This document shows positions 1-64,000 of a DNA stretch of 64,000 nucleotides, one piece after another (the stretch's first letter is position 1; each line of letters opens with the position of its first letter). The notes beneath the pieces were generated by a model, which was not told the origin of the DNA, did no database searches, and was given only the letters and a program-made list of their open reading frames with translations. A program made the translations under genes and the position numbers. The DNA comes from Macrostomum lignano. Its lineage: Eukaryota. The DNA is taken from the NCBI GenBank assembly GCA_002269645.1, contig NIVC01003287.1:42487-106486 (forward strand). The letters run 5' to 3'.

Positions 1-1646
1 CTGATGCTGCTCAATTAGTGGAGACTCAAGAATGAGACAGTTATCCGGAAAATTCGGGTTCATCATCCAACCCAGAAATTCTGCTGACACAGTCCTGCTC
101 AGTGAACTAAACTCGCTGAATTGACTGAACCAGTTGCCAGTGTAGAGAGTTATTAGACCATACCGTAATGCTCTACTTAAAGTAATATTCTAAGGAAGTC
201 AATTTCTTTCAAAATGAGTCATATCTATTTTAGGAATCACGTGCAAACAGAATGATTTAGAACCCTACATTGTTTGATCAAGGAACCGGATTTCAACAGC
301 TGTATTTGTTTAACTCCATATATGGTAATGCTCAAACATGCATGACCGCTTAATCAAACATTTTTGACCTAAGTAAATACCCAATCCCAAACCGGTTTTT
401 CTCCAAAATTTTGCTATAAATATAAGTCAAAATTCGAGTCACAAATTCAGACTCAGAGCGGTCTCTAAGAAGACTCCGAAGAAATAAGAAGACCAATCTC
501 TGAGGGACCACACCTGTCCAATTGCTAAGCGTTTACCCGATTTAGTTAATTGTTAATAGCGCTAATAAGTTGATTAATTGAGTTTACGAGAGCCACTTAT
601 TGTCGACACATTTGAGAAAGGCCTCCTTGTTTCCTAGGATACATTCCTAGAGGATTTATTGAATTGAATTGAGTTATCCGTTACGTTTCGGACGTAACGA
701 AGAAGACGCCCTTCAGGAGGACCTATCACAGAAAATTAGAGAATTCAATTATTCATTAGGGCGCACGTTCTACTGTTAATTCCGAGCTCGAGGACCGTCA
801 AGAAGTTCTGATTCGCTCTCGTTTTTGGTCGACTCACAGATAAAAGTCAAGGACTCCCGGAGGTACTGAGTCACCTAAGCCAAACCAAGAAGCCTACAAG
901 CCACTAAAGGATCCGCTGCAGTAAGTTATTTGAACTGGTAAATACCTAGGCACTTGTTCCCCAGTGTCTAGAAGTGGGAGTTTTTGAGTGACTGATCACC
1001 ACTCTTAAACTCTTCACCAGTGCTGCACATGTAGTTCCAGAATCACAGATCCCATCCCAATCTGTTAGATGCAGGAGTGCATCCGGAGTTTCTGACAGCG
1101 CTTTAATGCACGAGTTTATGAAAATTGGGTTTTGTATCTTACTTTTTGTACTTTCCATCAATTTCCAAAAACTTCAACTTTCCAAAGCACTCATATTTTA
1201 ACAACAATTTCCCAGCTAAAAATACCTGTGCCCATGCACACAGCAGTGACCCATTGAGGAAAATGCAACACAGAAGCGAGCGCTGAGTCTGCAGCGAGTG
1301 AGGAGAATTAAAGCAAACTGCATGCCATTTTTGCAGAAATTCAATTCAAAGTCAAGTTCCAGTTTCTGGTGCTGAAACTTCTAGAAATAGAAAAACAATG
1401 AGAGAAGTTATGAGGACCAAAGTAAGTTTAATTTAATTACTTTATGCATGCATAATGTTTATTGTGCTTCTATTCAATAAATATCAAATTCTGAATATGC
1501 TGGACGTAACAAACAATTATCGGACAAAGAAGTTCATCGCGTGTTGAAAATTAATTATAAGAGAAACTCGATCGAAAACCCGACCTTTAATAAATCAATC
1601 ACTCCAGTAAGACTACAGTTTAATTGTTTTCGGCAAGTGAATAAAA

Positions 1647-3320
1647 TTAGGATGCACTGAACACCTGCAGTCTCATGTTGCCTCTGTCAGCCACCACCAG
1701 CTGCTCGCGCGGACCTCCCGTCACCACCGCAAGACCCCATGGACGGTTGAATCTGCCGTCTCCGCTGCCGCTCTCGCCCGAAGTCCCCAGAGTCCACAGC
1801 AGCGACCCGTCGTCTGCAGCCACCGCTCGCACTGAGTGACCCCACAATTCACTCACGAACAGGCGGCCTCTGCTGTCGACGGCCACATCCAATGGCCAAA
1901 CAAACTGTTTAAGGCGAGAGCTCTGAGTCGGGAAGGAGGCGACCAGCTGCTGGGTGTCGATGCTCACTCTGTGCACCTGATCGTGCTTAAATTCTGTCAC
2001 CAGCATACAGTTGTCGTGAGTCGCCAGGTTGCGCAGATCAGCACGAGGAAGCTGAGACAGCGTGATGACCGTCTCCATCTGCCAAGTCTCTTTGCTGAAT
2101 GCAGCAATTTTGTTTCCACTGGACACAAACATGGAGGCTGCGTTGCCGCCGATTCCCTTGATGTCACCGAAGTCCCTGATGAATGGGCGGACTCGACGCA
2201 CCGCACGACCGCTCAGGTCCGTCACTGTCACTGCGTCAGGCTGAGCAATGAACAGCAGCTGACGATCGCAGTGAAGGCCACAGATGCGCTGCTTCCAGTC
2301 GATGTCGCAGTGGCACCGCAGCTTCTGTGAGCCGTCCGCAGACAGCACCAGTAGGTGTTTTCTGTTCGGAAGGAATGATGCAAAGATGCAGGGCTGAGGC
2401 AGAGGTTTTCTGCGTTTTTTGCGGTCTCCCGCTGAGTCGGCGGGAACCACACGGCCTGAGCGGTTACCAACGTATCCGCTGGTGTCGCTGCTCACAGCCA
2501 GCCATTGAACTGGGCGATCCAGCTTCACCTCGTGACTGAAGACCATCGGCTCTAACATTCTCTGAGCAGCCTCTATCTCATCAGAAGTCGCGGTCACCGC
2601 AGTCTCTCTCGACCAGTCGCCCTCTTCACTGCGTCCCGCACAAATGCCGACCAGCCGCTCGAGCTGGCCCAGAAGCCGCAGCTGCAGCTCCTCATTGTCG
2701 CTCTGGTCTCTGCGCAGCCGCTCTGACCTCTCAAAGTCGGCCTCCAAGTCTCCAAGCGATTCGTGCATGGACTGGACCAGGCGAAGCAGCTCCGCCATGT
2801 CGCCTGCAGCCTCCGCCGTGGCCACCTCCTGCTTGTAGCTGGAGACGTCCTCGAGGTCCCGCTCGCACACACGCACTGCCTCAAGCACACCTAAGAGCTG
2901 GCCCGTCACCCTGCTACGAAACGAGTCGATGTGTTGCTGTACCAAATCGAATTTGTGATTGACCTCTTGCAGCTGCTGTTGGATGTCGAGAGCGAGACGA
3001 CGCAGCGACTCAGCGTCTTTTCGGTGTCGCAGCAGCGCTGCATGGCCAGCTGCACCTGCTGCGCCTTGTGACTCTTGTGACTCTTGTGACTGTTGTGACT
3101 CTTGTGAGTCTTGTGACTCTTGTGAGTAGGCACGCAGCAGATCGTCGACCTCCTCCTTGAGTTTGAATAGATTGGCCACATCGACACTGAGGTGTTGACT
3201 GCACATGTGGCAGCGGGAGAATGGAGCCACACCGACTGCAGCTTGGTTGCAGATGATGCAGAGAGGAGTTGCGGGAGGCGCGTCCGAACTCGAGCTGTCG
3301 CTGGAGCTGCTGTGGCTCAT
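1647..3320 (-). CDS. Intronless protein with N-terminal Cys/His zinc-binding motif, coiled coil and C-terminal NHL-repeat beta-propeller (TRIM-NHL-like, no RING), 557 aa from ATG 3320
   Basis: Open frame 1647-3362. CIIC-x12-CHMC-x2-H motif, long heptad-rich helical region, NHL-type repeats (WPLDVAVDSRGRLFVSE, RFNRPWGLAVV...LVVADRGNMRLQVF). AATAAA on minus strand at 1458-1463. Start choice (3320 vs 3362) uncertain. Confidence 0.75.
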   Translation of the reverse strand: MSHSSSSDSSSSDAPPATPLCIICNQAAVGVAPFSRCHMCSQHLSVDVANLFKLKEEVDDLLRAYSQESQDSQESQQSQESQESQGAAGAAGHAALLRHRKDAESLRRLALDIQQQLQEVNHKFDLVQQHIDSFRSRVTGQLLGVLEAVRVCERDLEDVSSYKQEVATAEAAGDMAELLRLVQSMHESLGDLEADFERSERLRRDQSDNEELQLRLLGQLERLVGICAGRSEEGDWSRETAVTATSDEIEAAQRMLEPMVFSHEVKLDRPVQWLAVSSDTSGYVGNRSGRVVPADSAGDRKKRRKPLPQPCIFASFLPNRKHLLVLSADGSQKLRCHCDIDWKQRICGLHCDRQLLFIAQPDAVTVTDLSGRAVRRVRPFIRDFGDIKGIGGNAASMFVSSGNKIAAFSKETWQMETVITLSQLPRADLRNLATHDNCMLVTEFKHDQVHRVSIDTQQLVASFPTQSSRLKQFVWPLDVAVDSRGRLFVSELWGHSVRAVAADDGSLLWTLGTSGESGSGDGRFNRPWGLAVVTGGPREQLVVADRGNMRLQVFSAS

Positions 3321-3376
3321 TGTTGGATTGGCTGTGAGGAGTTGAAATGTAGATGAAGTCAAAACCCAACGTAGGA

Positions 3377-3548
3377 TGCAGTGTGGGGATGGGGTGCAGT
3401 GTGGGAATGGGGTGCAGTGTGAGGATGGGGTGCAGTGTGGGAATGGGGTGCAGTGTGGGAATGGGGTGCAGTGTGAGGATGGGGTGCAGTGTGAGGATGG
3501 GGTGCAGTGTGAGGATGGGGTGCAGTGTGGGAATGGGGTGCAGTGTGA
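3377..3548. repeat. 18-bp minisatellite (GGGATGGGGTGCAGTGTG-like), about 9-10 units
   Basis: Direct tandem units visible just upstream of the NHL gene start. Confidence 0.9.
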
Positions 3549-4000
3549 ATGGGCTGAAAAGAACCCGTGACACTGAAGGTGTCAGTAAATGATAGTCTAT
3601 CAAACACTAAGACAGCTATAAGTATAAATAAAAAATGATATGTTTAAAAAGCAAAGCAAATGTTATTGCATGGCATGAAAACTTAACTGTGGTAAATGAT
3701 GAGCATATAAAAATGCTGTCTTTAAATTCAGTATATTTTGCATGCAGCACATAGTTAATGAAAAGGCAAATCACAATTATCTATTTTGGATTAGATAATC
3801 AGAATTATTCGACAGATAATTTGATAATATACAATAGTACACTCATAAATAACAGTACACTATTATTAGTGCCCAGATTTAAAGTGCAATGCCAGTGGAA
3901 TACTAAGGTTGTAGCAGCCGGTAAATGATGACTCATCAAAAAAGCAAAAAATTAATTAAAGCCTGTTCAAGAACTCGTAATGCCCATAGCAGCACACAGA

Positions 4001-4442
4001 TACTCAGGCTACTCAGCCAAGCAACCACAGCAGCTCAGGCTACTCAGCCAAGCAAAGTCAGCAGCTCAGGTTACTCAGCCAAGCAAAGTCAGCAGCTCAG
4101 GCTACTCAGCCAAGCAAAGTCAGCAGCTCAGGCTACTCAGCCAAGCAAAGTCAGCAGCTCAGGTTACTCAGCCAAGCAAAGTCAGCAGCTCAGGCTACTC
4201 AGCCAAGCAAAGTCAGCAGCTCAGGCTACTCAGCCAAGCAAAGTCAGCAGCTCAGGCTACTCAGCCAAGCAAAGTCAGCAGCTCAGGCTACTCAGCCAAG
4301 CAAAGTCAGCAGCTCAGGTTACTCAGCCAAGCAAAGTCAGCAGCTCAGGCTACTCAGCCAAGCAAAGTCAGCAGCTCAGGCTACTCAGCCAAGCAAAGTC
4401 AGCAGCTCAGGCTACTCAGCCAAGCAAAGTCAGCAGCTCAGG

Positions 4443-4458
<16 letters not shown>
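4001..4458. repeat. 31-bp minisatellite CTCAGGCTACTCAGCCAAGCAAAGTCAGCAG, about 15 units, beginning at the TSC2 stop codon
   Basis: Tandem units; 31-aa periodicity in the spurious ORFs equals three 31-bp units. Confidence 0.95.
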
Positions 4459-22206
<17,748 letters not shown>

Positions 22207-22379
22207 ATCCACATATGCTTCTGTGGAAGCAATTCATAACAACACAAATACTTCACTTCTGAGTCAATGATCAATCAGCTTCATTCTATTTGAAGTTTGC
22301 CTCGATCGGTTTTTCAAAGTTCCTCAAGACCTTAAATTTATAGAGGTTTTAATACTCTTAAGACGCTAAATTTCCCAGT

Positions 22380-23770
22380 TTTAAATACCACCAGACCCTA
22401 AATTCCCCACAGTTTTTAAATCCCCTAGGATACTAAATTCCCCACAGATTTTAAATCCCCTAGGATACTAAATTCCCCAGATTTTAAATCCCCTAGGATA
22501 CTAAATTTATTACAGTTTTGAATACCCTGACAGTATTCCCTACAGTTTTGAATACCCTGACAGAATTCCCTACAGTTTGAATACCCCTAGGACACTAAAT
22601 TCCCTACAGTTTGAATACCCCTAGGACACTAAATTCATTACAGTTTTGAATACCCCTAGGACACTAAATTCCCAACAGTTTTGAATACCCTGACAGAATT
22701 CCCTACAGTTTGAATACCCCTAGGACACTAAATTCCTAACAGTTTTGAATACCCTGACAGAATTCCCTAGTTTGAATATCCCTAGGAAACTAAATTCCCT
22801 ACAGTTTTGAATACCCTGACAGAATTCCCTACAGTTTGAATACCCCTAGGACACTAAATTCCCTCAGTTTTTAAATCCCCTAAGACACTAAATTCCCCAG
22901 TTTTTAAATCCCATAGGACACTAAATTCCCCACAGTTTTTAAATCCCCTAGGACACTAAATTCCCCACAGTTTTTAAATCCCCTAGGACACTAAATTCCC
23001 CACAGTTTTTAAATCCCCTAGGACACTAAATTCCCTGCAGATTTTAAATACCCTAGGACACTAAATTCCCTACAGTTTGAATACCCCTAGGACACTAAAT
23101 TCCCCACAGTTTGAATACCCCTAGGACACTAAATTCCCCACAGTTTGAATACCCCTAGGACACTAAATTCCCTACAGTTTGAATACCCCTAGGACACTAA
23201 ATTCCCTACAGTTTGAATACCCCTAGGACACTAAATTCCCTACAGTTTGAATACCCCTAGGACACTAAATTCCCCACAGTTTGAATACCCCTAGGACACT
23301 AAATTCCCCACAGTTTGAATACCCCTAGGACACTAAATTCCCCACAGTTTGAATACCCCTAGGACACTAAATTCCCTACAGTTTGAATACCCCTAGGAAA
23401 CTAAATTCCCTACAGTTTGAATACCCTGACAGAATTCCCTACAGTTTGAATACCCCTAGGACACTAAATTCCCTACAGTTTGAATACCCCTAGGACACTA
23501 AATTCCCCACAGTTTGAATACCCCTAGGACACTAAATTCCCTACAGTTTGAATACCCCTAGGACACTAAATTCCCTACAGTTTGAATACCCTGACAGAAT
23601 TCCCTACAGTTTGAATACCCCTAGGACACTAAATTCCCTACAGTTTGAATACCCTGACAGAATTCCCTACAGTTTGAATACCCTGACAGAATTCTCTACA
23701 GTTTGAATACCCTGACAGAATTCCCTACAGTTTGAATACCCCCCAGTAAGACACTAAATTCCCTACAGAT
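22380..23770. repeat. About 34-bp minisatellite CCCTAGGACACTAAATTCCCTACAGTTTGAATAC between TSFM and TSC2
   Basis: Tandem units with a shorter CCCTGACAGAATT variant. Confidence 0.93.
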
Positions 23771-24372
23771 TTAAAGACGCCTATGGAACTAAGTTCCCAA
23801 TAGAATGGACTAAATTTCCCATAATAAGTTTCCAAGTAATACTATTAATTTTAGCATATAGAAGAAGATTTCGTTATTCATACTTTGCATAACCTAGCAA
23901 CCAGAAACCTCAGCTGTCATCAGCAAGATCTAGCCTAACAAGCAACAAAAAATATTCATTAAAAAATTATTAAGATTTCAGGTAAATAAATCAAGCAAAA
24001 GCATTAAGAACAGCTGTTCTACTGCAGACAAAACATATTGCTAATTTTTTGCGCCTAGCAATTCACTGATTAGGCCTACTTAAAGTAGCTATGCTTGTAG
24101 TTGCAACAAATTTACTTTAAAAAAATTAATTGATCTAACGAAACACACAAGGTCAGAGACAAGATCTTGAGAAATAGTACAACTTATTATAGCTATGAAA
24201 AATGCAATATTTTTGCTAAAACAAATTACCATAGACAAATTTGACCAAAGCAGCAATTTAATCTAGCATAGGGAGCCTAGGTTTTGGGTGTCATACCGCC
24301 TGTGGTGACACATCAACTTGTATCTTTTTAAGCATAGTTCGTTTTATCTTTCAGTTTCAATCCAAAAGTAGG

Positions 24373-25906
24373 TCATTCTTCGGCGCATTTAAGCCGAAAG
24401 AATCCCGCAACTTGCATCCCAGCTTCTTGGAGCACGTCGCCAACTAGACGAGTTTCATCTAGTAAAAACTCCTGACGAAGGAGAGCGTCTTCGGATTCCG
24501 GGTCGGGGTTCGGTTGAGGAGAGTCCAGTCTGGAATGGCATTGTTAGCGATTTTCAGTTAGTATAGATCCAGCTGAGGACTGTGTCTGTCTATACACGAG
24601 CCATTAGTATGTCTATACAATATCTATCAGTGTATCAGTGTGTCTATACAAGATTTATCAATGAAATAAATTTATATAATATCTGTCTATACAGGATCTA
24701 TCAGTGTATCTATACAAGATTTATCCGTGTATCTATACAAGATCTATCCGTGTATCTATACAAGATCTATCAGTGTATCTATACAAAATCTATCAGTGTA
24801 TCTATCCAAGATCTATCAGTGTATCTATCCAAGATCTATCAGTGTATCTATACAAGATCTATCAGTGTATCTATACAAAATCTATCAGTGTATCTATCCA
24901 AGATCTATCGGTGTATCTATACAAGATCTATCGGTGTATCTATACAAGATCTGTCCGTGTATCTATACAAGATCTATCCGCGTATCTATACAATATCTAT
25001 CAGTGTATCTATACAAGATCTATCAGTGTATCTATACAAAATTTAGCAGTGTATCTATACAAGATCTATCAGTGTATCTATACAAGATCTATCAGTGTTT
25101 CTATACAAGATCTGTCCGTGTATCTATACAAGATCTATCTATCCGTGTATCTATACAAGATCTATCAGTGTATCTATACAACATCTATTAGTGTATCTAT
25201 ACAAGATCTGTCCGTGTATCTATACAAGATCTATCCGTGTATCTATACAAGATCTGTCAGTGTATCTATACAAGATCTGTCAGTGTATCTATACAAGATC
25301 TATCGGTGTATCTATACAAGATCTATCGGTGTATCTATACAAGATCTATCAGTGTGCACTGATCAGTGTATCAGTGATTGAGTCTCTATCTCAATCTGTG
25401 AAATCAAAAATCAACCAATCACATTCACCTAGCCGGATTCCTGCCAACAATGTGCTGACAGATCTGATAGGCCAGCTGCTCACTGCCGCCGCTATAGGCC
25501 ACCGCAGCGGCGTACCGACCGAACTGACAGGAGCCGGTCTCAGACTGCTGCAGCGGATGGGCATCCGGCTCGCCCTGCCACGGCGAGTGGCAGTACAGAG
25601 CCAGACTGTCTGGCTGGGCGTTGAACACCAGCGCCCGGCCGCAGATGATGTTCTCACCGACGCTGCCGACCAAGCTGGCGACAGAGTCAGCGAGGGAGCT
25701 GTCACCGAGTTTCAAGCCCAGCAGCCGGTCCTGGGGCACCAGAGTGACCCCTTGCGGCGCCGAGGCGATGAAGTTATCAGCCAGACTGTTGCACGCCTCC
25801 GATAGTAGGGTCTGGGGATAGATTGGATAGATAGATAGATTAGATTAGACAGATAGATAAATAGAAGATAGAAGAAGATAGATAGATAGACAGACAGACA
25901 GACACG

Positions 25907-25978
<72 letters not shown>

Positions 25979-26391
25979 GGTACCAACCTGAAACCGTGCA
26001 TTCCTAGCAACAAAGTCGGTCTCGCAGCGCAGCTCTAACAATGACAGACAGTTAGGCGAGGCAACGCGCTGCACAATGCCTAGCAGACCCTGGAATCGGT
26101 CAAGTAGTTGATAACTATAGAAAAGCAAACATAGACCAACAAACCCAAATTGCAACAAGCCAACAAAGTTGTCACCTGTCTCGCAGTTCTATCTATCAAT
26201 TTCTCAGCTTTCGCCCAGCCCTCAGCTTGGGCCCGTTCATCTAGCCAGGCTTTGGCCTCGGACACGTCGCCATTGCAGCGAGACAGAGCCTGCCGACAGG
26301 CCAGCATAGGGTAGCCAGTTGTCTGTCTGAGCTGCATCAGCGCCTGCTTAGAAATGCTGGAACACATGGCTAGAATCTGTGATAACCTCAT
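24373..26391 (-). CDS. TSFM: Mitochondrial elongation factor Ts, 4 exons, 285 aa: complement(join(24373..24529,25429..25811,25988..26089,26176..26391))
   Basis: EF-Ts motifs LMQLRQTTGYPMLACRQAL, AQAEGWAKAEKL, ELRCETDFVARNARFQ, VGENI, QICQHIVG, LLRQEFLLD...FFRLKCAE. GT-AG and phase-consistent (858 nt). Confidence 0.92.
24585..25350. repeat. 23-bp minisatellite AGTGTATCTATACAAGATCTATC filling TSFM intron 3
   Basis: Tandem units; 23-aa periodicity in pseudo-ORFs. Confidence 0.95.
25818..25979. repeat. Compound (GATA)n/(GACA)n microsatellite filling TSFM intron 2
   Basis: Direct sequence. Confidence 0.95.
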
Positions 26392-27932
26392 GCTGTGTTA
26401 ATTCAGAAATTTACAGTTTTTTTTAAAATGATGAATTTGTTTAATTAATTTGTTGAACTCTTGACTCATAATATTTGAATGTTGATATTGATTGGATACT
26501 AATTTTTAGAATAGATTAATTAAATCATAACTCTTGGATAGATTGAATGCTTGATAGATCTTGGATAGATTAAAAAATAGATCTTTGATAGATCGAATGT
26601 TAGATTTTGGATAGATATTGGTTAGATGTGATGATAGATTTTATATTAAATGATAGATCTTGGATAAATTTAATATATCTTGGATGCATTGAATCATAGC
26701 TTTTAGCTTAAATGATAATCTTAGAAAGATTGAATGATAGATTGAATGTTAGCTCTTGAATAGATTAAATGATAGATATTAGTTAGATTTTGTGATAGAT
26801 CTTAAACTAAATGATTTGATTTTGCATAGAATAAAAAGTAGATCCTTCATATGTTAAAATATCAATTTGGAATAGAATAAAAAAGCAAAGAGATCTAAAA
26901 AAAGAACTTGAGCTTAAATTATTGAAAAAATTAACAAATTTAAAGGCCAGTTGAACTTCTATATAAGTTTATGATTCAGTTTTATTTCAAAAGTTTATTG
27001 ATAATCATTAACTGGAATGAAAAACAGCAAAGGCAATATAAATGAAAATACAAACTATAGTTTTATTTATTTAAAAAACATTGAAAAAGTATATGCTACA
27101 AAGCTGAAGCTTGTATTATAAAATTATAAGTATAGAATGATTCACAAAACTACAAAGAATCATTAACAAGCAAATTTATTAAGTAATTGATAATTGTAGC
27201 ATTATAATTACAAGACAAGTCCAAGACAACATAGTGAAGAAATACTTTTTAACATTTTTATTTAACAAAGAATTTTACTTTTGGATTAAAATTTAAATAA
27301 TAAAACTTTTATTAATGAATATAAAATTGATACTTGATTTTAAAAAATTGATAGGAACATTTATGTTTATTTACTAAGTTACTAACTAATACTATACTTA
27401 AAATAATTTTATTTTTTATTAAATTTATAATTATGAATGATTATTGTTAGGTTTTACCATTATTAAATGACCATAAACCATTTCTTTAAGTAAGAACAAA
27501 CTTAAAGTTAAAGGTCTAAGAAAGATGCAATTTATTTTAATTAATTATATTTTATTATATCTATTATTTAATGATATTATGGCATTGCATATTAGAATTA
27601 TATTTTATTAGGACATCTAGATATTATTGTTATCTTAGACTTATTTAGACCTAATAACTATTCTTATTAAGCTACTTATTAAATCTTTATTATTATTTTA
27701 TCATTCATCCTTATTTATTGAAATTTGTTAAACCCATGATAAGGATAAAGACACAAAAACATTTATTTAAAATTGAAATTACAATTACATTGAAACTTAT
27801 ACTTATCAATTGAGACAAAAACTGACAATATAGTCTCTGACCAATTCATTAAGGAGACAAGGAGCCAAAAAATGTATGATTATGGCTGTAGTGTAGATAT
27901 TAAACCTGACATCAGTCTGTCACTTGCTTAAG

Positions 27933-28418
27933 TTAGTACAAGCAAAATGAAAATAGAGCACACACAAATACAAGTGCCAATGAAACAGCAGACTGCCTTT
28001 GAGCAAAGTTGCAGCCATTCCAATCGTTGCAAAAGCAATATTTTTTAAATTCGTCGACATCTTCATTAATTTTTGTGTTGGGTCGTTTGTCCAGTGTAGC
28101 CTGAAACGTTTTTGAGTATATGCAGTAACCATGACGGCGAATCATAGGCATTTCGGTCCTGTGCGCAGTAGACTCCAGAAAGCTATCAAGACATCCACGG
28201 GTAATGTATTTTTGTCCGCCAATGCTCTCGATATACTTCACGCAGTAGTTTACAGCAAGCTTTGAATTGTCGCACTTTTTCCAGTGCTGTAGACGTATGT
28301 CGAGCGACTCTCCACACCCCGACCTTCCACTGTGGCATCGATAGCACCAGGTCTCACCAGCATGACTAAAACTAAATAAGAAAATAGTCAAAATACCTAA
28401 AACAATAACTGCTTTCAT
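27933..28418 (-). CDS. Secreted, probably GPI-anchored Ly6/three-finger protein of quiver/sleepless type, 161 aa, intronless
   Basis: Signal peptide MKAVIVLGILTIFLFSFSHA, 10 Cys in CYRC...C...C...CVK...RGC...C...CFCNDWNGCN pattern, hydrophobic C-terminal tail (AVSLALVFVCALFSFCLY). Confidence 0.8.
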   Translation of the reverse strand: MKAVIVLGILTIFLFSFSHAGETWCYRCHSGRSGCGESLDIRLQHWKKCDNSKLAVNYCVKYIESIGGQKYITRGCLDSFLESTAHRTEMPMIRRHGYCIYSKTFQATLDKRPNTKINEDVDEFKKYCFCNDWNGCNFAQRQSAVSLALVFVCALFSFCLY

Positions 28419-28852
28419 TTTAGCGCTAATCAAACAGCTGCAGCGTAGCTACTGGGCTTATCAAACGTTTTATTTCGGAGAATAGTGGAAATTTCCTCAA
28501 AATTAAAAAACTTTTAAATATAATTAAATCAGCTCTTATTTATGCTTATGACTATAAAAAAACTGACACAATGCATGAAATTGGAAATTACTGATAGTTT
28601 TTGCATAAATAATAAAACCACGTTAAATTCTTTGTTTTACGTTGTTAAACTCATGGCTAATATTCCGTGAGAATAACTTAAAAAATAGTTTCTAGTGTCA
28701 AAGAAAAAATAATTACGTTTCTGTCGTGACGCTATATGTTTCTATAAATTTCTACGCTTGTATTAATAGTACAGTAGTAGTAATTATAAACATTAATATT
28801 TAATAATGTAATGTAGTCTCCATTCTGGAAACTTCTGCGCTCACCCCATATA

Positions 28853-29551
28853 CCAACACCACCAACAGCAACAAACTACAGCAACCCTGGGCAAGCCAAT
28901 TAAGTTGGGTTGCTGTCAAAACGCGCGCGCAAGCGCAGATTTGCGCAGAATAGCGAGTCCGCGGGGGTCGGAGATTGCAGCGTCTCTTAAAAGCAGGTCG
29001 ACAAAAAGACGCTGACTTCTCGCCTGACCAAGTCGCCGCGGACCTTGAAGGGATAGCAGCAGCACATCTTGAAGCGGCTCAGGGCAGTACTGCTCTGCCC
29101 GGATGACGTGGCCGGCCAGCTGTAGGAGCCGGATGCGTAGCAGCTGGCTGGGTCGGGAAAGCTGAGCCCGTCGGTATAAACTCGTCATTGCTGGTGTTGG
29201 TGGTGGCAGTCGGCGAGTAGTGGACACCGAAGGCGGCTCTCGGGAGTCCAGCGTGAGCGGCGTCTAGTTGCCGCTCCTGCGGGCCGTTCAGTGTCCGTTC
29301 AGACGGCCTGGAACAGCCCCCCTCAGCCGATCCGGCAGCGCGGGGCTCTGCAGGACAGTCCGCACAAGCGCCCAGACAAGCGCCCTGCGCCGTGCCATGT
29401 CCTCCGTGATGCTTGGCACCAGACCGCCGAGGTAGACGAACTCTTTGCAGCGGGGCAGCAACGCCACCTGCCCGTTCGTGCAGCGGCAGTATAGATCTCA
29501 GCTGCATGGGAGGTCCATCGGCACGGTCAACACCATCGTCTTTTTGGTGTT
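28853..29551 (-). mobile_element. 3' part of a decayed RTE-like non-LTR retrotransposon (host of the LTR insertion)
   Basis: Translates to TKKTMVLTVP...EFVYLGGLVP...QLAGHVIRAEQYCPEPLQDVLLL, homologous to the 3' end of the element at 59864-63030; stops and frameshifts; GTT/GTG-rich tail at 28853-28885. Confidence 0.85.
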
Positions 29552-31535
29552 TGATGGGTTTCGACCTTCGGGCTCCTTGTTAGGGAAGCCTTCGGGCCTC
29601 AGGCTCAGAAATAAATCAATTAGAGACCTGGCCCCCCACTCCTGTCAGATGGTCAGCCCCATGGTAGCTTGATCGTGTGGCGAGCAGTCTAGGTCCTATA
29701 GCTAAGAGAGGGACAGCGAGAGACGAGCAGGGAGAATTTTGAAAGTAGAAATTAGCTAATCCGCAGATCAACTAACTTGCTGCCACCAGCCCGTGCGCCC
29801 TGGCTCACCACACCGGGACTCTCGAAATCGGGCTTCCGACTAGAAGGGGCTTTGCACTTACCTGCCAACTAGTGTCTTTTTGCTGTCAATCTCGAAGTCA
29901 TAGCCGATGATAAGGGACACTGCTGGGACTAGATCGCGTTGGCCATGCAGGTACAGAGGGGACTTGTGCAGGGGATTCTTGCGGTGGCGAGTCTATGGGG
30001 TAGCTACATGTACTATTACATTGCTAAATACGAAGGTATGTACTTTTAGCCTTCAACGCGCCAACTAGCCTCTCATAGCGCTGATGATAGGCTAACTCGA
30101 ACTTCAGAGACCTCGCATGATTCATTACCCGAGCCGCTTGGCTAACCTAGAGTGCACAAAGTACATCTCTGGCGCCGATTCTGCACTTCTGGCAGTTTTG
30201 CTCACTGATTTGATTGATTGATCGACTGAGAACCGCCTTGCCATTGGTCCACTGTGACCGGCGCCTACTAGCTTAGCTACTCATCTGAGCCATCGGCGAA
30301 CAAAGAAATAAAACCGATAAAAGTAACTGTCAGATTTAACCTTCTCCTTAGATCACTTCACACTTCGGATCGAATTGGAGTTTCAGACTACTGGCAGTAT
30401 TATTGAATGATTTCTGCCTCAGTAACAGCACCACTGAACAAAATGAGCAAAAGTGTGCGCCTAATTCAGCTACTGAAACAGGGGACAGATAGGGAACCAC
30501 CCAATCAAGCAAGTCTAGGTAGCCTCTCACCCAACCAATCAGAAACTCAACAGCCGGAGACCAGGTAATCCACAGTGACCGAATCGGCTTGATGCTCTGC
30601 AGCTGTAGACTCGGGATGATGCTGTCAAGATCTTCACTGTCAGCTAGCAGGTGATGCTCTTCACTTGATGTTCGCTGCTGATGACCGGGGACTCGTCCTT
30701 GATGATGACGGGGGGAGTCGCAATCCGGGGATCAAGAGACGACGGTCAGGCTCCGGGAGGTCTCTAGCTAGGCCAAGTTCCCAGGAGGTTGAGGTCCGAG
30801 CGGGCCAAAAACACCGGTTTAAATAGCCGCCAACTGGACCGCAGTTTGTTATAACAGAACACGTCGATTCTGATTGGCTGAGCCGTTTTGTTAAAATGAG
30901 CGTCGAATTTTCTGATTGGCTAAGCTTGTTGCTACCAGAATCACGTGACCGAGAGATCCTATCAGTTCCCACAGGGTCGTAAAAAGATGACAGGTGCGGC
31001 CATAAATCACTCAAAATCGCAACAAAATGATTTATGACTTTTCGCGTAGGATTGACAGAAATTAATGAAAAAATATACATTAGAAAGCTCTTATTAAATA
31101 GAAAGTGAAGATAATGAAGAGAAATTGCTAATCGCTAATCCCAAAGTACTTTTAGGGGTAAAACGCATAGCTGTCAAAGCTGTCACACGCTTGAGTGAAT
31201 CCGAACAATAGGCTCTGACCTCATAAATCTTGATGGCCTGTCAAAACGATGAGAAAAAAGCTACGCCCGCATCCTCTCAGACCATCTGGCGCCCGTCTCA
31301 ACACTGAGTGAGGCGCAGGTGGCTGTCAGACCAGCTTCGAAAGCGATGATTTATGACCCAAAAAGCAATGCCTATGTTATTATGACTACTAGTATGGCCA
31401 GACATTATATCTAGTATAGATTCTATGACAATTTGCAGAAAAAGGATAAAAATGCCCATCGCCCACTGTTAGTAGGCTAGTAAATTTAGAGCCCATGTGC
31501 TAGCGCGGGATTTGGAAAAAAGTGCGTCCTCATCA
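29552..31535 (-). repeat. 3' LTR, 1984 bp
   Basis: Direct repeat of 40498-42469, differing by a 14-bp indel, two 1-bp indels and few substitutions. Confidence 0.95.
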
Positions 31536-31539
31536 TATG

Positions 31540-31550
31540 CCCCCCCTATT
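31540..31550 (-). other. Polypurine tract AATAGGGGGGG just upstream of the 3' LTR
   Basis: G-run 4 nt from the LTR start on the minus strand. Confidence 0.65.
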
Positions 31551-33514
31551 TGTGAGTTGATCGCAGATTAACTCAAAAACAACGAAGAAAAATGAGCGCA
31601 GTTTTGTACAAAATCGCAGCTAGCACATCATAAAGAATAGTAAAAATAATAGTTACTCACAAATAGGTATAAGAATATTAAAATAACACGCGTCCCAAGA
31701 AAGGAAATCCCAAAAGAGAAAGAAATTGGGGAAGGGAAAGAATGAAGAAAGAATGGGATCAAAAGAAAGGTGCTTAAAAATAGATATCGCATTTGCCAAT
31801 ACAGTATTAAGTGCGAGATACATGTAAGGGAATAATAAACAGATAAATTATTGCCGCGCGAGTAGACATAGTTCAAAATGTGCGAGATGGGATAAACAGC
31901 GCATGTTCAACGAGACTAAGCTTCATTGTTCGCGTTCGAGTCAGTCTCGATTCTACCTGTTAAGCCTCTTGATGGCTTAATTCCTTTGCCGCGCGGCCGA
32001 CCCGAGCCAGGATGGGCGAGGAGCTTGGGAAATGCGTTGCACATTCTCCCTCCCGCCTGTGGAGTCCACGTGCCAGGGGTTGCCGTGCCCATCTGGCGGC
32101 TGTTGGCGAATGGCGACCCTCAGAGGATTAAGGGACCCTCGAGTCATCTTTGCTGACTGGCTGAGACGCTGCTGGGGGAGGATGACCTCAACCGCCTCGA
32201 GTTCGCAGGGAGATAAAAGCGACTGACCACTCAGGTCATCCACAAATTATGATTTTCATCTTCGAATCCTGCGTCAGCCTTCTACTCGTCAGCCAGCACT
32301 TCGCCACTGCCACCTTTGCTGATTTCGCATCAGGCCAGGCCAGCCACTGCAGACCTCCGATCTTCAACTGGTAAGCCTCATCTCAGCTCTGTGATACTCT
32401 ACCGTACACGTTACTCAATCGAATAATCCCAGACCCATCCCACAGTCTCAGCAACCTTCAGGGTACACTCCCTCTTGTTCATTTGCCCATTCGGTGCTGT
32501 GTAGGATATGTATACTTTAAGATGTATTATGAATAGAGTTTCAGATAAGAGGCAGAATGATTTTGAGCACTAGTGTTATGTTTTAAAAGTTCTTTCGAAG
32601 ATTTTTGTCTTCAAAACTCCGCTTCAATCGCATTCTCTTCCAAGTTTAGTTCACACAATCCTATTTTGTTTTACACTCAGTATTACTACGTATCAGTAGT
32701 ATCGCACGGCCGCGAAATTCAGCTTTAAATTTACCACTCCTAATTTGATTTAGCAATTCGTATTAATCCAGGTGGACCATTCGTACCTTATTTAAGACTT
32801 TTATTAGTTTAATTATTCCTAGCATTCTTCTATATTAATTACCTAATTCGCTCATCGTTGATCTCTTTCTTCGCCTTGGCTCAGTGAGTTTAGTAACACG
32901 AGAAGTCCTAAATTTCAGTTTCAAACTTAACTCAAACCAAGGTTCAGTTTCACATTTAATTTCGAAAGCATTCACGACAAATTAAGCACAATAAGCAAGC
33001 AGTCACATTCACGCACACAACATATTGTTTCTGCCACCATTTGATGAACTTTTTACGCAAAAAATGAGCAAAGAAGAAATTAGGCAAGACAAAATAAGCA
33101 ATGTCACAACAGAGAGAGAAATACCTGGAGATAAATAATGGCACAACATTGAGTATAAATATAAAAAACGCATTTTCAAAGCACCGGGGGATATTCACAG
33201 GGGAATCGGGGGGTACAAAAGACAGTATGAGAAAGCAATGGTTCACGCAATAAGAGGATATATTTACAAGGGGCATAGCAGCACAAAAAAGAAAAATAGG
33301 GAGTTCGAAATTTGCTCCGGCATGACAATAACTTGGTTAAAAGCTGAACATATAAATATAGGTACTGTTCGCTAACTAATCACTTGAGCCGAACGACTTA
33401 ATCGAAAGATTACGTAAAATTTTCCCTAATTAAAAGATTGTCCACATCAGTCCCTCCCTTGGTCTTCTCACTCTTGGTTGGCATTCTGGCTTCGCTGATG
33501 CCTCACCGCCAGGC

Positions 33515-34633
33515 TCAACTCCCAAATCTTCTGGGCGGCTTCAAGAGCAGCAGACCTCTTGAGGACTGAACGCGGGGGTCCTCGCCGCGGTGGAAAACGT
33601 CGTTGAGCAGGTCGTAAGCGAGCCTCAAACGGGGGTACCCGGCCCCGCGCACCAACTCATTGTAAAGCTGGTTTCGCTCGAGCTGCTCGGGCGAAAGCAG
33701 CCAAAACCGCTCGTTAGCCGGGACCACGATCAAACGCTCGCGCAGGCGCTGGGGGCAGGGCTGCAGGAGCGGCAGGCCGCCCCAGTTCTCGGGGGCCTCG
33801 CCGACTGCCAGTATCAGCACCGTCGACTCTAGACAGTCTTGCAGTGCCAGCTGTGCGGCCCATTCGCCCGCTTGGTGAGGCGCGTAGATGAGCAGCGCTG
33901 GCGTGAGGTCGGTAGCCAGCGCAAACAGACCATCATGGAAGACAATAGTATCGGCGCCGCGTAAGCCTAGCACTAGTCGGGCGTACACGACCATCTGTAG
34001 AGCCGTCAGATGAACTTCGTGCCGGCTCAACATGGAGATGATGTTCGCCGCTGCAGCCGGAGTCAGGCCACGATCGACCGCCGCCGGGTAGGGGAAAGCG
34101 AGCAGCTGGGCCAGGTACATGACCGCCCGCCCCGGGTTGCTCAGCTGTAGCGGGGCCAACCGCTGGATTAGATTTGGCCACCTCGTCGCCATCAGCCATG
34201 GGCCCGCACTTTCAACCTCGCGGAAGTGTCGGCTCAGCGCGTCGTAGGCCTCGCCGAAGATCACGCGCCATAGGCTGTTGTCGACGTCGGCCCAGGAGTA
34301 GGCCAGCTCCGTGCCCATCAATGTTGCCGCTCGAGCGTGGGCAGCTCTTAAGGAGTGTCTCTCGTCGATAGCTTGCTGGGCAGCGGGTAGCAGGGTGTAG
34401 TGCAAGGGGCCCTCTCCATGAAGGCGGGTGCCCAGCTGTCCCAGCACTCGATCCTTCGCACTTTGCTCAAGCTGTTCGTGTCTCTCTTCGCCTTCCAGGT
34501 GCCGTAGACCACTCAGGATGGCCGGACGCTCTCCCGTGCTCCCCAGCCCGCCTCGGCTGTGCGGACTGGTCGCGCCGGACGACAGCGGTGAGTGCACTTC
34601 TTCTTTGATAGCGCTAACCAAGAAGGCTTCCAT
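33515..34633 (-). CDS. Orphan 372-aa ORF inside the LTR element, function unknown
   Basis: Uninterrupted GC-rich ORF with globular-looking composition; no signal peptide, no clear transmembrane segment, no RT/IN motifs recognised. Confidence 0.7.
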   Translation of the reverse strand: MEAFLVSAIKEEVHSPLSSGATSPHSRGGLGSTGERPAILSGLRHLEGEERHEQLEQSAKDRVLGQLGTRLHGEGPLHYTLLPAAQQAIDERHSLRAAHARAATLMGTELAYSWADVDNSLWRVIFGEAYDALSRHFREVESAGPWLMATRWPNLIQRLAPLQLSNPGRAVMYLAQLLAFPYPAAVDRGLTPAAAANIISMLSRHEVHLTALQMVVYARLVLGLRGADTIVFHDGLFALATDLTPALLIYAPHQAGEWAAQLALQDCLESTVLILAVGEAPENWGGLPLLQPCPQRLRERLIVVPANERFWLLSPEQLERNQLYNELVRGAGYPRLRLAYDLLNDVFHRGEDPRVQSSRGLLLLKPPRRFGS

Positions 34634-36112
34634 GTCTTCGCAGATGCACAAAGCTCTCACTTACAAACAGAGGATCACAGCTAGCAGAATGCTTTTAGCT
34701 CGCAGAAAGTCAAATTGAATTACAGTCAAAGTTTTCCTTTTTGTATTCGGAGAAAATCAGATAACAGTAAACAGAGGGTGGGGCGACTCCACGTCAGAGT
34801 CACCCTCAGATTGATACAAATCATTTGGGGCGCATAGTAGAAAAAACTCATTATGAGGGCCAATAAAACATTTGAGCTCAACAGACCGTCAACTTTTAGC
34901 AAGAGGAACAAAAAACGAGGGTTACAATGGGGGTCACAATGTGCATGGGGTGCATGGGGGGGGGAGGAGAACGGGAGCGGGGACCAGAGGAGGGAAGAGA
35001 TGAGGGATCCCTGCAGACTAGCTGGGGGGCTAAAAATAGCTACGGCGGATTTCCCCAAGTGAAGAATTGGCTCCTCTAAGTTATGTCAATTGGACTATGA
35101 ACTCAAAGCGATTCAGAATTTCAAGCTAATCCCAATCCTGGCAGCTTCACTCCCTCTCTACCCCTAACCTGCGTCTACCTCTCCACCTCACACCCGCAGA
35201 GGGCGCGCTAATTCTACAACAGAGCCTTATCCTGGGCAAGAAGCTCATTCATGGCGCATTCTCAGTCCTGCCAACAGAGGTGATAGCCCATGGAGACGGC
35301 CAGCTGACACTCCGGCCCCGAGCCGGGACTGCTACTCCGCCTCTAATAGAGGCCACCTTTGCTAACCGCGGCGTGGCTGGACCCGCCCGGAGTGGAGGAG
35401 GTCGCAGCCGCGGTCGCAGTCGGGGTCGGGGCACGCCCAGTAGCGGCGGCACCCGCCCAACTACCGCGGGCACCTCTACCCCCATCGGACACTACAGTGC
35501 TAGCACACCGGAGGCCTCACCAATTTCCGCCTTGGACTCCATTCAAGAGGAGCCCTCAGGTGCGCCTTCCGGTGCTCAACCTGCGGCACCCGCAGCAGCT
35601 GACCTCTCGGTGCGGCTGCAGCAACACGCTAGCGCCCTGCAGGCCTCTGACCATGGCTGCCCTGAACACGACCGCACCGTCGAGTTGTTAGTGCAGGCGG
35701 CCGCTCAGCTCAGCGGTGCCAACTAATTCTCTATTCATGTGCCTAAGGGTTTCTGCCCTTTACTACACCACTTTCACCTTTCATTTGTCCATAAAATCAT
35801 TATTGTATTAATTGCTTCTAAATAACTTCCTAATGCCCTTCTTAATTATATAACCGCTGCACCAGTCTATAGTATCTGTTCCTACCACTAATTCTATTAG
35901 CTATTTTAAATATACTATTTCAGCGTTAACTGCTTCATTTGTAATTTGTTCTAAGAGCTTCTAGTTGCTCCCTCTTAACTGATTTCATCTATTTCCTCTA
36001 TACTGGTACGTCCAACCTGTCATAATACTTTCACGAAATAAACCGGATCTAGCAAAGGATAAGCAAGGGGAAAAGCGAATCGGGCCCCCGACCTTCAGAG
36101 TTCTCAAGGAAG

Positions 36113-36607
36113 TCAACAAAATGGGAGCATTTGCCCCAATACTAATAGATTTCTAGTGTGGTAATCCAACACAGCAGGTGCTGCTGCGAGGAAAGAGTTG
36201 CCCAACAGAGGCCTCGTGCCGGGGTCACTGGCAATCAGGAACATGACAGGCATGGTCTCACTGCCTAAGATGACTGTCAGTTTAGATTGACCCACAATCT
36301 CCAGTCTATGCCCGCTATAGGAATAGATAGAAACTGTAGGGGCCTCCAACCTGTCCATATCATCGTTAGTGGCCGCCACGAAGTCTTTGAAGGGTAAGAT
36401 GGAGACTGCCGACCCAGAATCGATTAAGATTCGGACTGGCAATCTCTCTACTTGAACTTTTACATAAACATCAGCTTGAGAGCTTCTAAATGTTACAGAC
36501 TTCCTAGGGACAATGAAATCGGGTACAAGATTCATTTTCCTTTTGCCACTGTTTACTAAATTTGCCCTTAAAAGTCCAGAAGAGGGGTGAGTGTGGGCGC
36601 CACCCAT
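36113..36607 (-). CDS. Retropepsin-type aspartic protease of the LTR element (probably a -1 frameshift fusion to Gag)
   Basis: VRILIDSGSAVSIL active site, SYSGHRL flap, PLLGNSFL C-terminal motif. Confidence 0.88.
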   Translation of the reverse strand: MGGAHTHPSSGLLRANLVNSGKRKMNLVPDFIVPRKSVTFRSSQADVYVKVQVERLPVRILIDSGSAVSILPFKDFVAATNDDMDRLEAPTVSIYSYSGHRLEIVGQSKLTVILGSETMPVMFLIASDPGTRPLLGNSFLAAAPAVLDYHTRNLLVLGQMLPFC

Positions 36608-36615
36608 CCCTACTC

Positions 36616-37965
36616 TCAGTTTTCCGACCCAGCTGGGAGATAGAAAGTGGGCCGCTGTTTCTGTGCTCCAGGCGCCGGGGTTGGCGGGGGCCTCAAATTC
36701 TCTTCTCCCATACTGCTCTCTCCCTGGGTAGGAACATGCAGAGGAGTCGGGCGCGCGCGTGCACTGTTGCGCAACTGCGGGGGCCGGTAAACCTCAGTTC
36801 TTTCAGTCTGCTTGGCCGAGTCACCATAAATCGCGTTCTGCCTCAATAGTGCGGGCTTCGCTGACAGATTTTGAGATGAGGGGGGCGGGGGCTTGCCCTC
36901 AGGCGGTTGGCTAGCTCGCTCAGTATCTTCTACCACGGTGAGGTCTCCCTCCCAATGATCTGAGTGGCTCATCATGGCCTGATCAATCCTCTCCGCAACC
37001 TGGCTCATAGCGCCGTAAATCTTGCCGACGGTTTCATCTAGGTTGTTTTGACGCTGCTGTAAATCTGCCAGTGCCTCTTCCACTTCCCTTCCTTCCTCCG
37101 ACTCTAGCATGCGGACCCACCTGCGCTGATATTCTCTGTCGCTGGGGCGATTTTGATCTCTGTTTCTCTCGTCCCTACGCTGATCATATCTGGGCTGGTC
37201 TCGCGCTAAGCGCCGGGAAATCTCATCTGCCTCTTGGAGATTCTGCTGTGCTGCCAGCACTTCATCAATGCTGCGAAACTGTTGCCCTAGCAGCGACTTG
37301 CGCACATCTGGGGCGATGTCAGCTGTTTCCAAGTAGGCAAAGATCACCTCCGACTCTAACTGTCTAGGACTCATGTCGGGGTAAGCAGAAGCTATCACGC
37401 TACGCACCATGGCCGAATAGGCGTGGTGATTCTGGCCTGCCTTCTGTTTTAGATTCCGGACCTTGTTCCTCTTCGCTAGTTCTGAGCTGGCCTCTCCTAC
37501 CTGGCGACCTAACCTTTCTATAAATTCCTCAAAGTCAAGGCCGGGATGGAGGGCAATAGCAAGACTCTGCAGATCTGGGGGGAGGAGCGAGATTACTGTG
37601 TTCTTCTTCTGCTCTCTGTCCCTAATCTCTTCAGATCTGAGCTTGAATTTGACTCTGTCAACCCACTGGGGAAAGCAGGATTCTGCTGGGTTGAATTTCT
37701 CAACGCTAATCTTGACACTCTGTGTCTCTCTGCCCAATCCGATAGCTGCAAGGGCTTGCGCTAATTGGGCTGCCATGTCGGCGGCTTGGGGTTGAGGTGG
37801 GGCTCTCTGCGGGGATGACCCGCACTCTGATACATTTGGGGAGACCGAGCCCTGGGACGAAAAATCGCAGGCGGCTGCAGCGGCGGCTGCTGATCCGTTC
37901 CTATTCCCTCTACCTCTTCTGCCTCTACCTCCTGACTTACTGGTACTGGAATTACATGTTTCCAT
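36616..37965 (-). CDS. gag: Gag-like capsid protein, 449 aa
   Basis: EKFNP...FPQWVDR, FEEFIERL, LKQKAGQNHHAYSAMVRSVIASAYP resemble Ty3/Gypsy capsid; lies between PBS and protease; no CCHC knuckle seen. Confidence 0.8.
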   Translation of the reverse strand: METCNSSTSKSGGRGRRGRGNRNGSAAAAAAACDFSSQGSVSPNVSECGSSPQRAPPQPQAADMAAQLAQALAAIGLGRETQSVKISVEKFNPAESCFPQWVDRVKFKLRSEEIRDREQKKNTVISLLPPDLQSLAIALHPGLDFEEFIERLGRQVGEASSELAKRNKVRNLKQKAGQNHHAYSAMVRSVIASAYPDMSPRQLESEVIFAYLETADIAPDVRKSLLGQQFRSIDEVLAAQQNLQEADEISRRLARDQPRYDQRRDERNRDQNRPSDREYQRRWVRMLESEEGREVEEALADLQQRQNNLDETVGKIYGAMSQVAERIDQAMMSHSDHWEGDLTVVEDTERASQPPEGKPPPPSSQNLSAKPALLRQNAIYGDSAKQTERTEVYRPPQLRNSARARPTPLHVPTQGESSMGEENLRPPPTPAPGAQKQRPTFYLPAGSEN

Positions 37966-40477
37966 AGTTCGGGCACAACACCAGTTGCCGGGACAGAACT
38001 AAAGGATGAAAATCTGAACCGGGGCGGAAAAAATGAATGCAATTGGCTATTAGCCGAATTTGGGTGTCTGCTTCAAAGCAAGGCAATGGCAATGAATCGA
38101 ATCGAATGGGGGGAAAAGGGGGGAGAATGTGCAAAAAGCCTAACTGGGGTAGGGTTTTGACACAAGTGAGCAATGGGGGATTGAGCGCCGCGAATGGGGA
38201 AGCTCAAGACAAAAGCAATAAATTACAAGCAAAAATAAGCAAAAAGCAAAAAACACGCAAATAAGCAAAAGATACGCGATCTATATACAAAAAGCGTACA
38301 ATACGAGCGCGGGGCTTGCGATAATGATCGCAAACACAGCACAAAAATGGAAAAATATGCAAAAACCAACAAAGCGGAAACTTCACTTATTCCACTCACA
38401 CCGCAGTCACACTTGACTTCAAATTTTTCACACCTAAAATCCTTCTGTCTCTGTCTTGAATCCGATCTCGGATTTTCTCGAATTGCTGCTTTTAAACTCA
38501 CTGATTCTCAACTGGGCTATGGCCACAGCTTTCCGCAGGCTACTACAGTCTCAGTCTCTCTTTCTCTCTGAGCGGCTCTTTTTGCTTCCGAATAGTTTTA
38601 ATGGGCTAGTAAATCATGGAGGGTCTCATCAGCTCTTATTAGCCTAAATTGCAGGCGCCAATATGTGGGCACCTCATGTGTATTAGAGCTCTCCTGCGTG
38701 GTATGGCCACTAGGAAACCTTCCAGGTGCTGCTACGGCTAGACAGATTCACAATCCCCGTCGAGGTTGCTCTCTTTGTGGAACTTGGACGTCTGACACAG
38801 TTCGCCCAGTGGCCCCTCTGTGTAGCTTTCGTCAGCATTGACTGGTGAGGGCGGATTACACCTAATAAACGATACTCGCGAACAGACAGATAACACACAA
38901 GGAGTTAAGCAGGTCCGTAGTGTAGTGTTCACTCCGCAACAAAACCTTTTGGCACGGTCCCTAAGAATTTTGATCATAGAAAAAGCTACGGGCAGCAGGA
39001 AAGTTTGTCAAATATTATGACCCTACGTTATCGGGTCGGGTATTTTTATAGCGGCGAACCACAGAAGACATCTGTGTCTTGAGTCAGTAGAGTCTGTCCA
39101 GACAAAGCTGCGCTCCCCTCCTCTTGCTATCATAAAAATGAATAGCCACGGCGTTTTCTGCTCTCTGCAGAATCGTTAACCAGAGCGGTAGCTGGAATTC
39201 GCACATACTACCATGGCACCGTGTGGGTAATTCTCTCCGCTTTCCTTACTGTATTTACATTAGATACCCCTCCAATTCTAAGAAAGAACCGAAAGGGCAA
39301 AAGCAAACTTCCAAACCCTAAATTCCGCAACCAGGAAAAATTACATGTGCACTGGCAAACTGTACTACTGAAAGTAATACCTACACACTTTCCAGACTCC
39401 TAGGCTAAGCAGATGGTAAACGTGCGAACTTAAAGTAACTTCAGACCTCACAATTCTGTACCCAAACCCAAAGTAGCGTGGCTGTTCTCGCGTTCTGGTA
39501 GCCGTCGACCCCAGACATATTTTTCAGGACATGGATGTCTGACACAGGAAACCATCCAGAGGCCCAACGGCACAGCACTTGCCATTGTTAGCCGGAATAC
39601 CGAGAATTGCGGTGGGAATTTGAGCTCTCCGTTGCCACTTAAGGCGATTTATACCACCAAAGCCCGAATAGCGGACAACAATTCGTGAGAAGCACTCAGA
39701 TAGAACACCCCGATTTAGATCGAAATGATACTATAATCACACAGTACGCTAATCCGACTGTCCCGTACTAATCTGCTCCAGAGTATAACCTTTGAACCCA
39801 AAACCCGTGAGGCCCTGCGTATGAAACCAAGGCTTCGCACATCCAAAAAGCTGCCTGATTCTAAATTTTGCAAACAAGACAAAAACTACGAGCGCTGTCA
39901 GCATTCTATAATGAACGTTTTGGCCGAGGAAGCATTATCATTCGGATAATGGCCTCTTGTCTACACGACAAAAATTAATAGCTTAATTTCGAGTGATCAG
40001 TTCGAAACTTTTCTGTTTAGCAAAAGTACAAGAACTATCCTAAGTCTCTATTTTCCGCATAATTAGCTGGCTGAAATCAAAACTGGAGAACTAAGCAGAG
40101 AGCCTAGATAACTGATCAAGCTGAGAGAGTTATATGTGCGGGGTTGATTTTTTTTATATGCTCTGGCTTTTTGAATTTTTATAATTTTTTTGGTTGATTT
40201 TTTGGAATAGGCATGCATTTAATGGTAATCAATTCATACTAGTAATTTTTTTGGTTCCAGTAGCATAAATTTTTTGTGCATTTTTGGACTCTCATAATTC
40301 AGACTTGAAAAGCTATCGCAGCTGACTACTTACAGTAATCTAATAGAAACCTAAATTCCCAATTTTGAAATCTAAACGGCGCAACTCGATTTTATTATTC
40401 TGTCACAATTTGCCATTTACCAGCTATCACTACCGGTCAGCACTTTACCACTTCCTACCGGCTAGTGTTTACCAAAC

Positions 40478-40495
40478 ATCCCACCGCTGCCACCA
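40478..40495 (-). other. Primer-binding site TGGTGGCAGCGGTGGGAT, complementary to the 3' 18 nt of tRNA-Leu
   Basis: Plus strand reads ATCCCACCGCTGCCACCA, the recalled 3' end of eukaryotic tRNA-Leu including CCA; 2 nt from the 5' LTR. Confidence 0.88.
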
Positions 40496-40497
40496 TT

Positions 40498-55600: not shown

Positions 55601-56267
55601 TTTCTTTCCCTAAACCGCGAGGAAAGGATCGAGGCAAGACAAGGGGTGGCACGAAACGGAACCTCTGGGCCAAACAAAGCCTGCAGATGGATTTATTTCT
55701 TGCGAAAGATTCAATAGTCGAATGAAAGTGAGAAAAAAATCTGAGCAAACTGTGGTAGTGGCTGCTAGCTAGAGCTAGCGTTGTTGCACTTTACCCAATC
55801 ATATCCTTGTTATGTCTATGGTTCTTAAGCTTTCGTTCTCAGCCTCCCACTTATTTTATAATTTTCTATGCTTGAATAAACTCTGCCGACAGCTTCGTTC
55901 AAACTACGACACAAACAAGAACCCATAGGCGTACAAGCGGAGACCAGACTAAATACGAGCTAGCACCCGCGCACGCGCACCCCGAGCCCCCGCAGCACAC
56001 GCTACCCCGCACGCACCCGCCCCAGCCAAGCGAGCCACCTCACCCCGCAGTTTAAACGCCCTTACCACCAACCCAGTGGCAAGGGTAACATAACTGTCTG
56101 TGCTACAGGGTCACCTGAAATGCCCTAGAATTGTTTTGAGGGCTAAGAGCTCTAGCAAAATAATTTCGAGTAGTGAGCTACTGTGGTGCCATCTCAATAG
56201 AATGAGTTTCTCATTCTAAGAAAACTATTTTTAAGCTACCAAAACTGTTGAGCTCGTACGCTCTACA

Positions 56268-56350
56268 CCAGGGGTCGGCAGACTCCGACCCGCAAAGCCT
56301 CTCAATCCGGCCCTCGGGTCCTTCACAATAGCAATCCGGCCCGGCCCGTT
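56268..56350 (+). mobile_element. hAT/MITE-like end fragment starting CAGGGGTCGGCA
   Basis: Terminus resembles hAT-family TIRs; second copy in opposite orientation at 49985-50078. Confidence 0.5.
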
Positions 56351-56557
56351 CACGGCTTGTGTCTCATCTCAGCTGTCATCTTTTTCCTCATAGCTGCAGC
56401 CATCAGCTCATTTTTGTCTATTCATTTCTATTTTCAATTCTGCCATATTTTCACGTGTTGTATATTACCAATATAATCAAAAAAAAATTTGGCATCTAAA
56501 AAATTCTAGTCGAAAGTTTTTCGCAGAGTGGCAAACAGCAAGGAAGAGAGAAAGACA

Positions 56558-56881
<324 letters not shown>

Positions 56882-57194
56882 ATTTGTACTGAAATTCGGC
56901 AGCTATTAAAAATCATAAACCTTAAGTTTGGAACTAGCAATCTAGTGCGGCCCCCCTTCGGGGCGCCCAATAAGCAAGGAGCAAAAATAGTTCATGTAAA
57001 ACAATTAAAAAAGCACATTTTCTTAAGAACTAATTCCTTCTTCTCTTTTAAAAATCACCTTATTCATGTAAAATTGTCACGGACAAAGATGCTTGCTATG
57101 AATAACTTTTTTTCTAAAATTAAGAAACAGACAACAAAATATAACTTTCACAAAGATAACAGACATTCCCCCTAAATAGAAAATATTCCCAAGA

Positions 57195-57700
57195 CAGCAA
57201 GCATCCCCCCAGATAGCAAGCACCCCCCTCCAAAAGTAAGCAACAGCAGATAGCAAGCATCCCCTAATACTCGTAGCAAGCATCCACCCAGATAGCAAGC
57301 ATCCCCCAGATAGAAGCATCCTGCAGATAGCAAGCATCCTGCAGATAGCAAGAATTCCTAAATAGCAAGCATCCCTAAATAGAAAGACTCCCATACATGT
57401 AGCCAATACCCCCCCCTCTCCCAAATAGCAAGTACCCCCCCCCCCCTCGAGAGCAAGCATCCCCAGATAGCAAGCATCCCCCAGATAGCAAGCATCCCCC
57501 AGATAGCAAGCATCCCCCAGATAGCAAGCATCCCCCAGATAGCAAGCATCCCCCAGATAGCAAGCATCCCCCAGATAGCAAGCATCCCCCAGATAGCAAG
57601 CATCCCCAGATAGCAAGCATCCCCCAGATAGCAAGCATCCCCAGATAGCAAGCATCCCCCAGATAGCAAGCATCCCCCAGATAGCAAGCATCCACCAGAC
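57195..57700. repeat. 17-18-bp minisatellite AGATAGCAAGCATCCCC(C)
   Basis: Tandem units, homogeneous from about 57450. Confidence 0.93.
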
Positions 57701-57714
57701 AGCAAGTAGCTAGT

Positions 57715-58520
57715 GCAAATGTTACCTCCGCTAATGCAATAATCGCTTTCTCAGGTTGTGCAGCAATCCACGTCTCAGCTAGCGCAATAATCTCTTTTTT
57801 AGACAGCGCAATAATCAGCTTCTCAGCTAGTGAAATAATCATTTTCTCATCTAGTGCAATAATCCTTTACTCATCAAGTACAAAAATCGATGTCTCAGCT
57901 AGTGCAACAGCCTTTTCTAACCTAGTGCAATAATCCTTGGTTTATCAAGTGCAATATTCCTTGGTTTATCTAGTGCAATATTCCTCATTATCAAGTGCAA
58001 TAATCCTTGGTTTATCAAGTGCAATATTCCTTGGTTTATCTAGTGCAATATTCCTTGGTTTATCTAGTGCAATATTCCTCATTATCAAGTGCAATAATCC
58101 TTGGTTTATCAAGTGCAATATTCCTTGGTTTATCTAGTGCAATATTCCTTATTATCAAAGTGCAATAATCCATGGCTTATCAAGTGCAGTAATCCTTGGC
58201 TTATCAAGTGCAATAATCCTTGGTTTGTCAAGCGCAGTAATCCTTGATTTATCAAGCGCAGTAATCCTTGGTTTATCAAGTGCAGTAATCCTTGGTTTAT
58301 CAAGTGCCATAATCATTGGCTTATCAAGTGCAATAATCCTTGGCTTATCAAGTGCAATAATCCTTGGCTTATCAAGTGCAATAATTCTTGGTTTATCAAG
58401 CGCAGTAATCTTTGGTTTATCATGTGCAGTAATCCTTGGTTTATCAAGCGACATAATCATTGGATTATCAAGTGCAATAATCCTTGGTTTATCAAGCGCA
58501 GTAATCTTTGATTTATCAAG
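57715..58520. repeat. 24-bp minisatellite TTATCAAGTGCAATAATCCTTGGT, degenerate at the left
   Basis: Tandem units; 8-aa periodicity in pseudo-ORFs. Confidence 0.93.
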
Positions 58521-59178
58521 CGCCATAGTCCAGGTCTTTTTAATTAGTCCTTTAATAAAAGCTTTCAATAAAAAAAGTCATGCTACTTTTATTTTTTTAT
58601 ACACTACTAAGATTCGAACCCAGGTCGCGCTGCATTAGCAGTCCAGTGTGTTCACATCTAGGCTAGCTCTCATTGAATTTATAAATGAATTTGTAGCACT
58701 TATAATTCAACACTCAAACCAAGTCAGTTGAGTAAAAGTCACACGAAGCAGTTATGGCATAATCAATTTCTTAGGCAACTCTATTAAAGTTAGCATTGTG
58801 GTTACGCAATATAAATAAAGTATGGTGCTATGCTTCCACACTGCGTTTTCAATACTATTGTGATTCAATCTATTTCAGAATCAGAATTCAAAACCAGTCA
58901 ATTTTTTCTCTAGCACTCTTACAATGCATTTCAAGTCGAAAGAGCTGCTTGACTTTTGCAAAAATGCATGTTTTCGAATATTTAATATTAGGCATGTTGG
59001 CTACTTATAGTAATACAGATTGCGTGCTATATGACATTTTTTCCTGTATTTATGACTAATGTCTAAGACTGTATCCAAACTAAGAATTATTTGCTACGAG
59101 CGTATGTTAGTAAAGCTTGCCTATTTGCAGTGAACGGGTTTGCTATTTTAATAAATTATAGTTTGCATGGTTAGCGAG

Positions 59179-59320
<142 letters not shown>

Positions 59321-59863
59321 GGAGGGCGCCTCCAATCTCAGGCACGGACGCGGTACATGTAAAAAGGACAAACAAGTCAAGTTGATTTAAGTTGCCGATA
59401 CGCTCGTATTTCGAATTAGGTAAATTCTTCGTCAGGGCAAGTGAAAAGGAACAATCTTTCACAAGTGAAAGTGAAAAATTTTAATAAATTATAGTTTGCA
59501 TGGTTAGCGAGCGGAGAGAGAGAGAGAGAGAGAGAGATAAAAAACGGAAACACGCGCTGTTTCAAGCGACACGATGAGGCTCGTACGAGCTCTATAGTCT
59601 ATATTTGAGAAAACTCCGCACACCGAAAGCTTTAAAGAAACTTTCTGAGCACTGAAACACCATGCAGTTGACACAATATGAAGCGACAACTTACAGACAA
59701 CTCACAGGCATTAGCTAGCAGTGATGACAATTAGTTAGTTGGTAATGTAAAAATAAATAAACTTCTGCATTATCTCGTTAAAAGGGGTTCGATTCAAGCC
59801 TGCATTTTCGGCATCCTAATACTCAATCCATGTGAGTTAGGCTTTCTGGGCCAGGTGTAATCT

Positions 59864-62800
59864 ATAACAACAGCAACAGAGTACGCTGCCAGTTCACAAA
59901 AGCAGCGTCAGATGGCGCGCTTCAAAGCTTGGGCGCGAACAAAAGCCGCACCGCCGGCAGAGTCCGGGGCGCCGGCGTCAGCCAGCAGACAGTCGACGTA
60001 GCGCCGAGACTTCGCCTGTCCCCGCCGGTAGGGTGCCTGCAACGTAAGTAGCAGCACCTCCTGCACCGGCTCCGGACAGTAGGCCTCGGCGCGGATGACG
60101 TGGCCTGCCAGCTGGAGTCGCCGACGGCGCAGCAGATCGCTAGGACGGGCCAGGCCGGCGCGATGATAGAGCGCCGTGTTGGTGACTCGCTCGTTGCCGA
60201 TCTTGAAGGCGGCGCGCAGCAGGCCAGCGTGCGCCGCGTCGACTTGAGCCTCGAGCGAGTCTGTCAGCGTCCAGGTCTCGGCGTTCTATAACAGGACGGT
60301 CTCGATCACCGCCTGGAACAGCGCCGCCCTCTGGCGGTCCGGTAGGGCCTCGGACTGCAGGACTGACCTTATAGAACGAAAGGCAGCCCAAGCAAGTCCT
60401 CGGCGACGCCGCAGATCCTCGCGGACGTCGGGAACCAGACCGCCGAGGTAGACGAACTGCTGACATCTTGGAAGCTCACTCGCCTGTCCGTCAGCGCCTC
60501 GGCAGAAGATTGCAGCCTCGGTGTCGTCCGGCACGCATAGCACGACGGTCTTCTGCGTGTTGACCACCAGGCCGACGCTCGCCGCAACGGCAACCAGCCT
60601 ATCCAGCTGTCGTTGGGCGCCCTCGACGGTCGAGGACAGCAGGGCGAGGTCATCGGCGTAGCCAAGCACGCTGAGCCGTCTCTCCGGTTGGCGTCGACCC
60701 ACGCGTCGCCGCAGCAGGAAGCCGTCGTCGTTGGAAGGCAGAGCAGTCCGTAGCACCCAGTCAAGCACCAGAATAAATAGGAACGGCGCTAGCGTATCTC
60801 CCTGGAGCACCCCGGAGGATGTCTCGAAGAAATCCGATAGGCCGTCCGGTGTTGAGACAGCAGCCGTCGTGCCGTGGTACAGCGCCATGACAGCAGAAAT
60901 CAGCAGCTCTGGCACGTTGTACGCACGGAGCACCTCTGGGAGCGCGTCCCTCACGACCGAGTCGAAAGCCTTCCTGAAATCGACGAAGATCAGGATCAGG
61001 GTCAACTGGCGGATGCGCGCCTCCTCGATGACTCGTCGAAGAGCCAGGATCTGCGTCACTGTGCCGCGATGGGGCCGGAATCCGTTCTGCTCAGGTCGCA
61101 GGTACGGGTCCAGCACAGGCTGTAACCGCGATAGCAGCATGCGGTTGAACAGCTTCGCGGCGCAGGACTGTAGGCAGATGCCTCGATGCTCCTCGAGCTT
61201 GGTGGTGCCGGCTTCTTTGGAATGGCGACGATGTGCGCCGTGGTCCATTCGTTTGGCGCCACCTCACCGAAAAGCACGCGGTTCATCACTCTGGCGACCT
61301 CAGTGGCCACGCAGTGGATCCGCAGCGCCTCGGTGGGCACCTCGTCCGGACCAAGCGCTTTGCCGCCCGGCGACTGCCGAGCGAACTTCACAACGTCGGC
61401 TGTGCTGACTGGGGCAACATTGAAGCTCTCCTCCGCGGCAACGGCGTCTCGGCGGCAGCCTCAGATTTTCTGGAAGCGGAGGGGCGGCGCGTTGACAATG
61501 GCGGCGAAGAACTCGCGCAGCTCGTTCCTGCGCTCATCCGGAGTGTCGCCTGCCAGGTTGAGCGCGATGCGCCGCTTTCGCCCCGTCAGAGTGTTGATGG
61601 CGGACCAGGCCAAGCGCCTCTGGCATCGGGCCCTGCGGCAGAGACGGCTTGGATGGCGTCATCGACAGCGGACTGCTGCCGCTGCAGGTAGACAGCCGCC
61701 AGAGCCTCCTCCGCCTCGCGAGTTGGCCGCCCACTCAGTCGGAGCCTCTCCAGATCTTCCCTCGCTTCGTCGATCGCGGGGTCGTCCTGCCAGACCGGCT
61801 GCCCGCGCTGGGCCGGTCGCATCAGCGGGACTGCTTGCTCCGCAGCGGCTCGAACTGCAGCGCTCACCTCCGCGTACTCGGCTCCTCCACGCTTGTCGCC
61901 CAGCGCAGTGACAAAGGCACCGGCAAAGCGACGTCGCGTCTCGGCGTCCCTGAGCGCGCGGTAGTAGCGCCGCGGTGGCCGCTTTGGCGGACGGTAGAGC
62001 GGGTCCCGAAGCCGAAGGTCGCAGATGAGCAGCCGATGGTCGGACCGCAGAGCCAGCGGCGTAATGGTGTGGCAGTTGGTGACGCGGCGGCGCTCACGAA
62101 AGCGCACAAGCACGTGGTCGAGCTGTGCCAGCCTCCGCGTAGCGTTCCGGCCGCGCGCGTTCCGCCGCCTCCGCTTGCAGCCCACGAAGGTCGCGAGCCT
62201 GCCCGGTGACTTGCGGAATCTGGTGTTGGCCGACACCATGTCCTGTCTCTCCAGGAAGTCCTCTAGCGCTCCGGTGTTGCCGTTCTCGCGCGCTGTCACA
62301 AACAGCGATCGCTCGGACCTACGCAGAACTGCGTTCAGGTCTCCGAGAATGACCACTGTGTCACGTTGCGCCATCTCCTCCACCCGCACCGAGAGTTGCT
62401 CGAAGAAGGCCTGAGCCTCATCGGAGCGGGTAGCAGGCGGCGCATACGCGCAGAACAGGCGGGTGTTCCGGCCGCGAAGCCGGACGTCGACCCGAAGCAG
62501 CCGAGAAGACAGGGAGATGCAGCGACAGCTCTGCTGCAGCCTCGGTCCGATCAGCGCTCCAACTCCTCCACGGCCTCGCTCATCCGCTGAGGTGTACCAG
62601 AGTGTCCAACCGGCGCCCAGGTCCTCACAGTGAAGTCCGGGGTCGGCTCTGATAGACACCTCCTGTAGTGCGATGACATCACAGCTGAGGTCGAGCGCTA
62701 GCCTCGCCAGCAGCCCTCTCCGCCATGTGGCCTTGAGAGTGCGGCAGTTCAGCGTCCCGACCCGAAGCGTGCCTTCTGGTACGGCTGGGGCTCGATGCTG

Positions 62801-63030
62801 GTGAGCCTCATGGTCCCCGGCGCCACCCGGAAGATCCAATTGGGCCAGCGCAGCAGCAGCTCGGCGGGCGGCGCCACGTTGCCGACCTCGCCAGTTTCGC
62901 TCGCGACGGCGTTCAACTCGCCGACGCGCGCTCCGCTGCCCTCGCTTGGTCCTGCCGCATTTGGCCGCCGCAGCAGTTAAGCGCGGCTCTCCACTCTCAC
63001 CACGAGGAGGTAGCGGCATTTATCTGCACC
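59864..63030 (-). mobile_element. RTE-like non-LTR retrotransposon, near full length, single APE-RT ORF (59908-63019) disrupted by frameshifts and stops
   Basis: APE motifs (GTLNCRTL, LQEV, LGDLN, QLDHVLV, SDHR); RT motifs (EQNGFR, FVDFRKAFDS, GVLQGDTLAPFLF, YADD, FVYLG); breaks near 61600, 61400-61470, 61215 and a TAG at 60286; GTT-rich tail at 59864-59880. Confidence 0.93.
62953..63018 (-). ncRNA. HDV-like ribozyme core at the 5' end of the RTE-like element (5' strand of P1 missing)
   Basis: P2 TGCCGC/GCGGCA, P3 ACC/GGT, L3 TCCTCGT, P1 3' strand GAGAGT, GG for P1.1, P4 GCCGC/GCGGC, J4/2 CAAAT. Confidence 0.65.
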
Positions 63031-63082
63031 GTGGTGCAAAATAAATTAAGACTGCAAAATCAATTAAGACCTTATGATTGAT

Positions 63083-63314
63083 CTTAATTTATTTTGCAGT
63101 CTTAATTTATTTTGCAGTCTTAATTTATTTTGCAGTCTTAATTTATTTTGCAGTCTTAATTTATTTTGCAGTCTTAATTTATTTTGCAGTCTTAATTTAT
63201 TTTGCAGTCTTAATTTATTTTGCAGTCTTAATTTATTTTGCAGTCTTAATTTATTTTGCAGTCTTAATTTATTTTGCAGTCTTAATTTATTTTGCAGTCT
63301 TAATTTATTTTGTA
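63083..63314. repeat. 18-bp minisatellite AATTTATTTTGCAGTCTT, about 13 units, with two inverted units at 63035-63070
   Basis: Direct sequence. Confidence 0.95.
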
Positions 63315-63365
63315 ATCTATATAACTGACAGATTTGTTCAGGGGCGTTGCCAAGTTTCTTTATTG

Positions 63366-63655
63366 CTTTAGCACCAATGGGCTTTAGCACCAAGGGGCTT
63401 TAGCACCAAGGGGCTTTAGCACCAAGGGGCTTTAGCACCAAGGGGCTTTAGCACCAAGGGGCTTTAGCACCAAGGGGCTTTAGCACCAAGGGGCTTTAGC
63501 ACCAAGGGGCTTTAGCACCAAGGGGCTTTAGCACCAAGGGCTTTAGCACCAAGGGGCTTTAGCACCAAGGGGCTTTAGCACCAAGGGGCTTTAGCACCAA
63601 GGGGCTTTTTAGCACCAAGGGGCTTTAGCACCAAGGGGCTTTATAGCACCAAGGG
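63366..63655. repeat. 16-bp minisatellite GCTTTAGCACCAAGGG, about 18 units
   Basis: Direct sequence. Confidence 0.95.
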
Positions 63656-64000
63656 GCGCCAAGTGCGAAGTTTCACATTGTCAAAGATCTAGTGTCTTAC
63701 TTGTCCAGTATCTCACAACTCAAACGACTTCGACGATTTTGACGAGATGTGAAGCTTATGAAAGTGATCGATATGTTTGTTTCGACGATATTTTTAACGG
63801 TAACAATAAAGATATTATTGTTATAATCTTTTGTTAACTAAAGTACATCTACTTTTTTAATTTTTGCAGTTACAGTACATGTAGATCTTCGAAATTTATT
63901 ATTTCTATGTGGTAATTCTTACTATTCTACATGTTAACTACACTCAATCTGCGAGCGTACATGTAGACTGTTATAGATTCAGATATTAGCTATAGACTGC

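Follow-up and report, generated by a model that had tools for sequence, protein, structure and literature searches.

An orphan protein family borne by the Gag-protease half of a probably complementary pair of LTR elements in the flatworm Macrostomum lignano

In maize, the LTR retrotransposon family RLG00001 is split between Cinful elements, which carry POL, and Zeon elements, which carry GAG, and 25 families whose GAG and POL reside on different copies are described in the available text of that study (PMC8547701). One-way dependents have also been described: TR-GAG elements, which are below 4 kb and encode only gag, with neither protease nor RT and with a tRNA-Leu primer site, and BARE-2, which has no gag and depends on the complete BARE-1 (available text of PMC4350172). 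As for cargo genes, LTR elements of bdelloid rotifers carry non-Env ORF3s after a complete pol, and according to the accessible part of the source these are family-specific, are exchanged between elements and keep the catalytic residues of known families, namely GDSL/SGNH esterases and DEDDy exonucleases (PMC5408684). Finally, CERV of the C. elegans element Cer1 is described, in the text available, as a lineage-restricted accessory protein required for RNA export, made from a spliced transcript with exons in common with gag and containing a predicted G-protein-like domain devoid of catalytic residues (PMC10309623).

Here we analyze a 64,000-nucleotide stretch of the Macrostomum lignano genome (hereafter the window), which contains an LTR element coding for Gag, an aspartic protease and an orphan protein, ORF3. 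The element resembles each of the above systems in part. As in Cinful and Zeon, coding capacity is divided among LTR-sharing copies with homogenized cis signals, and almost no maize copy has both gene sets: the criterion there is less than 1%, and here no such copy occurs among the 78 protease and 12 close RT matches listed from the best candidates scored. On the available maize text, the split there separates GAG from the whole polyprotein including the protease, whereas here the protease stays with Gag and each half has its own capsid-type Gag, the two being only about 25% alike. Further differences are the animal host, the two accessory genes on one half, and the recurrence of the split in two families with unalignable LTRs. 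With TR-GAG and BARE-2 it has in common a partial coding set, mobilized in trans in those elements; it lies outside the TR-GAG class as the available text defines it, as it spans 12.9 kb and has a protease plus two additional ORFs, and our searches returned no complete partner for it. ORF3 itself resembles the rotifer proteins in being a non-Env product encoded in the env position, but it matches no known family and sits in a pol-less element. Like CERV, it is lineage-restricted and has a predicted enzyme-like domain without catalytic residues, though no homology to CERV was found.

In the openly available literature covered, we found no LTR family split after the protease, no split case from an animal and no restriction-like cargo that is inactive. 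As far as the source text extends, the only split LTR families documented there are those of maize, divided into GAG and POL (PMC8547701). A survey of Macrostomum elements starts from RT, and its main text does not use the words "protease", "non-autonomous" or "ORF" (PMC12801592); RT-based surveys of this kind would be blind to the RT-less half, which is the commoner one. The origin of segmented genomes and their resistance to cheating is a standing question, which a protease-level split that has persisted while two families diverged, in a flatworm that seems tractable in the laboratory, would make testable by knock-down and particle proteomics. With ORF3, LTR elements would in addition gain a new family of cargo proteins and perhaps a newly recruited fold.

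The host element and its accessory frames

The element displays the features of Ty3/gypsy LTR retrotransposons, namely TG...CA LTRs, a primer binding site, a polypurine tract, a target-site duplication, gag and a gypsy-type protease (Table 1). We detected no RT, RNase H or integrase in it. The empty site in public contigs indicates that the insertion is recent or polymorphic, although the target is itself a repeat. This target is a decayed LINE fragment (28990-29547 and 42474-42600); a related LINE, with frames for endonuclease and RT, occupies about 60100-63000. Contig depth over the two LTRs exceeds that of the internal region about fifty- to several hundredfold, pointing to many solo LTRs or other users of the LTR, and a query spanning the LTR-leader junction, including the LTR end, recovered 1291 candidates. 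Neither LTR has a canonical heat-shock element.

Table 1. Features of the host element, with positions in the window
Feature	Position	Strand	Remarks
LTR element hosting ORF3 (type I, family A)	29552-42469	-	12.9 kb; gag and protease, without RT/RNase H/integrase
5' LTR	40498..42469	-	TG...CA, about 1.97 kb
3' LTR	29552..31535	-	against 5' LTR: 2 mismatches, 3 gaps over 1989 columns
Polypurine tract	31536..31552	-	adjoins 3' LTR
4-bp target-site duplication	29548..29551 left; 42470-42473 right	.	empty site in public contigs
Primer binding site	40478..40495	-	identical in families A and B
Leader, 2.5 kb	37966..40477	-	~96% alike in protease-less partner elements
Type I gag, 449 aa	36616..37965	-	RG-rich N-terminus, no CCHC zinc knuckle
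Aspartic protease frame, DSG motif	36113..36793	-	-1 frame, overlaps gag end
Antisense accessory frame, 198 aa, no ATG	35130..35726	+	RG-rich stretch; splice-acceptor-like site near 35199
ORF3, orphan accessory gene	33515..34633	-	ATG-to-stop 372 aa; family frame kept from residue 1 to ~353
ORF3 C-terminal tail, conserved	33470..33570	-	other frame in window copy; type II element joins shared 3' region here, ~33580
ORF3 residues 226-310, predicted three-strand meander, helix, strand, helix, strand	33704..33958	-	first model and alignment

At the junction of gag and protease a slippery-like heptamer (36625-36619) lies just ahead of the gag stop; its pattern is non-canonical, and the corresponding junction of the sister family B, described below, is a canonical slippery heptamer. 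Between the protease and ORF3 lies a frame on the opposite strand, whose acceptor-like site consists of a branch-point-like CTAAC, a pyrimidine tract and a CAG, and for which no first exon was found. Comparison with diverged copies gives it a dN/dS of 0.21-0.22, and comparison with a near-identical copy, on 12 differences, gives 1.9; as judged from the diverged copies, the antisense frame is under purifying selection. Family B has at the same place a Pro/Ala-rich antisense frame that is unrelated, the two frames failing to align.

ORF3 as a conserved element-borne protein family

ORF3 lies downstream of gag and protease in an LTR element without pol, which agrees with its placement, in a sequence-only reading of this locus, as cargo in the env/pol position. 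First-order Markov simulation of the region produced a frame of at least 354 aa in none of 1000 trials (mean longest 110, maximum 309), and an origin of the frame by chance is excluded. The same reading regarded the frame as intact over 372 aa. The ATG-to-stop frame is indeed real, but after residue ~353 it departs from that of the copies with full-length frames, C4636 (388 aa), C1545 (385 aa) and C2406 (391 aa), and hence the last ~19 of the 372 residues do not represent the C-terminus of the family. This break may be a real mutation or an assembly error: each of three spanning public contigs has one gap somewhere along its alignment to the window, and these contigs may derive from other copies. 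The frame is lost earlier in two further copies, C847 (after ~334) and C1987 (after 313). Both the frameshifted end and the element being one half of what is probably a complementary pair had been overlooked. A frame not conserved among copies, which would have spoken against that reading, is contradicted by the three copies just named, which keep it to 385-391 aa.

A genome search with ORF3 gave 18 matches on 13 contigs (all 56 candidates scored), and every homolog found resides in an LTR element or a truncated relic of one, the distribution for which the sequence-only reading had proposed to look. The contigs C2038, C1319 and C822 have truncated ORF3 relics. An apparent placement of ORF3 after the integrase of complete elements was rejected, the neighbouring gypsy element of C2038 being a nested insertion with its own 620-bp LTRs, and weak matches at C708, C3324 and C2929 were likewise discarded as homologs. 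An integrase match at C616 was set aside as an unrelated insert; it belongs to a 2.1-kb integrase-only segment within a family-B type I copy (L117:7700-10000; G000:C616, about 43000-45000), which resembles a Ginger-like transposon. The most diverged family-A ORF3 is that of C100 (G000:C100:608364-612045; L029, L030), which follows gypsy pol fragments, still matches family A at 86% in the 3' region and terminates in a short foldback; around this copy, at 608.8 kb of its contig, we found no pair of LTRs.

The dN/dS of ORF3 is 0.089 for the window and C2406 (dS 0.78), 0.094-0.184 in comparisons with the C100 copy and 0.099 for the pair of family-B variants; near-identical copies give noisy values of 0.28 and 0.86 (19 and 7 differences). 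By these comparisons, ORF3 is a real gene under purifying selection that has been conserved for long. Identities along the element are uneven: between the window and C2406, gag is 97% identical, the protease 87%, the antisense frame 69% and ORF3 82%, and between the window and C4636, gag is 94% identical and each of the other three 98%; the protease-accessory cassette has therefore been exchanged between subfamilies. No ORF3 match is present at 8 of 15 type I-A protease loci (from a protease search in which the best 150 candidates were scored), and C2246, C380 and C181 are recent type I insertions without it. Going by these loci, ORF3 is not needed in cis, which agrees with a role in trans but also with a dispensable one. 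We consider it very probable that ORF3 is an element-encoded trans-acting protein.

A search with the C100 copy detected three further matches of weak significance (E 2.4-6.4), each 3' of a related gag and on the same strand. These define family B, whose ORF3 is 449 aa long and has the same place and strand as that of family A. Its C-terminal half is found at 24 loci at 99-100% and at one at 85% (61 matches; all 64 candidates scored). The ORF3s of the two families are about 25% identical, align in hhalign with E 2e-4 over 148 columns and recover each other in reciprocal genome matches at E 0.008-0.012.

Beyond the genome, ORF3 matched nothing in Pfam, PHROGs, NCBIfam, PDB or large protein sets, confirming that it is neither a fragment of a known host gene nor one of a known pol domain. 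Protein searches by word matching, run with the window ORF3, a six-sequence alignment and the family-B C-terminal half and each scoring ~8000 candidates of near lengths only, returned no relative outside this genome, and the same was true of an Atlas search with the whole ORF3 and of searches of viral and metagenome contigs. The two matches from a full HMMER scan are bacterial PKD-repeat proteins and were rejected, as their score was summed from weak repeats. Foldseek comparisons with PDB and with viral models gave nothing at E <= 0.001. The hydrophobic segments quoted earlier are present (TIVFH at 229, LLIYA at 247, VLILAV at 272 and LIVVP at 301), as is the Ser/Gly-rich N-terminus, with Ser or Gly at 12 of residues 16-45. 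The view that the protein has no transmembrane helix and is no Env also stands: its highest 19-residue hydropathy is 1.37, the maxima of three homologs are 1.64-1.71, and in this hydropathy scan no hydrophobic N-terminus is seen. With 2 Cys and 0 N-x-S/T sites, the window protein does not resemble a cysteine-rich glycosylated Env ectodomain. On its sequence characters ORF3 is an orphan, element-borne and non-Env protein family.

Protease-less partners and the division of coding capacity

The LTR-leader junction search recovered two elements, C3095 and C1757, which resemble the window element at their ends: the match takes in the two LTRs, the leader and 39 bases at the start of gag and, on the other side, the 3' region from ~33580. 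Between these shared ends, however, lies another gag, fused to a dUTPase-like spacer, RT, RNase H and integrase, and a protease is missing. We term the elements with Gag and protease type I and those with the Gag-Pol fusion type II. Genome searches scored the best 150 of 4178 candidates for RT and the best 150 of 1087 for protease; a complete copy could hence be missed, and the genome counts are lower bounds. Within this scope, 12 RTs are at least 73% identical to the partner RT, all at type II loci, and none of the 78 protease matches lies beside any of them. Four protease queries found no protease in 11 type II loci, one of which (C1114) is uninformative as it ends at a contig edge. In the next-closest, outgroup loci, with 45-48% identical RTs, the protease is directly upstream in seven of seven, at the point where the type II Gag of both families joins the dUTPase-like spacer directly. 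No copy combining both halves with family A or B LTRs is present among the matches listed.

In family B the type II element is a single 1553-aa frame, and six copies share the LTR, leader and 3' region with type I-B at 96-99%. The full frame is present in two of nine type II-B gag matches, the others being broken by indels that are possibly assembly errors. Families A and B are 73% identical in RT, 77% in integrase and 40% in protease, and their LTRs do not align. Family B is divided in the same way as family A, with Gag and protease on one element and Gag-Pol without protease on the other. A midpoint-rooted tree built from 13 Gags, with one type II row only 41% filled, separates the six A/B sequences from seven outgroup ones (100/100) and unites the type II Gags of the two families (99/98). 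This grouping of the type II Gags of the two families is most simply explained by a split that predates the A/B divergence. The CCHC knuckle is found in none of the six A/B Gags, as against six of seven outgroup Gags.

Each type II element shares its LTR and leader with type I of its own family at 93-99%, and the type II LTR and leader have no match in 14 outgroup stretches. Both types have inserted recently: identity between the LTRs of a pair is 99.3-99.9% in each type, the 4-bp duplications lie at distinct sites, and young insertions include the type I copies C4636, C2246, C380 and C181 and the type II copies C1757, C936, C1115, C691 and C4365 (at C650 and C254 the flanks do not match). The two type II-A copies share a frame break ~37 codons into their gag, and one has a second break; given the shared early break, no fully open family-A partner was found in the assembly. 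C3095 and C1757 also retain the ORF3 tail, which looks like a template-switching crossover.

We propose that type I RNA would be translated into Gag and, by -1 frameshifting, a Gag-protease fusion, and type II RNA into a Gag-Pol polyprotein that would co-assemble through its own capsid domain and be cut in trans by the type I protease. The two RNAs would be packaged together, with template switching keeping their ends alike; such co-packaging would account for ends that are about 95-99% alike despite gags that are only about 25% alike. A mutual dependence of type I and type II is, from this sequence evidence, probable. The alternative is one-way parasitism, in which type II needs no partner protease, as it borrows one from gypsy elements or the host or works uncut, type I is a non-autonomous Gag-protease derivative, and ORF3 serves the spread of type I. 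Such an arrangement would fit with type II having its own Gag, with the complete protease-bearing gypsy families being common (the seven outgroup loci above), and with type I outnumbering type II, by 15 to 2 loci in family A and by about 60 protease to 10 RT matches in family B among the best 150 candidates scored. Also, the primer binding site, which we take to be of the tRNA-Leu type, is widely shared, occurring 709 times in the genome, and the enzymes of other families could in principle serve either half. However, an intact type I protease is kept in both families and would be superfluous in a pure parasite of a protease-independent element, the type II LTR and leader, compared also with 14 outgroup stretches, are common only to type I, and the Pol of Ty3/gypsy elements requires proteolysis. 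We accordingly regard one-way parasitism as rather unlikely.

Predicted fold and candidate roles of ORF3

The AlphaFold models of ORF3 are poor, with a mean pLDDT of 42.5 for the first and 34.3 for the second, and a homodimer prediction, in which the alignment was not used, had a score of 0.00. In the first model the region of residues ~212-305 forms a helix, three consecutive strands and a helix-strand-helix-strand unit, at a pLDDT of about 35-50. Residues of this core invariant between the families are DG (Asp234), Y-x-P, WAA-x-L, A-x-G and GL; Asp234, invariant in all six aligned proteins, is placed by the first model at the start of strand 2, the position of the PD aspartate in PD-(D/E)XK nucleases. 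Among the 29 fold matches of this model that cover residues 209 onward, 12 are with proteins that we assign to the PD-(D/E)XK-like class (six rows of Can2, with Card1, Can1, EndoMS, Mus81-Eme1, XisH and a viral polymerase subunit); these have the best Z (up to 4.9), with rmsd 3.2-4.5 over 72-106 aligned residues. The other 17 are with AIF (8), acetyl-CoA carboxylase (4) and five others, Rossmann-type rows among them. In a wider search EcoT38I was the sole one of 50 rows listed that was confined to the domain (Z 5.5, rmsd 4.1, 82 aligned). All these Z-scores fall below 8, the tool's level for common arrangements. The second model yielded no nuclease among its 50 listed rows and has predicted helices at 239-252.

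The predicted likeness of ORF3 to the domains of Can2/Card1, EndoMS, XisH and EcoT38I thus consists in the strand and helix order at residues 226-310 and the invariant Asp; it is structurally weak, is seen in one of two models and is accompanied by no sequence match. ORF3 further differs from these nucleases in that [DE]-x-K is found nowhere in the window protein, Y-x-P occupying its place on strand 3, and the six-protein alignment has no second invariant acidic residue in the core. We hold the restriction-endonuclease-like fold as a tentative prediction, with the balance slightly against it, and the first model weakly suggests that the protein would be a disarmed nuclease with a missing (D/E)xK motif.

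Two other folds had been suggested for the protein. An SGNH-like fold finds no support, as the GDS motif is present in none of four ORF3 proteins and the D-x-x-H matches are not aligned between the families. A Rossmann-like fold is not favoured: the sole GxGxxG of family A is in the variable, low-complexity N-terminus, family B has none, and the better model has three consecutive strands with no helices between them, although the models are too poor to exclude this fold. These observations bear on whether ORF3 might be an active enzyme, either a nuclease with a site rearranged around Asp234 or a protein with another alpha/beta fold (HAD-like, Rossmann-like). The invariance of Asp-Gly, Tyr, Pro and Trp at 25% overall identity would be in keeping with catalysis, as would the Rossmann-type rows and the precedent of the enzymatic rotifer ORF3s in the text available (PMC5408684). 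An Atlas search with the C-terminal half gave only HAD-like neighbours, at a score of 0.80, but shuffled proteins reach that level one third of the time. Considering these chance-level matches and the lack of a GDS, of [DE]-x-K in the window protein and of a second invariant core acid, we think an active enzyme quite unlikely.

A short motif, V/I-N-R/A-I/L, occurs at residue 6-7 in four of five ORF3 proteins and once, immediately ahead of RT, in each type II Pol (7e-5 expected per site); it was noticed post hoc, and the window ORF3 has a variant of it. This motif may be a site of the element protease. Together with the CCHC knuckle missing from the Gags, it suggests that ORF3 binds nucleic acid in the particle after trimming by the protease: it would be translated from a start codon of its own, may be cut by the element protease at the N-terminal motif, and would bind element RNA or cDNA, perhaps replacing the zinc-knuckle nucleocapsid that all A/B Gags lack. 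Particle-associated nucleic-acid binding, taken by itself, is a doubtful though reasonable possibility on these motifs.

ORF3 could instead act outside the particle, with a fold of its own, as a nuclear regulator that either exports unspliced RNA in the manner of Rev or CERV or suppresses host silencing. A basic RKRP stretch near the N-terminus of family-B ORF3, the long leader and the antisense frame with its acceptor-like site would accord with this, and CERV, in the text available, offers the precedent of an orphan with an enzyme-like domain minus catalytic residues (PMC10309623). Against it, the basic stretch is missing from family A, protein searches revealed no sequence likeness to CERV, and no splice joint is listed for the region, for which only contigs were covered. 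We judge a nuclear role to be fairly improbable.

Taken as a whole, our preferred reading is that ORF3 is an accessory gene on the Gag-protease half, that RT, RNase H and integrase reside on a protease-less element with the same LTRs, that the halves likely complement each other, and that ORF3 is likely a trans-acting, non-catalytic nucleic-acid binder with a restriction-endonuclease-like fold; we give this combination an even chance. A bolder version would envisage an old and stable two-segment animal retrotransposon lineage forming mixed particles, one segment contributing the capsid, protease and accessory genes and the other a second capsid fused to a protease-less Pol, with ORF3 as a disarmed, protease-trimmed restriction-endonuclease fold new to retroelements that replaces the nucleocapsid or sets the balance of RNA packaging. 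In this full form the proposal is speculative and distinctly improbable.

Several other loci were noted in the course of the searches. The closest complete gypsy families have a DnaJ-domain ORF after the integrase, one of them with a chromodomain (L161:1724-2599, L163:2111-3193, L166:4903-5901). In another gypsy family a cold-shock domain lies between the zinc knuckle and the protease (L061:3368-9235, G000:C2038; L029:3-1709, G000:C100). At L057:2898-6445 (G000:C1674) a distantly related gag precedes a zinc-finger ORF and a frame of 855 aa without a Pfam match, which we presume, from its motif, to be a tyrosine recombinase. Another orphan ORF with a similar helical end segment occurs 3' of gypsy genes at L029:8102-9229 (C100) and L065:8293-8805 (C1674). 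Within the window, about 1.1 kb past the 3' LTR, an intronless minus-strand gene at 27933-28418 encodes a 161-aa protein with a signal-peptide-like start, a cysteine-rich body, a hydrophobic end and a weak DUF753 match, and a second intronless gene at 1647-3320, also on the minus strand, codes for a 557-aa protein with a coiled-coil and NHL-repeats.
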